From Candidatus Firestonebacteria bacterium RIFOXYD2_FULL_39_29 (lineage in GTDB: Bacteria > Oederibacteriota > D2-FULL-39-29), in contig MFGV01000084.1 in NCBI GenBank assembly GCA_001778375.1, positions 858 to 64,857 of the forward strand: DNA of 64,000 nucleotides, written 5' to 3'. The notes beneath the pieces are model-generated. The model saw only the letters and a list, made by a program, of their open reading frames with translations, was not told the origin of the DNA and searched no databases. The translations under genes were made by a program, and so were the position numbers. Shown here piece after piece: positions 1-64,000 of this stretch (within the stretch, counting starts at the first letter, position 1; the number at the start of each line of letters is the position of its first letter).

Positions 1-2453
1 ACATCTTTTTCAGGACATTCAAGAATAAGCTCATCATGTACCTGAAGCAAAAGGCGTCCTTTGAAATCTTCTTTCTTCATTATACAATATAGTTTAACCA
101 TTGCAAGTTTAATAATGTCTGAAGCCGAACCTTGTATCGGGGCGTTTATAGCGACTCTTTCCGCAAATTCCCTCGTGTTCTTATTACTACTATCAATATC
201 AGGAATATACCTTTTTCTTCCAAGCAGGGTCTCAACAAAACCGGATTTTCGGGCTTTTTCCTTGGAATCCTTAATAAACTTCTCAACCCCCGTATAATTT
301 TTGAGATAGCTGTCTATATATTTCTGCGCTTCCGTCCGGCTTATTTTTAATTGTTTTGCAAGACCAAACGCCGAGATTCCGTATATTATGCCAAAATTAA
401 CGGTTTTAGCAATGCGCCTTTCGTCGCCTGTCACCGCTGCTTTTTCCATATTAAATATTTCGGAGGCAGTCCGGCTGTGAACGTCCTCATCTTTTTTAAA
501 AGCATCTAAGAGGTTCGCATCCCCGGAGAAATGCGCGAGAATTCTTAGTTCAATCTGCGAGTAATCCGCAGAGATTATTTTCCATCCTTTTTCTGAAGCT
601 ATAAACGCTCTTCTGATTTCTTTCCCGATTTCCGTTCTGACCGGAATATTTTGTATATTTGGATTTAAACTTGACAATCTTCCGGTTGCCGTACCTGTCT
701 GATCAAAAGAAGTATGAATTTTATTTTCTTTATCCGCCAGCAGCGGCAGAGCATCAATATAGGTGTTTTTAAGTTTTGTTAATTGCCGGTATTCCAGTAA
801 AAACGCAGGCAGGGGGGATTTTCCTGAAAGTTCTTCCAGTACTTCAACATCCGTAGAAGCCCCGGTCTTTGTCTTTTTTATAACCGGAAGTTTAAGTTTT
901 TCAAACAATATTTTTCCAAGCTGCTGCGGCGAATTGATATTAAACTCCCCGCCTGCCAGCTCGTAGATATTTTTAACCAGACCTTCCAGTTTTTTTTCTA
1001 TTTCAACGGACAGTTTTTTTAAGTAGGGAAGATCCAGCTTAATACCGGCTTTTTCCATAGAAGCAAGGACCGGAACCAGGGGCATTTCTATATTTTCAAA
1101 TAAGGGGAGAAGATTTTGCCCGGCCAGCTCTTTTTTAAGTATTTCTTGCAGAGCAAGAAGAAAACAGATCTCCTCGTTTTCAGCGGGATTCTTGGACAAA
1201 TATCTGAATATTATTTCCGCGGGAGTATAGCTTCCCCGGTCGGGATTCAAAAGATACGCAGCCAGCAGGCAGTCAAAAACCTCTTTTACCGGTATTTCAC
1301 CGTTATACTCTCTAAGAAAATTCTTATAATCAAAGAAGGTCAACGATATATTATTATCCGAAAAAATCCCTTCTGTTGACGTTTTATCAAAATCCAGTAC
1401 GGACCCGCTTTTGTCGGCATAAGAAAAATATATTTTTCCGGCCTTCAGTCTTACGGCTGCTTTTTTGTGAGTTATTATATTATTAAAAAGCTCTTTTATC
1501 TCTTCTTTGTTTTTCAACTCTGAAATATTTGATTTTTCTTTTACTTCTTCTGAAAAAAGATCTATTTCCACGGCCGGGGCAGAGACATATTTGAGTTTTC
1601 TGAATTCTTCCCTTAACGAGGTAAATTCCAGCTCCCCCAGTTTAGAAATAACCGCGTTAACATCCGGATCTTTCACTAAAAGATCTTCTATTTTTATCTC
1701 AAGCGGCGGCTCTATAAGCGTCGCCAGCTGCCGGCTAAAATAAGCTGATTCCCTGCCTTTTAGCAGTTTTTCCCTTAATTTATCACTCTTTACTTTTTCA
1801 ATATTGGCATAAATATCATCGAGACCTTTAAATTCTTTAAGCAGTTCTGAAGCCGTCTTTTCTCCAATACCGTCAACTCCGGGTATATTGTCGCTTGCAT
1901 CCCCAAGAAGCGCCAGAAAATCAATCATTTGGAGCGGTGTTATTCCGTATTTTTCTTTTACTTTTTCAGAATCATATATATAATCATCTTTATGGGCGCT
2001 CATTATTTGAATATTATCGTTAACAAGCTGGAGAAGGTCTTTATCTCCGGTTAAAATTGTAACGCTAAGCCCCGACTTTTCCCCTTTTTTTGCAAGATAA
2101 GTTATTATATCATCAGCCTCATAACCTTGAAGTTCAAAAGACGGCATATTAAAACTCTTTATCAAATCTTTTGTTACGGGCATCTGAATAATTAATTCTT
2201 CCGGAGGCGGCTCTCTGTGTGCTTTATAATCCTTAAAAGCCAGGTGCCTGAAGGTAGGGCCTTTGGTATCAAAAGCAAAGGCAAGGTAATCCGGTTTATA
2301 TACTTTAATTATTCTAAATAAAAGACGCGCAAACCCGAACACTGCATTGGTTGGCGCGCCTTTTCTGGTTCTTAAATTTTTTATAGCATAGTAACTGCGA
2401 TACAGGTACGAATTACCGTCTATTAAAAACAGCTTTTTCTTTTTCTCTGTCAT
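1..2453 (-). CDS. polA: DNA polymerase I, C-terminal end runs off the left edge
   Basis: Absent from the ORF track because it is open at the edge. My translation from ATG 2453 reads MTEKKKKLFLIDGNSYLYRSYYAIKNL..GAPTNAVFGF (5'-nuclease N-terminus). In the same frame (checked arithmetically), bases 80-1 read MKKEDFKGRLLLQVHDELILECPEKDV (family A motif C). No stop in 2.45 kb. Confidence 0.9.
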   Translation of the reverse strand, partial: MTEKKKKLFLIDGNSYLYRSYYAIKNLRTRKGAPTNAVFGFARLLFRIIKVYKPDYLAFAFDTKGPTFRHLAFKDYKAHREPPPEELIIQMPVTKDLIKSFNMPSFELQGYEADDIITYLAKKGEKSGLSVTILTGDKDLLQLVNDNIQIMSAHKDDYIYDSEKVKEKYGITPLQMIDFLALLGDASDNIPGVDGIGEKTASELLKEFKGLDDIYANIEKVKSDKLREKLLKGRESAYFSRQLATLIEPPLEIKIEDLLVKDPDVNAVISKLGELEFTSLREEFRKLKYVSAPAVEIDLFSEEVKEKSNISELKNKEEIKELFNNIITHKKAAVRLKAGKIYFSYADKSGSVLDFDKTSTEGIFSDNNISLTFFDYKNFLREYNGEIPVKEVFDCLLAAYLLNPDRGSYTPAEIIFRYLSKNPAENEEICFLLALQEILKKELAGQNLLPLFENIEMPLVPVLASMEKAGIKLDLPYLKKLSVEIEKKLEGLVKNIYELAGGEFNINSPQQLGKILFEKLKLPVIKKTKTGASTDVEVLEELSGKSPLPAFLLEYRQLTKLKNTYIDALPLLADKENKIHTSFDQTGTATGRLSSLNPNIQNIPVRTEIGKEIRRAFIASEKGWKIISADYSQIELRILAHFSGDANLLDAFKKDEDVHSRTASEIFNMEKAAVTGDERRIAKTVNFGIIYGISAFGLAKQLKISRTEAQKYIDSYLKNYTGVEKFIKDSKEKARKSGFVETLLGRKRYIPDIDSSNKNTREFAERVAINAPIQGSASDIIKLAMVKLYCIMKKEDFKGRLLLQVHDELILECPEKD

Positions 2454-2475
2454 CTGACAATCCCGCTTTTAGGGT

Positions 2476-2928
2476 TCAACCGCCGCTTTTTGTTTGACAG
2501 GTAAAACAATATTTTGCCTGAGGCAATACTCCCAGACGGTCCTTGTTAATCTTTTTATTGCAGGATTCGCAGGCTCCAAATTTTCCAAGACTTATTTTCT
2601 CGAGGGCATAGTCAATTTCTTCAATCTGTCTCTTTTCGGTATCGCTCAAATTATGTAAAAATTCCGTATCATAGGTGTCGCTGGCCAGGTCCACAGAATC
2701 TTTAACCTCATTAAAATCTATTTTTTTACTGTCATCAAGATTTTTATTAAGCTCCTCTATAAATTCTTTTTTCTGAGAAAGGAGGAGATTTTTATATATT
2801 TTCAGATCTTTTGCCGGAATTTTTACAATTTTTACTGCTTTTGCAGGTTTTACCGCGGCAATTTTTTTTAATTTTACAGCTTTTACTTTCTTCGGCTTTA
2901 ATGCCGTTTTATTCTTCTTCTTCTTCAT
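2476..2928 (-). CDS. DksA/TraR-family C4 zinc-finger protein with a Lys/Ala/Pro/Val-rich N-terminal tail
   Basis: C-terminus has CESC-x17-CFTC plus a coiled-coil region (DksA/TraR pattern). Start moved to ATG 2928 (MKKKKNKTALKP), which has an AGGAG 6-7 nt upstream. The 60 aa extension in the track has no RBS. Confidence 0.75.
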   Translation of the reverse strand: MKKKKNKTALKPKKVKAVKLKKIAAVKPAKAVKIVKIPAKDLKIYKNLLLSQKKEFIEELNKNLDDSKKIDFNEVKDSVDLASDTYDTEFLHNLSDTEKRQIEEIDYALEKISLGKFGACESCNKKINKDRLGVLPQAKYCFTCQTKSGG

Positions 2929-3129
2929 TTGATATCTCCTCAAAATGACAATCTTCGAAATAAATACACTTTTTGCAGCAGCCATCAAGCAATGTTCCGG
3001 CTTCGCTGCAGTTTTCATAGTACGGACATTCATCGCAGCAAAATAGCAAGTTTGTGATCCTCCCTTCTTGATAAATATTTCAGCTCGTTTCAGCCAAATT
3101 AAATCCAAGACCTCTGACTTACAAAATGA

Positions 3130-4665
3130 CTATCCTTTGTACCCTATTATCTTGCTAACTTCAAGTATATTATTCATTAATTCCGGCTCATGTTTGGTCT
3201 CGTGAACAACCTTAATAAAATTGAGATTTTTATCATCCTGTCCGTTAATGATGGTCCCCATTTCTTTTAAAAACATAAGGTAGTCGTAAACTTCTTTTGT
3301 AATTCTTTCGCCGGGAGCCAGGAGAGGAATCCCCGGAGGATAAGGACAAACAACTTCAGCGCTTATCATGCCGATAGACTCTTTAAAATGCACCTTTTTT
3401 GTAATAGAGAAGGAAGCTTCACGAGGTGTTAAGACTACCTCGGAGACAATATTCGGAAACTGTACACTTCTGATGGCATCTACAACTTTTTCATTTTTAA
3501 CATAATTCTTTTTAATATCTTTAAGGGCATAGTTAAGCTTGTATATATCATTTTTAGTGTTTCCCAGGGTAATTATCGCAAGCAAACTTGTCGGGGTGGC
3601 AAACTCCACCTGAATATTGAATTTCTTATTAAGGAGTTTTTGTACCTGATAGCCTGTATCCCCCACTCCGGTTGCGTCAATATTTAGTTTTGTGACATCA
3701 ATACCAAAAATGCCTTCACGGCCTATAGCCTCGCGGCCAAAACACCCTATTCCCTGAGCTTTTATCCCTTTTCTTGCTTCTTCCGCCAGCGCAATGACTT
3801 TTGAAAGAATCTCCCTTCCCTGTGTCGCCATCTGCATCCTTGCAACATCGAGCGATGCCATCAAAATATATGAAGGTGAAGTAGTGTGTAAGAGCTGGAG
3901 TATTCTTTTTAATTTCATAAGGTCGACACTTTTTCGCGCAAAAAGCATTGAAGCCTGCGTCATTCCTGAAATAATTTTATGACTGCTCTGGACACAGATA
4001 TCAGCACCCGCTTCCATAGCAGAAGTCGGAAGGTCAGGGTGAAATTTAAGATGCGGACCGTGAGCCTCATCCACCATAATAATTTTTTTGTGATTATGCG
4101 CAATTCTTACAATCTCTCTTATATCTGTTGTTATACCGTTGTAAGTAGGATTTGTTACCAGTATTGCTTTTACATCAGGGTGCAGGTGTACTTTTTCCAT
4201 AACTTCTTCGGGAGTAATATTGGTAATAACGCCCAGTTCCTTATCAAACTTGGGATAAATATAAATCGGAATGGCACCGCTTAGTATTACCCCGGCTATT
4301 ACGGATTTGTGGGCGTTCCTCGGGATTATTATTTTATCTCCCGGCATACAGGCAGAAAGGATCATCGCTTGATTCCCTATGGTCGTGCCGTTTACCAGTA
4401 AAAAAGAGAAGTCCGCACCGTAAGCTTCCGCCGCAAGTTTCTGAGCTTCCTTGATTACAGTCTTAGGATCCTGCAGAGAATCCACTTCTTCAAGAAGGGT
4501 AAGGTCAATATCGAATATCTTTGCTCCGACAAAATCTCTGAATTTTTTTGGTATACCGTCCCCATGCTTATGCCCCGGCGTATGAAAAGATATTTTCTTT
4601 TGCTTTGCATAGTTAACAACAGCGTCAAACAACGGTGTCTTTAACTGCCTCTCATAAAAGTCCAT
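3130..4665 (-). CDS. Orn/Lys/Arg decarboxylase family, PLP-dependent
   Basis: 511 aa. Contains the SSHKIISGMTQASML PLP-lysine motif and HTPGHKHG near the N-terminus, as in Bacillus-type arginine/lysine decarboxylases. Start set at MDFYERQ (ATG 4665). Confidence 0.8.
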   Translation of the reverse strand: MDFYERQLKTPLFDAVVNYAKQKKISFHTPGHKHGDGIPKKFRDFVGAKIFDIDLTLLEEVDSLQDPKTVIKEAQKLAAEAYGADFSFLLVNGTTIGNQAMILSACMPGDKIIIPRNAHKSVIAGVILSGAIPIYIYPKFDKELGVITNITPEEVMEKVHLHPDVKAILVTNPTYNGITTDIREIVRIAHNHKKIIMVDEAHGPHLKFHPDLPTSAMEAGADICVQSSHKIISGMTQASMLFARKSVDLMKLKRILQLLHTTSPSYILMASLDVARMQMATQGREILSKVIALAEEARKGIKAQGIGCFGREAIGREGIFGIDVTKLNIDATGVGDTGYQVQKLLNKKFNIQVEFATPTSLLAIITLGNTKNDIYKLNYALKDIKKNYVKNEKVVDAIRSVQFPNIVSEVVLTPREASFSITKKVHFKESIGMISAEVVCPYPPGIPLLAPGERITKEVYDYLMFLKEMGTIINGQDDKNLNFIKVVHETKHEPELMNNILEVSKIIGYKG

Positions 4666-4882
4666 TCCTGCTCCCGCCCCGGATAGAGGCAACAAAAACT
4701 ATTTTCTTAAGAATTCAAACCGCCTGATTTCATATCAGCAATTCATTATATTTTTCACGTCAAGCATTAACTTTGTAGTAAAGTATATCACTTTTCAGAA
4801 GAATGTCAATACTTTTTGAAGACAGGAAAATTACTGCAGTTACAGGAGGCGCATGTCTTTAGTCCGTATTAGACAGATAATA

Positions 4883-5506
4883 TTATTTTCTTACTTCGAA
4901 TTTTAGAGGAAGACGGAAGGTTACTGCTTTTCCCATTTTTCCGGGCAATGGCCTGAAAGGTGACGCAGCTTTTACGGTACGAACTGCTTCATTATCCAGG
5001 GCATCGTCGCCCGACGAATAAAGTACATTTATTTTATTTAATATTCCATTATCTTCTATGGTTATCTCAAGCAGGGTTTTTCCCTCGCTGCCTTCTTCCA
5101 GGGCTTTCTTCGGATATCTTTTTAATCTTTCTATTCTCTCCTTAAAAGCAGAGAACCAAGCAGCAGTCTCCGGATCCGTATCGGAGAACCCGCTGCCGTC
5201 TCCTGTTTCGGCAGTTCCGGTCTGTGAAGGGCCTGAACTTTCTCTTTTTTCAAAAGCAGTATTGCCAACCGTTTCTACGGGGGCTTTTAATTCCTCATTT
5301 ACAGTTTGTATCTCCGCTTTAATAATGGGGACTGTTTCCAATGCCTTTGTTTTCACTTTATTAACAGGGATATAGATTTTTCCCTGATAATAGCTGACTT
5401 CAATAATACGGCCAGTACTCTCCTTCTCTTTTTTTGAGGGAGAAAGCGAAAGCGCCGCAAACAGAAGCGCATGCAAACCTATGGAAATCGCTAAAAATAT
5501 TTTCAT
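4883..5506 (-). CDS. tonB: TonB-family energy transducer
   Basis: N-terminal TM helix, acidic/Pro-poor linker, and a C-terminal TonB_C-like block (GKTLLEITIEDNGILNKINVLYSSGDDALDNEAVRTVKAASPFRPLP). Lies directly downstream of the receptor gene. Confidence 0.75.
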   Translation of the reverse strand: MKIFLAISIGLHALLFAALSLSPSKKEKESTGRIIEVSYYQGKIYIPVNKVKTKALETVPIIKAEIQTVNEELKAPVETVGNTAFEKRESSGPSQTGTAETGDGSGFSDTDPETAAWFSAFKERIERLKRYPKKALEEGSEGKTLLEITIEDNGILNKINVLYSSGDDALDNEAVRTVKAASPFRPLPGKMGKAVTFRLPLKFEVRK

Positions 5507-5538
5507 TTACTAGAAAAAGACTCCTCAAATGTAAACCT

Positions 5539-5566
5539 AGAACCAAGGACCCAGGGCCCAGAACCT
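5539..5566. repeat. Four in-phase degenerate heptamers AGAACCA AGGACCC AGGGCCC AGAACCT
   Basis: Read directly in the tonB-btuB spacer. Confidence 0.8.
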
Positions 5567-5577
5567 GCTCTTTACCG

Positions 5578-7404
5578 TTAGAACGTCAGTTTCACCCCCG
5601 CATTTAACGTTCTTCCCGGAAGCGGGTAGCTTTCTCTAAGTTCATAAACAGTATTCAAAATATTTTTCGCCGAGAAAATAAGCGTCACCTCTTTTATAAT
5701 CATAAGGTCTAATTTCGCATTTAAGGTAATAAAACTCGGGAGTGTTGTGACGGTACTTGCCTGTCTGACATCATAATATTCCGCATCTATTTTTAATTTC
5801 TGGCCAAGTAATTCATAGGCAACTCCAAGATTAGCTTTATTTTTTGGCCTGTATAAAAGTTCCAGATTTGTAATTTTATTTAAAGCCACCAGCCAGGTAT
5901 GTCCGGCAAACACATTGAGATTTTCAGCACATTTAATTTTAAGTTCTGATTCCACACCGTAGGTCTCTGCTTCTCCTACATTCGAGGGGGTCCAATCAAA
6001 AGAAGTCATATAGGTAGGATCTATAGGCGCCCAGTCTATAAGATCCTTTATCTGATTATTAAAATATGTAGTAGTTAAAATAGCAGACCTTCCGAACTCA
6101 AGATTTAAACCCGCTTCAAAAGAATTAGTTTTCTGCGGCAGTAACAAAGGATTCCCCGGCCCGCCCATAGCAGAAGTCGAATACAGTTCGGAAAAAGTCG
6201 GAGCTCTGAAAGAAGTGCCATAGGAGGTTCTTATCTGCACCCCGTCTTCAATATTATATACAAGCGCAAGCATTGGATTAAATGAATCACCATAAATAGA
6301 ATGACTGTCATAGCGCGCAGAAGCAGTAAATATCCAGGAACCGAGAAGATCGATTATATCCTGCGCAAAGCATGATTTTGTTGTGGCATTGTGGTCTCCC
6401 ATCCAATTTTGTTCATTCACACTATAATTGCCGCTTAAACCGATCGTAAATATATTAATTCCGCCAAAATCGTAAGTATAGGTTGTTTCGGTAAAAAAGT
6501 TTCTTTCTTCGCTCAAGGTAAAAATACCCGGCTGGAAAAAATTCAAAATACTTTTGCTCCCGTTTATTTTTACCCTAATATCGGAATCTTCGGTTAGAGG
6601 CAGGCGATAATCCACCCCGGCATTCAACCTTTCCATTTGCTGGCGGTCTAAGGGGGTCAACCAGAGCAAGGAACCGGGAGCACCGCTGTCGCTCTTGTAA
6701 GCCGTAAGGAGGGTTTTTAACGTATGATTTTTTGCAAAATCATATGAAAGTGAAAGACTCAGGTCATTGCTTAAAACATCACTATTCACCCTCTGACCGT
6801 TGGTAGCAAGATGCGAGCCTGAAAGATTCAAAGAAAGACCGCCCAGGTTATCTGAATATGAAGCCCTGAGGTCTTTAGTTGCAAACGAACCGTAAAAAGT
6901 TGAGATCTCCAGTGACCGTTTTTCTACACGGCTTTTAGTTATAATATTTATAACTCCGCCCGCCGCGTCCGCTCCGTAAAGCGAAGAGGCCGGACCCTTC
7001 AACACTTCAATTCTTTCTATGTTATCAAGAGGCAGCGAGGAAAAATCAACAAGGCCCTGATATGAAGAGTTTAACCTTACACCGTTTATAAGCACCAGAG
7101 TTCCTTCAGAGCCGATTCCACGGATCATAACGCTTTGCGTCTGTCCAATTGCTCCGACTTTTCCCGAGTCAACACCGGGAATCTCAGAAACTGCCAGACC
7201 TGCATTCTTATCCCCGCCGTTTGCAACTTTTGAATCATCAACTATAGCAAGCGAGCCGGGAGATTCCCTAAGCGCTTTTTCCACTCTGGAACCGGTAACA
7301 ACAATATCATCCAGCTGGAAAAACTCTTTTTCAGGTTTAACCGTGCCACTATCTTCCGCAAAAGCAGATACAGCAAGTACCAGTACGAGCAATAACTTTT
7401 TCAT
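5578..7404 (-). CDS. btuB: TonB-dependent outer-membrane receptor, BtuB-like (cobalamin/cobamide)
   Basis: Signal peptide, TonB box/plug (DDIVVTGSR..), 608 aa beta-barrel ending in ..GVKLTF. Sits in the riboswitch-controlled B12 operon. Confidence 0.8.
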   Translation of the reverse strand: MKKLLLVLVLAVSAFAEDSGTVKPEKEFFQLDDIVVTGSRVEKALRESPGSLAIVDDSKVANGGDKNAGLAVSEIPGVDSGKVGAIGQTQSVMIRGIGSEGTLVLINGVRLNSSYQGLVDFSSLPLDNIERIEVLKGPASSLYGADAAGGVINIITKSRVEKRSLEISTFYGSFATKDLRASYSDNLGGLSLNLSGSHLATNGQRVNSDVLSNDLSLSLSYDFAKNHTLKTLLTAYKSDSGAPGSLLWLTPLDRQQMERLNAGVDYRLPLTEDSDIRVKINGSKSILNFFQPGIFTLSEERNFFTETTYTYDFGGINIFTIGLSGNYSVNEQNWMGDHNATTKSCFAQDIIDLLGSWIFTASARYDSHSIYGDSFNPMLALVYNIEDGVQIRTSYGTSFRAPTFSELYSTSAMGGPGNPLLLPQKTNSFEAGLNLEFGRSAILTTTYFNNQIKDLIDWAPIDPTYMTSFDWTPSNVGEAETYGVESELKIKCAENLNVFAGHTWLVALNKITNLELLYRPKNKANLGVAYELLGQKLKIDAEYYDVRQASTVTTLPSFITLNAKLDLMIIKEVTLIFSAKNILNTVYELRESYPLPGRTLNAGVKLTF

Positions 7405-7422
7405 ATTAAAATCCTCCTATTT

Positions 7423-7529
7423 AATTACAATGACTATTGACTAATTACTAATGACTATTTAATGAGGATTATTATATATGCTGTTTACAGCTTCCTTAAA
7501 TAGTCATTAGTCACTAGTACTTAGTCATT
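7423..7529. repeat. Inverted-arm intergenic element, TAGTC-heptamer family, copy 1
   Basis: Left arm is AATTACAATGACTATTGACTAATTACTAATGACTATTT. Right arm is TTAAATAGTCATTAGTCACTAGTACTTAGTCATT, an imperfect reverse complement. The right arm includes the cobS stop codon. Confidence 0.8.
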
Positions 7530-8262
7530 AATATTTTAATTTTATTGCAAAAATTAACAAGGCTGCAACTTCCGTCACTTCCACCGTGAAACCGAAAATA
7601 TCTCCTGTAACGCCGCCAAGCTTATTTTTAAAGTATTTCATGATAATCAGCGCCGCTGCTGCCGCGCAGACAAAAGCAACAAGACCCCGCAGGCCGAAAA
7701 ACACTGAAAGAAGCAGGGCAAATGCAGTTATTATTATGAACTGCGTGTTTGTAATGTTTTGACAGTATACCTTCCCCATTCCGTACTTTTTAGCATAGGG
7801 AGAATATTTCATTAATATTGTCATGGAATATCTTCCCAAAACAGGGAAAAGTAATAATGCTGGATAAACATTGTAAAAGGAAAGTTTTATTATAATAATT
7901 ACTTTTAGAAGTAAAATAAAGGCTGCCCAGGCTGCCCCTTTTGCGCCGGTTGCGCTGTCTTCCATTATCCTGAAAATATCTTTTTTTGTTCTTCCGCCGT
8001 ATAAACCGTCTACCGTATCCGTAAACCCGTCAAGGTGCAGGGCTCCGGTTAAAAGCAGATATACACCGATAACAAGGACCGAAGGAAGCAAAAATACAAA
8101 TATTTTGCTGAAAACAAAATATGATAAGGCCAGCAAAGCTCCTATTATAAGTCCGACAAGAGGATAATAGGTAACCGATCCCGGGAGTTCATTTTGTTTT
8201 ATATTTTTTATTTTAAACGGAATATTTGTCAGGAACTGTAAAGCAATAAGAAAACTTTTCAC
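7528..8262 (-). CDS. cobS: Adenosylcobinamide-GDP ribazoletransferase (cobalamin synthase)
   Basis: 244 aa polytopic protein with the HLDGFTDTVDGL motif. 4-nt overlap with cobU. Confidence 0.85.
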   Translation of the reverse strand: MKSFLIALQFLTNIPFKIKNIKQNELPGSVTYYPLVGLIIGALLALSYFVFSKIFVFLLPSVLVIGVYLLLTGALHLDGFTDTVDGLYGGRTKKDIFRIMEDSATGAKGAAWAAFILLLKVIIIIKLSFYNVYPALLLFPVLGRYSMTILMKYSPYAKKYGMGKVYCQNITNTQFIIITAFALLLSVFFGLRGLVAFVCAAAAALIIMKYFKNKLGGVTGDIFGFTVEVTEVAALLIFAIKLKY

Positions 8263-8804
8263 TTCTTTACCTCCAGAGGGATCCCTGATACCAGAAAAAA
8301 CACCTTTGCTGCACGTTCTGCAAAAATACGGTTAACCCGGCCCTGAATATCCCTGAAATCCCGGCCCAGCTTATTATCCGGGACCAGTCCCATACCTACT
8401 TCATTTGAGACTGCGATAACTTCCGCTTTTGCACCGGCGCAATACTTTGCAATTTCTTCCGCCGACGTCAATATCTCTTTTTCTTTTTCCCCTTTCATCA
8501 TCCTATTCGACACCCAGAGAGTCAGACAATCAATAAGAATAACCCTGTTTTTTTTATCCCCGCTTTTTACAGACTTTAAAAGATCAAGAGGTTCTTCCAC
8601 AGTGCACCAGCCTTCCCCCCGCTGTTTTTTATGCCTCTTTATCCTTTTTTTCATCTCCTCATCCAACCCTTGCATGGTAGCAATATACACCCTGTCTTTT
8701 GCACTCTTTACAGCCAATTCCTCCGCAAAAGAAGATTTCCCGCTCCGCGCACCACCGGTGATGAAGGTTAAGCTACTTACTTGGGGCATACTCTTTGTTT
8801 CCAT
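8259..8804 (-). CDS. cobU: Adenosylcobinamide kinase / adenosylcobinamide-phosphate guanylyltransferase
   Basis: P-loop ITGGARSGKSSFAE, about 180 aa, in operon context. Confidence 0.85.
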   Translation of the reverse strand: METKSMPQVSSLTFITGGARSGKSSFAEELAVKSAKDRVYIATMQGLDEEMKKRIKRHKKQRGEGWCTVEEPLDLLKSVKSGDKKNRVILIDCLTLWVSNRMMKGEKEKEILTSAEEIAKYCAGAKAEVIAVSNEVGMGLVPDNKLGRDFRDIQGRVNRIFAERAAKVFFLVSGIPLEVKK

Positions 8805-8828
8805 GCAAAAGCTCCTGTACTGCCATGA

Positions 8829-8972
8829 AATTACTAATGACTATTGACTAATGACAATTTAATGAATACGGCAAAGTACCGCCGTAGCATTTAATAAAAC
8901 AATATATTTATGTAGGCGGAAAGCTTTTTTCCGCCATCCTAAAATAGTCACTAGTCATTAGTACTTAGTCAT
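8829..8972. repeat. Inverted-arm intergenic element, TAGTC-heptamer family, copy 2
   Basis: Arms are AATTACTAATGACTATTGACTAATGACAATTT and AATAGTCACTAGTCATTAGTACTTAGTCATT. The interior carries hairpins ACGGC-N8-GCCGT and GGCGG-N11-CCGCC. Confidence 0.85.
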
Positions 8973-8973
8973 T

Positions 8974-10017
8974 CTATTTATTACTCACTCCTGCACTTTC
9001 AAACGTTGCCATTTCATTCAGGATCTTCACCGCCGCTTCAATAATACTCATAGAAAGCGCCGCGCCGGTACCTTCTCCGAGCCGGAGCTCAAGGTTTAAT
9101 ATCGGCTTAAGCTTTAAATGCTCCAGAGCAAATTTATGTCCGTTTTCTACGGAATTATGAGAGGCAATTATATATTCACCGGCTTTCGGTTCTATACCCA
9201 CTGCGATAAGTGCGGCCGCTGTTGAAATAAAGCCGTCAATCACCACCGGTACTTTTCTCATGGCTCCGCCGAGTATCACTCCTGCAAGCCCGCCTATTTC
9301 AAATCCCCCGACCTTAGAAAGAACATCTATCGCATCCCTACGGTCCGGCTTATTAACCGCTATTCCCTTTTCGATCAGCGCTATCTTATTTGCCAAACCT
9401 TTATCATCAATTCCTGTTCCCCGGCCTGTCACTTCTTTCACTGCTTTCCCCGTATATATGGAAGTAATCGCCGCGCTAGGGGAGGTATTTCCAATTCCCA
9501 TATCCCCAGTACCGATAATATCCAATTCTTTCTCTATAAAGACAACATCAATACCTGCTTCTATACTTTTAAGAGCGTCTTCCCTAGTCATCGCAGGACC
9601 TGACGTAAAACTTTTTGTTCCCATACCGATTTTCTTATCAACCAACCCTTTTATTCCTTTAAAATCATAATTAACACCCATATCTACAATGATAACCTTC
9701 GCTCCAACATGCCTGGCAATAACATTTATTCCCGCCCCGCCGTTTAAAAAGTTAAGCACCATTTGCGGGGTTACTTCCATAGGATAGGCTGACACTCCTT
9801 CCCTCGCAATCCCATGATCTCCTGCCATAGTAAATATAACTTTATTATTTAATACCGGATTCTTCTTTCCGCTTATAGCTACAACTGTTTTCGCAATCTC
9901 CTCAAGCCGCCCCAGACTACTGAGAGGTTTTGTAAGAAAATCCAACCGTTTTTGCGTAGCTGACAGCAGGTTCTTGTCTGTACCGGATATCTTTAGTTCA
10001 TGTTTACCTATTTTCAT
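8974..10017 (-). CDS. cobT: Nicotinate-nucleotide--dimethylbenzimidazole phosphoribosyltransferase
   Basis: 347 aa with DMGIGNTSPSAAI and GEGTGA motifs typical of CobT. Confidence 0.9.
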   Translation of the reverse strand: MKIGKHELKISGTDKNLLSATQKRLDFLTKPLSSLGRLEEIAKTVVAISGKKNPVLNNKVIFTMAGDHGIAREGVSAYPMEVTPQMVLNFLNGGAGINVIARHVGAKVIIVDMGVNYDFKGIKGLVDKKIGMGTKSFTSGPAMTREDALKSIEAGIDVVFIEKELDIIGTGDMGIGNTSPSAAITSIYTGKAVKEVTGRGTGIDDKGLANKIALIEKGIAVNKPDRRDAIDVLSKVGGFEIGGLAGVILGGAMRKVPVVIDGFISTAAALIAVGIEPKAGEYIIASHNSVENGHKFALEHLKLKPILNLELRLGEGTGAALSMSIIEAAVKILNEMATFESAGVSNK

Positions 10018-10034
10018 TTATACTCCTTTAAAAT

Positions 10035-10152
10035 AATTACAAAGTACGAATTACAAACTACAATATATGGTGTTATATACATATTTATTAAATATTGCGG
10101 GAGCTTTTCCCGCATTCATAAAATTGTCAATTGTCATTCGTCAATCGTAATT
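10035..10152. repeat. Intergenic element with heptamer arms and a conserved core hairpin
   Basis: Left arm is AATTACA AAGTACG AATTACA AACTACA. Core is TAAATATTGCGGGAGCTTTTCCCGCATTCATAAAAT. Right arm is TGTCAAT TGTCATT CGTCAAT CGTAATT. Confidence 0.85.
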
Positions 10153-10157
10153 TTTTT

Positions 10158-10691
10158 TTAGTACTCTATTCCTTTCCTTGCCGACACCCCTTTATCATAC
10201 GGGTGCTTTATTGCTTTCATTTCTGTTACCATATCGGCGGTTTTTATTATTATTTTTGAGGCATTTCTTCCGGTCAAAACCAGTTCCGTTGTTTTTGATT
10301 TGTTTTTTATTAAATTCAACAGCTCTTTTTCGCTTATTAATCCTCCAAAAACACAATTACTTATTTCATCCAGGATAACCAGATCGTATTTCCCGTTCTG
10401 ACTTGCATCTATTGCTGCATCGAACAGAAGTTCCGCATTCATTTTAAGTTCTGTCAAAGAAATATTTTTATCGAACATCGGATGCGTTTGGTCATTTCTG
10501 AATATTTTAACATTCTTAAATTTCTTAGAAAGCACAAGCTCTCCGGTTTTATTTCCGTTTGCTTTTAAGAATTGAAAGATTGCGATCTTAAAACCATTCC
10601 CGGCCGCCCTAAGCGCCAGACCGAAAGCCGCAGTGGTTTTTCCTTTCCCTTCCCCAGTATATATTTGAACCAGCCCCTTTTTTAATTTCAT
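10158..10691 (-). CDS. cobO: Cob(I)yrinic acid a,c-diamide / cob(I)alamin adenosyltransferase (CobA/CobO/BtuR type)
   Basis: IYTGEGKGKTTAAFGLALRAAG P-loop, 177 aa, 4-nt overlap with the upstream ATPase gene. Confidence 0.85.
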   Translation of the reverse strand: MKLKKGLVQIYTGEGKGKTTAAFGLALRAAGNGFKIAIFQFLKANGNKTGELVLSKKFKNVKIFRNDQTHPMFDKNISLTELKMNAELLFDAAIDASQNGKYDLVILDEISNCVFGGLISEKELLNLIKNKSKTTELVLTGRNASKIIIKTADMVTEMKAIKHPYDKGVSARKGIEY

Positions 10692-11440
10692 AGCAACACA
10701 TTCCCCTTTATCAGATTTACGTTAACGCCATAGACATCTTTTATTATTTTTCTCGTAACTACTTTTTTTGCCGTTCCTTCCGTATAGATCCTCCCCTTTT
10801 TTAAAAGTACCAGCTTTTTGCAGTATTTCGAAGCAAGATTAATATCATGAGAAATCATAATTACCGTTATTTTTACATTTTCATTCAACTTTTTTACAAG
10901 TTCAAGAATATCATACTGATGATTGATATCCAGATGACTTGTCGGTTCATCCAGTAAAAGGACTTTCGGCATTTGCGCTAAGGCGCGGGCAATAAAAACC
11001 CTCTGCCTTTCCCCGCTGCTTAATTCATCAATGTTCCTGTCTTTAAAGCGTGAAATATCCGCAAGCTTCATCGCGGAATTAACAATATCAACATCCTCTT
11101 TCCCTTCCCAGGAAAACCTTTTAATGTACGGAGAGCGCCCCATCATCACAATTTCAAATACCGTAAACGGAAATATAATTGTTTCATCCTGCGGGACCAT
11201 AGCAATATTTTTGGCAACAAACCCGGTATCCAGTTTAAATATATCCTGACCTTTGAAAAACACATTCCCTGCTCCGGGTTTTAACCCTCTGCAAAGCATT
11301 TTAAGAAGTGTTGTTTTACCCGAACCGTTAGGCCCTATTATCCCGATAAAATCAGCTTCTTCAACAGAGAGATTGATATTATTCAACACCTGCTTTTCCC
11401 CGTAGCCGAACGTTATGTTTTTTGCTTCAAGTATTTTCAC
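10688..11440 (-). CDS. btuD: ABC transporter ATP-binding protein (BtuD/FepC-like)
   Basis: Walker A GPNGSGKTT, signature LSSGERQRV, Walker B LLLDEP. Start re-set to a GTG overlapping the btuC TGA (GTGA). The longer track ORF would overlap btuC by 100 nt. Confidence 0.85.
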   Translation of the reverse strand: MKILEAKNITFGYGEKQVLNNINLSVEEADFIGIIGPNGSGKTTLLKMLCRGLKPGAGNVFFKGQDIFKLDTGFVAKNIAMVPQDETIIFPFTVFEIVMMGRSPYIKRFSWEGKEDVDIVNSAMKLADISRFKDRNIDELSSGERQRVFIARALAQMPKVLLLDEPTSHLDINHQYDILELVKKLNENVKITVIMISHDINLASKYCKKLVLLKKGRIYTEGTAKKVVTRKIIKDVYGVNVNLIKGNVLL

Positions 11441-12459
11441 TTTTTCCTCTTTAAAAGATACAAAAATAACGGACCGCCTAAGATCGCGGTAACCACTCCT
11501 GTAGGTATTTCTGACGGTGCTATTACGCTCCTGCAAAGCGTATCCGAGAGAATTAAAAATATTCCACCGAGGAGTGCAGAGACCGGTATAAGAATACGGT
11601 GATCCGGCCCGACGATCATCCTTGCTATATGAGGAATTATCAGACCTACAAAACCAATCAGGCCGCTTACGGATACGGCAAGAGCCGTGAGCATAGAAGT
11701 CAGAACAAAGAGCATTTTTTTTACTTTTTCGGTTTTTACTCCAAGAAAAACCGCAGTTTCTTCTCCAACAGCAATAATATTCAGATCATTGCTGAACATG
11801 TAGATGACAAACATTAAAAGCAAGGCGACCGGGGTAATATAAGGAAGCAGATCATAGTTCGTATTATTTAAAGTACCCATCATCCAAACCACCACTTCTG
11901 CAAGTCCTTTATTTGAAACTGTGATAATAAGCATTATAAGAGCAGAAAAAGAAAAGTTAATAATAACCCCTGAAAGAAGTAATGTGTGTAAAGAGATCTT
12001 CCCTTTATTCCGGGCCAGACCATACACTAAGAACATTGATAAAAGCGCACCTGCAAACGCGGCAAAAGGGACTACAGGAACTCCAAAGAAGAAAAACGGC
12101 AAACTTGAAAGTATTATAATAGCAGCTCCAAGCGCCGCACCGCTTGAAACCCCTAGAAGATAAGGATCCGCAAGCGGATTTTTAAGAAGACCCTGAAATA
12201 CCGCGCCTGAGACCGAAAGTGAAGCACCGACTAAAAGAGCCAGCAAAACCCTGGGTATCCTGACTTTAAAAAGTATATCAGAGATAGTTTCATCCCAGGT
12301 AACAGGAATATACCCGCTGACTGCCGGTATTTTAGAAAGCATTATCTTAATTGCCGCACCCGGCTCAATAAAAACACCGCCTATAAATATCCCAAGGAAA
12401 ACACTCGAAATTAAAAGTATTATTCCAAGCAGTATGTAAGTTTTAAATCTATTTTTCAT
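11437..12459 (-). CDS. btuC: FecCD-family ABC permease (BtuC-like)
   Basis: About 340 aa with 9-10 TM helices and the typical FecCD C-terminus (GVVTAILGGPLFLYLL). Start set at ATG 12459; the track start is a GTG lying inside a dispersed repeat. Confidence 0.85.
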   Translation of the reverse strand: MKNRFKTYILLGIILLISSVFLGIFIGGVFIEPGAAIKIMLSKIPAVSGYIPVTWDETISDILFKVRIPRVLLALLVGASLSVSGAVFQGLLKNPLADPYLLGVSSGAALGAAIIILSSLPFFFFGVPVVPFAAFAGALLSMFLVYGLARNKGKISLHTLLLSGVIINFSFSALIMLIITVSNKGLAEVVVWMMGTLNNTNYDLLPYITPVALLLMFVIYMFSNDLNIIAVGEETAVFLGVKTEKVKKMLFVLTSMLTALAVSVSGLIGFVGLIIPHIARMIVGPDHRILIPVSALLGGIFLILSDTLCRSVIAPSEIPTGVVTAILGGPLFLYLLKRKK

Positions 12460-12474
12460 TTTACCTTTTGAAAA

Positions 12475-12520
12475 CGATTCCACTTCCGCCAGTTATATAG
12501 GGCGGATCTCTCGAAGAGAT
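12475..12520 (+). repeat. CCGCC-hairpin dispersed repeat, copy R1 (variant 5' end)
   Basis: CGATTCCACTTCCGCCAGTTATATAGGGCGGATCTCTCGAAGAGAT, near-identical to 22609-22654. Confidence 0.8.
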
Positions 12521-12535
12521 TGCAACTACAAATCA

Positions 12536-13366
12536 TCAAATATATTGCTCCAATAGTTTTTTTGTTATCTCTCGTGTTTTCTGCACTTCTCTCCGTCTTT
12601 GTTTTTCCGTTATTGCGATATCCTTCATGTGCGGTTTAAGTTCAAGTGTGGCCACGCAGCCTTTCGCAAGCTTCTTTGAATCTTTCAATATTTTAAAAAC
12701 CTCAGCATAATCCATATTTCCTCTCCCTAAAGGGAGGTGCGAATCTTCTTCGCCGTTGTTGTCATGGACATGCAGCTCGACAACGGAAAGCGGCAGCGAG
12801 TTGATATACTCGGAAATATTTTCTTTATCAATAAGTCCTTTTTTTACCGCAATATTCATATGCCCGAGGTCTAAAAGAATCCCGAGCCGCTTTGACTTTA
12901 TCGCTTTACTTATTTTTTGAAAATCAGAGATCTTTGAATTAACTGTCCAGTTTTCAATACCTACTTTAACTCTTGAGATATTCTTTAGAGTAAATTTGAG
13001 CGCCTTTATCGTATTATTCGCATTATAAACCACATCATGCCTTTCCCCAACTTCATCAAAAGCAGGGTCAAAACAGATATTTAAAACATGTTTTTCCATT
13101 TTGTTTCTTTTTATAAAACCTTTAATGTTATCCAGTCTGGTTTTCAGATCTTTTAAAAACCTTTTTTTTTTCATGGAGAAGAACGCCAGATGAAAAGTAA
13201 CAACTAATTTATTTTTCTTTATCGCCTCCGCAACGGCTTTTTCACTTGCATCTTCAAAGGAACTACCTAAAAAACTAATGGACGTAAATCCCATTCCGGC
13301 TAAATGGTCAATTGTATTAATAATGGACTTTTTTCGTATGTTCCAGATAGCGATACCAATCTTCAT
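12536..13366 (-). CDS. Xylose-isomerase-like TIM barrel / AP endonuclease 2 family protein; candidate CbiR-type cobamide-remodelling phosphodiesterase
   Basis: Fold-family motifs GILLDLGHMN and ELHVHDNNGEEDSHLPLGRGNMDY. It is the first gene after the cobalamin riboswitch. The CbiR assignment is by context and superfamily only. Confidence 0.55.
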   Translation of the reverse strand: MKIGIAIWNIRKKSIINTIDHLAGMGFTSISFLGSSFEDASEKAVAEAIKKNKLVVTFHLAFFSMKKKRFLKDLKTRLDNIKGFIKRNKMEKHVLNICFDPAFDEVGERHDVVYNANNTIKALKFTLKNISRVKVGIENWTVNSKISDFQKISKAIKSKRLGILLDLGHMNIAVKKGLIDKENISEYINSLPLSVVELHVHDNNGEEDSHLPLGRGNMDYAEVFKILKDSKKLAKGCVATLELKPHMKDIAITEKQRRREVQKTREITKKLLEQYI

Positions 13367-13396
13367 TGAGTCAATTTTCCTTTCTTAAAATAATTT

Positions 13397-13482
13397 TGTC
13401 ATTGCGAAACCTGCCTTTTGGTTGAAGCAATCTCGTTTTTTTATAGATTGCTTCGTCGTAAAAACTCCTCCTCGCAATGACA
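13397..13482. repeat. Nested palindromic element in the riboswitch-to-gene leader
   Basis: Outer arms TGTCATTGCGA (13397-13407) / TCGCAATGACA (13472-13482). Inner arms GAAGCAATCT (13424-13433) / AGATTGCTTC (13445-13454). Confidence 0.75.
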
Positions 13483-13487
13483 GAGCC

Positions 13488-13534
13488 CCAAATAAAAATG
13501 CACCTGCTTGTATTTTCACATACAAGCGAGGTGC
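13488..13534 (-). terminator. Intrinsic terminator, likely the riboswitch expression platform
   Basis: The minus strand reads GCACCTCGCTTGTATGTGAAAATACAAGCAGGTGC followed by ATTTTTATTTGG. Confidence 0.65.
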
Positions 13535-13589
13535 ACCCGTTCTAACTTGGCCCGCTAATTAAAAAACCGTTTATCCTTTGTTCCTCGAA

Positions 13590-13760
13590 GGAGACGGTGA
13601 TTCATTTTACGGTAAGGTTTTCTGGCTCGAAGGTCCAACCTACTCTTCCGCCTTCCCGTCCGCCGGAGGCGAGACAGTGGCTCTGGAATTTCGTTCCTTC
13701 TTACAGCACCGGGAGTGCGCCGGATTCACACCGGCTTCCCTACACCGCAAAACAACTACG
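13590..13760 (-). promoter_or_regulatory. Cobalamin (AdoCbl-type) riboswitch aptamer
   Basis: The minus strand reads GGGAAGCCGGTGTGAATCCGGCGCACTCCCGGTGCTGTAAG..GCCACTG..GGGAAGGCGG..GAGCCAGAAAACCTTACC. This matches the conserved GGGAA-GGTG-AA-CC, GCTGTAA, GCCACTG, GGGAAGGC and B12-box blocks. Confidence 0.9.
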
Positions 13761-13765
13761 CTTGT

Positions 13766-13794
13766 ATTCTAGCCAACATAATATTTTTTGTCAA
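13766..13794 (-). promoter_or_regulatory. Sigma-70-type promoter for the riboswitch operon
   Basis: Minus strand TTGACA (13794-13789), 17-nt spacer, TAGAAT (13771-13766), just upstream of the aptamer. Confidence 0.6.
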
Positions 13795-13833
13795 TACAAT
13801 TTTATAATTTTATAAATAAAGCAAGCGCAAACT

Positions 13834-13918
13834 GTAGTTGCCTGATTTATCAGGCGCTCGATTAATCGAGCAACTACAATATATATTGTTACTATAAATA
13901 TTTTCGGCTTTTGGCACA
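13834..13918 (+). repeat. GTAGTTGC three-stem element, copy 1
   Basis: GTAGTTGC [CCTGATTTATCAGG] CG [CTCGATTAATCGAG] CAACTAC, then AATAT...CTTTTGGCACA. The homolog is at 45731-45841. Confidence 0.75.
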
Positions 13919-13947
13919 TCCACATAAGCCTGAGGGATGTTCATATT

Positions 13948-14709
13948 TTATAGAACCATCAATACAATAGTTCCCATTATAAGCAAATATATGGAAAAAT
14001 AATGGAGTTTTTGTTTTTGGATGATATTTACGAGGAGCTTTGTGCAGAAGAAGCCGGTTATCGCGGCAACTAAAAGGCCTGTCAGGTAGACGGATATATC
14101 AATATTGACCATATCTGCTTTTGTTAGATGCCTTGTTTCTATTACTGCGGCTCCCAAAACAGCAGGAATGGAAAGGAGAAAGGAGAACTCAGCCGCAAAC
14201 TTCCTGTCAAGCTTTGCAAATAGACCTGCTGATATAGTGGAACCGGATCTGGAAATTCCCGGGATTATCGCGATACCCTGGATAAGCCCGACAAATAAAG
14301 CATTAAGCCAGGTCATTTCTTTTTCTGTTTTATTGCCGGTTTTTACCCTTCCTGCAAATAATAATATTATTGCAGTGCCAATAAGCGCCGCTCCGACTAG
14401 TTTTACATCGGTGAACATTTTTTCAAAAACATCTTTAAATGCAACACCTATGACACCGGTTACCGCTGTGGCAGTAAGGACCAGCATCAGCAGTTTTATA
14501 TTTTTAAATATCTCAACTATCCGTTTTCTAAAATATATCACAACCGCAAGGGCCGTACCCAGGTGAAGCGTCACATCAAACAGTATTCCCGGCTGGGAGA
14601 AGTTCTTAAATAAACTTTGTATCACAACAAGATGCCCCGAGGAGCTCACAGGGAGAAACTCTGTGAGACCCTGAACTATTCCGAGAATGATGGATTCAAG
14701 CAGTGTCAT
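13948..14709 (-). CDS. uppP: Undecaprenyl-diphosphate phosphatase
   Basis: GIVQGLTEFLPVSSSGHL and PGISRSGSTI motifs, 253 aa polytopic. Confidence 0.9.
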   Translation of the reverse strand: MTLLESIILGIVQGLTEFLPVSSSGHLVVIQSLFKNFSQPGILFDVTLHLGTALAVVIYFRKRIVEIFKNIKLLMLVLTATAVTGVIGVAFKDVFEKMFTDVKLVGAALIGTAIILLFAGRVKTGNKTEKEMTWLNALFVGLIQGIAIIPGISRSGSTISAGLFAKLDRKFAAEFSFLLSIPAVLGAAVIETRHLTKADMVNIDISVYLTGLLVAAITGFFCTKLLVNIIQKQKLHYFSIYLLIMGTIVLMVL

Positions 14710-14722
14710 ATTAACTCCAATA

Positions 14723-14925
14723 ACTAAGATTTAAGCACTAAATTCTAAACAATCACTAAGACTTAAATTCTAATCACTAAACTAAACCGTTGTAAGATAT
14801 TTATTTTTTTGTTGACAATATGTTTCAATGATTTTGTTTATCTCGCTATGGAAACGAATGTTTTCATCTATATATATTTCTAATCGAGAAAAGCTCTGCT
14901 TAAAATTTAGTGCTTAAATCTTAGT
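14723..14925. repeat. MITE-like element with perfect 21-bp terminal inverted repeats (TAAGCAC-heptamer family)
   Basis: ACTAAGATTTAAGCACTAAAT (14723-14743) is the exact reverse complement of ATTTAGTGCTTAAATCTTAGT (14905-14925). The element fills the gltX-uppP spacer. Confidence 0.85.
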
Positions 14926-14936
14926 AATTCACAATC

Positions 14937-16373
14937 TTAAAATATTTTAAGATTGGCCTCCATTCTCTTAATGCATTCTGCTGAGCCCAGGGCGGGGAGG
15001 ACATTTGCAAGCTCTTCACCGTGTTCTGCGCCGGTAATGGCGATACGGATGGGCATAAACAGGTCTTTGCCTTTTACTCCTGCTTTTTTTCCGGCTTCGG
15101 CAATGAGCGCTTTACAGTTTTCCTTGGTTATCTCCGTTGCTTTCAAAACTTCAATGAAGGCATTAATAGTCGCAGCGGCATTATTTATTCCGCTCCAAAC
15201 GTTTACGGCAACCTGATCAACGGCTTTTGCTTCAGTAAAAACGGAAGCAAGCTCGGGGATCATATTAAAGGATTTAACACCCGTCTTTATTTTAAGGAGA
15301 ACATCTTTCTTCCACTCTTCGCTCTTCTCGATCTTTGCAAGATACGGGAGAGCATGTTTCAGGTAAACTTCTTCCGGCAGTTTCATAATATATTCGTGGT
15401 TCATCCAGACAAGTTTCTTCTCGTCAAAAATAGAACCGGAATGTCCGACATCTTTAATATCAAAACTCTTAAATATCTCTTCTTTTGTTTTTATCTCCAC
15501 GCCGTCTTTCGGATACCAACCAAGAAGGGACATGTAGTTAAACATTGCTTCAGGCAAAAATCCTTTGTCGCGGTAAGCAAGAAGAGATGTTTCCCCGTGC
15601 CTTTTTGAAAGCTTGCTCCTGTCAGCGCCGAGGATCATGGAAAGATGCGCAAACTCCGGCAACGGAAATCCAAAAGCCTCATAGAGCAATACCTGGCGGG
15701 GTGTATTTGAAAGATGGTCTTCACCTCTGATAACATGCGTGATTTTCATAAGATTATCATCAATAACGACAGCAAAGTTATATATAGGTACTCCGTCCGA
15801 ACGGGCAATAACAAAATCCCCTATCTCTTTCGTGTTAAACTCCACAGGCCCTCTTACCAGGTCATCAAACTTTACGATAACATTTTCAGCTACTTTAAAC
15901 CTTACAACAAACCTTTCTTTCTTCGCAAGTTTTGCCTGTATTTCCTGTTCTGAAAGTTTTGTACATTTCCCGCTGTATTTATAAGGCATACCCGCCTTAA
16001 CGGACTTTTGTCTCTCAACTTCCACTTCTTCAGGAGAACAGAAGCAATAATAAGCCTTTTTCTCCTTTAAAAGCTTGTCTAAATACTCATTATATATAGA
16101 AAGCCGCTTCATCTGGGTATACGGCCCAAACTCCCCTTTTTCGTTATCAATTCCAAAATATCCTTCATCCCAATCCAACCCCAGCCACTTGAGCGACTCG
16201 ACTATGACTTTCACCGCTTCAGGCGTAGACCTCTCCTGATCAGTATCCTCTATCCTGAGAATAAACACCCCTTCGGTCTTTTTAGCAAAAAGATAATTAA
16301 AAAGCGCCGTCCTGGCATTCCCTATATGCATGTACCCCGTCGGAGACGGAGCAAAACGTACTCTGTTTGTCAT
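14937..16373 (-). CDS. gltX: Glutamyl-tRNA synthetase
   Basis: RFAPSPTGYMHIGNARTALFNY (HIGH) and KLSKRHG (KMSKS) motifs, 478 aa. Confidence 0.95.
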   Translation of the reverse strand: MTNRVRFAPSPTGYMHIGNARTALFNYLFAKKTEGVFILRIEDTDQERSTPEAVKVIVESLKWLGLDWDEGYFGIDNEKGEFGPYTQMKRLSIYNEYLDKLLKEKKAYYCFCSPEEVEVERQKSVKAGMPYKYSGKCTKLSEQEIQAKLAKKERFVVRFKVAENVIVKFDDLVRGPVEFNTKEIGDFVIARSDGVPIYNFAVVIDDNLMKITHVIRGEDHLSNTPRQVLLYEAFGFPLPEFAHLSMILGADRSKLSKRHGETSLLAYRDKGFLPEAMFNYMSLLGWYPKDGVEIKTKEEIFKSFDIKDVGHSGSIFDEKKLVWMNHEYIMKLPEEVYLKHALPYLAKIEKSEEWKKDVLLKIKTGVKSFNMIPELASVFTEAKAVDQVAVNVWSGINNAAATINAFIEVLKATEITKENCKALIAEAGKKAGVKGKDLFMPIRIAITGAEHGEELANVLPALGSAECIKRMEANLKIF

Positions 16374-16377
16374 TGGT

Positions 16378-16812
16378 TTATCCTTTTAAAATCTTCTTTA
16401 GTTTCTTCTTTATATCTTCAACTTGTTTCTCCGTCAGCTTTCCTTTTCTTACTTTTTCCGGAATCTGCCAAATGGGGAGTTTTTTGTATTTATCATTCTT
16501 ATATCTCGGTATTACGTGCCAGTGGATATGATGCGTGATGTTGCCGAGGTTCTCATAGTTAAACCTTTCAGGTTTGAAGGCTTTGTCTATTGCAGCCGTC
16601 ACCCGCATCATATCTTCGTACAAACATTTTTGAACCTTCATCGGGAGTTTATGTGTATGTTCTTTGTGACTTTTTGTAAAGAGAATACAATATCCTTTAA
16701 AATACTGCCCTTCTGCCAAAATTACGTAGGACTCTTTTAATTCTGCAATTATCGGACAGGGTACTTTCTTCTTATATTTTACGATAGCTTTGCAAAAAAA
16801 GCATTTCTTCAT
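16378..16812 (-). CDS. HIT-family nucleotide hydrolase/transferase
   Basis: Histidine triad HHIHWHVIPR, 144 aa, 4-nt overlap with ispF. Confidence 0.8.
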   Translation of the reverse strand: MKKCFFCKAIVKYKKKVPCPIIAELKESYVILAEGQYFKGYCILFTKSHKEHTHKLPMKVQKCLYEDMMRVTAAIDKAFKPERFNYENLGNITHHIHWHVIPRYKNDKYKKLPIWQIPEKVRKGKLTEKQVEDIKKKLKKILKG

Positions 16813-17309
16813 TTCTTAAACATCCATTTTCTTTTTCTGGTTAGATTTACTATTGCGTGGGCTTGCATCGCTTTTTGGGTGCCGATATCTCCGAGCCCTT
16901 TGGCAGTGGTGGCTTTTATAGAGACTTGTTCCGGTTCAATAGAAAGCATTTTAGCTATATTTTCTTTCATTTCCCCAATGTACTGGGAAAGCTTTGGCTG
17001 CTCTGTCATTATTACAGTATCAATATTTATAATTTTATAATCTTTTTTTAATTTGTTTCCGACATGCTGTAATAGAATCAAACTGGAAGCGTCTTTATTT
17101 TCCGGCCGGTCCACGCCGAATATGAGACCAATATCACCTTCATCCGCCGCGCCAAGCAAAGCATCAATTATTGCGTGACATAAAATATCCGCATCGGAAT
17201 GCCCGTCCAGTCCGAGATGAAACGGAATATGCACTCCGCCGAGAATAAGATTTCTACCGTGTTTTAGTTTGTGAATATCAATGCCAAGACCTACGAGATT
17301 TGTGGACAT
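16809..17309 (-). CDS. ispF: 2-C-methyl-D-erythritol 2,4-cyclodiphosphate synthase
   Basis: GIDIHKL..GHSDADILCHAIIDALLGA motifs, 166 aa. Confidence 0.95.
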   Translation of the reverse strand: MSTNLVGLGIDIHKLKHGRNLILGGVHIPFHLGLDGHSDADILCHAIIDALLGAADEGDIGLIFGVDRPENKDASSLILLQHVGNKLKKDYKIINIDTVIMTEQPKLSQYIGEMKENIAKMLSIEPEQVSIKATTAKGLGDIGTQKAMQAHAIVNLTRKRKWMFKK

Positions 17310-17323
17310 AATAACTCCTTATA

Positions 17324-17453
17324 AATAATGACTATTGACTATTTATTGTTGGCGGAGAGAAAACTTCCGCCTTCATAATATTGATATTTTTAAAATATTG
17401 CGGCGGCACTTTGCCGCATTCATTAAATAGTCATTAGTCACTAGTCATTAGTA
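17324..17453. repeat. Inverted-arm intergenic element, TAGTC-heptamer family, copy 3
   Basis: Arms AATAATGACTATTGACTATTTATT / TAAATAGTCATTAGTCACTAGTCATTAGTAC. Interior has GGCGG-N11-CCGCC and GCGGCGGCACTTTGCCGC, in the opposite order to copy 2. Confidence 0.85.
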
Positions 17454-17458
17454 CTTTC

Positions 17459-18145
17459 TTAGAAATAGCCCCTTAAAAGCAGCAGTATTATTTCCCCGTT
17501 AAATCCCGCAATTACCGGGACTAAAAGATTATCATCCAGCTTTTTCACTGCCGTTTCTACAACCGTGGCGGTGACTGCCATGACAGCAATAATAAGCCAC
17601 ATAGGGTCTCCCGCGGGAAGCCACCAACAAGTGTCCCACCACATTCTCCCGTTAACCGGCAGACGTAGAACCATAAAACCTATCAAAAAATCAACGGCTA
17701 ATTCCGCTAAAAATCCTTCCCATGCTTTTCCTTTTATATAAGGAAGGGGAGTCTTTCCAAATTTGGTCCCTACTAACGCAGCTGTCAAGTCTCCAAAAGT
17801 GACCATAAGAATACCGGCTGCAGCAATACGAAGATCAAAAATAGCCAGGGAAATAATAGACCCGAGCAAAAAGTATATTTCCGCGCCCATATGATGTTTT
17901 TCTTTGTCTCTTCTGTACTCCCAGAGTTTTCTAAGGAACGGAATTTTTGCGCCCACCTCTACTCTTGCATACTCAAGCTCGAAAAGAATTATCAACATGA
18001 AGGAAAGAAAGAGCAGGGCAACTTTATGATTGACCTCTTTTGAGACAAGGACATAGGCAATGAGGAAAATTACCGAAAAAAGGTGGATGGACTTTCTTAT
18101 TACTTCCTTCTTAAAACTCCATTTTTTTTCTTTTTTCATGACCAA
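17459..18145 (-). CDS. Polytopic membrane protein, CTP-transferase-1 family (dolichol/phytol-kinase or CdsA-like)
   Basis: 228 aa with 6-7 TM helices, RKSIHL near the N-terminus and GDLTAALVGTKFGK. Family-level call only. Confidence 0.5.
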   Translation of the reverse strand: MVMKKEKKWSFKKEVIRKSIHLFSVIFLIAYVLVSKEVNHKVALLFLSFMLIILFELEYARVEVGAKIPFLRKLWEYRRDKEKHHMGAEIYFLLGSIISLAIFDLRIAAAGILMVTFGDLTAALVGTKFGKTPLPYIKGKAWEGFLAELAVDFLIGFMVLRLPVNGRMWWDTCWWLPAGDPMWLIIAVMAVTATVVETAVKKLDDNLLVPVIAGFNGEIILLLLRGYF

Positions 18146-19033
18146 TCAGGCAACACTTACCGCATTTCTGCCGGCATGTTTAGACTTATACAGCGCTTTA
18201 TCCGCTTTTACAATAAGGCCCCTGCCGTCAATAATGGATTTATCCCAGCCGGCCACGCCGATAGAGAGCGTAACCCTGATGATCTGTCCCTGATAATGGA
18301 ACTTAGTCTGCGCAACAAACTGCCTCAGGCGGTCTCCCAGCCTCTTTGCGCTTTCAACATCGGAAATGGGGGCTATTATGGAAAACTCATCCCCGCCGTA
18401 ACGTCCGATAACATTGATCTTTCTTGTGTTTTTCCTGATAAGTTCAGAAACTTTTACCAGGATATAATCCCCTGCATCGTGGCCGAAAGTATCGTTAATT
18501 TTTTTAAAGTGATCCACGTCCACCATTAAAAGCGCAAGAAGTCCGCTGTACTTTTTAACTCTTTCCACTTCACGGTCCAGGAAGGTTTTAAAATACTTTT
18601 GCGTAAAAACATGAGTAAGCCCGTCTCTGGAAACTTCCAGCTTAAGCTGCTGTGTTTTTAACTGGGCTTCCGCCAGGTCTTTTTGTACTTCCCTTATTAT
18701 ATCTCCATAAGTAATAATGCCGACCAGCCGTTTATTTTCTATTATCGGAAGGCGCCTTATCCGCTTTGCCGCCATAAACTGCATCGCATCGCGGGTTTCC
18801 ATCTTGGGAGACATGGTAAAAACAGGCGCAATCATTATATCCGCCGCTTTTTTTTGCCCAAGCAAATTACACCCGTACTGGCCGATGAAACTCACGATAT
18901 CTCTTTCCGTGATGATCCCGAGCACCGTTTTATCTTTAACAATAACAACGGAGCCGATCTTATTCTTTTCCATAAGACGGCAGATCTCTTGTATTGATAT
19001 ATTTACCGGCGCAGTAATAACCGACCGGGACAT
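18146..19033 (-). CDS. CBS-pair + GGDEF diguanylate cyclase
   Basis: Two CBS-like modules then RYGGDEFSII and a KALYKSKHAGRN tail. Start set at MSRSVITAP (ATG 19033). Confidence 0.85.
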   Translation of the reverse strand: MSRSVITAPVNISIQEICRLMEKNKIGSVVIVKDKTVLGIITERDIVSFIGQYGCNLLGQKKAADIMIAPVFTMSPKMETRDAMQFMAAKRIRRLPIIENKRLVGIITYGDIIREVQKDLAEAQLKTQQLKLEVSRDGLTHVFTQKYFKTFLDREVERVKKYSGLLALLMVDVDHFKKINDTFGHDAGDYILVKVSELIRKNTRKINVIGRYGGDEFSIIAPISDVESAKRLGDRLRQFVAQTKFHYQGQIIRVTLSIGVAGWDKSIIDGRGLIVKADKALYKSKHAGRNAVSVA

Positions 19034-19127
19034 GATGTTAAGTATTTTCAAATTAACCCTCACAAAATAATAATTTATCCGTCCGCTGTAAGCGAGACGA
19101 GATCTCTCCAAAACTTTATTTTGGAGG

Positions 19128-19195
19128 ACAGTGTACAGTTTACAGTTTAAATATATTACGTGAGCAACGTGATAACGTGTAACGTTCTAACGTAT
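19128..19195. repeat. Heptamer arrays (GTACAGT x2; ACGTGAN block)
   Basis: CAGTGTACAGTTTACAGTTT..ACGTGAGCAACGTGATAACGTGTAACGTTCTAACG. Bases 19157-19190 match the reverse complement of 32861-32894 at 32/34 positions. Confidence 0.85.
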
Positions 19196-19196
19196 T

Positions 19197-20399
19197 CTAT
19201 TTTTGTTCTATCGCTTTCTTCATCCTTGCAACGCCATTATTAATATTGTCAAGACTGCTGACATAAGAAAGGCGGATATACTCGTCGGTTTCACCTTCAT
19301 TCTTCGGGCCAAAATATGTACGCGCAAGCACGGCAACTCCGGCTTTATCCAGAAGGAACGCCTGAAGAGCTTTTGAGTCCTTCAAACCGAGATTTTTACA
19401 GGCCTCGGTAACATTCGGGAATGCGTAGAAAGCTCCTTTGGGCATCTGGCATTTAAAACCTTTTATATCGTTCAGAAGTTTTACGATAAGATCGCGTCTC
19501 TTTTTGAATTCCACCACCATTTTAGCCGCTTCGCCCTGGTCACCAAGAAGCGCTTCCACACCGGCATGCTGTACAAAGGCGTTGGTGCAGGAGTTAGCAT
19601 TGGTCTCCAGCTTTGCTATAAGCGGGGCGAGTTCTTTAGGCATAAGGCCATAACCAAGACGCCAGCCGGTCATAGCGTAGGTTTTGGAGAAACCATCCAC
19701 CACTATGGTCCTTTCTTTCATTCCCGGAAGAGAGGCTATGGAGACAAATTTGTCATCATACAGGATCTTGCCGTAGACTTCATCGGTGAGTATCCAAATG
19801 TTATATTCTCTAGCAAGCTTCGCTATTTCCTCAAGATCATTTTTGGAAAGCACTCCGCCTGTCGGATTCTGCGGTGAGTTAAGCACTATCATTTTTGTTT
19901 TTTTATTTACCAATTTCTTTAAAACATTCACATCAAAGGAAAACCCGTTCTTCTCCCATAGCGGAAGAGCAATTGATTTTGCCCCTACAAAGTTAGCCAC
20001 TGATTCATATATAGGATAACCCGGATTCGGATATATAACCTCATCTCCTTCGTCAACAAGCGCCATTATAGCGTTAAAAAGTATAGGTTTTGCGCCCGGG
20101 GAGACTACTACTTCATCAGCATCGTATTCCATACCGCGAAACTCCCCGGAAATCTTAGCTATCGCCTGCCGGAGAGGCAGTATACCGTTGCTCGTCGTAT
20201 AATGTGTCTGATTATTGTTAAGAGCCTTAATACAAGCCTGCTTAATATTCATAGGTGTATCAAAATCCGGTTCCCCAAGTCCAAAGGTAATGATATCCTT
20301 ACCTTCTAATCTTAATTTCCCGACTAATGCCGCAACTTCAAATGCTGTCTCTGTCCCAAGCCTGCTCATTCTTTTTGCTAACTGCATATTATCCTCCAA
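19197..20399 (-). CDS. Class I/II PLP aminotransferase (aspartate/aromatic-type)
   Basis: SFSKTYAMTGWRLGY PLP-lysine motif and NPQNPTG, 400 aa. Confidence 0.85.
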   Translation of the reverse strand: MEDNMQLAKRMSRLGTETAFEVAALVGKLRLEGKDIITFGLGEPDFDTPMNIKQACIKALNNNQTHYTTSNGILPLRQAIAKISGEFRGMEYDADEVVVSPGAKPILFNAIMALVDEGDEVIYPNPGYPIYESVANFVGAKSIALPLWEKNGFSFDVNVLKKLVNKKTKMIVLNSPQNPTGGVLSKNDLEEIAKLAREYNIWILTDEVYGKILYDDKFVSIASLPGMKERTIVVDGFSKTYAMTGWRLGYGLMPKELAPLIAKLETNANSCTNAFVQHAGVEALLGDQGEAAKMVVEFKKRRDLIVKLLNDIKGFKCQMPKGAFYAFPNVTEACKNLGLKDSKALQAFLLDKAGVAVLARTYFGPKNEGETDEYIRLSYVSSLDNINNGVARMKKAIEQK

Positions 20400-20532
20400 T
20401 TTGCCCGCTATATACGGGTTTTTTGTAATTTTAACAATTTAGCCCTATTTTACAGTAAAAATAGCTGTATTTCAAGACCCGATATTCACTAAGGAAGGCA
20501 GAGATTCTGAATCAGAAAAGGGAAATGAAAAA

Positions 20533-21813
20533 TCAGTTAACCTCTTCCCCTTCAACAAATACTTTCTTTACCGTACATTTAAAATCTACACCGGGTTTTT
20601 TGATGTCCATGACAACGATATCCGCGCTTTTTCCTTTTTCTAAAGTACCCAGCTCTTTATCAAAACCGTACAATCTGGCGGGATTTAAAGACAAAAGCTT
20701 ACTAACTTCCAATATTGATTTTTCGAGTGAAGCAGGCTTTTCAAAAAGCGAGCCCGTCAAATAGCCGGAAATATTTTTCATATAAATATTAAGAAAATTC
20801 TGAAAAGCTTTATCCGTTGTCAACACGCTTCCAAAGAGCGTGCTAATGGATCCTTTTAGCCTGAGAACATCTTTTCCGACTTCGCAGATTTTTCCGCCCA
20901 TTTCAAATTCTTTAATACCGCAGGCACTGCCGGCCGGAAACATCGCATCCGTAACCCCTATTACCCCGGAATTAAAGTTTTTAAGAAAGGCTACGATCCA
21001 CCTCGGGTTTACATGGTAATAATCACAGATAATTTCTATATAAATTTTATTCCTCAGGAAAAAAGCGGCATCAAGGATACCGCCGCCCTTAAAATTTTGG
21101 CTCATCGGACCGTTTCCAAAATGAATGAGAACTTTTACACCGGCCTCATAAGCGAGCATGAACTCTTCATAGGAAGCCCCGCTGTGTCCGACACCGGCAA
21201 CAACATTGTTCTTTACAAGATGCTTTATTAGTTTTATTGCAGAAGATCCCCATTCCGGAGCTACAAGCACCCGTTTAATTGTTCCTCCGGAGATTTTCAT
21301 GAGACGGTCAAAAAGTCTAACATCAGGTTCTTTTAAATATTTCAAGCTTTGTGCGCCGGCATACAGAGGATCTTTAATAAATACACCTTCTATATCAGCA
21401 CCAAGAAGCTTTGCCCCTCCGGCATAAGTATTAACGTAAAGACCGGCATATTTCAAATATTTACTGATGTTTTCTTCGCTGTTTGTTCCGGTGCTTAATA
21501 TCATGGAAGTTGTTCCATGTTTTGCATGTGTTTTTAATATTGTTTCTATCCCTTTCGCATAATTCTCTTCATTTCTTATAAATGCCTTTTTCTTAATATC
21601 AAACCGCCCGCTAGAAGAATCATACCCCCCTCCCCCGTGAATATGCGTATCAAAAAACCCCGGGAGTACATAAGCTCCTTTTGCATCTTCTATGTAGTCA
21701 GCTTTCAGCTTACCCGAAACTATTTTAGATATTTTCCCGTTATCAATAAGTAAAGAACCTTTCTTAATCCCGGCTGGAGTTACTATTTTTCCGTTAATTA
21801 TTGCAGTTTGCAT
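20533..21813 (-). CDS. Amidohydrolase, N-acetylglucosamine-6-phosphate deacetylase-like
   Basis: PGFFDTHIHGGGGYD metal-binding motif typical of NagA. At 426 aa it is somewhat long for NagA. Confidence 0.6.
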   Translation of the reverse strand: MQTAIINGKIVTPAGIKKGSLLIDNGKISKIVSGKLKADYIEDAKGAYVLPGFFDTHIHGGGGYDSSSGRFDIKKKAFIRNEENYAKGIETILKTHAKHGTTSMILSTGTNSEENISKYLKYAGLYVNTYAGGAKLLGADIEGVFIKDPLYAGAQSLKYLKEPDVRLFDRLMKISGGTIKRVLVAPEWGSSAIKLIKHLVKNNVVAGVGHSGASYEEFMLAYEAGVKVLIHFGNGPMSQNFKGGGILDAAFFLRNKIYIEIICDYYHVNPRWIVAFLKNFNSGVIGVTDAMFPAGSACGIKEFEMGGKICEVGKDVLRLKGSISTLFGSVLTTDKAFQNFLNIYMKNISGYLTGSLFEKPASLEKSILEVSKLLSLNPARLYGFDKELGTLEKGKSADIVVMDIKKPGVDFKCTVKKVFVEGEEVN

Positions 21814-21905
21814 TTTAACACTCCGTGTAGTTAGTTCATAAAGTTTATAAGGTTTTTAAAGTTTGTAAAGTTATTTTTAAAGGTAGCATTATATACTTTT
21901 TTACT

Positions 21906-22010
21906 CTCTGAGCCTCAGCTTCTTCGGCCTTTTGTCATCCGGCTTCTGGCCTCAGTCCTCAATTCTCTTTCGCTCTTACCGAGCCTCTGCGCATCTGAGC
22001 ATCCGCGCCT
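21906..22010. repeat. GC-rich heptamer array abutting the GNAT stop codon
   Basis: CTGAGCC TCAGCTT CTTCGGC CTTTTGT CATCCGG CTTCTGG CCTCAGT CCTCAAT ... GAGCCTC TGCGCAT CTGAGCA TCCGCGC CTCT. Related words occur at 53761-53795. Confidence 0.7.
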
Positions 22011-22490
22011 CTAACGGTCTTTATTCTCCAGCTCCATTACCAGATGAACCTGTTTGGCGGCTTCGTCAAATCCGAGTTTTTTATAAAGTTGATAGGCATT
22101 AGGATTATCTTCAAGTACTTCTATTCGGGCAAGTTTCATACCGTTCGTTTTAAAAACTTTAAGCGCATGTTTTAATAACCGGGTGCCAAATCCGGCTCCC
22201 TGATGCTCAGGGTGAATTGCCAGAGCATGAACCTTTCCCACTGAAAATCTTTTTTCCATGGAGGTAATTATAAACCCGGTTATTTTTCCTTCAAGGTCCA
22301 TTACATACGCACCTGAAGGATAATTTTCAACATCTCTCATAATATCAACCGCTTTCCGTTCCCACCAGTCAAACCCGATAATTTTCCCGAATTTATCTTC
22401 TATACGTTTATCAATGGACCCTATAGCGAAAGAATCGCGGAGAATCTCGACAAGTGTAACATATTCTTCTTTTTTACAAACACGTATCAT
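22011..22490 (-). CDS. GNAT-family N-acetyltransferase
   Basis: AIHPEHQGAGFGTRLL acetyl-CoA binding motif, 159 aa. Confidence 0.85.
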   Translation of the reverse strand: MIRVCKKEEYVTLVEILRDSFAIGSIDKRIEDKFGKIIGFDWWERKAVDIMRDVENYPSGAYVMDLEGKITGFIITSMEKRFSVGKVHALAIHPEHQGAGFGTRLLKHALKVFKTNGMKLARIEVLEDNPNAYQLYKKLGFDEAAKQVHLVMELENKDR

Positions 22491-22608
22491 AAAAGGATTT
22501 TACCAGAACTTGACATTTGATTCAATTACTTACTTTGACCCGAAATCCGAAGAGAAAGCATGTCGTTATTGACTTACATAATATTAAAGTTCAGAAGGAT
22601 TTCGGGTT

Positions 22609-22654
22609 CGATTCCGCTTCCGCCAATGATATAGGGCGGATCTTTCGAAGAGAC
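22609..22654 (+). repeat. CCGCC-hairpin dispersed repeat, copy R2
   Basis: CGATTCCGCTTCCGCCAATGATATAGGGCGGATCTTTCGAAGAGAC. Confidence 0.8.
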
Positions 22655-22820
22655 TACAAAACTACTGGATTTCACTGATTATACAATAAACTAGAGGCTT
22701 TATTAAGTTCTAATTCGAATCGTTCTACTTCGTTTTTGGGATTTGATTTTTTAGTTAAACAAATTGCAGCGCCGCTTCAATTGCATTATTTTATAAGCAC
22801 TTATCAGCAGTCAAATCACT

Positions 22821-22858
22821 TAAAACAAAAGCGCTTTGAGATTTTACCCCCAAAGCGC
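22821..22858 (-). terminator. Intrinsic terminator after dnaK (looks bidirectional)
   Basis: Stem GCGCTTTG (22831-38) / CAAAGCGC (22851-58). The minus strand is followed by TTTTGTTTTA, the plus strand by TCTTTTTG. Confidence 0.6.
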
Positions 22859-22883
22859 TCTTTTTGATCTACAATCTTACAAT

Positions 22884-22948
22884 CTGTGTCATCTCTTTTA
22901 AATCTCTTCTAAAGATCCGCCCTATATTATTGGCGGATGTGTCATCAG
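22884..22948 (-). repeat. CCGCC-hairpin dispersed repeat, full-length copy R3
   Basis: The reverse complement reads CTGATGACACATCCGCCAATAATATAGGGCGGATCTTTAGAAGAGATTTAAAAGAGATGACACAG. It ends 8 nt from the dnaK stop. Confidence 0.85.
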
Positions 22949-22955
22949 AAGAAGT

Positions 22956-24839
22956 TTACTTCTTCTCGTCTTCGACCTTAAAGTCGGCATCCACTACGTT
23001 GTCGCCTTCTTTCTTTTTTCCGGCGTCGGCTCCCGCTCCTGCATTTGGATCCTGCGGTCCCGCACCGGGCGCTCCCTGCTGTTGCTGTTGCTGCGCCTGC
23101 TGGTAGATGGCTTCACCAAGTTTCTGGGAGACCTTCTTTAAATTTTCCAGCCCGGCTTTTATGCCTTCCGTATCATTCGCTTCCACTTTTTTCTTAAGCT
23201 CAGCGATCGCGTCGGTAATAGCGGTTTTCGTGGCTTCATCCACTTTTGCCGCATGTTCCGCAAACGTTTTCTCCGTCTGATAAATCAAAGAGTCAGCTTC
23301 ATTCTTTACCTGTATCTCTTCCGCCTTCTTCTTATCATCCGTTGCGAACTGTTCCGCCTGCTTTACCATTTTTTCTATTTCTTCTTTTGAAAGTTTGGTC
23401 GGCGCGGTTATCTTCATAGACTGCTCTTTGCCGGTACCAAGATCTTTTGCCGAGACATGAATGATGCCGTTTGCATCTATATCAAACGCCACCTCAATCT
23501 GAGGCATACCTCTCGGAGCCGGAGCAATACCTACAAGCTGAAAACGCCCGAGCGTTGTATTATCCGCCGACATTGCTCGTTCACCCTGAAGTACATGTAT
23601 CTCTACACTCGGCTGATTGTCCGCCGCAGTAGAAAATATCTGACTCTTTTTCGTGGGTATCGTTGTATTCCTTTCTATAAGCTTTGTAAATACTCCGCCC
23701 AGAGTTTCAATACCGAGAGATAACGGAGTTACATCCAGAAGAAGCACATCTTTAATGTCTCCGGTAAGGACTGCACCCTGAACTCCGGCGCCCATAGCTA
23801 CACACTCCATCGGATCCACTCCGCGCTCAACCACTTTACCTATTACTTCTTCCACAAACTTCTGAACGATCGGCATTCTGGTAGGACCGCCGACCATAAT
23901 TACTTTATTTATATCTTTAGCAGTCAGCTTTCCGTCTGAAAGCGCCTGCTCTACCGGCTTTCTGCAGCGATCGATAGTCGGACGCACCAGGTCTTCAAGC
24001 TTTGCCCTGGTCATTTTCATGACCAGATGTTTCGGACCTGAAGCATTCGCAGAAATAAACGGCAGATTAACATCCGTCTCAAGGGTTGTGGAGAGCTCTA
24101 TCTTTGCTTTCTCCGCCGCCTCGCGAAGGCGCTGTACTGCCATCTTGTCTTTCTTTAAATCAATACCTTCTACTCTCTGAAATTCACCGGCTATATAGTC
24201 GATGATAGAATTGTCCATGTCGGTACCGCCAAGCAGCGTGTCGCCGCTAGTGGAAATTACTTCAAAGACGCCTTCCGCCATATGCATAATCGTGACATCT
24301 AATGTTCCGCCGCCAAGGTCAAACACCAGGATCTTTTGTTCTTTTCCTGCTTTGTCAAGCCCGTAGGAAAGACAAGCCGCCGTCGGCTCATTTATTATCC
24401 TGACCACTTCCAGACCTGCGATAGTACCCGCGTCTTTTGTTGCCTGTCTCTGGTTGTCGTTAAAATACGCCGGAACGGTAATGACTGCTTTTTCTACTTT
24501 CTCGCCTAAAAACGCTTCTGCATCTGCTTTAATTTTTTGAAGAATATAAGCCGAAATTTGCTGGGGCGTATATTCCTTGCCGTAAATTTTTACTTTGTAA
24601 TCTGAACCCATCTTTCTTTTGATGGCAATCACAGTACCTTCAGTATTGGAGACCGCCTGACGTCTTGCCGGTTCTCCTACGAGTTTCTGCCCGTCTTTCG
24701 TAAAAGCCACATAAGAAGGGAATGCTTTTCCTCCTATGGAAGTGCCTTCCGCAGAAGGAATAATCGTAGGTTTTCCGCCTATCATTGCGGCTGCTGCCGA
24801 GTTACTCGTACCTAAATCTATTCCTATTATTTTAGCCAT
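22956..24839 (-). CDS. dnaK: Chaperone DnaK (Hsp70)
   Basis: [17 protein letters not shown].., DLGGGTLDV, 627 aa. Confidence 0.97.
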
Positions 24840-24905
24840 ATTTTTATCCGCCTCTAGAACTTTAGGGCAAGCTTTGAATTAAAACTTGCCCCAAGCCTAA
24901 TTATT

Positions 24906-26573
<1,668 letters not shown>

Positions 26574-26612
26574 TCAATTTTGACTTATTTTTGTTATTTT
26601 GTTTTTCTCTTT

Positions 26613-26650
26613 CAGATTTCTTCGAATTTCGAGTTTAGAATTTCGAATTT
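26613..26650. repeat. Heptamer array in the groES-groEL spacer
   Basis: CAGATTT..CGAATTT CGAGTTT AGAATTT CGAATTT (26623-26650 in perfect phase). Confidence 0.8.
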
Positions 26651-26659
26651 GCACTTCTG

Positions 26660-26950
26660 TTATTTTTCGATTATTGCGAGAACATCTTCTTCTCTCATAA
26701 TGAGATGCTTGTCCCCGTCAATGGTGATTTCGTTGCCTGCGTATTTCGCAAACATTACAGTATCACCTTTTTTCACGGAAAGAGGTTTCTTCGTTCCGTT
26801 TTCCAGAATCTTACCGGCTCCGACTGCTATTACTTTTCCTTCTTCCGGTTTTTCCTTCGCTGAATCAGGGATTATTATCCCGCCTTTCTTTGTCTCTCCG
26901 CCTTCAAGCGGCTTTACCAAAATCCTGTCTTCCAATGGCTTTATATTCAT
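26660..26950 (-). CDS. groS: Co-chaperonin GroES
   Basis: [14 protein letters not shown]...[11 protein letters not shown]. Start at ATG 26950 with GGAGG upstream. Confidence 0.95.
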
Positions 26951-27043
26951 ACTACCTTGCACCTCCTATAGAATTTATGCCCTTTTAAAGGCATTTTTTT
27001 GTATTTTTCAGAGATTTTACAACTAGCTACACCCCTAATATAA

Positions 27044-27058
27044 GCAATTTTCGTGCCA
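27044..27058 (-). promoter_or_regulatory. Sigma-54 (-24/-12) promoter upstream of groES
   Basis: The minus strand reads TTGGCACGAAAATTGCTTA, an exact match to TGGCACG-N4-TTGCW with canonical GG-to-GC spacing. It lies about 95 nt upstream of the groES ATG. Confidence 0.65.
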
Positions 27059-27464
27059 ACCTTTAATAACAAACAAAAAAGCATTGAAATACCTTGATTT
27101 TTATGAGTTATTACCTTTTAGAAGGAAGTTATCAACACCTTTATCAACAGCTAAAAATGTTTCATATTGGTACATGCGCAGAGGATAAGGGAAATACAGT
27201 AAATCAATGTGTCCCATAATAGAGCATGTCAATTAGCGGTGACTGTCACCCCAAATACTTTGTTATATAAAGGCATTTGAGTGTGTCAGCTGTGAATTGG
27301 TAACCAGTCATCTAAAAAATTATAATTGTATTACACCTTACTCGGTTGTATAATTATATTTATGAAACCAATTAAATTTTTCCTGATTCTGGTTTTTCTT
27401 TCTTTTTCTTCTTCCCTCTTTTCCGGGTTTTCTATGGATTGAGTGGAGACGACTGTTTTGCACC

Positions 27465-28172
27465 AAAAGGGACAGTCCCTAAGGGACTGTCCCTTTTATG
27501 GACAGGTACTTACTTTTTTCTCATTATATTTAGTTCATTGTTATATTCTGTTCTTGTCAAATACTCCTTCCATTGTCTTTTAGAAATTTCCGTATATTTA
27601 AAGAAGTCATCAGATATTATTATATTATTTTCCTGTTTTAAATGTCCCCTGGCGCTTGACCATTTCCAATCATCAGATTTTTTGACTAACCCGGCTCTAA
27701 CAGGATTTCGCTCAACATATCTAACTGCAATTGCAAGATGTTTACTGTCTAATGATTTAGAAAAATATCTATCGCCCCAGACATGCCCGCTCTTCCCATA
27801 CTTTCTATTAAAATAAAAGCCATATGTGCCATTGACACCTCGAAACGACATAGAAAGTGATCTGTCATTTCTTGGAATAACTATAAGATGCACGTGATTT
27901 TTCATCAAACAATAAGCAAGGATGCTCATCTCATATCTTAACGCCATATCTTTAAGCAACTCAAGATAATATTCCCTATCATTATTATCATTAAATATTG
28001 TTTGTTTGCAGTTACCCCTTTGACAGATATGATACGGCATATTAACATCGACTAAACGTGCTGTTCTTGGCATAGTTTTCACCCCTTAAGTGAATTTTAA
28101 GAATAATAACATTTATTTTCATAGTTGTCAACTGCAGAAAAAAGGGACAGTCCCTAAGGGACTGTCCCTTTC
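27465..28172 (-). mobile_element. RAYT gene bracketed by two identical palindromic REP copies
   Basis: The 32-nt AAAAGGGACAGTCCCTAAGGGACTGTCCCTTT occurs at 27465-27496 and 28140-28171 (AGGGAC-A-GTCCCT A AGGGAC-T-GTCCCT). Confidence 0.85.
27510..28073 (-). CDS. REP-associated tyrosine transposase (IS200/IS605 Y1 transposase-like)
   Basis: MPRTARL..YHICQRG.., HUH motif NHVHLIV, C-terminal RYVERNPVRAGLV..WKWSS. ATG 28073 has AAGGGG 7 nt upstream. Confidence 0.85.
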   Translation of the reverse strand: MPRTARLVDVNMPYHICQRGNCKQTIFNDNNDREYYLELLKDMALRYEMSILAYCLMKNHVHLIVIPRNDRSLSMSFRGVNGTYGFYFNRKYGKSGHVWGDRYFSKSLDSKHLAIAVRYVERNPVRAGLVKKSDDWKWSSARGHLKQENNIIISDDFFKYTEISKRQWKEYLTRTEYNNELNIMRKK

Positions 28173-28173
28173 T

Positions 28174-29245
28174 TTTAAATTTGGTTAGTTCTTCGCGGGC
28201 GATGTTTACCCAGCGGGTGATTCTTGTGAGGTCGTTTTGAATGGTATGCAGGTCTTTCATTATTATTTCCAAAGGGAGTTTGCCGGCGGTGTTAAGAGTG
28301 GTTTTAATATCTTCCCTTACGGCTTTTTCATTGAATTGCACGGCAATCTGGGAGGGATTTGGTTTTCTTGAAAAAACATATTTATTTCCGAGCGTAGCCG
28401 CCATCAGTTCCTGATCCGCCCAGGGAGAAACGGAAACTCTTCTGATATTCGGCATCACTTTCAATATATTATCTATCCCTAAATGAAGACCCTCACAGCA
28501 GCCGTAACAAACCAGTCCGAACTTTTCAGCTATGGGAGCCTGATACTTCAGGATAAAATTCATTGAACATATCCGGCCCGCCTGAGCCGACATAATCATC
28601 TTCATTCGCGAGAGAAAGAAGCCCTTCCTTTTCAAACCAGCTCTGGAAATGCAGATGCTCTTCCATGAAGAATTTCATTATGCGGTGGACATTTTCCGGC
28701 TGGTCGTACATATATAGCATAAGATTTTCCAGCCCGATCAGTTTAATAACTTCCTGGGTCAGCCCCGAAGACCACCAGTACTTTCCGCGTATCCGTACGG
28801 GAAGAAGGTCTCCGAATATGGATTTAGCTCTCTCGATTTTTTTAAATGTACCGTCACGGTCAACTGAAAGAGTGCGGAATTTTAATTTTGGAATATCTTT
28901 ATCAAGGTCCTTGATCGGCGGTACCTAGACAAAACTCCCCCGTTTTTAACTTTCCACGGGATATTAAAATACGGTTCAAAAGGCAGGTCATCCTTAATAT
29001 TTTCCATCTGAAAGATACTCATCCTTAGATCCGACTCCCAATTACGAAGCTCGCTGTCTTCGCACTGCAGAGATGATTCCGGAACAAGTTCGCTCCAGGA
29101 GCCCTCAGGATACACAAGTACAACAGGTCTTATAGGCTTTAAGGCTTTTGCAGAGTTTCTTTTTCTCAATATTTTCCGGCTTCTCGCAGAGTTCTCTTTT
29201 CATTGCCGCAAGTGTTCTTAATATTTCTTTTTCTTTGTTTGTCAT
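28174..29245 (-). pseudogene. Frameshifted gene of unknown function, 3' end fused to or interrupted by REP
   Basis: One continuous coding-like stretch split over at least 4 frames: ATG 29245 MTNKEKEILRTLAAMKRE..stop, then track ORFs 28882-29169, 28526-28720 and 28042-28635. The last frame reads through the REP (..KGQSLRDCPF..). Confidence 0.6.
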
Positions 29246-29321
29246 AATTACTCCAATCATTTAAATATTATCTTTGTAATACCTCTTTATTTTGACACTT
29301 AAAAAGGATAATCGCAACTGT

Positions 29322-30944
29322 TTATTTACTTTTTTCTGCCGGGTAATCCTGCTGAAGTATTTTATTAATTATATCAGGTTTATAATAAATATCTCTATAT
29401 TTTTCGGGACCAAAAAGGTCCATTCCTACCCGCCAAGCAATCAATTTTTCTCCATTCTCCGAGCAATTGTAATAACCTTCAGGAGTAAATGATACCCATT
29501 CAAAGCCTTTGCCAAATGTCGTTAATAGTAATTTATCTGTTACCAGATCGCGTATTTCACTTGTATCTCCACCTGTATATAATGAAAGGTATTTTGGGGC
29601 AAAACCTAATATTTTGGCTAATGTAAGATTATATTTATCTTCCGGCTGTATTAGCTTTCTTGAATTTATTTCCCAAATCAAACTAAAACGATGTGGACCT
29701 GAACCCTGTCCAGGATGGTGTGAACCTACGCCAAAATATTTATTATCAGAGCTGAAGAATTGCGTATAACCATCACACATCTCATCACTTTTAAGATTAC
29801 AAATTATTTTATCATTTGCAAATTCATATATAGAAATAGACACACCAGACGAATGATTCCCTATGGCATAATACTTACCATTTGAACTAAAGCTTAGATC
29901 ATAATCATAATGGATAATTTCTAGAGGTATTTTAATGGCGCGAACCAACACTCCGGTATCTATTTCTCGCACTTCTGTTGTATTGTTGCCAATATACAAG
30001 GCAACATACATCTCATTATTACTAATATCAGCATAATAACCATTAAATGTTTGAATTATTTTTCCGGTACTTATTTCAAAAACCTTAGCTTTTCCGCCTT
30101 CGTTTTCTAAAATCAAATACTTTCCGCTTGGACTTAACTCTGTCCTTAAAATATTACTTTCCTTCTCGGTAAATTCAAACATTTTTTTGCTATTGTCAGT
30201 TCTCCAAATATTTACCTTTCTTGAACTATTCATCACAATAAATTTGCCATCCGAACTATAAGTTGAATTACACATGTATTCGTACTTTTCGATATTTTTA
30301 CATAATTCTCCGCTATCTATATCCCAAATTTCAACTGCTTCTCTCACACTTCCGGTAGCAAGATATTTACCATCCGGGCTGATGCTCATAGAGTATATCT
30401 CGCTTCTTTTGTCATATCCTTTTAAACTTTTAATTACTTTGCCACTATCTACATTTAATATATTTACTTCATTAACATTTGCTACAGCAATGTACTTATT
30501 GTCCTTTCCAATTTTAAGTGACGAAGTACTTCCCCCAGGTAAATAATCAACTGTTGCATAATTTTGACTGATTGACTCAATGACTCTTTTGCATTCTTCG
30601 TTTTCTCTTAATTGCTTTTTACTTTTTAGATCCCAAATACCACCCCCAACAATATACTTCATATCCGGAGTAAATCTTACTGAATAAACAAGACTGAACG
30701 GTTCAAGATCAGCCTTGAAAGAATGCCACAATCGGCCCGTCTTGACTTCCCATATTTCTACCTCTCCCTGACTATTACTAGAAGCAAGAAATTTTCCATC
30801 CGGACTGAAATTAACCGAGAAAATAAGATGGGAAGGCTGTCGCTGCGGAATCAACTCAGGTTTTTCTTCTGCTGAAGTTAAAGTTACCAGTATGAGTAGA
30901 AATACAAGTAGAGAAAGGAATCTTATTTTGGTTATTATTTTCAT
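29322..30944 (-). CDS. Secreted WD40-like beta-propeller protein
   Basis: Signal peptide, then repeated ..SPDGKYLA.G....V.IWD..SG.. blades. 540 aa. Confidence 0.8.
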   Translation of the reverse strand: MKIITKIRFLSLLVFLLILVTLTSAEEKPELIPQRQPSHLIFSVNFSPDGKFLASSNSQGEVEIWEVKTGRLWHSFKADLEPFSLVYSVRFTPDMKYIVGGGIWDLKSKKQLRENEECKRVIESISQNYATVDYLPGGSTSSLKIGKDNKYIAVANVNEVNILNVDSGKVIKSLKGYDKRSEIYSMSISPDGKYLATGSVREAVEIWDIDSGELCKNIEKYEYMCNSTYSSDGKFIVMNSSRKVNIWRTDNSKKMFEFTEKESNILRTELSPSGKYLILENEGGKAKVFEISTGKIIQTFNGYYADISNNEMYVALYIGNNTTEVREIDTGVLVRAIKIPLEIIHYDYDLSFSSNGKYYAIGNHSSGVSISIYEFANDKIICNLKSDEMCDGYTQFFSSDNKYFGVGSHHPGQGSGPHRFSLIWEINSRKLIQPEDKYNLTLAKILGFAPKYLSLYTGGDTSEIRDLVTDKLLLTTFGKGFEWVSFTPEGYYNCSENGEKLIAWRVGMDLFGPEKYRDIYYKPDIINKILQQDYPAEKSK

Positions 30945-30972
30945 TTCCTATCCACCCCTCTGCTTTGATTTA

Positions 30973-31674
30973 TTACTCTTTTGGAATAGAATATTCCGTT
31001 TCCAGTACATTTATTATCTCTTTTAAATCTTCCGGGAACGGGGCACGTAGGTGCAGGGACCTGTGGGTTTTCCAGTACATGAACATCGCATCGGAGGAGT
31101 GCAGGGTCAGGCGCTCTGAAACGAGCGGGGCTCTTCCTTTTCTCGGTAAACTCAGGGCTTTTCTGTCACCGTAAACGTGGTCATACGCTAAAGGCCTGCC
31201 TATAGATGCCATGTGAATCCTTATCTGATGGGTACGGCCTGTTTTTGGCTCCACCTCTAAAAGTGTATATCCTTTAAATCTTTTTCTTATACGATAAAAG
31301 GTCAGGGACTTTTTCCCGGTACTTGAGATCTTTACTTTGCCTGAAGAACCCTTAAGAATAGGGAGAGTTACCTGACCTTCTTTCATAACTTCCCCTTTTA
31401 CAAGAGCAAGATAAAGTTTCCGCATTTTCAGATCCATTATTATCTCTGTCATCTTTGACTGCGCTTCGCGGGTTTTTGCAATTATCAAAACACCGCTCGT
31501 GTCTTTATCTATTCTGTGCACCGGAAAGACCTGCGCGCCTGCAAGATGCTCCATCGCCGCATCAATCGCCGATTTTTCTTTCGGATGCTTGTTGTCCCTG
31601 ATTGATAAAAGCCCCGACGGTTTATTAAAAACCAGCAGGTTATTATCTTCAAATATTATCTCCGGTATATTCAC
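30973..31674 (-). CDS. RluA-family pseudouridine synthase
   Basis: HRIDKDTSGVLIIAKT catalytic Asp motif and GRTHQIRIH, 233 aa. Confidence 0.9.
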   Translation of the reverse strand: MNIPEIIFEDNNLLVFNKPSGLLSIRDNKHPKEKSAIDAAMEHLAGAQVFPVHRIDKDTSGVLIIAKTREAQSKMTEIIMDLKMRKLYLALVKGEVMKEGQVTLPILKGSSGKVKISSTGKKSLTFYRIRKRFKGYTLLEVEPKTGRTHQIRIHMASIGRPLAYDHVYGDRKALSLPRKGRAPLVSERLTLHSSDAMFMYWKTHRSLHLRAPFPEDLKEIINVLETEYSIPKE

Positions 31675-32831
31675 TTGAATCCTTTTGGAGCTTTTTTGAT
31701 TTTTAACATCTTTCCGCCGCTTCTTATAGAATCCGTAGCCGTGCAGCCCACAGCCACGCTCATTCTTCCGGCAAGCGCCGTGGAAACGGGCTTTTTGCCT
31801 TTCAAAAGATAATCCAGAAAATCCTCCACGATTATGGAATCAGCGCCGAAATGATTACCTTTTCCTGTTTTTACTTTATATTTTATTTCTTTAACCTTGT
31901 CCATAAACCTGTAATTCTGTCTAAGCTTTACGATAACTGTATCCCCGTCGTTTAAATTCTCGATCCTGCCTTTTGTACCGATCAAGGTGTAATTTCTAAA
32001 ATACTCCGGGGCAAAATGGCATTGCAGATACGTAGCCTTGATCCCGTTTTCCAGCTCCATTATAACCTCACTGTTATCCTCGACATCCACTTCTTTCCGG
32101 AAACAACACTTGTTTATCCTGGAATAATCCGCTTCCAGGCAGGTTTTTCTGATCTTGCAATCCGGGCACCGGAGGTTGTTGGACTTGTTACCGCCGAAAA
32201 AATCCAGAGAACCAAAAGCGGAAACTTTCTTCGCGTACGAACCGGTCAGATAATGTATCATATCAATATCATGCGAGCCCTTCTGAAGGAGCAGAGAATA
32301 AGTATTTTTTCTTGTACCATGCCAGTCATGAAAATAGAAATGACCCCCAAAGCCCACAAAATGCCTTACCCAGGCTGCCTTAATATCTCCGATCTTTCCT
32401 GAGTCTATTATTTTCTTCATAAGTTTAAAGAGAGCCATGTGGCGCATGTTAAACCCAACCATTAACTTTACTCCGGAAGCTTTCCATGCTTTTAAAACCC
32501 GGTCGCATCCTTCAGTAGTGATCGCCATCGGTTTTTCCAGATAAACATGTTTTTTTGCCTTAAGCGCCGCTATAGTATACTCTTCATGCGTAAAATCAGG
32601 GGAAGTAATGACAATAGCGTCTATATCTTTTCTTTTAAGAAGCTCTTTGTAATTGGTTGTAATAAAAACATCCGGCCCCATTATCTTCTTAAATTCTTCC
32701 AGTGCCTTTAAACTGATATCCGCCCCACCGGCAACAACAGCCCTCTTTTTCGGCTGGTGGAACCACCTTCGAAGATCCTCCCCTCGCCCGGTGACGCCGA
32801 TTATTCCTATGCGAAGTATTTTATTGCTCAT
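31671..32831 (-). CDS. Gfo/Idh/MocA-family NAD(P) oxidoreductase
   Basis: Rossmann N-terminus LRIGIIGVTGRG, EKPMA motif, 386 aa. Confidence 0.85.
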   Translation of the reverse strand: MSNKILRIGIIGVTGRGEDLRRWFHQPKKRAVVAGGADISLKALEEFKKIMGPDVFITTNYKELLKRKDIDAIVITSPDFTHEEYTIAALKAKKHVYLEKPMAITTEGCDRVLKAWKASGVKLMVGFNMRHMALFKLMKKIIDSGKIGDIKAAWVRHFVGFGGHFYFHDWHGTRKNTYSLLLQKGSHDIDMIHYLTGSYAKKVSAFGSLDFFGGNKSNNLRCPDCKIRKTCLEADYSRINKCCFRKEVDVEDNSEVIMELENGIKATYLQCHFAPEYFRNYTLIGTKGRIENLNDGDTVIVKLRQNYRFMDKVKEIKYKVKTGKGNHFGADSIIVEDFLDYLLKGKKPVSTALAGRMSVAVGCTATDSIRSGGKMLKIKKAPKGFK

Positions 32832-32860
32832 AATCTTCTCCTTGTTGTTGTTTGAAAACC

Positions 32861-33016
32861 GTTAGAACGTTCCACGTTATCACGTTACTCACGTTCCAAA
32901 TTAATGTGTTATTATTAAATTAAAAACTTTTATTCTTAATATTTCTAAATTAATATTGCGGAGTGTTTTATTCCGCTTCATTAAATTGTCAATTGTAAAT
33001 CGTAATTCGTAAATTT
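32861..33016. repeat. Intergenic element: ACGTTNC heptamer arm, conserved core hairpin, CGTAAT heptamer arm
   Basis: GTTAGAACGTTCCACGTTATCACGTTACTCACGTTCC ... TTAATATTGCGGAGTGTTTTATTCCGCTTCATTAAATTGTCAATTGTAAATCGTAATTCGTAAAT. Confidence 0.85.
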
Positions 33017-33023
33017 CTTTTTA

Positions 33024-34724
33024 CTACTTTTTCCTCTTCATTACATAAACAAAATCCCTTGTATGAGGTTTCAAATAGCGTCCGGGTACTCCGTATAATC
33101 TGTCGTTTAAATGTGAGGCTTTTAAAATGAGCTCTCCGTTCTTTCCTTTTTTATACTCGCCTTTTTCATCTTTTTCAGGGGTGTAAACTTCACAGGCGAC
33201 ATTAACAAGGTTCATGTCCAGATGCATTGCTTCCTCCACCCCGGCAGCAAGCATGGCTTTTGCAAGCGTGTAAGCGGAAACTGAGTTACCTATCGCAAAA
33301 ACTGCTTTCTTATCTTTAGTGATCCCCAGTCCGGTACGCCAGACATAAATGCTTTTATTTTTATCCGCAGAAAGACCCCAGTACCTGTTCTTATCGTTAA
33401 ATAGCCCTTTTCTGATAAGAGATTTCAAGTTCTGTCTATAGGAGACCAGCGAAGCTGTTTCTTTTATATCCTCGCCCCAAACCCCTATGTTTATAGAGCC
33501 GTCGGCATACATTGCAAGTGTTTCAATATCTTTAACAGCGGGTAAAAGAACATCGCCGTCTATCATCATGCCGTAAGAGCCGTGAACAGCCTGGAACCCT
33601 CCGGAAAAAGCAAAGAGCAATCTTTTCCTGATCTCCTCATCCTCCGGTATTATTCCCTTTCCTTTTATTCCTGTTGTAGAAACAGGATGGATCGTACCGG
33701 CAACAGGAGTGAATTCCACCTGGCCGGCGTCAATATATAGAAGGTCCACAAGAGCGTAAGGCCTCTCGGAATCCGGCCTGAAAATAGTCCTTGCCAAAAG
33801 CGGATGATTTTTCTCGTCCCCCTCCGGCAGGGAAGTCGTAGTCCAGATACCTTCCCCTTTTAAAATATCATTTTTAATCACAGGTTCAATATTTTTTAAC
33901 GCCGAAGTTGCCTCGCCCTCTTTAAACTCACTCTTAGTACTGCTAAAATACCTTGTGGCCGAATAGATAAGACTGTCAAACCAATCCTTTACGGAAAAGA
34001 AAAACGCTTCCATATTTCCCACAGCTTCCGGCCCGATTATCCCCCTGCCAAAATTAACGCAGGAAGCAATCCAACTTTCTTCACCTTTAACCTCCGGAAA
34101 GTATTTTAATTCTCCGGCTTCCGGGGAAATACTCCCTTTTATAGGATCCAGGGAAGTTTCCTTTTTCAGCTCTTTAAGGAGATAATTTACCGAAAGTTTA
34201 AAACCTTTTTCTTCCCAGGTAAGCTGTATTTTTTTTACACCGGGCTTGAAGACAAATACTTTTTTATAACTTCCCGACGTTCTTATTGTGGTTATAGATT
34301 GAAAATTCGCGCCCATGGAAGTCGCGAAAGCCACCCAGCCGCTCTTCACATCATAAACACCCTCTTCGGCGTCGGGAGTTTTAGAGAGGTTGATAATATT
34401 TTTAACTTTTCTTATAACGCCTTTCGCATTTACTTTTAAATTTGCCGAATATATTTCGGCCGGAGTGCTCTCATCTTCGGAAAGGGAGAACACAACTGTT
34501 TTTGAAAAGCCCCTGTCCAAAGAGTAAAGATCTATCTTCTCGCCGGCTTCATCATATACGCTTTTTATCAGATGCTTTTCCGCCAGCTCGTTAAGTTTAA
34601 CGCAAAACTCTTTTTCCTGTTTTGTAGGAAACGCATTCTTTACGGCAAAGGAAATAACTGCAATAACTGCCGCTGCTATAATTCCTAAAAAAACAGGACT
34701 TTTTATAATTTTATTAAAATTCAC
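33024..34724 (-). CDS. Membrane-anchored protein with a C-terminal phosphodiester-glycosidase-like (DUF2233/NAGPA) domain
   Basis: N-terminal TM helix. C-terminal blocks FSGGFQAVHGSYGMMIDGDVL and AYTLAKAMLAAGVEEAMHLDMN resemble DUF2233. This is from memory of the family, not verified. Confidence 0.45.
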   Translation of the reverse strand: MNFNKIIKSPVFLGIIAAAVIAVISFAVKNAFPTKQEKEFCVKLNELAEKHLIKSVYDEAGEKIDLYSLDRGFSKTVVFSLSEDESTPAEIYSANLKVNAKGVIRKVKNIINLSKTPDAEEGVYDVKSGWVAFATSMGANFQSITTIRTSGSYKKVFVFKPGVKKIQLTWEEKGFKLSVNYLLKELKKETSLDPIKGSISPEAGELKYFPEVKGEESWIASCVNFGRGIIGPEAVGNMEAFFFSVKDWFDSLIYSATRYFSSTKSEFKEGEATSALKNIEPVIKNDILKGEGIWTTTSLPEGDEKNHPLLARTIFRPDSERPYALVDLLYIDAGQVEFTPVAGTIHPVSTTGIKGKGIIPEDEEIRKRLLFAFSGGFQAVHGSYGMMIDGDVLLPAVKDIETLAMYADGSINIGVWGEDIKETASLVSYRQNLKSLIRKGLFNDKNRYWGLSADKNKSIYVWRTGLGITKDKKAVFAIGNSVSAYTLAKAMLAAGVEEAMHLDMNLVNVACEVYTPEKDEKGEYKKGKNGELILKASHLNDRLYGVPGRYLKPHTRDFVYVMKRKK

Positions 34725-34785
34725 AGCATTCCTTTCGTTATAGAATATTCACCCCTGAACCATTCGTCAAAACTCAGGTACAGGG

Positions 34786-36024
34786 TCATAAAAACACCAT
34801 ACGTCCTTCTTTTCTGCTTTTTTCTGCCGCAAAACCTATCAGATGACTGTCCAGGGACGATTCAAGCGACGAGGAGAGAAGTTTGGGATTATTTTGCCGC
34901 ACGGCTTTAATAAATTCTTCCGTAAGGCCAAAATCCCCGCCTCCATGCCCGCTTTCCGCGCCCAGTCCCGGCACAATAGTATCGTAAGTTTTATTATAAC
35001 CCGTAAAATCCGCAACCTTAATATACCTGGAATCCCCGATAAGTTCGCCTTTTGTGCCCATTATCCTTATCCTTCTTCCTGTAAGGCCCGTGCCAAATCC
35101 GGCAAGAGTAAAAGAAGCCGTGGCATTCCCTTCAAACTCCATAGAAACCACCTGGTGATCAACAACATTATTATCGCAACGATAAACACACCTGCCGTAG
35201 GGCCCTTCTCTGAGAGCTTTTAATCTCCCCTCTTTTGAAAGGTCTGTAGAGATCATGCTTATAGGCCATCCTGTCTGCTTCGGGTTCATATAGATCTTCA
35301 GGGCCGAATGCGGGCATTTCTTTTCCACCTTACAGCCGCCGGTGCACTTTGCTGTACTTCCCTTTGGCGCATTTTCTTTGCGATAGTACGTTAACGACCC
35401 GAAAGATGAGACCTTTTTGCATTTTTTTCCCATAAGCCAGCGGATAATATCCAGATCATGGGAGGACTTTGAAAAGATCATCGGCGACGAAACTTTTGTA
35501 CTTCTCCAGTTACCCCGGACAAAACTATGGTCCATATGCCAGTACGATGCAGGTTCAATATGCTCTATGGTAATGATCCCGCCTATCTTACCGGAATCAA
35601 CTATCTCTTTTATAGTTTTGAAAAATTTAGTATAGCGCAATACATAGCAAAGACCGAAAACTTTTTTATATTTTTTTGAAAGCGCCGTCATTTTTTTGCA
35701 CTCGCTTTCTTTGGGCGACATAGGCTTTTCCATAAGGATATGATACCCTTTTTTAAAAGCCGCCATGAACGGGGCAAAATGCATATCATCTTTTGTGCAA
35801 ATAATAACTACATCGGCAAATTTCTTGGCTTTAAAAACATCTTTCCAGTCATTAAAGGCATATTTCTTGTCAATATTATGTTTTTTCAGAAAAAGTTCCA
35901 GAAAGTCAGGCCTGGGTTCCGCTACGCCGACAATTTCCATTTCATCGGGACGGGAAAGACTGAAGCTCGAATATACGCCGCCTCTGGCTCCCGCTCCAAT
36001 TATTATTGCTTTTACCGGTTTCAT
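34786..36024 (-). CDS. Gfo/Idh/MocA-family NAD(P) oxidoreductase
   Basis: VKAIIIGAGARG Rossmann N-terminus, EKPMS motif, 412 aa. Confidence 0.85.
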   Translation of the reverse strand: MKPVKAIIIGAGARGGVYSSFSLSRPDEMEIVGVAEPRPDFLELFLKKHNIDKKYAFNDWKDVFKAKKFADVVIICTKDDMHFAPFMAAFKKGYHILMEKPMSPKESECKKMTALSKKYKKVFGLCYVLRYTKFFKTIKEIVDSGKIGGIITIEHIEPASYWHMDHSFVRGNWRSTKVSSPMIFSKSSHDLDIIRWLMGKKCKKVSSFGSLTYYRKENAPKGSTAKCTGGCKVEKKCPHSALKIYMNPKQTGWPISMISTDLSKEGRLKALREGPYGRCVYRCDNNVVDHQVVSMEFEGNATASFTLAGFGTGLTGRRIRIMGTKGELIGDSRYIKVADFTGYNKTYDTIVPGLGAESGHGGGDFGLTEEFIKAVRQNNPKLLSSSLESSLDSHLIGFAAEKSRKEGRMVFL

Positions 36025-37250
36025 TATCTCTCCTGCTTTAGTAAAGTTTTAAGATCTATAGTTTTTATATTTAAAAAATTATCATAATCACTTTCTTTAT
36101 CGGAAAACTCTTCTCTTATTTCCGCAATCTTTTTCATGTTTTCCAGAAGCAACTCTATAAGTACGGGATCAAAATGCGTGCCCTTGCCTTCTTTCAGAAT
36201 AGAAATAACTTTTTCTTCCGGCATCGGCGGTTTGTAAACTCTTTTACTGGAAAGGGCGTCGTAAACATCGGCCAGCGCTACAATCCTGCCTTCCAACGGA
36301 ATATCTTCGCCTTTTATTTTTTGCGGATAACCGGTGCCGTCATATTTTTCATGATGAGTAAGCGCGACTATCCTGGATTTTGCAATTACGGGAATGGAGG
36401 AGTCTTTAAGTACTAAAGCACCTATAACAGTATGCTGTTCCATTACTGCTCTTTCTTCCGGTGTTAAAGGCCCCGGTTTTTGTAAAATAGCATCAGGAAT
36501 GCCAAGTTTTCCTATATCATGCATGGGAGAGGACCAGAATATTAGTTCACACGCCTCCGGGCTCCATCCGAGTTTTTCGGAAAGAAGACGAGAATAATGG
36601 CTCACCCTTTTAATATGGTTTGCTGTTTCCTTATCTCTGCACTCTGCCGCTTCTGAAAGGCGGAATATTGTGTCAAAATGGGCATTTTTAAGATCTTCAT
36701 TCAGTTCCGCATTTGCAATAGAGATTGCCGCCTGGGAAGAGAAAGATGAAATAATCTTCTCGTGAGAAGTTTTAAAAGCAACGGGGTGACCGTTTTCCAT
36801 TGAATTAATAAGCTGTAACACCCCGGTAACCTCACCGTCCCTATTAATCATAGGAATAACAAGCATGGATACCGTATCGTACCCGTATTTTTTGTCAAAA
36901 GCAGGGTCATAGCTGTAATCTGCGGAAGAAGGAATATTTTTCACATCCGAAATATTAAGAAGCTTACCGGTAACCACCGTATACCCCGCCATGCTTTTCT
37001 TGGTGACCGGTATTACAAAAGTCTTTACTATTTCTTTCATTTTTTCTGGACCAAATTTCTCAAGGAGGGTTTTATTACGGCTGGCCTTAAATATCATTTT
37101 ATCTTTCTTTACAAGGTAAATAGAGCCCCCATCAGCTCCCGTGACCTCCTGCGCCTTTGAAAGTATCTTATCCAAAAGCTTGGAAAGGTCATGCTCACTG
37201 GAAAGCGCTATCCCTATATCTAGTATTTCCTGAAAATCCTTTTCATTCAT
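36024..37250 (-). CDS. GAF + HD-GYP domain protein (putative c-di-GMP phosphodiesterase)
   Basis: HDIGKLGIPDAILQKPGPLTPEE and HHEKYDGTGYP motifs with an N-terminal GAF-like region, 408 aa. Confidence 0.85.
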   Translation of the reverse strand: MNEKDFQEILDIGIALSSEHDLSKLLDKILSKAQEVTGADGGSIYLVKKDKMIFKASRNKTLLEKFGPEKMKEIVKTFVIPVTKKSMAGYTVVTGKLLNISDVKNIPSSADYSYDPAFDKKYGYDTVSMLVIPMINRDGEVTGVLQLINSMENGHPVAFKTSHEKIISSFSSQAAISIANAELNEDLKNAHFDTIFRLSEAAECRDKETANHIKRVSHYSRLLSEKLGWSPEACELIFWSSPMHDIGKLGIPDAILQKPGPLTPEERAVMEQHTVIGALVLKDSSIPVIAKSRIVALTHHEKYDGTGYPQKIKGEDIPLEGRIVALADVYDALSSKRVYKPPMPEEKVISILKEGKGTHFDPVLIELLLENMKKIAEIREEFSDKESDYDNFLNIKTIDLKTLLKQER

Positions 37251-37320
37251 ATAAATGTATAATACAATAAAGAGGTAAATAATACAATGTCAAAAGGCTC
37301 AAAGGCTCAAATCTTTGAGC

Positions 37321-37385
37321 CTGATGACACATCCGCCAATCATTTAGGGCGGATCCTTCGAAGAGATTTAAATGAGATGACACAG
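37321..37385 (+). repeat. CCGCC-hairpin dispersed repeat, full-length copy R4
   Basis: CTGATGACACATCCGCCAATCATTTAGGGCGGATCCTTCGAAGAGATTTAAATGAGATGACACAG. Confidence 0.85.
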
Positions 37386-37500
37386 ATGAAAATACAGAGA
37401 TAAAGTAATTTGTTTATAACGTTATGCTAAAGAAAATCTTGAGAGACTCACTTAAACTTTGTCAATAGGCAGGTACTGTTTCCTTAAAAGTATTTACGAT

Positions 37501-37851
37501 TTAGCGGACTGCTTTATCATTTTTCTTCTTATTGTGATTATCTCTAATTATTAAGATTATAGCTGCTATAGAATATATAGATCCCATGACCACTATTAAC
37601 AATATATTATTTTTGGGATGTTTCCAATCTACCATTGATAAGGTCATGACAGCAAAAATTCCCCATACAACAATATTTTTAATAATTATTGGTATATTTT
37701 GAGGTTTTTTTCTTCCAAATAAAAATGCAATAGCTATAACCAATAGTATAAAAATATTATAAATTCCAAAAGCCCACCACATAAACCAAACAAATAGACC
37801 AACTATAAGAAGAGAAAATATAATACCTATTGTTTTCCATATTAAATTCAA
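37501..37851 (-). CDS. Small membrane protein, unknown function
   Basis: 116 aa with four predicted TM helices. No recognizable motif. Confidence 0.45.
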   Translation of the reverse strand: MNLIWKTIGIIFSLLIVGLFVWFMWWAFGIYNIFILLVIAIAFLFGRKKPQNIPIIIKNIVVWGIFAVMTLSMVDWKHPKNNILLIVVMGSIYSIAAIILIIRDNHNKKKNDKAVR

Positions 37852-37988
37852 ATTATTTTTCCTTATTTAATATAATTTACGGTAATTCCGCCACCTTGTT
37901 CCAATCCATTCCGCCGGGCCAATAAACCGCTACTTACTTTATTTAGCAAAATTTTATTATAGCTTTAATCTCCAGAGACAGCACCTGC

Positions 37989-39404
37989 TTAATTCTTTAA
38001 GCTCAGTTTTGCTTTGATATACTGGTCCATGCTTTTGGCGGCTTTTTTGCCGGCGCCCATGGCGGCGATTACTGTGGCGGCACCTGTGGCGATGTCTCCG
38101 CCGGCGTAAACTCCGGGGACTGAGGTTTCTCCGGTCTCTTCGTTGGTTATGATATTTCCGTGCCTGCCTAATTTTAATTCGGGCATGGATTGAGGGATCA
38201 AAGGATTCGGGGATTGGCCGATGGCTGAAACTACCGTGTCCATCTCCATGATATATTCAGAGCCCGGTATCGGGACGGGGCGCCTTCTGCCGGAAGCATC
38301 AGGTTCGCCCAATTGGCATTTTATTACTTTAAGACCTGTAACCCTGCCGGTTTTTTCATCGCCCAGCACTTCCACCGGGGCTGTTAGTAAATGAAGTTTT
38401 ACCCCTTCTTCAACGGCGTTCTCTATCTCTTCCTTCCTTGCGGGCATTTCTTCTTCGCTTCTTCTATATACTATATATACTTCTTTTGCGCCGAGGCGGA
38501 GAGAGCATCTCGCGGCATCCATTGCTACATTTCCCGCGCCTACCACCGCTACTTTACTGCCTATTCTGACGGGTGTATCCGTCTCGGGAAATTTATATGC
38601 TTGCATAAGGTTAATTCTCGTTAAATATTCATTTGCGGAGTAAACTCCTGCCAGGTTTTCCCCCGGAACTCCGAGGAAAGAAGGAAGGCCTGCGCCTGCT
38701 CCAATAAAAACAGCGGAAAACCCCTGTTTGAAAAGTTCGGTTACCGGAATAGTTTTACCCACAAGCACGTTGGTGATTATTTTTACCCCGAGCTTTTTAA
38801 GGTAATCTATCTCTATATCCAGTATTTCTTTCGGCAGTCTGAACTGCGGAATGCCGTAACGGAGCACGCCGCCTGTCGCGTGAAGGGATTCATATATAGT
38901 AACATCATATCCGAGCATTGCCAGATCTCCCGCGCACGTAAGACCTGCAGGGCCGGAGCCGGCAATTACCACCTTTGCGATCTTTTTTTCAGGAAGTTTT
39001 ACTACATTCTTCTCAATACTTCCGGACTGCCGTTCTACATCGGCAACAAACCGTTCCAGACGGCCTATTCCCACCGGCTCATTTTTTTTACCCACTATAC
39101 ATTTCAGCTCGCACTGCTCTTCCTGCGGGCAAACCCGGCCGCAGACCGCCGGCAGGGAGTTTGTTCCTTTTATTTTTTTCGCAGCTTCATTATATTTTTT
39201 TTCACTTACAAGTTTTATGAACGCAGGAATATCAACATTTACCGGGCACCCTTCCACGCAAAAAGGTTTTTTGCACTGCAGGCACCGGGCGGCTTCTTTT
39301 AACGCGTCTGCTTCATTGTAGCCAAGCGCCACTTCATCAAAATTTTTCACCCGTTTTTCCGGGGCTTGCTTTAGCATATCTGTTTTTTTAGGATTAATAG
39401 GCAT
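37989..39404 (-). CDS. nfnB: NADPH-dependent glutamate-synthase-small-subunit-like oxidoreductase (NfnB/SudA type)
   Basis: N-terminal Cys clusters CLQCKKPFCVEGCP / CGRVCPQEEQCELKC and two dinucleotide folds (IAGSGPAGL, VVGAGNVAMD). 471 aa. Confidence 0.8.
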   Translation of the reverse strand: MPINPKKTDMLKQAPEKRVKNFDEVALGYNEADALKEAARCLQCKKPFCVEGCPVNVDIPAFIKLVSEKKYNEAAKKIKGTNSLPAVCGRVCPQEEQCELKCIVGKKNEPVGIGRLERFVADVERQSGSIEKNVVKLPEKKIAKVVIAGSGPAGLTCAGDLAMLGYDVTIYESLHATGGVLRYGIPQFRLPKEILDIEIDYLKKLGVKIITNVLVGKTIPVTELFKQGFSAVFIGAGAGLPSFLGVPGENLAGVYSANEYLTRINLMQAYKFPETDTPVRIGSKVAVVGAGNVAMDAARCSLRLGAKEVYIVYRRSEEEMPARKEEIENAVEEGVKLHLLTAPVEVLGDEKTGRVTGLKVIKCQLGEPDASGRRRPVPIPGSEYIMEMDTVVSAIGQSPNPLIPQSMPELKLGRHGNIITNEETGETSVPGVYAGGDIATGAATVIAAMGAGKKAAKSMDQYIKAKLSLKN

Positions 39405-39405
39405 A

Positions 39406-40245
39406 TTATCTGCACTCCCGGCATTTTAATTTATAAATTTCTGCGGAATTCTTTTCTTCATCTTTGAACTGATTCAAACGTTTCATCAGACCGTCAAAAT
39501 CCACCTGATGCCCGTCAAAGGAGGGACCGTCCACACAGCCAAACAAGGTCTTACCGCCCACCGTTACCCTGCAGGCGCCGCACATTCCGGTAGCATCCAG
39601 CATGATAGGGTTTAAACTCACAATAGTCCTGACATTATAATTTTTCGTAAGCCCGGAGATCACTTTCATCATTATTACCGGACCTACCGCCACAACCAGA
39701 TCAATGGACTTATCTTTTTCCAGAAGTTCTTTAAGCACATCGGAAACAAAACCTTTTCTGCCGTAAGAACCGTCGTCTGTTGTCACATATACGGCGTCGC
39801 TTACTTTTTTTAACTCCTCTTCAAAAAATAAAAGGGACTTATTTCTTGCCCCTATTATTGTGCTTACTTTTTTCCCGTCTTCATGCAGTTCTTTCACTTC
39901 CGGATAGATCTCGGCAATTCCCACCCCGCCGGCGACACAAACAATATTTTTAGCCCCCGAAAAATCCGTAGCCTTTCCAAGAGGCCCGAGAAGGTCTTTT
40001 AAAGAGTCACCTACTTTGAAATAAGCAAGCTCCATAGTAGATTTTCCCACTACCTGAAATACGATAGTAACCGTTCCCTTGCTTTTGTCTTTATCCGCAA
40101 TAGTGAGCGGTATCCTCTCCCCGCCCTCTTTCAAGCGAAGCACAACAAACTGCCCGCTCTTTGCCGAACCCGCAATAAGCGGAGCCTCGACTTCGATAAG
40201 CTTGACGGTTTCCGATACGTCGCTGCGTTTAACGATCTTAAACAT
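39406..40245 (-). CDS. nfnA: Ferredoxin-NADP reductase-like FAD/[2Fe-2S] subunit (NfnA/SudB type)
   Basis: PyrK-like fold with C-terminal CGACRVTVGGKTLFGCVDGP. Sits immediately upstream of nfnB. Start set at MFKIVKR. Confidence 0.8.
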   Translation of the reverse strand: MFKIVKRSDVSETVKLIEVEAPLIAGSAKSGQFVVLRLKEGGERIPLTIADKDKSKGTVTIVFQVVGKSTMELAYFKVGDSLKDLLGPLGKATDFSGAKNIVCVAGGVGIAEIYPEVKELHEDGKKVSTIIGARNKSLLFFEEELKKVSDAVYVTTDDGSYGRKGFVSDVLKELLEKDKSIDLVVAVGPVIMMKVISGLTKNYNVRTIVSLNPIMLDATGMCGACRVTVGGKTLFGCVDGPSFDGHQVDFDGLMKRLNQFKDEEKNSAEIYKLKCRECR

Positions 40246-40275
40246 GCTGGCTCCTTTAAAATACCACACAAAATA

Positions 40276-40439
40276 ATTACTAAGATCTAAATTCTAAGCA
40301 CTAAACAAACTTAAAATAAAGAACAAAATTATAAATTCTAAACAAAATCATTGAGCCAATATTAAATACTTTCCTTTTTAGTGCTTGGTGCTTAATTCTT
40401 AGTTATTGTTTAGTTATTAGTGCTTTGACCTTAGTTATT
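40276..40439. repeat. TAAGCAC-heptamer family element, copy 2
   Basis: Arms ATTACTAAGATCTAAATTCTAAGCACTAAAC / TTTAGTGCTTGGTGCTTAATTCTTAGTTATTG... The core AAACAAAATCATTGA is the reverse complement of 14826-14840. Confidence 0.8.
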
Positions 40440-40479
40440 GAAGCTTGCTCATACACAGACGCTAAAATCATTGCTTATG

Positions 40480-41472
40480 TTAAAACTTCTCGAAGTAAAT
40501 TTTATGCTTTTCCGTCATATTCACAATCCCGGGGTAACCACTGGTGTGAATGAATAAAATGTTCTCATTTTTACTGATTTTACCGCATTTTATGTAATCT
40601 ATCAATCCCCCAAATGCTTTGCCGGTATAAACGGGATCCAATATGATACCTTCCGATCTACCGACTAAACCAATGGTTTCTATCACTCTTTCATCAGGAA
40701 TAGCATAACCTTCCCCCAAATACGAATCATCTATAATAATACCGTTTAATTCCGGAGTATTTTTCCCTAGCACCTTATAACCCTCGGCTATTTCTTTTTT
40801 GACATATTCCAAAGCTTTTGCTTTTTTGAACAGTACGCTCATAGCCAAAATTTCTTTCTTTGATCTGTTTTCCATCTTGCCTATCTCAAGACCGGCCTGG
40901 GTCCCTCCGGAGCCGTTGGCTACGACAATCCTGTCGAACTCCAGGTTTAACTCCTTTTCCTGCGCCAGTATTTCCGAAAAACATTCTGCGTAACCCATAG
41001 TTCCAAGCCCCGAAGCGCCGCCCACGGGAACAGGATAAGCTTTATGCCCTTTTTCAGTTAGATGTTTTGCCAGCTCTTCCATCATCTTTTGGATCTTATC
41101 AAAATCCCAGGAGTCCGCAAACCTCACATCTGCTCCAAAGATTTTATCAAGCAGGAGATTTCCTTCTAAAACGTTTTTTTTTCCGGAAAGTAAAAGCACG
41201 CACCGGAGTCCGAGTTTTGCGCACACCCCCGCAGTGATCCTCGCATGATTTGACTGCGGACCTCCGGTAGTAATAATAGTATCGCAGCCTGTTTCCAGGG
41301 CATCTGCCAGAATATACTCCAGTTTTCTTACTTTATTACCGCCAAGAGCTGCGTCCGTCAGGTCATCTCTTTTTATAAATATCTTTGGACCTTCCAGTTG
41401 TTTGCTCAGGCTCTCCAGGTGTTCTATCGGGGTAACACGGTTAAAGAGAGAGATCTTTTTTATCTTTTTCAT
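40480..41472 (-). CDS. PLP-dependent D-cysteine desulfhydrase / ACC deaminase family protein
   Basis: GGNKVRKLEYILADA motif, 330 aa. Confidence 0.85.
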   Translation of the reverse strand: MKKIKKISLFNRVTPIEHLESLSKQLEGPKIFIKRDDLTDAALGGNKVRKLEYILADALETGCDTIITTGGPQSNHARITAGVCAKLGLRCVLLLSGKKNVLEGNLLLDKIFGADVRFADSWDFDKIQKMMEELAKHLTEKGHKAYPVPVGGASGLGTMGYAECFSEILAQEKELNLEFDRIVVANGSGGTQAGLEIGKMENRSKKEILAMSVLFKKAKALEYVKKEIAEGYKVLGKNTPELNGIIIDDSYLGEGYAIPDERVIETIGLVGRSEGIILDPVYTGKAFGGLIDYIKCGKISKNENILFIHTSGYPGIVNMTEKHKIYFEKF

Positions 41473-42350
41473 TTTAAATACTCCCCAAAAAATGCCAAAA
41501 CTTCCTTTGAATACCCGGCTTGATCGGCGCTTAAGGATTCAACATGATCCGCGCCTTTGACAAGTACCAGTTTTTTTGGCCCTCCTGCTGCTTCAAATAT
41601 TTTTCTGGAATTATCCGGAGAAATATTCCCGTCCTCCAACCCGTGAATGAGGAGTAAAGGTGTTTTCATTTTTGCCGCGCTTTCGACGGGATTTACGGTT
41701 TCATATTTAAACCCGCTTCTTAGTTCTGAAATATATACGGTAACCGGAACCATAGGAAAGTACGGAAGATGATAAAGCCTCCTCGCATAACTTTTTATCA
41801 TATCAGGCAGGCAGGCAAAAGAAGAATCGGCAACTACCGCTTTAATTTCCGGAGATAACTCCGCGGTACGGATCGAAACAGCGGCGCCCATAGAACGGCC
41901 GATAACTCCTATATGCTTTGCTCCTTTTGCTTTTGCAAAATCAACCGCAGCAATCAGGTCTTTTGTTTCGTTATAGCCAAGCGAAGTGTATTTTTCTTTG
42001 CTTTCGCCGTGACCGCGAAAATCAAAAGCTAAAAGCGAATAACCTTTTTTGTATAAGAACGGCATATAATTAAGCATATCACTCTTGTCGGCGCCAAGCC
42101 CGTGGCAGAGGATAATGCATTTTTCTTTTGTCTTGCCGGTAGTCCACCAGCCGTACACTAAAACATTGTCTTTTGTCGTAAAAGTTATTTTTTCGAAAGG
42201 AATTTTGAAAACTGCGGGGATTCCGGAATATTTAGGACGGTACGCATGCAGAAGAACTCCGGAGAAGATCCACACAAATACAAGAAAAAGGATTGCCCCG
42301 TAAAGAACAACCCTTATTGCTATTCTTTTTATAAAAACAGCCGTTTTCAT
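41469..42350 (-). CDS. Alpha/beta hydrolase with N-terminal membrane anchor
   Basis: HGLGADK and nucleophile elbow GRSMGAA, 293 aa, 4-nt overlap with the downstream gene. Confidence 0.8.
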   Translation of the reverse strand: MKTAVFIKRIAIRVVLYGAILFLVFVWIFSGVLLHAYRPKYSGIPAVFKIPFEKITFTTKDNVLVYGWWTTGKTKEKCIILCHGLGADKSDMLNYMPFLYKKGYSLLAFDFRGHGESKEKYTSLGYNETKDLIAAVDFAKAKGAKHIGVIGRSMGAAVSIRTAELSPEIKAVVADSSFACLPDMIKSYARRLYHLPYFPMVPVTVYISELRSGFKYETVNPVESAAKMKTPLLLIHGLEDGNISPDNSRKIFEAAGGPKKLVLVKGADHVESLSADQAGYSKEVLAFFGEYLK

Positions 42351-42369
42351 TATTACCTTTCGTTCTTCA

Positions 42370-44424
42370 CTATTTTCCGCTGGCTTTGTATTTTCTTAGA
42401 GCCTCGTAAGCATCAGAAGTGCCTATCTTCTGGAGCGCATCTGAAGCATAAGACCTGACAACAGAATCATCATCTTTTAACGCTTCGTTAAGATACGGTA
42501 CAGCATCGTTTCCAAATTTTATAATAGAATCCCTGGAATGAACTGCTATTTTATTATTTTTATCTTTAAGAGTTTGAGCCAAAAAAGGCGCTGCGGACTT
42601 TGCGCCGGAACCTATCAGGCCCAAAGCATCCACCGATGCAAGTCTTACGTTATCATCTGTATCACGAAGAGCTTCAGTGAGCGCCATTATGGATTCCTTG
42701 TATTCTATGCCGATATTTCCTAAAGCAATCGCGGCGGCAGCTCTGACTTCTGCATCTTCATTTTTGATAACAGCTATTAACGCAAGGGCGGCTTCTTTCA
42801 TCATGGGAGAACCTTTTTCAATACCTATTTTTCCCAGAACGTAAGCAACTTTAGTTTTAACTTTATTATTACTTTCTTTTAATGTTTCTATTAACGGCTG
42901 AATGGCTTTCTGTCCTATTTTAATAAGCGAGTTTTGAACAGCGGTACTGATATGAAGATTTTCATCATCAATAAACAGAATCAGTGATTTTGAAGCCGGT
43001 TTTGAAAGCATTCCGATTTTTTCAATAGTATTTTTTGCAGCAAATTGCACACCCAGCTCGTTGTCGGCAAGCAGTTTTACCAATTCAGGCATTGCTTTTG
43101 CCGAACGCATTCCAAGATCACCCAGGGATTCTACGGCAGCTATCCGTACAATTTTTTCTTTATCCTTAAGCAGAGCTGTTAATTCCAAAACGTAGTCTTT
43201 TTGAGCAGAAGAAAAAAGAAAACCGGCAACTTTGGCGGCTGACTCTCTTATATATTTATTTTCACTGTTTAAAAATCCTCCGATAGCGTCTCCGGAATCC
43301 TTGCTCAAATAGGCTACTTTAATATATGATTTAACAGCAGCATCCCTAACCAGTACAATATTATCTCCAAAAGCATTTATCAGACACTCTGAAATATCTT
43401 TATAATTTACACGCATTTTCCCGAGGCAATTAAGCGCTGTTATCTTTCTTTCTAAATCAGAAGACGCGGCCAGAGTTATAATATTTTTTAATATCCCTTC
43501 AGATGAGGAATTTATTTTACACAAGCTTTCTGCAGCCGCAATTACCAGCCTGTTATTATTTCCTTTTAAGGCATTTGAAAGTTCTACTATTGTTTCCGAA
43601 GCAGGAATTCCTATATTCCCAAATATTACAGTAAGACATTCTTTCATAAAATCATCATCGGTTCTGTATTTTTCAAGCATGATCTCAACAGCCTCTCGAG
43701 AAGCTGTTCCTATTTCTACCAGAGCATTTTCGGCACCATTTTTTACTACTATATTGGAAAATTTAAGATTATTCAAAAGCGCTTCTAAAACACGCTTATC
43801 TGCTATTTTCTTCTTTCCTGCGATAAAAGCTGCGCCAAAACAGGAACTGCCGTTTTCGCTCTTTAATGCTTTTAGCAGATCTTCTATATCAATAATCCCT
43901 GTTTTTATTATCGCGTCTCTTGCTGCACCGGAAACGTACTTGTCATCTTCGCCCATGGAGATAAAGAGCCTCCTGGTCACTTCGAGCAATGATGGTCTGA
44001 TCTCACCAAGAGCATACGCCGCATGAGCACGTTGAAACTTATCCGGACTATCCAGTGTTTTTAAAAGAGGAAGAAGGGCCTTACTTCCAAATTTTGCCAC
44101 ATACTCTTCTGCCATAATTCTAATTTCCTGGTTTTTGTCGGCTAAAATGGAAATAAATACCGGAATCCCGGCTTCAGGGCCAAGCTTAAGTAAAGCTTCT
44201 GCAGCGCGGCTTCGAACCGACGAATTAGAGTTGTTCAAGTATTCTTTCAGGTCATTCGCAGTCTGAGCTTTCCCCTTATCATCAAGATATTTTATCTCTT
44301 CAAGCGCCGAAAGCCTTGCATTTTCATCGTCTCCCGCCGCAAGCCTGTAGCTTAAAGAGGCACAGCCGCTTAGAATAACAGATACAAATACAATTCCCAC
44401 TATCGCAATAAATTTATTTTTCAT
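42370..44424 (-). CDS. HEAT-repeat lipoprotein
   Basis: Lipobox ILSGCAS, then about 15 repeats of ..VR..AA.ALG.IG.. type (PBS-lyase HEAT-like). 684 aa. Confidence 0.75.
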   Translation of the reverse strand: MKNKFIAIVGIVFVSVILSGCASLSYRLAAGDDENARLSALEEIKYLDDKGKAQTANDLKEYLNNSNSSVRSRAAEALLKLGPEAGIPVFISILADKNQEIRIMAEEYVAKFGSKALLPLLKTLDSPDKFQRAHAAYALGEIRPSLLEVTRRLFISMGEDDKYVSGAARDAIIKTGIIDIEDLLKALKSENGSSCFGAAFIAGKKKIADKRVLEALLNNLKFSNIVVKNGAENALVEIGTASREAVEIMLEKYRTDDDFMKECLTVIFGNIGIPASETIVELSNALKGNNNRLVIAAAESLCKINSSSEGILKNIITLAASSDLERKITALNCLGKMRVNYKDISECLINAFGDNIVLVRDAAVKSYIKVAYLSKDSGDAIGGFLNSENKYIRESAAKVAGFLFSSAQKDYVLELTALLKDKEKIVRIAAVESLGDLGMRSAKAMPELVKLLADNELGVQFAAKNTIEKIGMLSKPASKSLILFIDDENLHISTAVQNSLIKIGQKAIQPLIETLKESNNKVKTKVAYVLGKIGIEKGSPMMKEAALALIAVIKNEDAEVRAAAAIALGNIGIEYKESIMALTEALRDTDDNVRLASVDALGLIGSGAKSAAPFLAQTLKDKNNKIAVHSRDSIIKFGNDAVPYLNEALKDDDSVVRSYASDALQKIGTSDAYEALRKYKASGK

Positions 44425-44482
44425 TTATTTTCTTTCCTCCAATAAATATTTCCGCTCCTATTTCTCAAACTTCAAACCGGAC

Positions 44483-45229
44483 TTATTCCAAAATTACCAT
44501 TAAGGCCATTATCCCTACACCCAGAGCTATAAAGAATATCTGGAGTAAAGATCTTATGGGCCTTTCATCATGATGTAACTCCGGAATAAGGTCTGAACCT
44601 GCCATATAAATAAATCCTCCGGCGGTTACAGGGATTAATGCCATTCTAAAATTACCCAAAAAATCTCCAACCAGGAAGAATAGGACAGCTCCAATTATCG
44701 AGGTCAGCGCGGAAAGGAAATTAAAAAAGAGTGCCTTTTTAACAGAGAGTCCCCCGTGTATCAGAACTCCAAAATCCCCTATTTCCTGAGGAATCTCATG
44801 AAGTATAACAGCAATGGTGGTGGCAATTCCAAGATGAATAGATACTGAATAACTGGCAGCAATAACAAGACCGTCTATAAAATTATGAACTGCATCCCCG
44901 AACAAGTTCATATATACAACCGGCTTTAAATGTTCATCACAATGTCCGTCATGACAATGGCGCCACCTGATGAACTTTTCAAGAACAAAGAAGATAAAAA
45001 TCCCGAGAATTACCATTAAAGCCGTAGGCAATCCCTTCCCAAAAGTTTCATACGCCTCAGGCATAAGATGAATTATAGCATCCCCAAAAAGCGCACCCAC
45101 AGCAAAGCTGACAAGATAAAGTATTATTTTTTGAAGAATATCCCGATTAAGAGCAAGAGTGAAAATCCCCACAAGGGAGATAAGACTGACTATTGTCACA
45201 CTTATTAAAGCATATCCCCAGGTTTGCAT
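44483..45229 (-). CDS. ZIP-family divalent metal transporter
   Basis: HEIPQEIGDFGVL motif, His-rich loop (HCHDGHCDEH), 248 aa. Confidence 0.85.
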   Translation of the reverse strand: MQTWGYALISVTIVSLISLVGIFTLALNRDILQKIILYLVSFAVGALFGDAIIHLMPEAYETFGKGLPTALMVILGIFIFFVLEKFIRWRHCHDGHCDEHLKPVVYMNLFGDAVHNFIDGLVIAASYSVSIHLGIATTIAVILHEIPQEIGDFGVLIHGGLSVKKALFFNFLSALTSIIGAVLFFLVGDFLGNFRMALIPVTAGGFIYMAGSDLIPELHHDERPIRSLLQIFFIALGVGIMALMVILE

Positions 45230-45252
45230 ATTTCCTCAAGTAAGTTCGTTTA

Positions 45253-45417
45253 AAAATAGAAAATCGAGAGTTGACCGAATCGATTTTTCTATTTATTTTC
45301 AAATCTCGACTATCAATTCTCGACCAATTTTACAGCTTATTTCTTCAAAAACTAAAAGCCTTTTGAAAATAGAAAATCGAGAATAGAACGCAATCGAGTA
45401 ACTTTTATCGATTGCTC
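45253..45417. repeat. TCGAGAA-word spacer with a 17-nt exact direct repeat
   Basis: AAAATAGAAAATCGAGA occurs at 45253-45269 and 45366-45382. Between them are inverted ..TCTCGAC.. words, plus hairpin GCAATCGA-N10-TCGATTGC. Confidence 0.75.
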
Positions 45418-45443
45418 TACCATTTTTAAGAGTAGCTTAAAAA

Positions 45444-45519
45444 TGGTGGAGCTGAGGGGGATCGGACCCCTGACCTCCTCGCTGCCAGCGAGGCGCTCTC
45501 CCAGCTGAGCTACAGCCCC
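45444..45519 (-). tRNA. tRNA-Ala (anticodon GGC), CCA encoded
   Basis: The minus strand reads GGGGCTGTAGCTCAGCTGGGAGAGCGCCTCGCTGGCAGCGAGGAGGTCAGGGGTCCGATCCCCCTCAGCTCCACCA. It folds as a cloverleaf with a G3:U70 pair and anticodon loop CTGGCAG. Confidence 0.95.
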
Positions 45520-45730
45520 ATTTAAAACAAATTCTAAGTACTAAATTCGTCCGCTTAAAGCGAGATCTCGTCCGCAGCAATAGTTTGCTGCGAGACCTCG
45601 TTTTTGGGCGGGCCAAAGGCGGAAAATTCTAAACAAGAGCTTTTTCCTGTTCAGGATGCTTATTTTAGCATTAAAACACTGGTAATTCAAACCAATAATA
45701 AGGAAGTGAAACTCCACGCCCTTACGAGGC

Positions 45731-45841
45731 TGTGCCAAAAGGTAGTTGCCTGATTTTAATCAGGCGCAATTGGCAGGCTCGATGAATCGAGCAACTACAA
45801 TATGTTGTGGTATCTGTAAAATATTTCAGACTTTTGGCACA
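45731..45841 (+). repeat. GTAGTTGC three-stem element, copy 2, enclosed by an 11-bp long-range inverted repeat
   Basis: TGTGCCAAAAG GTAGTTGC [CCTGATTTTAATCAGG] .. [CTCGATGAATCGAG] CAACTAC AATAT.. CTTTTGGCACA. Confidence 0.75.
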
Positions 45842-45953
45842 ACCTCTTGCGTCCGAGGTTTCGGCGAGTGGAATTCAATTTTATCCCGCTTCATGATATA
45901 TTTCCTATCGGGAAAAGCTTTGCTTATTATACATGCCGCCTTTTTGCGGATGT

Positions 45954-47807
45954 TTAGAATCCTTTATCTTTATATTCCACCTGAATATTTTCATACCTGG
46001 AAATATCCTTCCAGTTAATTGTAACCCGTTTTATCCATTTAGAATTTTTGGTAATATTGATTATCGCTTTAAAATCTTCAAGCAGAGGGGACTCCATTTC
46101 TATATTAAATATCCCTGTTTTATCATCATAAGAACACCTTAACACCCTGTACCAGCTGTTTGTCTTTATCGAATTTAAAATAGGATTTCCCGGCCAGCTG
46201 GAAAGCTGTATTTCTATTTTGTATTGTAAACTGCCTTCCGGAATATAGACTATCCGGGAACAGACCGACTGCCCGTTTACCAATATTTTATCTATAAATT
46301 TCCCTTCATGGGAATAAATAATATCCAAGAGATTGCCTTTATATTTAAAGTTATATATATATCTGAGCTTATACATATCAAGCGGCTGTATATAAAGATT
46401 CCCCCTTGTAAAGTCAATACCGCAGCTCTTAAAATACATATCCATAAAGGAAAAAACCTCGGAAACAGGCCGGTCATCATCATATTGCGTAAAGGGTAAC
46501 TGCTTTTCATACAAAGCAGGAACACTTCCTTTAATATCATACTTTACGAGATTATCCAGAATAAAATATATTTCCGGGTATTTTAATTCGGGGAAAAGGA
46601 GCAGCCGCTTTGCTTCTTTTTCTATTATATTTTTATCTTCCCCTTGAAGAATAAGAGCCAGTACCTTTTGTTCGTCTTTTATATCCTCAGGTACTTTTAC
46701 CGGAGTATAGACCGCTTTTTTTCCGATTATCGCTCCGGCCCATTCAAGTGTTCTTTGATTATAAAGTTCGAGCGCTTCATTTTCCATCTTCCGGTAATTT
46801 TCCCCGTTTGCCACGGCAACTTCAAGATATCCGGGATCTCCGGTATACTCATAAGCTTTCCAATAAACCCAGGGCGCAAGTTTTTTCTCCAATATTGTAT
46901 TTAATTTTTCTTCAAAGACGAACCTCAGGGCAAAATTAGAAATATCTTCGCGGCGGTATCCGTTTAAAAGAAGATATGTCGCCTGATACATTTTTCTCGT
47001 TGAAATATCAGTGGAATAAACTCTCACAATATTGGACAGAAGTTTGTTATAAAAAACCTCTTTCTCGCTTCCCATTTCCACTACATTTTTTCCGGCTGCA
47101 GTAAAAGATAAAATTGAAGCGGCCCGGGCATCATTTCCAAAACCCACACCGACTGCAAAGGTCACCGCAGACTCCGCCGGAATGCTTAGTTTTGCAATAA
47201 TCCTGTATCTGCCGTTCTCCTGAAAAACAAAAACATCCTCTACCGTGGTTTTATCAAAAAACAATCCCATTGCGCTTACGCCGGTTTTAAATTGATTTGT
47301 AACGGTAATTGCTTTTCTTGTAATGTAATCTTCCTGCAGCACCGAAGTTCCCCTGGAATAAAAGACCAGCTCCTGTATCCAGGGCTGCTTTCCCGAATTT
47401 GAAAGAACAACGGAAGATACAGAAGATTCCTGATTTATAAAAGCTGTTACCATCTTTACTTTTTTATCCTCTTTGTAATTATTTTCGCTCAATATTTCAT
47501 TAGGCCGCCAAACTATTTTTTTAAACGGATTTATCTCCTCAAAGCCTTCGGTCCTGAACCGGATAGAACATAGAGGATCCAAATCTGTTTCATTATGAAG
47601 TATGGCAAGAGGAGAGTAACCAAACACCGGACTGTAACCTTTTATGTGAAACTTAGAATCTGGAAGACCCATAGGATAGGAGACATACGGAAGTTCTTTA
47701 TAAGAAAGCCACCAATGATAAGTAACAAGATTACGGTCGCTCTCCGCGGCCGCCAGAGGGAGCAGTAAACTTCCGATTAAAATCAGTATTAACAGACTAC
47801 GACGCAT
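45954..47807 (-). CDS. Secreted protein of unknown function (617 aa), last gene of the alr-lpxA-lpxI operon
   Basis: Signal peptide MRRSLLILILIGSLLLPLAAAES. Long uninterrupted ORF overlapping the lpxI 3' end by 19 nt. No motif I can name. Confidence 0.6.
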   Translation of the reverse strand: MRRSLLILILIGSLLLPLAAAESDRNLVTYHWWLSYKELPYVSYPMGLPDSKFHIKGYSPVFGYSPLAILHNETDLDPLCSIRFRTEGFEEINPFKKIVWRPNEILSENNYKEDKKVKMVTAFINQESSVSSVVLSNSGKQPWIQELVFYSRGTSVLQEDYITRKAITVTNQFKTGVSAMGLFFDKTTVEDVFVFQENGRYRIIAKLSIPAESAVTFAVGVGFGNDARAASILSFTAAGKNVVEMGSEKEVFYNKLLSNIVRVYSTDISTRKMYQATYLLLNGYRREDISNFALRFVFEEKLNTILEKKLAPWVYWKAYEYTGDPGYLEVAVANGENYRKMENEALELYNQRTLEWAGAIIGKKAVYTPVKVPEDIKDEQKVLALILQGEDKNIIEKEAKRLLLFPELKYPEIYFILDNLVKYDIKGSVPALYEKQLPFTQYDDDRPVSEVFSFMDMYFKSCGIDFTRGNLYIQPLDMYKLRYIYNFKYKGNLLDIIYSHEGKFIDKILVNGQSVCSRIVYIPEGSLQYKIEIQLSSWPGNPILNSIKTNSWYRVLRCSYDDKTGIFNIEMESPLLEDFKAIINITKNSKWIKRVTINWKDISRYENIQVEYKDKGF

Positions 47808-48583
47808 ATTTTATTTTTATCCGCTTCTTTTTTAATTTTATTTTTATCTATCAAAAACACCTTCCCCGACTGAAGAGCAAGGCATTTAATATTTGCTTTT
47901 GCAAGCTGTTTTATTGTTTCAACTCCGGCTCCGGGAATATCAATCCGCATATCCTGCACCGTTCTTGCTACTTTTACGCATACCGCGCCATCTCCGGCAA
48001 GATGACCTCCGCGTTTTATGGTCTCATCCGTCCCCTCTGCACCTTCTACGGTAATAACTTTTTTGTCTTTAACAATAACTGTCTGTCCGATATCAGCGTC
48101 GGCCAGCTTTTTTGCCTCTTTAAAACCGTATTTTATATCTTCAATCTCCTGCCTGCATGGCTTTCTTTTTGTCAAAACACCTTTTTTTGCCAGCAGGGGT
48201 TTCAAATACACCGTCATAGGAAGAATTTTTATGCCTTCCTTTTCAAATTCCTTTATTACAGCTTGTATCAAGGTAGAATCTTTTTTATTTCGCAGGGACA
48301 TAAACAGCTTAAAAAGCCTCATATCCGGTTTAAGTGCAGAAAATAGCCTGACTTTTCTTACTTTTCCCACAATAAAAACTTTTCTAATACCTAGCTTTTT
48401 AAAGGTGTTTATCGCTTTTCCAAAATCTCCGATATCGTACCAGTATATTTCCTTTGAATGTTTCCAAAGTGATTTGTCTGCTTCATTTTTTATAGCAACA
48501 GTAATTATTTTTTTTCCGTCTTTTTTTGCATTCCTGCAAAAATATACAGGTAGGAGCCCTCCGCCTGCGACCAGACCTAGCAT
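47789..48583 (-). CDS. lpxI: UDP-2,3-diacylglucosamine pyrophosphatase LpxI (DUF1009)
   Basis: MLGLVAGGGLLP N-terminus and the GQTVIV..EGAEGTDETIKRG..VKVARTVQDMRIDIPGAGVETI block typical of LpxI. Confidence 0.8.
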   Translation of the reverse strand: MLGLVAGGGLLPVYFCRNAKKDGKKIITVAIKNEADKSLWKHSKEIYWYDIGDFGKAINTFKKLGIRKVFIVGKVRKVRLFSALKPDMRLFKLFMSLRNKKDSTLIQAVIKEFEKEGIKILPMTVYLKPLLAKKGVLTKRKPCRQEIEDIKYGFKEAKKLADADIGQTVIVKDKKVITVEGAEGTDETIKRGGHLAGDGAVCVKVARTVQDMRIDIPGAGVETIKQLAKANIKCLALQSGKVFLIDKNKIKKEADKNKICVVVC

Positions 48584-49353
48584 TTATAGATGCCCCTTTT
48601 AGATTTTTCCACGAAAGAGACAAAATGCGAGACGTAAGGGTCGGAGATCAGATCTTCTTTTAATCTGGTTACAGCCTGGGACGTATTTAGTCCGGATTTA
48701 AACACCAGTTTGAACATTTTTTTAAGCGCTTCTTTTGATTTTTCCGGCACGTTGTTTCTTTCCAGCCCCACTTTATTCAAGCCAAATACCGTAAAAGGGT
48801 TACCGGTGCCGAGCACAAAAGGCGGGACATCTTTTTCAATGGGAGAGCATAAGCCGATCATGGACATGGAACCTGCTTTACAAAACTGATGCAAGACACA
48901 ATAAGCCGAAACAAAAGCCATATCTTCAACTTCCACAAAACCTGCAAGTCCCGCTCCGTTTACCAGAGTAACTTTATTTCCGATTTTTACATTATGCCCG
49001 ACATGCGAGAGCGCGAAGAAAAAGCAATCATTTTCTACAACGGTCTTTGCCCCTTCCCCGGTCGCGGAATTTATGGTAACCGACTCGCGGATAATATTAT
49101 TATCCCCTATCTCGACAAAGGAAATTTCATTTTTATAATTTCTGTCCTGCCCCGGGTTACCTATTACCGCAAAACTGAATATTTCATTATTTTTTCCGAG
49201 GGTAGTATGGCCGTTTATAATTACATTCGGATGGAGTTTGGTTTTATCTCCGAGCGTAACATTTTCCCCGATCACGCAATAAGGACCTATAGTTACATCC
49301 TTTCCTATTTTAGCTTTTTTATGAACTATCGCAGTTTCATGAATATTTGTCAT
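48577..49353 (-). CDS. lpxA: Acyl-ACP--UDP-N-acetylglucosamine O-acyltransferase
   Basis: Hexapeptide-repeat left-handed beta-helix (IHETAIVHKKAKIGKDVTIGPYCVIGENV..) plus the LpxA C-terminal helical domain. 258 aa. Confidence 0.9.
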   Translation of the reverse strand: MTNIHETAIVHKKAKIGKDVTIGPYCVIGENVTLGDKTKLHPNVIINGHTTLGKNNEIFSFAVIGNPGQDRNYKNEISFVEIGDNNIIRESVTINSATGEGAKTVVENDCFFFALSHVGHNVKIGNKVTLVNGAGLAGFVEVEDMAFVSAYCVLHQFCKAGSMSMIGLCSPIEKDVPPFVLGTGNPFTVFGLNKVGLERNNVPEKSKEALKKMFKLVFKSGLNTSQAVTRLKEDLISDPYVSHFVSFVEKSKRGIYKC

Positions 49354-50444
49354 ACATACACCCTTTTTATATCTTTATTAATAGCGCAGACAATTTCGTA
49401 AGGTATTGTTTTACATTTCTCCGCAACTTCTTCCGCACTTATAACTTTATTTTTACTCCGGCCGATAAGGAACGCCGTATCTCCGGCTTTTACTTTTGAA
49501 TTATTGCCGAGCTCCACCATAGTAAGATCCATACAAACCCTGCCGGTAACCGGATATTTATTCCCGTTTATCAGAACCTCTCCGTTATTAGAAAGTAAAC
49601 GATTGTAGCCGGAACCATAACCGATCCCGAGAACCGCAATTTTAGTATCCCGTTTTGTTTTGTAGGTGTTACCGTAACTGATATTGCTCCCTTTTTTATA
49701 ACACTTTACCAAAAGTACTTTTGTCTTCCAGGAGAGCGCAGGTTTAAGATTAACTGTTTTATTTTCTTCTTTATTGTTATGCAAGCCGTAGATCATAAGA
49801 CCCGGGCGCGCCATATCAAAGCCGGCTCCGGAAAAATAAATAACGCCTGAACTATTAAGCACATGCTTTAAGACCCCTCCGGACACAAAAAATGAGGAGT
49901 ATTCAAAATCACTGATCTGTTTCCAGGTGTATCCGGGATTAACATCTGAAGATGCAAGATGTGTAAAAACTCCCTCAACCTTGACGTTCTTAAACTCACT
50001 TACTTTTTTATAGAAATTTTCAAAATCCCCGGAAGGTATGCCAAGACGCCCCATCCCCGTATCTATTTCAATATGAATTTTTGCAGTCGTTCTTTGTTTT
50101 TTTGCTTCTTTATCCAGCGCTTTGACAATATCAAGACCGGAAACACTCTGACTTATTCTACCGCTTACAATATCTCTTGCCTGAAAAGGAAAAGCAGAAA
50201 CAATATTTAAAATAGGAAGATCAATACCGCTTGATCTTAAAGCAACCGCTTCCGAAATATCCCCTATCCCCAAGCATTCAACTCCGCCCTTTTCAAGGGC
50301 CCTGGCAACCGGAATAAGACCGTGCCCATAAGCATTATCCTTGATAATGGCGCATATTTTAACGCCCCGAGAAAGCTTTCTCCTTGCTTCCTTTATATTA
50401 TGGAGAATAGCCTTTCTATCTATTTCAACCCAGCTCATATCCAT
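49350..50444 (-). CDS. alr: Alanine racemase
   Basis: AIIKDNAYGHG PLP-lysine motif and GRVCMDLTMVEL, 364 aa, 4-nt overlap with lpxA. Confidence 0.9.
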   Translation of the reverse strand: MDMSWVEIDRKAILHNIKEARRKLSRGVKICAIIKDNAYGHGLIPVARALEKGGVECLGIGDISEAVALRSSGIDLPILNIVSAFPFQARDIVSGRISQSVSGLDIVKALDKEAKKQRTTAKIHIEIDTGMGRLGIPSGDFENFYKKVSEFKNVKVEGVFTHLASSDVNPGYTWKQISDFEYSSFFVSGGVLKHVLNSSGVIYFSGAGFDMARPGLMIYGLHNNKEENKTVNLKPALSWKTKVLLVKCYKKGSNISYGNTYKTKRDTKIAVLGIGYGSGYNRLLSNNGEVLINGNKYPVTGRVCMDLTMVELGNNSKVKAGDTAFLIGRSKNKVISAEEVAEKCKTIPYEIVCAINKDIKRVYV

Positions 50445-50576
50445 AGAGGTTTATTATAGCAGAAATATATGATTTATAGAAGTTCATCTTTTTTATCCAA
50501 AATCTAAGCAAAACGCATATATTTGAAACATATAAGGTTATACATTTGAATAGGATTTCATATAATACAACAAATA

Positions 50577-50605
50577 TTGACGGATACACAATAATGTTGT
50601 ATACT
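50577..50605 (+). promoter_or_regulatory. Sigma-70-type promoter for the AAA ATPase gene
   Basis: TTGACG (50577-82), 17-nt spacer, TATACT (50600-05). AAGGAG RBS before ATG 50667. Confidence 0.55.
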
Positions 50606-50666
50606 ATGCCATAGTACATATTATAGGTATTATATACTTTACTATCGTATAATCAAGGAGAGCAAT

Positions 50667-51836
50667 ATGCAGGAAGTACTAAACAGATATAATCCCTGGT
50701 GGGACAAAGAGTACATTTTCAAAGATATTATCGACAGGCCCTTTGCTTCACAAAAGATCATAAACCACATCGACAGTAAACATATTGTTTTTTTAACGGG
50801 GTTACGAAGGGTAGGTAAGACTACTTTACTAAAATTAACAATAAAGCATTTAATTAAAAGAGGCGTCAAGCCTGAAGAGATATTGTATGTTAGTCTTGAT
50901 GACTATATGTTATTAAAGTACAGTATCCAGGAGATTATTGAGGATTTCAGAAAAATACACAAATTAAGCAGGTCAAAAAAAGTATATTTATTTTTTGACG
51001 AGATTACTTATAAAAAAGATTATGAACTTCAACTTAAAAACACCTATGATTCGGAAAATGCAAAAGTTTTTGCTTCCTCCTCCAGCGCATCCTTAATACG
51101 GCAGAATAAATCACTATTAACAGGCCGCCATTACACCCTTGAGATATTACCGCTTGATTTTAGTGAATATCTGTCCTTTAAAAACATTTCTATCAAAACA
51201 ACTGATTCGCATCTCGAAGCAGGATACTTTGAAGATTTTATGAAGATTGGCGGACTGCCCGAGTATGTTCTTGAAGGCAATATTGAATATCTTAAAGAGT
51301 TGGTCGATGATATCATATTAAAAGATATTGCTGCTTTTCATAATATTAGAAACACCGGTGTTTTAAAAGATTTCTTTCTCCTGTTAATGGAGAGAGCCGG
51401 CAAACAAGTAAGTTTGAATAAAATGGCGCATATTATTAAAATACCTGTGGATAGCGCAAAAAGATATTTTGAAATGTTCTTGTCTACATACCTTATACAT
51501 GCAATACCAAGATTTGGCAAGACTAATGAAACAATTCTGGCTCCGAAGAAGATATACGCGGCTGATCTTGGAATGCGCAACTTATTTACCGGTTTTAGAG
51601 ACAAAGGAAGTTTATTTGAAAACTATGTATTTCTAAAAATAAAAGGACAGTCGCCGGCATATATCTACAAAGACAAAACAGAACTTGATTTTATGACCGC
51701 AGGCAAAACCTTGATCGAGGTAAAATATAACGAAGAAATGAACGAAAAGCAAAAACTTCTATTTGAACAAACAAAAGCAAAAAAGAAATTTCTAGTCAAC
51801 AGTTTTAAACTTGTTAATGAAATCGCCGACAGGTAA
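50667..51836 (+). CDS. AAA_14 / DUF4143-family ATPase with a C-terminal nuclease-like fold
   Basis: Walker A GLRRVGKTT, Walker B LFFDEI, C-terminal ..ELDF..EVKY.. block. 389 aa. Confidence 0.8.
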   Translation: MQEVLNRYNPWWDKEYIFKDIIDRPFASQKIINHIDSKHIVFLTGLRRVGKTTLLKLTIKHLIKRGVKPEEILYVSLDDYMLLKYSIQEIIEDFRKIHKLSRSKKVYLFFDEITYKKDYELQLKNTYDSENAKVFASSSSASLIRQNKSLLTGRHYTLEILPLDFSEYLSFKNISIKTTDSHLEAGYFEDFMKIGGLPEYVLEGNIEYLKELVDDIILKDIAAFHNIRNTGVLKDFFLLLMERAGKQVSLNKMAHIIKIPVDSAKRYFEMFLSTYLIHAIPRFGKTNETILAPKKIYAADLGMRNLFTGFRDKGSLFENYVFLKIKGQSPAYIYKDKTELDFMTAGKTLIEVKYNEEMNEKQKLLFEQTKAKKKFLVNSFKLVNEIADR

Positions 51837-51843
51837 TTTTCTA

Positions 51844-53160
51844 TTATCTCCCGTTTTTTGGGAGGTAAATGCCTTTTTCTATAGATTCCTTGAGTTGTTT
51901 TTCCGCAGAAGCAGGGTTGTCATGTAACCTGTAAAGACCGGTTCCGTCTTTTTGCCAGCTTGTTATTCCAATTACCAGATTCTCTCTGCAAGACTTAATT
52001 GCCGGAATGTTAGTTATATATGAAAAAGCAGAGAACAATACGGTTAAAACTATCAAGTACCTGAAATATTTTCCTGCTGTTTTTTCTTTACTTATTTCTA
52101 CAAATGACAAATATGTCAGAGCAAACATAAATACGGGAATTATTCTATACCTGGAGGCAAAAGCCTGCAATCCAATCCCGCTTCTGGTTATCGCCGCGGC
52201 AATTGCCGTTAGAAAGAAGAAGATAAACATTGTAAAAATTACGGTATTTACTTTGTAATACTTCTTTTTGACCAGAAATATAAAATAGAGGCATAGAGCT
52301 GCTCCGGCTACTGCAGAAATAAAACGTATTATTACTTCTGCGTTATTTCCAAGGAGATTCTTCATATAAAAAACATTGAATATAACCGGAGAACCTATAA
52401 AGGAAAAAAAGAATTCTACAATAGCAGGGAGGGTTCCCGTGTAATAATATTTATAATGATGTATTGGCGTGGTATAGCCGTAAAGATAGCTTAAAAATAT
52501 AAACAGTGCTCCGACTGACCACCACACGGCCAGTTTCTTTTTCTTTGTAATTAAAAGAAAAACTATAATAGAAGGAAAAACCAGCAGGCCGTTCACAGAA
52601 GAAAAGACAGAAAGAACGGCAAAGACAAAAGCCATTAATGCTCTAAAAACACCTTCTTTTTTTAGCAATGCAAGAGCAAGCAAAGAAAAGGCCAAACATG
52701 AGATATTTTGAACCACAGAGGTCGCCCAAAACATAGAGCCGCTAAACTGAGGAACTGCTATTATAAAAACAGCCGGAAGAAAATATTTAAACTTATCTGT
52801 TTTCTTTTTAAAAGAGATGTAAAAGGCATAAATAGCCGGGAGCAGCATAATATTCCCTATAAAGATGAGTATTTTGAAATCTATCACCCCGTTTATTTTG
52901 AATACTGCCAGAGAACATAACCTGTTGACCGCTACTCTGTGTTCATTAAGCTGGGAAAATATGAGAGATACTTTATCATAAACTTTTTCCAGAGAAATAA
53001 ATGAGTTAAGAAAGCCAAGCACGCCGGAGAAATCATCCGCCAAAGGTATGTTTTCCGCAAATAAGTATACAGTAAAATAATACATCGCTATCGGCAGAAG
53101 CATTATGAAGCCGATCAAATATTTTGGAGTCGTCTTTGCTGTAAAAGATTTTTTTCTCAC
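51844..53160 (-). CDS. Polytopic membrane protein (about 12 TM), possibly a GT-C-fold glycosyltransferase
   Basis: 438 aa. Acidic PLADDF in the first predicted outside loop. No firm family assignment. Confidence 0.5.
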   Translation of the reverse strand: MRKKSFTAKTTPKYLIGFIMLLPIAMYYFTVYLFAENIPLADDFSGVLGFLNSFISLEKVYDKVSLIFSQLNEHRVAVNRLCSLAVFKINGVIDFKILIFIGNIMLLPAIYAFYISFKKKTDKFKYFLPAVFIIAVPQFSGSMFWATSVVQNISCLAFSLLALALLKKEGVFRALMAFVFAVLSVFSSVNGLLVFPSIIVFLLITKKKKLAVWWSVGALFIFLSYLYGYTTPIHHYKYYYTGTLPAIVEFFFSFIGSPVIFNVFYMKNLLGNNAEVIIRFISAVAGAALCLYFIFLVKKKYYKVNTVIFTMFIFFFLTAIAAAITRSGIGLQAFASRYRIIPVFMFALTYLSFVEISKEKTAGKYFRYLIVLTVLFSAFSYITNIPAIKSCRENLVIGITSWQKDGTGLYRLHDNPASAEKQLKESIEKGIYLPKNGR

Positions 53161-53681
53161 TAAGCCGTCCAGAGCCAGATAATATCATTTAATTGCCATT
53201 TATTATTCTCTTTTTTAAAAATATATAGATTGCCTTCCGCACATAAGTAGTCATGCATCCCAAAAAGACAAACCATCGCTGCTGTTTTTGTTTTGTCAAA
53301 ACCCGCTCTGGAAACAAGCGTTTCACCTGTAGAATCCGGATACTTTTTATAGAAAGCTTCCCAGCCCGTGGCAGAACTCCCGTCCCCGTCAAAAGCCTTT
53401 TCTAAATCTAAAGCAGTTACCGGTTTTACAGGTTTTTCCGTCTTAACATTTTTGGCTTCTACATTATAAACCTTTTTATTTTTTGAAAGAAAATCCAAAA
53501 GCATCGCCGGGTCAAGCCCTTCCAGATCACCTTCCGGTTCTTTAAAAAACTCTTCATTCTCCAATATAAAATCATTTTCCGTCTCTTGCTGTAATACAAT
53601 ATAATCCGAATCCCCATCATCCGTATAATCAAGCAAAAACCCGAGAAGTTCGTACTCTTCAGCAGTTATAAAATCATCCAT
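53160..53681 (-). CDS. Acidic hypothetical protein (173 aa)
   Basis: Its stop overlaps the start of the downstream membrane protein gene by 1 nt. The N-terminal half is very acidic. No recognizable motif. Confidence 0.5.
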   Translation of the reverse strand: MDDFITAEEYELLGFLLDYTDDGDSDYIVLQQETENDFILENEEFFKEPEGDLEGLDPAMLLDFLSKNKKVYNVEAKNVKTEKPVKPVTALDLEKAFDGDGSSATGWEAFYKKYPDSTGETLVSRAGFDKTKTAAMVCLFGMHDYLCAEGNLYIFKKENNKWQLNDIIWLWTA

Positions 53682-53706
53682 GCTCAGCCTTCCTTTCCAA
53701 ATTTTC

Positions 53707-53795
53707 GTTAAAACGTTACACGTTACTCACGTACCTTGCTAATGTGATATTATTATTTTAGCTGCGCCTCCGCTCATCCGCGCGTCTGAGCCTCT
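53707..53795. repeat. ACGTTAC heptamer arm plus GC-rich heptamer arm
   Basis: GTTAAAACGTTACACGTTACTCACGTACC (compare 32861-32897) ... GCTGCGCCTCCGCTCATCCGCGCGTCTGAGCCTCT (compare 21975-22010). Confidence 0.75.
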
Positions 53796-54498
53796 ATCGC
53801 TTTTCTCCTCTTTTCTTCTCACTTGCTATTATTCTTCTTTTGGCTGTCTCTCCCTTTAATTCTCTTATAGCGTCTCTTGCTATCCAATTTGCTGACTTTG
53901 AATTTAGTTTTAGCAGATCTTCTGAAAGTTTTATGGCAGATTTATTAAGTTTAAAACTCCTTTTTCCGATGTTTCTTAACGCCCAATTTACGGCCTTTCT
54001 GACAAAATTCCTTTCATCCGCAGCGCCTTTAATTATATACGGATATAGCTCTTCAAACTTTTTATCAGGAGAAATAAGATCATGTACCGCAAGTCCCGCC
54101 ATTATGGTAAATCCCGCCCGCTTTTCATATTCCGGTTTTCTTTTTGTCCATTCCCCGGCTTTTTTCCAGGCGAACCGGGTTTGGTCGAAAAGAATCGTTG
54201 TCGCCGCGTCAGTCACGGCCCAGGAGTCAAAATCCTTTATCCAGCTCTCCATCTGTTTTTCTGTTACCTGCAGGGGATCATCTATTATAGAAGCAAGTAT
54301 TTTACCCTCATGACTGCCGGTCTTGTAGAGCTTTAGCGCAAGGAGGTGGTCTGTTCCTATTTTTTTCGTAAGCGTGCGTAAATCTGGCATTGAAAGACCG
54401 TAGGCGTTTTTTACCGTAATACCGAAATACACCATGCCTTTAATGTTGGCTATATTCCTCTTTTTTTTAAAATATGAAACCACTTCCTTTAGCGTCAT
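53794..54498 (-). CDS. DNA alkylation repair (AlkD-like HEAT) family protein
   Basis: 234 aa helical repeat protein with the ERNFVRKAVNWALRNIGKRS block typical of the DNA_alkylation family. Confidence 0.7.
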   Translation of the reverse strand: MTLKEVVSYFKKKRNIANIKGMVYFGITVKNAYGLSMPDLRTLTKKIGTDHLLALKLYKTGSHEGKILASIIDDPLQVTEKQMESWIKDFDSWAVTDAATTILFDQTRFAWKKAGEWTKRKPEYEKRAGFTIMAGLAVHDLISPDKKFEELYPYIIKGAADERNFVRKAVNWALRNIGKRSFKLNKSAIKLSEDLLKLNSKSANWIARDAIRELKGETAKRRIIASEKKRGEKR

Positions 54499-54568
54499 GC
54501 CTAAGTATACTATAATTAGGCCAAAAGTGGAAGAAAACAGGTTGAACCAGCTGAATCATCTGAATCAT

Positions 54569-54633
54569 CTGTGATATCTCTTTTTTATCTTTACTAAAAA
54601 TCCGCCCTATATAATTGGCGGATGTGTCATCAG
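54569..54633 (-). repeat. CCGCC-hairpin dispersed repeat, copy R5
   Basis: The reverse complement reads CTGATGACACATCCGCCAATTATATAGGGCGGATTTTTAGTAAAGATAAAAAAGAGATATCACAG. Confidence 0.85.
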
Positions 54634-54689
54634 CCGGTATTTTTGGCTTTTTTTGGTGTTTTTTTTACGCCTTAATGCTAAAATCTGGT

Positions 54690-55628
54690 ATGACTATACT
54701 GGATTATTTACTTATAGCGCTTTTCTTGCTCTCCGCTATTCAAGTATATATTTTCTTTAGAAATATTAAAGCTCTTTCTATCAAAAAATCCTGGCAGGCA
54801 GAATTGAACGGTTTAATTGACGGCGGGAAATTCATTGAAGCCGAACATCTCGGAATCTCCCTGCTAAAAAACAACGCTAAAGACCCTGATTTGCAATATG
54901 CACTTGGCTACTCTGCCTATAAACTTAATCGCATGGAGGAGGCCTTGACTTATTTCAATAAAGCAGTCTCCTTAAATAAATATTTGGCAACAGCATGGCA
55001 CTTCCTCGGCTATATATGGTTTTATGACAAGAAAGACCCCGCTAAAGCAATAATATTTCTTAAAAAAGCGGTTAAATATGCTCCTTCCCTTTCCCGGACT
55101 TACAACACTCTTGCTATTGTTTTTGATTCTCTGGGAGAAACAAAAAAAGCTTTCTCCATATTAAAAAAATCCGTGAAAAAGCATGGTGAGGATGCAAATT
55201 CACTTAACACACTGGGATTACTCGCTTTTAAACAAAAAGATTTTTTGCTTGCAGAAGAATACTTTAAGCGCAAAATAGAATTAGACCCGTCTTTTGATAC
55301 CTTCTCTAATCTGGGAAATCTCTACTCCATGCAGCTGGAATACTCTGCAGCCGTTTCTGCCTTTAGAAAAGCAGAAGAATTAGAGGGCACTGACAAACAG
55401 ATAAAATACTGGCTCGGATCCGCGTTGTATTTAAACCAGGAATTAAAAGAAGCAGGGGTAAAACTTACCGAGGCAATTGCTTTGGACCAAAACTTTGCAA
55501 AAGCCTATATGCAAAGAGCTTTCGTAAATAAAAAACTAAAAAATGACGAAGCCTTTATCTCGGATTACAACAAAGCAATTTCTCTGGATCCTTCTCTTAA
55601 AGAAAAAGGAGATGACAAAAATGAATAA
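54690..55628 (+). CDS. Membrane-anchored TPR-repeat protein
   Basis: One N-terminal TM helix, then about 7 TPR units (..A...Y..A..LDP....A). Start moved to ATG 54690 because the track start lies inside repeat R5. Confidence 0.7.
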   Translation: MTILDYLLIALFLLSAIQVYIFFRNIKALSIKKSWQAELNGLIDGGKFIEAEHLGISLLKNNAKDPDLQYALGYSAYKLNRMEEALTYFNKAVSLNKYLATAWHFLGYIWFYDKKDPAKAIIFLKKAVKYAPSLSRTYNTLAIVFDSLGETKKAFSILKKSVKKHGEDANSLNTLGLLAFKQKDFLLAEEYFKRKIELDPSFDTFSNLGNLYSMQLEYSAAVSAFRKAEELEGTDKQIKYWLGSALYLNQELKEAGVKLTEAIALDQNFAKAYMQRAFVNKKLKNDEAFISDYNKAISLDPSLKEKGDDKNE

Positions 55629-56088
55629 AGAGTTTGTATGTAAAGTTAAAATATTTGATACATTGGATGAGGCAGAAACAGCAGCTATCATTTCACTTAT
55701 AAAAACAAAAACGTATAAAAAGGGCGAGACCGTCTTTAAGGAGGGAGACACAAACACCTCTCTATATATAATAGAAGAAGGCAAGGTAAAAATTATCAAC
55801 GAAATAACCCGGACAGAATTTAAAACACTCGCAACGCTTACAAAATACGATGCTTTTGGAGAACTTGCGCTTTTTGACAAAGCTCCCCGTTCCGCTTCTG
55901 TTATCGCTTCAGAAACTACAGTTATAGGAATAATAGAAGGTCAGACTTTCGAAAAGTTACTAAGCAGCAACAGTAAGATGGCATCTAAAATCTACAAAGA
56001 AATAATAATAGAAATTGCAGTAAGACTTAGAGCCGGGAATGAAAAACTTCAGGATAATATTACCTGGGGAATGATTGCAAAGTTATGA
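55621..56088 (+). CDS. Stand-alone cyclic-nucleotide-binding domain protein
   Basis: FGELALFDKAPRSASVIA cNMP-binding signature, no HTH. ATG 55621 follows AGGAG and overlaps the TPR stop by 8 nt. Confidence 0.8.
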   Translation: MNKEFVCKVKIFDTLDEAETAAIISLIKTKTYKKGETVFKEGDTNTSLYIIEEGKVKIINEITRTEFKTLATLTKYDAFGELALFDKAPRSASVIASETTVIGIIEGQTFEKLLSSNSKMASKIYKEIIIEIAVRLRAGNEKLQDNITWGMIAKL

Positions 56089-56112
56089 ACTGACGAAGGA
56101 ACCAAGAAAACC

Positions 56113-56820
56113 ATGTTTGAAGATGTATATTGCACAACACATAATGATGTAAAATCCTCAGGTATTTGCTCCGGCTGCGGCAAGCAGTTATGCGCAAATT
56201 GTTCAAGATTTTTTTCCGGAAGGACACTTTGCGAGGTTTGCTTTATAAAAGAAAAAGCCAGAAGCAGGGGTTTTACGAACAATTTACGGTATACTCCGAC
56301 GGTAATCAAGAAAAAAGACTATACAGGAGCTATACTAAAATACTCCGTAAGAATATTATTTCTTGGAGCTATCGCTTATATTGCAATAAACTTTAGCGCT
56401 ATCGTCTCCACTACTGTCAAATACGTTCCGGGAGTTAAATTGGAGGCTGTAACAAAAAATATAGCACAAAAGATAAACCCTTCCGGTAATCCCGACGCAG
56501 TCAAAAAGTTAACCGCTCAAATCGCTGGTTCATTAGTGATTATGCAGATGAATCAATTCATAGGTCCTTTGGAACTCAGCTATCAAACCGAAGGCGGATA
56601 TCCCTCTGATTTTGAAGCCTTTTTAAAACATGGCTTTGAAACTCAGGACAAATCAAAAGACCCGGAAAAAGATATCTGGGGAACTCCATACAGACTGGAT
56701 ATAAGAGAAAACGGTTTCGCCATCATCTCCGCAGGCATTGATAGACAATTTGGAACAGAAGATGATTTAGAAGCCCCCTACAAAAGAAAAGCCCATACTC
56801 CTACCCAAAACATAGAGTAA
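56113..56820 (+). CDS. Zn-ribbon + TM + T2SS-pseudopilin (GspG C-terminal)-like domain protein
   Basis: N-terminal C..H-x10-CSGC-x6-C-x2-C..CEVC, one TM helix, C-terminal DIWGTPYRLDIRENGFAIISAGIDRQFGTEDDL (GspG-like). No prepilin GFTLIE motif. Confidence 0.6.
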   Translation: MFEDVYCTTHNDVKSSGICSGCGKQLCANCSRFFSGRTLCEVCFIKEKARSRGFTNNLRYTPTVIKKKDYTGAILKYSVRILFLGAIAYIAINFSAIVSTTVKYVPGVKLEAVTKNIAQKINPSGNPDAVKKLTAQIAGSLVIMQMNQFIGPLELSYQTEGGYPSDFEAFLKHGFETQDKSKDPEKDIWGTPYRLDIRENGFAIISAGIDRQFGTEDDLEAPYKRKAHTPTQNIE

Positions 56821-56825
56821 CCCGA

Positions 56826-58298
56826 CTATTTACATAAACACTTTTCTATTCTTGCATCGCATTTTTGACACTTTTTAACATTTGCCGTAATCTCCCATCC
56901 CTTTGCTTCCTCCGGACCAAACATCATGAAATTTGCAGCAATTGTTTTACCCGAATAAGACACTTCAGCAGTTATTGTATTTCTTGCTTTGACCTTACCT
57001 GCTGTAATAGAAAAAGCTTTTTTATTTAAACTTGACATTTCTTTATCTTTTACTTCCCAGCCCTTTGGGGCTGTTAAATTAACAGCAGCATTTACGGGTA
57101 AACTATTTTTTAGCACCGAAATCTCGACAGTCTTTGTTATTTCCGGAAGTAATACGGGATCCCCGTTGTAATGCAGAATAATTTTTAGACCCTCCCTTAC
57201 GACAATTGAAGACAAAGGATCTGTCAGGAGTATCTCTCTTGCTTTTTCATTTCTGAAAAGCAGCGATAAGACCTCTTTTGGAAGAACGGTTTTACTCCCG
57301 AATTCCACCGTGTCGGAATACTGTTCGTATTTTTCCGCCAGTTTTAGCATCCTGCCGGACAATTCTTTAATTGTTTTTGGCGAATTAAATTTTCCCGTAA
57401 AAACATGAAGAATTATATTTTCCCCGATAGGTTTCAGCCACTTTTCAGGAATAGCTTTTCTGCCGCCGATTATACCAAGGAGCGACCCGAGGGTGGCGCC
57501 GGTGCAATCCGTATCATACCCGCAATTAACAGCCTTGCACAATTTATCCCCGAAATCTTTTCCGTACAGCCAGCCAAGTATCGTAAAACCGTGGTTTGGC
57601 ACGGCATGGCACGGATGATTATTTCCATACGCCTCGACAATCCTGTTTCTGGCATCCGCCCAGACTATTTTATTTTCAAAACACCAGACTGCGTCACGGA
57701 TAACTCTGGATATTTCCGAGTAGCACGGAATCATAGCCAACCCGATATTAATAAGTGTTTTTGGATCTTTTTCGACAAAGGCTGCGCTCTCAACGGCAGC
57801 CCAGAACATCTCACCATATAATCCTTCCCCGCCTGTATGATCCATTACAGAATCCTTCCAGGCCATTTCGGCAGCTACCTCAGGATTTCCGGGAAAAAGA
57901 CACGCCCAAATCTCGCTTCGGATAGGAGAGCCCATATTGTCTATGTAAAAATTTTCAAAACAACCGGAGATAGGAGGCAGGAGGCCTCTGTCAAGATTTC
58001 TCGCACAAAATCCATACTCGTCCCAGGGATAAATACTCGTATATTTTTTCCAGTATTCCGCAAAATCCTCGATTTCCGGTATTCCTTTTTTATCTTCCAG
58101 AAGCTTAAGCCATACAAGCTGCAGATCAAGATCATCATTGGGAGCCGAACCATTCGGAACCGGAGTGTAAAAATCAAGGCTGTTTAAATATTTTTTACAT
58201 TCATAAGGCGCGCCAAATGTTCCGCCAATATTTTTCCCCAGCCAGCATGCGTACATTTTGTCATAATATTCCTTTTTGCTAAGTTTGATCCTTTTCAT
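56826..58298 (-). CDS. ADP-ribosylglycohydrolase-family protein with about 150 aa C-terminal extension
   Basis: GYDTDCTGATLGSLLG metal-site motif. 490 aa versus about 300-350 typical. C-terminus ends CQKCDARIEKCLCK. Confidence 0.8.
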   Translation of the reverse strand: MKRIKLSKKEYYDKMYACWLGKNIGGTFGAPYECKKYLNSLDFYTPVPNGSAPNDDLDLQLVWLKLLEDKKGIPEIEDFAEYWKKYTSIYPWDEYGFCARNLDRGLLPPISGCFENFYIDNMGSPIRSEIWACLFPGNPEVAAEMAWKDSVMDHTGGEGLYGEMFWAAVESAAFVEKDPKTLINIGLAMIPCYSEISRVIRDAVWCFENKIVWADARNRIVEAYGNNHPCHAVPNHGFTILGWLYGKDFGDKLCKAVNCGYDTDCTGATLGSLLGIIGGRKAIPEKWLKPIGENIILHVFTGKFNSPKTIKELSGRMLKLAEKYEQYSDTVEFGSKTVLPKEVLSLLFRNEKAREILLTDPLSSIVVREGLKIILHYNGDPVLLPEITKTVEISVLKNSLPVNAAVNLTAPKGWEVKDKEMSSLNKKAFSITAGKVKARNTITAEVSYSGKTIAANFMMFGPEEAKGWEITANVKKCQKCDARIEKCLCK

Positions 58299-58323
58299 TT
58301 TGTATTCCTCCTTGTGATTTTCA

Positions 58324-58355
58324 AGTACTAAGCACTAATGACTAGTGACTATTTA
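58324..58355. repeat. Half copy of the TAGTC-heptamer arm
   Basis: AGTACTAAGCACTAATGACTAGTGACTATTTA, directly upstream of the ARH start. Confidence 0.7.
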
Positions 58356-58506
58356 TGGAGCTATAATTATAATACATTATACCGGGTTCTTTTACATGGC
58401 GAAAATTAATATTAATTTGACAGGGGTTAATATCTGCCCAAACTCCAGATACTGAATAATATTCATCTTTATCCAATGAAAATTACTATCTTTGCAGGAT
58501 TTTGGG

Positions 58507-58545
58507 CTGATGACACGGATAAGAGTAAGATATCACAGATAAAAG
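58507..58545 (+). repeat. Deleted variant (R6) of the GATGACAC element, lacking the CCGCC hairpin
   Basis: CTGATGACACGGATAAGAGTAAGATATCACAGATAAAAG (compare R4/R5 termini). Confidence 0.6.
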
Positions 58546-58546
58546 A

Positions 58547-59428
58547 TTATTTTATATGGTACTTTTTTCTATAATTTGTAGGATTTTTGCCGGTTAGGAG
58601 TTTAAAAGTTCTTGTAAAGTGGCTCAGATCATTAAACCCTGATACATAGCATACGTCACTAATCGAGATATTCTCGTTCAGGACAAGCCTCTTGGCTTCT
58701 TCAATTCTCAGATGAGTAATGTACTCCGTGAAAGTCCTGCCGGTAATCTTTTTGAAAACCGTGCAATAATATTCTTTTGTCAGGCCTGCTTTATTCATCG
58801 AAATGTCTTCCAGCTTTAAAGGCTCTTTAAAGTGGATGTCAATATACGAAAGGCTTTCTGTAATTGCCGCTGCTTTTTTGGATAATCTTTTCTTTTCAGG
58901 TGTTTTATTTTTCTCACTCTCATAAATACGAACCAGCATTATTAAAAGCTCAAGAATTTTTGCTTTAAGAGTTATCTCAAAGCCTGCGGGTTTTTTCTCA
59001 TATTCAAATAACATTTCAAACAAAAGAGACCTGACTTTAAGTTCGTTAACACCGGAAAGAGAAAATATTTTAAAACCTTCATCATAAAAAGGTTCAAGAT
59101 AGATAAGTTCGACAAAACCTTTTGTTTTTTTAAACAGCTTTGTATTTACTCCAAGAAAGGAAGGCGTAAATATGGCCTGTATTGTTTCAGCTTCGACTCC
59201 AAGCGGCTTAAACGAATGTTTATAGCCGGGGTTCATGAGAACGATATCACCTTTTGAGACAACTCTCTCCTCTCCGTTCAGATTATGAGAGAATTTTCCT
59301 TCAGAAACAAAAAAGAACTCAAAAAATTCATGATTATGATATTTAAAACTTTCATTAATACTGTACTTTCCTATTATAAACGGGAACTTACTGTTCTTTA
59401 TCCAATCTTTTGCCTTGAGAGTATACAT
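58547..59428 (-). CDS. AraC-family transcriptional regulator (cupin N-terminal domain)
   Basis: C-terminal double HTH (..ISDVCYVSGFNDLSHFTRTFKLLTGKNPTNYR), 293 aa. Confidence 0.9.
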   Translation of the reverse strand: MYTLKAKDWIKNSKFPFIIGKYSINESFKYHNHEFFEFFFVSEGKFSHNLNGEERVVSKGDIVLMNPGYKHSFKPLGVEAETIQAIFTPSFLGVNTKLFKKTKGFVELIYLEPFYDEGFKIFSLSGVNELKVRSLLFEMLFEYEKKPAGFEITLKAKILELLIMLVRIYESEKNKTPEKKRLSKKAAAITESLSYIDIHFKEPLKLEDISMNKAGLTKEYYCTVFKKITGRTFTEYITHLRIEEAKRLVLNENISISDVCYVSGFNDLSHFTRTFKLLTGKNPTNYRKKYHIK

Positions 59429-59439
59429 TTTCTCCGCTG

Positions 59440-59910
59440 CTATTTGAACTTTTCTGCAAATTTTGTTATACGGTCTTCTTTTATATTAAACACGCTTTCT
59501 TTGATCTTGGCTACTTTCTTCACAATAAAACGTTCAATAAAATTAAGTTTTGTAAAATCGAAAATACCTCCGAAATAATCTTTAGCAGCCGCTTTATCGT
59601 AAAGTTCAACCGGGAAATTTGTTTTTATCTGCTCTTCTGCCTTTTCGCCTTCACTCATGCAGCAGATATAGAGTCCCAGTTTCTTTTTTAGTAATACTTC
59701 CTTTTTCTTTTCACAGAATTTTCTTAGTTCTTTTTTTGCCCTGCCGGCCCGGATAGAACCTCCGATTATAACCGTATCATAAGAAGAAACATCAAAACCC
59801 GGATTATTTTTAATATCAACGATCTCGGAACCAAATATCTTGAACTTCAACAACTCAGCGCATTTCTTTGCAGCGCCGTGCCTTGTGGAATATAATATTA
59901 CTGTTGACAT
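59440..59910 (-). CDS. Flavodoxin-domain protein (HemG-like short flavodoxin)
   Basis: MSTVILYSTRHGAAKKCAELL N-terminus, 156 aa. Confidence 0.7.
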   Translation of the reverse strand: MSTVILYSTRHGAAKKCAELLKFKIFGSEIVDIKNNPGFDVSSYDTVIIGGSIRAGRAKKELRKFCEKKKEVLLKKKLGLYICCMSEGEKAEEQIKTNFPVELYDKAAAKDYFGGIFDFTKLNFIERFIVKKVAKIKESVFNIKEDRITKFAEKFK

Positions 59911-59960
59911 AAGACACTCCTTTATTTTATATCTAAACCATGCCTATTTATTGGTAAAAA

Positions 59961-60302
59961 TTAATATCCCCGCTTTCTGATATCTTTTTCTTCCAATCCA
60001 AAATAGTGGCCGATTTCATGAACAACTGTGTCTTTGATGTTTTTTCTTAACTCTTCGGGAGTTTTAGAAATAAGCTCCAGGGATTGTTTATAGAGGGTTA
60101 TTTTATCCGGCATTAAAGGTTCAAAAACCGCGCTCCGGTCTTTCAAGGGTACTCCGTGATAAAGACCAAGAAGAAGAGAGCCGTTCTTTTGCGGCGCGGA
60201 GTCATCCGCTGTAATTTGAATGTTTTTCAACTTTTCAATAAATTCCGGCGGAATAGATTTAAGAGCCTGTTCAATTTCTTTTTCAAAACCCTCAATTTGC
60301 AT
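59961..60302 (-). CDS. Small zincin-like metallopeptidase-family protein
   Basis: HEIGHYFG motif near the C-terminus, 113 aa. Confidence 0.7.
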   Translation of the reverse strand: MQIEGFEKEIEQALKSIPPEFIEKLKNIQITADDSAPQKNGSLLLGLYHGVPLKDRSAVFEPLMPDKITLYKQSLELISKTPEELRKNIKDTVVHEIGHYFGLEEKDIRKRGY

Positions 60303-60311
60303 GAGTCATAT

Positions 60312-62117
60312 CTAAAGTAATTTAACCATAGCCATTGTCAGCGCCGGAATATATGTAATAATAAGCACAGCCAGTACCATCAGCATAAGGAACTTAAAAC
60401 TGGCTTTTGTAACTTCCCCTACGGACATTTCGAATCTGTAAGCCGAGAGAAAGAGATTCATCCCTACCGGCGGAGTCAGGTAACCAAGTTCCAGGTTGGC
60501 AATAAATATAATACCAAGATGCACAGGATCAATTCCAAAGTATTTCGCTATCGGGATAATGAGAGGAACGACAACTATTATCGCCGAGAAGATGTCCATA
60601 AGGCAGCCGACAACGAGGAGAACCACATTTAAAACCAGGAGGAAGATAAGAGGACTGCTGATATGCAGCGCCACCCAGTCGCGAATTACTTCCGGTATCT
60701 GCTGAAGAACTACATAACTGGTAAAACCCATGGCAACGCCGATAATAACCAGCACTCCGCCCACCAGAATTACACACTTAAGCAGTATTTTTGGCAGGTC
60801 TTTTGTAAGGCTGATATCCTTATAAATAAATATTTCAACTATAAATGCATAAATGGCTACAAAAGCGGCGGCTTCGACAAGAGAAGTCCAACCTCCGAAT
60901 ATTCCGTAAAGAATAAGAACCGGAATTAATAATTCCCATTTCGTTTCCCAGAGAGAAGAAAGCGCGTCTTTAAGAACAAAGGGAACTCTCGCAACCTTCG
61001 CTTTGGCACCTTGCAGCATGGAAAATATTATTACGACCGCGACAAGAAGAACACCCGGAAGAATTCCTCCCTTAAAAAGATCAAGGATAGATATTTGCGC
61101 CGAGATCCCGTATAAAATCAAAGGCAGTGACGGAGGAAAAAGCAAACCGATACTTCCTGTTGCGGTCAGAAGACCTACGGAAAACTTTTTTTCATATCCG
61201 GATTTTAATAGTACCGGAAGAAGAAGACCGCCCATAGCCAGAATCGTAACACCGGAAGCACCCGTAAAAGTAGTAAAAAATGTGCAGACCATGATTGTGG
61301 CAATAGCAAGTCCGCCCGGCATCCAGCCAAACCAGGAGTTAAAAACCTTTACCATTCTCCTGCTCGCCCCGCCCTCGGCAAGGATATAACCGGTCAGTGT
61401 AAATAAAGGAATGGTTGGTAGAATAGAATCCGTAACTATTCTGTAAGTTTCCGCAGGTATTGAAGCAACGGGCTCTCCCGCGCCAAAATAAAATATTACA
61501 GCCAAACCTCCAAGACCAATAAATATCGGGGCTCCAAAAATTATCGCAGCGACTATAAGCAGCGCAAGAGGCAGGGTCAGATACGGCATAGCCGGAAAAA
61601 ACCAGGCACTAAATGCTAAAACTACGGGAAAAGCCAGCGCCGTTAGTATTTTTTCAATAAGCGTTTTTGAATAACCAAAAGCAAATCTTAGCGACATGAT
61701 CAAGAAGCCGATAGGAAGTATAAGTTCCATTACCCAGGTAGGTACGGCCAGATTGCCTGCAATACTTTCGCTTCTGACAAGCTGAACACTGGCAAGAAAA
61801 AGCGCGAAACAGATGGCTGTGCTGACAAAATTCCTGAAAATCCCTGAAATTTTCTTTGCCATATCCGGCATATACTCATCCAGCGAGGTAATAGTCAGGT
61901 GTCTTTTATCCCTGGTCGCAATGATCGCACCTACAAAACCCACCCATAAGGTCAGATGCTGAACATAGACAATCGAACCTCCAATCCCGGTATTTAAGAG
62001 CCTGCGAAAAACCATTTCTATAACAGGAATCAACGCCATAGCAAACAAAAGAATCATCGCAAAACCGTTTTCAAACTTATGGTAAAAACTTTCCAGCTTT
62101 CCCAATACTAGATTCAT
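60312..62117 (-). CDS. TRAP transporter fused small/large permease (DctQ-DctM)
   Basis: 601 aa. The N-terminal 4-TM module is followed by a 12-TM DctM-like module. Adjacent to the binding-protein gene. Confidence 0.85.
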   Translation of the reverse strand: MNLVLGKLESFYHKFENGFAMILLFAMALIPVIEMVFRRLLNTGIGGSIVYVQHLTLWVGFVGAIIATRDKRHLTITSLDEYMPDMAKKISGIFRNFVSTAICFALFLASVQLVRSESIAGNLAVPTWVMELILPIGFLIMSLRFAFGYSKTLIEKILTALAFPVVLAFSAWFFPAMPYLTLPLALLIVAAIIFGAPIFIGLGGLAVIFYFGAGEPVASIPAETYRIVTDSILPTIPLFTLTGYILAEGGASRRMVKVFNSWFGWMPGGLAIATIMVCTFFTTFTGASGVTILAMGGLLLPVLLKSGYEKKFSVGLLTATGSIGLLFPPSLPLILYGISAQISILDLFKGGILPGVLLVAVVIIFSMLQGAKAKVARVPFVLKDALSSLWETKWELLIPVLILYGIFGGWTSLVEAAAFVAIYAFIVEIFIYKDISLTKDLPKILLKCVILVGGVLVIIGVAMGFTSYVVLQQIPEVIRDWVALHISSPLIFLLVLNVVLLVVGCLMDIFSAIIVVVPLIIPIAKYFGIDPVHLGIIFIANLELGYLTPPVGMNLFLSAYRFEMSVGEVTKASFKFLMLMVLAVLIITYIPALTMAMVKLL

Positions 62118-62139
62118 ATACTCCTCTGTAGGTTTTAAA

Positions 62140-63177
62140 TTATTTCTTTTTAAGGCTCAGATATTCTAAATGGTATTTATTAACTTCTTCAAACATAGCT
62201 TTCAGCTCGGGTGTAATAAGAATCTTCGGATAAGCTCCTTTTGCTTTTTCTGTCCAGTCTTTAACCGCAGCATCGGGAATTGCATGTACTTTAAGGCCGT
62301 TTTTTACCATTATTTTAACAGCTTCGCTTTCAAGCGCTCTTATTTTTACCTTCATGTCTTCCCCTCTTTTTTGCGCAATCTTTTCGAGTTCAGGCTTGTA
62401 CTTTTCGGGTATTTTATTCCAGGCTCTTTTGCTGATAACCGTACCGCCGATCAGCGCCGCCCATTTAATATCCGTCATATTGGGAGCAAGCGCAAACCAT
62501 TGAAAAGACGCCGCCGCAATAGGAGAGGTCGAAAAAGCGTTAATTTTCTTTGTCTGCAAAGAGGTAAGCATATCGGTAATGGCTAAAGGCATAACTTTGA
62601 AACCCGCTTCTTTCCAGGCATCAAGAACACCGGTATCACCGCCCCACACAAACATCGTCTGATCCTTCATGTCATCCGAATAAATCACTTTTTTCTGCGA
62701 GAAGAACTTGACCCAGCCGACATCTCCCCAGTTAAGGACTTTGTATCCTTTTTTATCAAGAGAATCTTCAAGTTTGCTTCTGACTTTGCTTAGAATATAA
62801 TCAAGTTCATCGTAAGACTGTATCATCATAGGCATCTGCATCGCCTGCACTTCAGTGCAAATATCAGACATTCCGACAGCTGTAATAGATCCCGCATCCA
62901 GTGTACCGATACCTATCTTTCTAACCACATCTGTTTCGTCACCGACTACTCCGCCCGCATATATCCTGACAACCACTTCCCCGTTTGTAGTTTTCTTCCA
63001 GTCATCCGCCATTCCCCGGATAACTTCATACCAGGGAGAATTCTCCGGTGCCAGAGTGGCAAGCTTGATGGTAAGAGCCCCTGCGTATGTACTCATGCAA
63101 AGGAGCATTAGAACTGTAATTAGTATTATTTTTTTCACCATTAGAAATTTAAACATTTCACTCATTCTTTTAATCAT
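62140..63177 (-). CDS. TRAP transporter periplasmic solute-binding protein (DctP-type, TatT-associated)
   Basis: Signal peptide, LATLAPENSPWY..TNGEVVVRIYAGGVVGDE DctP-like N-terminal block, 345 aa. Confidence 0.8.
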   Translation of the reverse strand: MIKRMSEMFKFLMVKKIILITVLMLLCMSTYAGALTIKLATLAPENSPWYEVIRGMADDWKKTTNGEVVVRIYAGGVVGDETDVVRKIGIGTLDAGSITAVGMSDICTEVQAMQMPMMIQSYDELDYILSKVRSKLEDSLDKKGYKVLNWGDVGWVKFFSQKKVIYSDDMKDQTMFVWGGDTGVLDAWKEAGFKVMPLAITDMLTSLQTKKINAFSTSPIAAASFQWFALAPNMTDIKWAALIGGTVISKRAWNKIPEKYKPELEKIAQKRGEDMKVKIRALESEAVKIMVKNGLKVHAIPDAAVKDWTEKAKGAYPKILITPELKAMFEEVNKYHLEYLSLKKK

Positions 63178-63209
63178 GGCCGACTCTCCTTTGCCTACTT
63201 TTATCGTAA

Positions 63210-63503
63210 TTAAAGCTTCTCAGAATTTCTAACGGTGCAAGCCTCTCTCTTCATTAAAAACCTTTTTATTCTGTTCTTAAGATATCGTCTGCCCATTCCG
63301 CTTTTTAAATATTTTTCCCGGGCATAAGCATCTCCATCGTTAATACAGGCTTCAGCATACACACATTTAAATGGCCTAAAAGCTTTTGTTGATAACACTT
63401 CGCCTAAATTATGTTCGCTAATTCTTTTGTTTAAGTTCTTTGTAACGCCTACATATAGCTGTTCGTCTTTACAGCTTTGAAGCACATAAGTATATATCCA
63501 CAT
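63210..63503 (-). CDS. Small stand-alone GIY-YIG nuclease-domain protein
   Basis: IYTYVLQS..EQLYVGVTKNLNKRISEHN, 97 aa. Confidence 0.85.
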   Translation of the reverse strand: MWIYTYVLQSCKDEQLYVGVTKNLNKRISEHNLGEVLSTKAFRPFKCVYAEACINDGDAYAREKYLKSGMGRRYLKNRIKRFLMKREACTVRNSEKL

Positions 63504-63518
63504 ACACGGTCCCCTCGT

Positions 63519-63619
63519 CCCGTTAGAAAATCAAATATCTAAGCGCATAAAACCAAGTAAAAATTGCAGAAATCTAATCTAAATCCCAAAAAACCCTGCC
63601 CATTAAATTTTCTAACGGG
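63519..63619. repeat. 13-bp perfect inverted repeat between tatT and the GIY-YIG gene
   Basis: CCCGTTAGAAAAT (63519-31) / ATTTTCTAACGGG (63607-19). A third partial copy, TTTCTAACGG, is at 63226-35 inside the GIY-YIG 3' end. Confidence 0.8.
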
Positions 63620-64000
63620 ATTCAGTTGGTTCCTCGATCAGGAAGTAGTCATTTATATTGTCCAGCATAAATTTTGCTCTTCTTTGGAAGATAATATTGG
63701 ACAATCTGCTTTCAGGATATTTATCGGCATCTATTGCCATCGCTTTGTCTATAAGTTCTTTAAATTCTTTTAAATCCTGTTTACTTTGAGATATTGCAGC
63801 AAGAGAAAGATATGTGCTGACTTTCTTTCCTTTGTTTATTTCTATCGCCCTGTTAAAATGTTCTCTTGCTCTTTTTTCACTGCCTCCCATGGATTCTGAC
63901 CGGCTGCCATCCCATGAGATAAAAAAATCATGAGCCGAACCGTCATCAAAGGTCTCATCAAGTTCAAGGACACGCCCAACTAAGGCCGCGCCAATGGTGG
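63612..64000 (-). CDS. TatT-like TPR protein associated with TRAP transporters; N-terminus beyond the right edge
   Basis: The frame is open to the edge. My translation reads ..LDETFDDGSAHDFFISWDGSRSESMGGSEKRAREHFNRAIEINKGKKVSTYLSLA.., resembling the TatT family C-terminus. Confidence 0.65.
   Translation of the reverse strand, partial: TIGAALVGRVLELDETFDDGSAHDFFISWDGSRSESMGGSEKRAREHFNRAIEINKGKKVSTYLSLAAISQSKQDLKEFKELIDKAMAIDADKYPESRLSNIIFQRRAKFMLDNINDYFLIEEPTESR

What the first reader, a model, noticed from the sequence alone, without database searches (positions are those of the whole stretch)
12536..13366. First gene after the B12 riboswitch is an AP-endonuclease-2 / xylose-isomerase-fold protein: candidate CbiR cobamide-remodelling enzyme
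The 276-aa protein has the TIM-barrel metal-site pattern of the AP endonuclease 2 / sugar phosphate isomerase superfamily (..LDLGHMN.., ..ELHVHDNNGEEDSHLPLG..). Generic pipelines would label it a sugar phosphate isomerase/epimerase.
Established knowledge: CbiR of Akkermansia muciniphila belongs to this superfamily. It is encoded in a B12 salvage operon and hydrolyses the phosphoribosyl bond of the cobamide nucleotide loop. That yields cobinamide-phosphate, which CobU, CobS and CobT rebuild with a preferred lower ligand.
The gene content here (CobU, CobT, CobS and CobO present, CbiB absent) fits that bypass exactly. If the assignment is correct, this organism remodels imported cobamides.
Basis: inference. 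Interest (0 to 1): 0.6.

Follow-up and report, generated by a model that had tools for sequence, protein, structure and literature searches.

The report
B12-operon metalloenzyme, not a true CbiR
The first gene behind the only vitamin-B12 riboswitch of this Firestonebacteria genome is a real metal-dependent TIM-barrel enzyme that fills the same operon slot as the known cobamide-cutting enzyme CbiR, but it belongs to a different branch of that superfamily and its activity is untested.

Summary
A 276-aa PF01261 protein (12536-13366, minus strand) is the first gene after a promoter, a cobalamin riboswitch and a terminator. It heads an operon encoding BtuC, BtuD, CobO, CobT, CobU, CobS, a TonB-dependent receptor and TonB.

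The assignment to CbiR is only partly supported.
- The protein scores 25.7 bits on the NCBIfam CbiR model, whose cutoff is 105.
- It is 13-15% identical to four bona fide CbiRs that I recovered (252-259 bits).
- In profile comparison and in an ML tree it sits with uncharacterised relatives from non-B12 contexts, apart from the CbiR clade. An AU test cannot exclude a joint clade (p 0.19).

Several findings still favour a cobamide role.
- The gene leads the same riboswitch operon in 11 of 12 genomes of its order.
- It keeps 8 of the 9 endonuclease-IV-type metal ligands.
- True CbiR operons hold the same gene set, and they too lack a linked CobC.
- The genome has no CbiB, CbiZ, CbiC or CobQ, but it encodes eight B12-binding proteins.

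My best reading, at about 45%, is an independently recruited functional analogue of CbiR that cuts the cobamide nucleotide loop. The main rival, at about 20%, is a replacement for the CobC phosphatase. Earlier notes of this scan describe similar off-branch cases on other DNA.

The parts
13766..13794 (-). sigma-70-like promoter (TTGACA, 17 nt, TAGAAT)
   Evidence: 11 of 12 consensus matches, directly upstream of the riboswitch aptamer. This is a consensus match only.
13594..13764 (-). cobalamin riboswitch aptamer (RF00174)
   Evidence: 89.9 bits, E 6e-21, full model; the only RF00174 match in the genome; conserved upstream of the orthologous gene in 9 of 12 related loci; the other three loci are cut by contig ends.
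13491..13538 (-). intrinsic terminator of the riboswitch expression platform
   Evidence: an 18-bp bulged hairpin, -25.2 kcal/mol, z -5.2 against shuffles, followed by UUUUUAUUU.
12536..13366 (-). 276-aa PF01261 TIM-barrel metalloenzyme, the finding itself; a distinct lineage, not CbiR proper
11437..12483 (-). BtuC-type ABC permease (FecCD)
   Evidence: PF01032, 320.8 bits. BtuC NF007081, 290 bits, below that model's cutoff.
10688..11440 (-). BtuD-type ABC ATPase; the true start is probably near 11440, inside the longer TTG ORF 10688-11536
   Evidence: ABC_tran 118.6 bits and the corrinoid ABC ATPase model 253 bits. Matches begin at about residue 34 of the long ORF.
10158..10691 (-). CobO/BtuR corrinoid adenosyltransferase
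   Evidence: PF02572, 192.6 bits.
8974..10017 (-). CobT, nicotinate-nucleotide:base phosphoribosyltransferase
   Evidence: TIGR03160, 441.7 bits (cutoff 319).
8259..8804 (-). CobU, cobinamide kinase / cobinamide-phosphate guanylyltransferase
   Evidence: NF004469, 206 bits (cutoff 161).
7528..8262 (-). CobS, cobalamin-5'-phosphate synthase
   Evidence: TIGR00317, 140.5 bits (cutoff 110).
5578..7404 (-). TonB-dependent receptor, BtuB-like
   Evidence: Plug plus beta-barrel domains. The best NCBIfam hit is TonB-B12 at 215 bits, below its cutoff.
4883..5506 (-). TonB-family protein
   Evidence: TonB_C, 56 bits.

Best explanation
The gene encodes a cytoplasmic, metal-dependent phosphoesterase with the xylose-isomerase-like TIM-barrel fold. 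It is transcribed only when usable cobamide is scarce, because the riboswitch terminator is then open. It is made together with the corrinoid importer (TonB-dependent receptor, TonB, BtuCD), the adenosyltransferase CobO and the nucleotide-loop enzymes CobT, CobU and CobS.

Proposed mechanism, which is inferred:
1. It hydrolyses the phosphodiester of the nucleotide loop of imported cobamides, as CbiR does.
2. That releases the unwanted lower-ligand riboside and leaves cobinamide-phosphate, or cobinamide, which the CobU kinase would rephosphorylate.
3. CobU activates the product to the GDP form.
4. CobS joins it to the alpha-riboside phosphate that CobT makes from the preferred base.

The protein is not an orthologue of CbiR. 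It belongs to another lineage of the same endonuclease-IV-like branch of PF01261. In one order of Firestonebacteria that lineage was recruited into the B12 operon. It is therefore best called a functional analogue, a parallel recruitment.

Shown here: the gene, the fold, the conserved metal ligands, the riboswitch operon and its conservation, and the equivalence of gene sets with true CbiR operons. Inferred: the substrate and the bond that is cut.
For: Context
- It is the first gene behind the only cobalamin riboswitch of the genome.
- The operon order gene-BtuC-BtuD-CobO-CobT-CobU-CobS-receptor is kept in 11 of 12 genomes of the order, across three families and down to 41% identity.
- The riboswitch lies upstream in all 9 loci that are not truncated.
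- The gene overlaps btuC by 4 nt in L003 and L035.

Equivalence with true CbiR operons
- L073 and L078 read riboswitch-BtuF-BtuC-BtuD-CobO-CobT-(CobQ)-CobS-CbiR-CobU.
- L093 and L130 read riboswitch-receptor-CbiR-CobU-CobS-(PF01902)-CobT.
- The PF01902 gene also occurs in the Firestonebacteria operons L037, L038 and L039.
- True CbiR loci lack a linked CobC (0 of 4, against 31 of 45 other CobU+CobS loci). The operons studied here lack it too.

Active site
- All nine positions that are invariant H/H/E/D/H/H/D/H/E in endonuclease IV sequences align. Eight are identical (H59, E138, D166, H169, H199, D208, H210, E242) and the ninth is D100.
- CbiR keeps the same set.
- The NCBIfam CbiR model is nominally the top hit. 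hhalign to a CbiR profile gives 98.8% probability, E 8e-17.

Need
- The genome has no CbiB, CbiZ, CbiC or CobQ.
- It encodes eight B12-binding-domain proteins: five B12-radical-SAM enzymes, a corrinoid protein, an aminomutase subunit and one more.
- A separate bona fide endonuclease IV exists at 234 bits, so DNA repair is already covered.
Against: - The protein is not a CbiR family member: 25.7 bits against the 105-bit cutoff, and 13-15% identity.
- The CbiR signature spacing (HxHG ... DH) is replaced by HVHDN ... DxH.
- Its nearest relatives (30-37% identity) share every invariant residue. That includes the lineage signatures W8, S31, D100, W140 and E197. They lie in non-B12, often carbohydrate, contexts. 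The chemistry may therefore be generic to that family and need not be cobamide-specific.
- The metal-ligand set is shared by a whole branch of PF01261, so it does not point to CbiR activity in particular.
- The gene set also works as plain cobinamide salvage without any remodelling enzyme.
- Families f2 and f3 of the order have no CobC-like gene at all. The phosphatase rival explains this more directly.
- There are no biochemical data.
Confidence: 0.45

Rival explanations
1. The protein is a non-orthologous replacement for CobC. It would remove the 5'-phosphate from adenosylcobalamin-5'-phosphate or from alpha-ribazole-5'-phosphate, which is the last step of nucleotide-loop assembly. No remodelling would be involved.
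For: - The operon has CobT, CobU and CobS but no CobC.
- Six genomes of the order (families f2 and f3, two of them at least 96% complete) have no CobC-like match at E <= 1e-15. Family f1 has only an unlinked match of 75-94 bits, below the cutoff of 163.
- CobS-positive genomes of families f5, f6, f8 and f15 in the same phylum have a CobC-like gene on the same contig as CobS and lack this protein.
- Omnitrophota operons place CobC next to BtuD and CobU.
- From established knowledge, endonuclease IV has 3'-phosphatase activity, so such multi-metal sites can hydrolyse phosphomonoesters.
Against: - Bona fide CbiR loci show the same lack of a linked CobC (0 of 4), so the complementary distribution does not separate the two readings.
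- Many CobS-positive genomes have neither a linked CobC nor this protein (family f12, L056, L062).
- The genome studied here has a histidine phosphatase whose best family is CobC, at 88 bits.
- No PF01261 enzyme is known to act as CobC.
Confidence: 0.2
2. The protein is a true CbiR orthologue that has diverged beyond the reach of the family model.
For: - NF041277 is the top NCBIfam hit for this protein. It is also the commonest weak hit among 64 relatives, matching 18 of them.
- The AU test does not reject a tree that joins this group with CbiR (p 0.19).
- The operon context is the same as for CbiR.
Against: - The score is 25.7 bits against a cutoff of 105, and none of the 64 relatives scores better than E 2.7e-11.
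- hhalign scores 120 to CbiR but 202 to a non-B12 254-aa family, and that family is itself closer to CbiR, at 161.
- The free ML tree puts the group inside a clade with SH-aLRT support of 99, together with relatives from non-B12 contexts. CbiR forms its own clade with support of 97.
- The signature residues W8, S31, D100, W140 and E197 are shared only with those non-B12 relatives.
- No genome of the phylum has a CbiR above the cutoff.
- Firestonebacteria are absent from Table S1 of Mok et al..
Confidence: 0.07
3. The protein is a sugar or sugar-phosphate isomerase, epimerase or phosphoesterase. It would either act on a small molecule tied to lower-ligand supply (for example a riboside or ribazole derivative), or it is a passenger with no cobamide substrate.
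For: - The nearest relatives sit beside fucose isomerase, PfkB kinase, transaldolase, glycosyltransferase, fucosidase and GH42-like genes.
- The top solved structures are ketose 3-epimerases and the epimerase-like MJ1311 (3wqo).
- The genome has 12 PF01261 paralogues.
Against: - The gene keeps a strictly conserved first position in the riboswitch operon across three families, with translational coupling to btuC.
- Scores on the curated epimerase and isomerase models are 17-25 bits against cutoffs of 272-317.
- The extra His/Asp ligands H59, H169, D208 and H210 are absent from the four-ligand ketose 3-epimerase site (established knowledge of that family).
Confidence: 0.25

Closest known systems
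CbiR, cobamide remodelling phosphodiesterase (Akkermansia muciniphila Amuc_1679; NCBIfam NF041277; Mok et al. 2020, PMC7733943)
   Same: - Same superfamily (PF01261) and the same endonuclease-IV-like set of His/Asp/Glu ligands.
- Similar size, about 270 aa.
- Encoded in riboswitch-controlled operons with BtuCD or a TonB-dependent receptor, CobO, CobT, CobU and CobS, and without a linked CobC.
- Often placed next to transport genes.
   Different: - It scores 25.7 bits against a cutoff of 105 and is 13-15% identical.
- It has D100 where CbiR has the second His, and HVHDN...DxH where CbiR has HxHG...DH.
- It carries the lineage signatures W8, S31, W140 and E197, which CbiR lacks.
- It forms a separate clade in the ML tree.
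- Its activity is untested.
MJ1311 of Methanocaldococcus jannaschii (PDB 3wqo, 'D-tagatose 3-epimerase-like protein', function unknown)
   Same: It is the best solved relative by sequence (E 5.7e-12, 49 bits over residues 133-234) and by fold (Foldseek E 4e-12, TM 0.73-0.76). It shares the LDxGHxN and HxHDNxGxxDxHLxxGxG motifs.
   Different: Identity is only 23%. The N-terminal half is barely alignable. I saw no B12 context for it, and its function is also unknown.
Endonuclease IV (Nfo, TIGR00587)
   Same: All nine metal-ligand positions align and eight are identical. It is a phosphodiesterase that cleaves the P-O3' bond, which is the chemistry proposed here.
   Different: The Nfo models give no match at E <= 0.01. 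The genome has its own Nfo at 234 bits. The substrate proposed here is a cofactor, not DNA.
CbiZ amidohydrolase (PF01955), the other cobamide-remodelling entry enzyme
   Same: The proposed role is the same: opening imported cobamides so that the lower ligand can be exchanged.
   Different: The fold and the bond cut are unrelated, and CbiZ needs CbiB afterwards. Neither CbiZ nor CbiB was found in this genome.

Membership tests
CbiR (NCBIfam NF041277 equivalog) | Whole-protein HMM score at or above the curated cutoff of 105 bits | tested here: not met
   The score is 25.7 bits. Four positive controls recovered here score 252-259 bits. None of 64 relatives scores better than E 2.7e-11.
CbiR (Mok et al. 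2020 definition) | BLAST-detectable homology to Amuc_1679 (E < 1e-3; E < 1e-14 for the tree set) | not testable with these tools
   The Amuc_1679 sequence could not be fetched. As proxies, 'Firestonebacteria' does not occur in the paper's supplementary tables, and identity to true CbiRs is 13-15%.
CbiR (Mok et al. 2020 definition) | [quoted passage not shown] | tested here: inconclusive
   In the quick ML tree the orthologue group has SH-aLRT support of 99. It lies inside a clade, also at 99, with relatives from non-B12 contexts. CbiR is a separate clade with support of 97. The AU test does not reject joining the two (p 0.19, delta lnL 21.5). hhalign ranks CbiR below a non-B12 family.
CbiR (Mok et al. 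2020 definition) | [quoted passage not shown] | tested here: met
   It is the first gene of the operon riboswitch-BtuCD-CobO-CobT-CobU-CobS. This arrangement is conserved in 11 of 12 genomes of the order.
CbiR (Mok et al. 2020 definition) | Conserved His, Asp and Glu metal-binding residues | tested here: met
   H59, E138, D166, H169, H199, H201, H210 and E242 align with invariant CbiR residues. The second His is Asp (D100). The Asp before H210 is spaced DxH rather than DH. These residues are shared by a wider branch of the superfamily, so they are not diagnostic.
CbiR | Hydrolyses cobamides to cobinamide-phosphate plus alpha-riboside | not testable with these tools
   This needs an enzyme assay.
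PF01261 AP_endonuc_2 / xylose isomerase-like TIM barrel | Pfam score above the gathering cutoff, and a (beta/alpha)8 fold | tested here: met
   The score is 64.8 bits against a cutoff of 31.1. The AlphaFold2 model has pLDDT 95.7. All top Foldseek matches in the PDB belong to this fold.
Endonuclease IV (TIGR00587) | HMM score at or above 129.65 bits | tested here: not met
   There is no match at E <= 0.01. A separate gene on contig C54 scores 234 bits.
Ketose or sugar-phosphate 3-epimerases (NF007360, NF009688, TIGR00542, NF051856) | HMM score at or above the curated cutoffs of 272-317 bits | tested here: not met
   Scores are 17-25 bits.

The most novel reading that the evidence does not exclude
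A second lineage of endonuclease-IV-like TIM barrels, unrelated by descent to CbiR at family level, has been recruited as the lead enzyme of a riboswitch-controlled cobamide import and loop-assembly operon. It acts on the nucleotide loop either as a convergent remodelling phosphodiesterase or as the long-missing analogue of the CobC phosphatase. Cobamide loop processing by PF01261 enzymes would then be polyphyletic. It would also be more widespread than searches based on CbiR homology report.
Probability: 0.55. Interest if true: 0.6.

Novelty: new variant of a known kind. Interest (0 to 1): 0.5.

Why it matters
Predictions of which microbes can remodel cobamides currently rest on homology to CbiZ or CbiR. 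This lineage is invisible to the CbiR model and is annotated only as 'sugar phosphate isomerase/epimerase' or 'TIM barrel protein'. If it does the same job, remodelling capacity in environmental, B12-auxotrophic lineages is under-counted.

If it is instead a CobC analogue, it would fill a common gap in reconstructions of nucleotide-loop assembly. Either outcome can be tested directly with one recombinant protein and published assays.

There is also a warning for annotation. A 254-aa family with no B12 context scores 50-74 bits on the CbiR model. Weak CbiR hits alone should therefore not be trusted.

Tried and rejected
- The search for related loci with the family alignments A1 and A2 failed because no stretch was conserved enough. 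I used a CobT alignment instead to reach other phyla.
- A profile search with the 50-74-bit CbiR-like paralogues of the phylum (A3) returned only a large unnamed 254-aa family, mostly archaeal. It found no named CbiR.
- A search for longer, fused forms found none, which is weak evidence.
- No solved CbiR structure turned up. Sequence and fold searches of the PDB gave MJ1311 and ketose epimerases, and the fold alone does not discriminate between the readings.
- The ESM Atlas feature search gave only generic PF01261 clusters.
- Labelling outgroups for the tree with NCBIfam mostly failed, because most distant hits belong to no curated family.
- L081 looked like a second off-branch B12-linked case. 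Its gene lies upstream of the riboswitch rather than behind it, and in the tree it groups away from this lineage.
- The DNA-repair endonuclease IV reading was rejected because the genome has its own nfo.
- A role as the missing periplasmic BtuF was rejected. The N-terminus is the first barrel strand with no signal peptide, and a Peripla_BP_2 protein is encoded elsewhere.
- Literature searches for MJ1311, for later work on CbiR and for Firestonebacteria with cobalamin gave nothing further.

Full report
**Observation.** The window carries an ORF at 12536-13366 on the minus strand (276 aa, ATG start). It matches PF01261 (AP_endonuc_2, xylose isomerase-like TIM barrel) at 64.8 bits over residues 20-247. 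With a 64-sequence alignment it folds into a confident (beta/alpha)8 barrel (pLDDT 95.7, pTM 0.93).

Upstream on the same strand lie three regulatory elements:
- a TTGACA-17-TAGAAT promoter-like site at 13794-13766;
- a full-length cobalamin riboswitch aptamer at 13594-13764 (89.9 bits);
- a strong hairpin followed by a U-run at about 13491-13538 (-25.2 kcal/mol, z -5.2).

This is the only cobalamin riboswitch in the 3.0-Mb, 96%-complete genome. Downstream, in the same orientation, follow BtuC, BtuD, CobO, CobT, CobU, CobS, a BtuB-like TonB-dependent receptor and TonB. Close homologues are named Candidatus Firestonebacteria by their sources and are annotated only as 'TIM barrel protein' or 'sugar phosphate isomerase/epimerase'.

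**Is it a CbiR?** The curated NCBIfam equivalog for CbiR (NF041277) is nominally the best NCBIfam hit. It scores only 25.7 bits against a cutoff of 105, and fructoselysine 3-epimerase scores 24.9 bits.

To obtain positive controls I scanned genome contigs with a CobT alignment. I then searched the 80 loci returned for PF01261-like ORFs. Four proteins score 252-259 bits on NF041277: L073 and L078 from Chloroflexota, and L093 and L130 from Thermodesulfobacteriota. Six more above-cutoff members came from genome searches.

- The window protein is 13-15% identical to the true CbiRs.
- Profile against profile, its family matches CbiR at E 8e-17 (score 120). It matches an unrelated-context 254-aa family at E 2e-29 (score 202). 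That 254-aa family is itself closer to CbiR, at score 161.
- In a 72-sequence ML tree rooted on endonuclease IV, the Firestonebacteria orthologues form a clade with SH-aLRT support of 99. This clade lies inside a larger clade, also at 99, made of uncharacterised relatives. CbiR forms its own clade with support of 97.
- An AU test does not reject a tree that forces the orthologues and CbiR together (p 0.19). Phylogeny alone is therefore not decisive.
- Discrete characters agree with the free tree. W8, S31, D100, W140 and E197 are shared by the orthologues and their non-B12 relatives and are absent from CbiR.
- CbiR has HxHG...DH where this protein has HVHDN...DxH.
- No genome among 99 of the phylum has a CbiR above the cutoff.
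- Firestonebacteria do not appear among the 282 homologues tabulated by Mok et al. (PMC7733943).

I conclude that the protein is not a member of the CbiR family as that family is defined.

**What the wider family looks like.** An exhaustive search found 894 relatives at E <= 1e-3, but only five at E <= 1e-30. Relatives at 41-84% identity occur only in the same order: 11 of 12 genomes in three families, and none in the other 87 genomes of the phylum.

The next relatives (30-37% identity) share all invariant residues. They lie beside methyltransferases, AIM24/GH42-like genes, fucose isomerase with PfkB and transaldolase, a glycosyltransferase, or a fucosidase. None lies beside cobamide genes. 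The B12 association is thus a specific recruitment in one order.

**Context conservation.** In every orthologous locus the gene is first. It is followed by BtuC-BtuD-CobO-CobT-CobU-CobS-receptor; in one family CobO comes directly after it. The riboswitch lies upstream in all nine loci that are not cut by a contig end. In two lineages the gene overlaps btuC by 4 nt.

**Comparison with operons of true CbiR.**
- L073 and L078 read riboswitch-BtuF-BtuC-BtuD-CobO-CobT-(CobQ)-CobS-CbiR-CobU.
- L093 and L130 read riboswitch-receptor-CbiR-CobU-CobS-(PF01902)-CobT.

This is the same parts list as the window's operon, with CbiR where the window has its own TIM barrel. The accessory PF01902 gene also recurs in three Firestonebacteria operons. 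This is the strongest argument that the protein works like CbiR.

**Active site.** Aligned with bona fide endonuclease IV sequences of the phylum, all nine positions that are invariant H/H/E/D/H/H/D/H/E there are occupied. They read H59, D100, E138, D166, H169, H199, D208, H210 and E242. These are the three-metal ligands of endonuclease IV (established knowledge, Hosfield et al. 1999, as cited in PMC7733943). CbiR keeps the same set.

Ketose 3-epimerases use only four of these positions (established knowledge). This favours phosphoester hydrolysis over isomerisation. However, the same ligands are kept by the non-B12 relatives and by the 254-aa family, so they do not identify the substrate.

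**Genome logic.**
- CbiB, CbiZ and CbiC were not found. A CobQ query also found nothing. The organism therefore cannot make corrinoids and cannot use the CbiZ route.
- It encodes eight B12-binding-domain proteins.
- A product of cobinamide-phosphate would enter directly at the CobU guanylyltransferase step. Plain cobinamide would enter through the CobU kinase.
- The same gene set also supports simple cobinamide salvage, so the absence of CbiB is compatible with remodelling but not specific to it.

**The main rival.** The operon lacks CobC.
- Within the order, families f2 and f3 have no CobC-like match at all. Family f1 has only a weak, unlinked one; the copy in this genome scores 88 bits, with CobC as its best family.
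- Elsewhere in the phylum, CobS-positive genomes of four families have a CobC-like gene on the CobS contig and lack this protein.

That complementary pattern would fit a CobC replacement. But among 49 CobT loci that also carry CobU and CobS, 31 have a linked CobC, while the four with true CbiR have none. These four probably represent only two independent lineages. The pattern therefore mirrors CbiR operons and does not separate the hypotheses.

I give the readings these odds:
- CbiR-like phosphodiesterase: about 0.45.
- CobC analogue: about 0.2.
- Another small-molecule or passenger role: about 0.25.
- Cryptic true CbiR: under 0.1.

**Novelty and earlier notes.** Earlier notes of this scan report, on other DNA, B12-locus TIM barrels judged to lie off the CbiR branch (e1-963497, e1-1479101). 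None shares sequence words with this protein, and I did not test them. If those notes hold, they point to repeated recruitment of PF01261 lineages into cobamide loci. I rate this finding as a new variant of a known kind and as moderately interesting. One enzyme assay would test it.

Noticed in passing
L037:8246-8896, L038:12922-13602, L039:6379-7110, L093:9280-9930: A PF01902 (Diphthami_syn_2, PP-loop ATPase) gene sits inside cobamide salvage operons. It occurs in three Firestonebacteria relatives, in a true-CbiR operon and in 9 of 80 CobT loci. It is absent from this window and genome. Its role in B12 salvage is unknown to me.
   Followed up: partly
L037:7419-9960: One relative (G016) has an Asn_synthase-like gene, the PF01902 gene and a BtuF-type binding protein inserted between CobO and BtuC of the same operon.
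   Followed up: partly
L073, L078, L093, L130 and the other CobT loci L056-L135: Loci with bona fide CbiR have no linked CobC (0 of 4). By contrast, 31 of 45 other loci with CobU and CobS do have one. The CbiR genomes carry unlinked CobC-like genes at 130-141 bits.
   Followed up: partly
L008, L009, L010, L014, L015 (Firestonebacteria and relatives) and P0169-P0288: A widespread 254-aa PF01261 family, with many members in DPANN and other archaea, scores 50-74 bits on the CbiR model. In the two loci whose neighbours I checked there is no cobamide context; in L009 it lies beside an acyl-CoA ligase. Weak CbiR hits could therefore be over-read.
   Followed up: partly
L081:7110-8202: A Deltaproteobacteria MAG has a sub-threshold CbiR-like gene (92.5 bits) immediately upstream of the riboswitch, not behind it. 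That riboswitch controls CobO-CobU-x-CobT-CobS-CobC.
   Followed up: partly
window 4883-13794; genome contig C33:25938-26603: The operon has BtuC and BtuD but no periplasmic binding protein. The only Peripla_BP_2 gene of the genome is unlinked, on contig C33.
   Followed up: partly
G014:C30:4572-5393 (L022, L041): The orthologue in one genome of the same genus is reported with an in-frame TAA. This could be a sequencing error or a pseudogene.
   Followed up: no
L003:5853-7349 and L073:11044-12564: A CobQ-type amidotransferase occurs in some of these salvage operons. In L003 no CbiB is called in the 9.2 kb fetched; the L073 locus was not searched for CbiB. It may re-amidate imported corrinoids.
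   Followed up: no
window 13397-13482: The leader between the riboswitch terminator and the start codon is about 120 nt long and holds further palindromic sequence.
   Followed up: no
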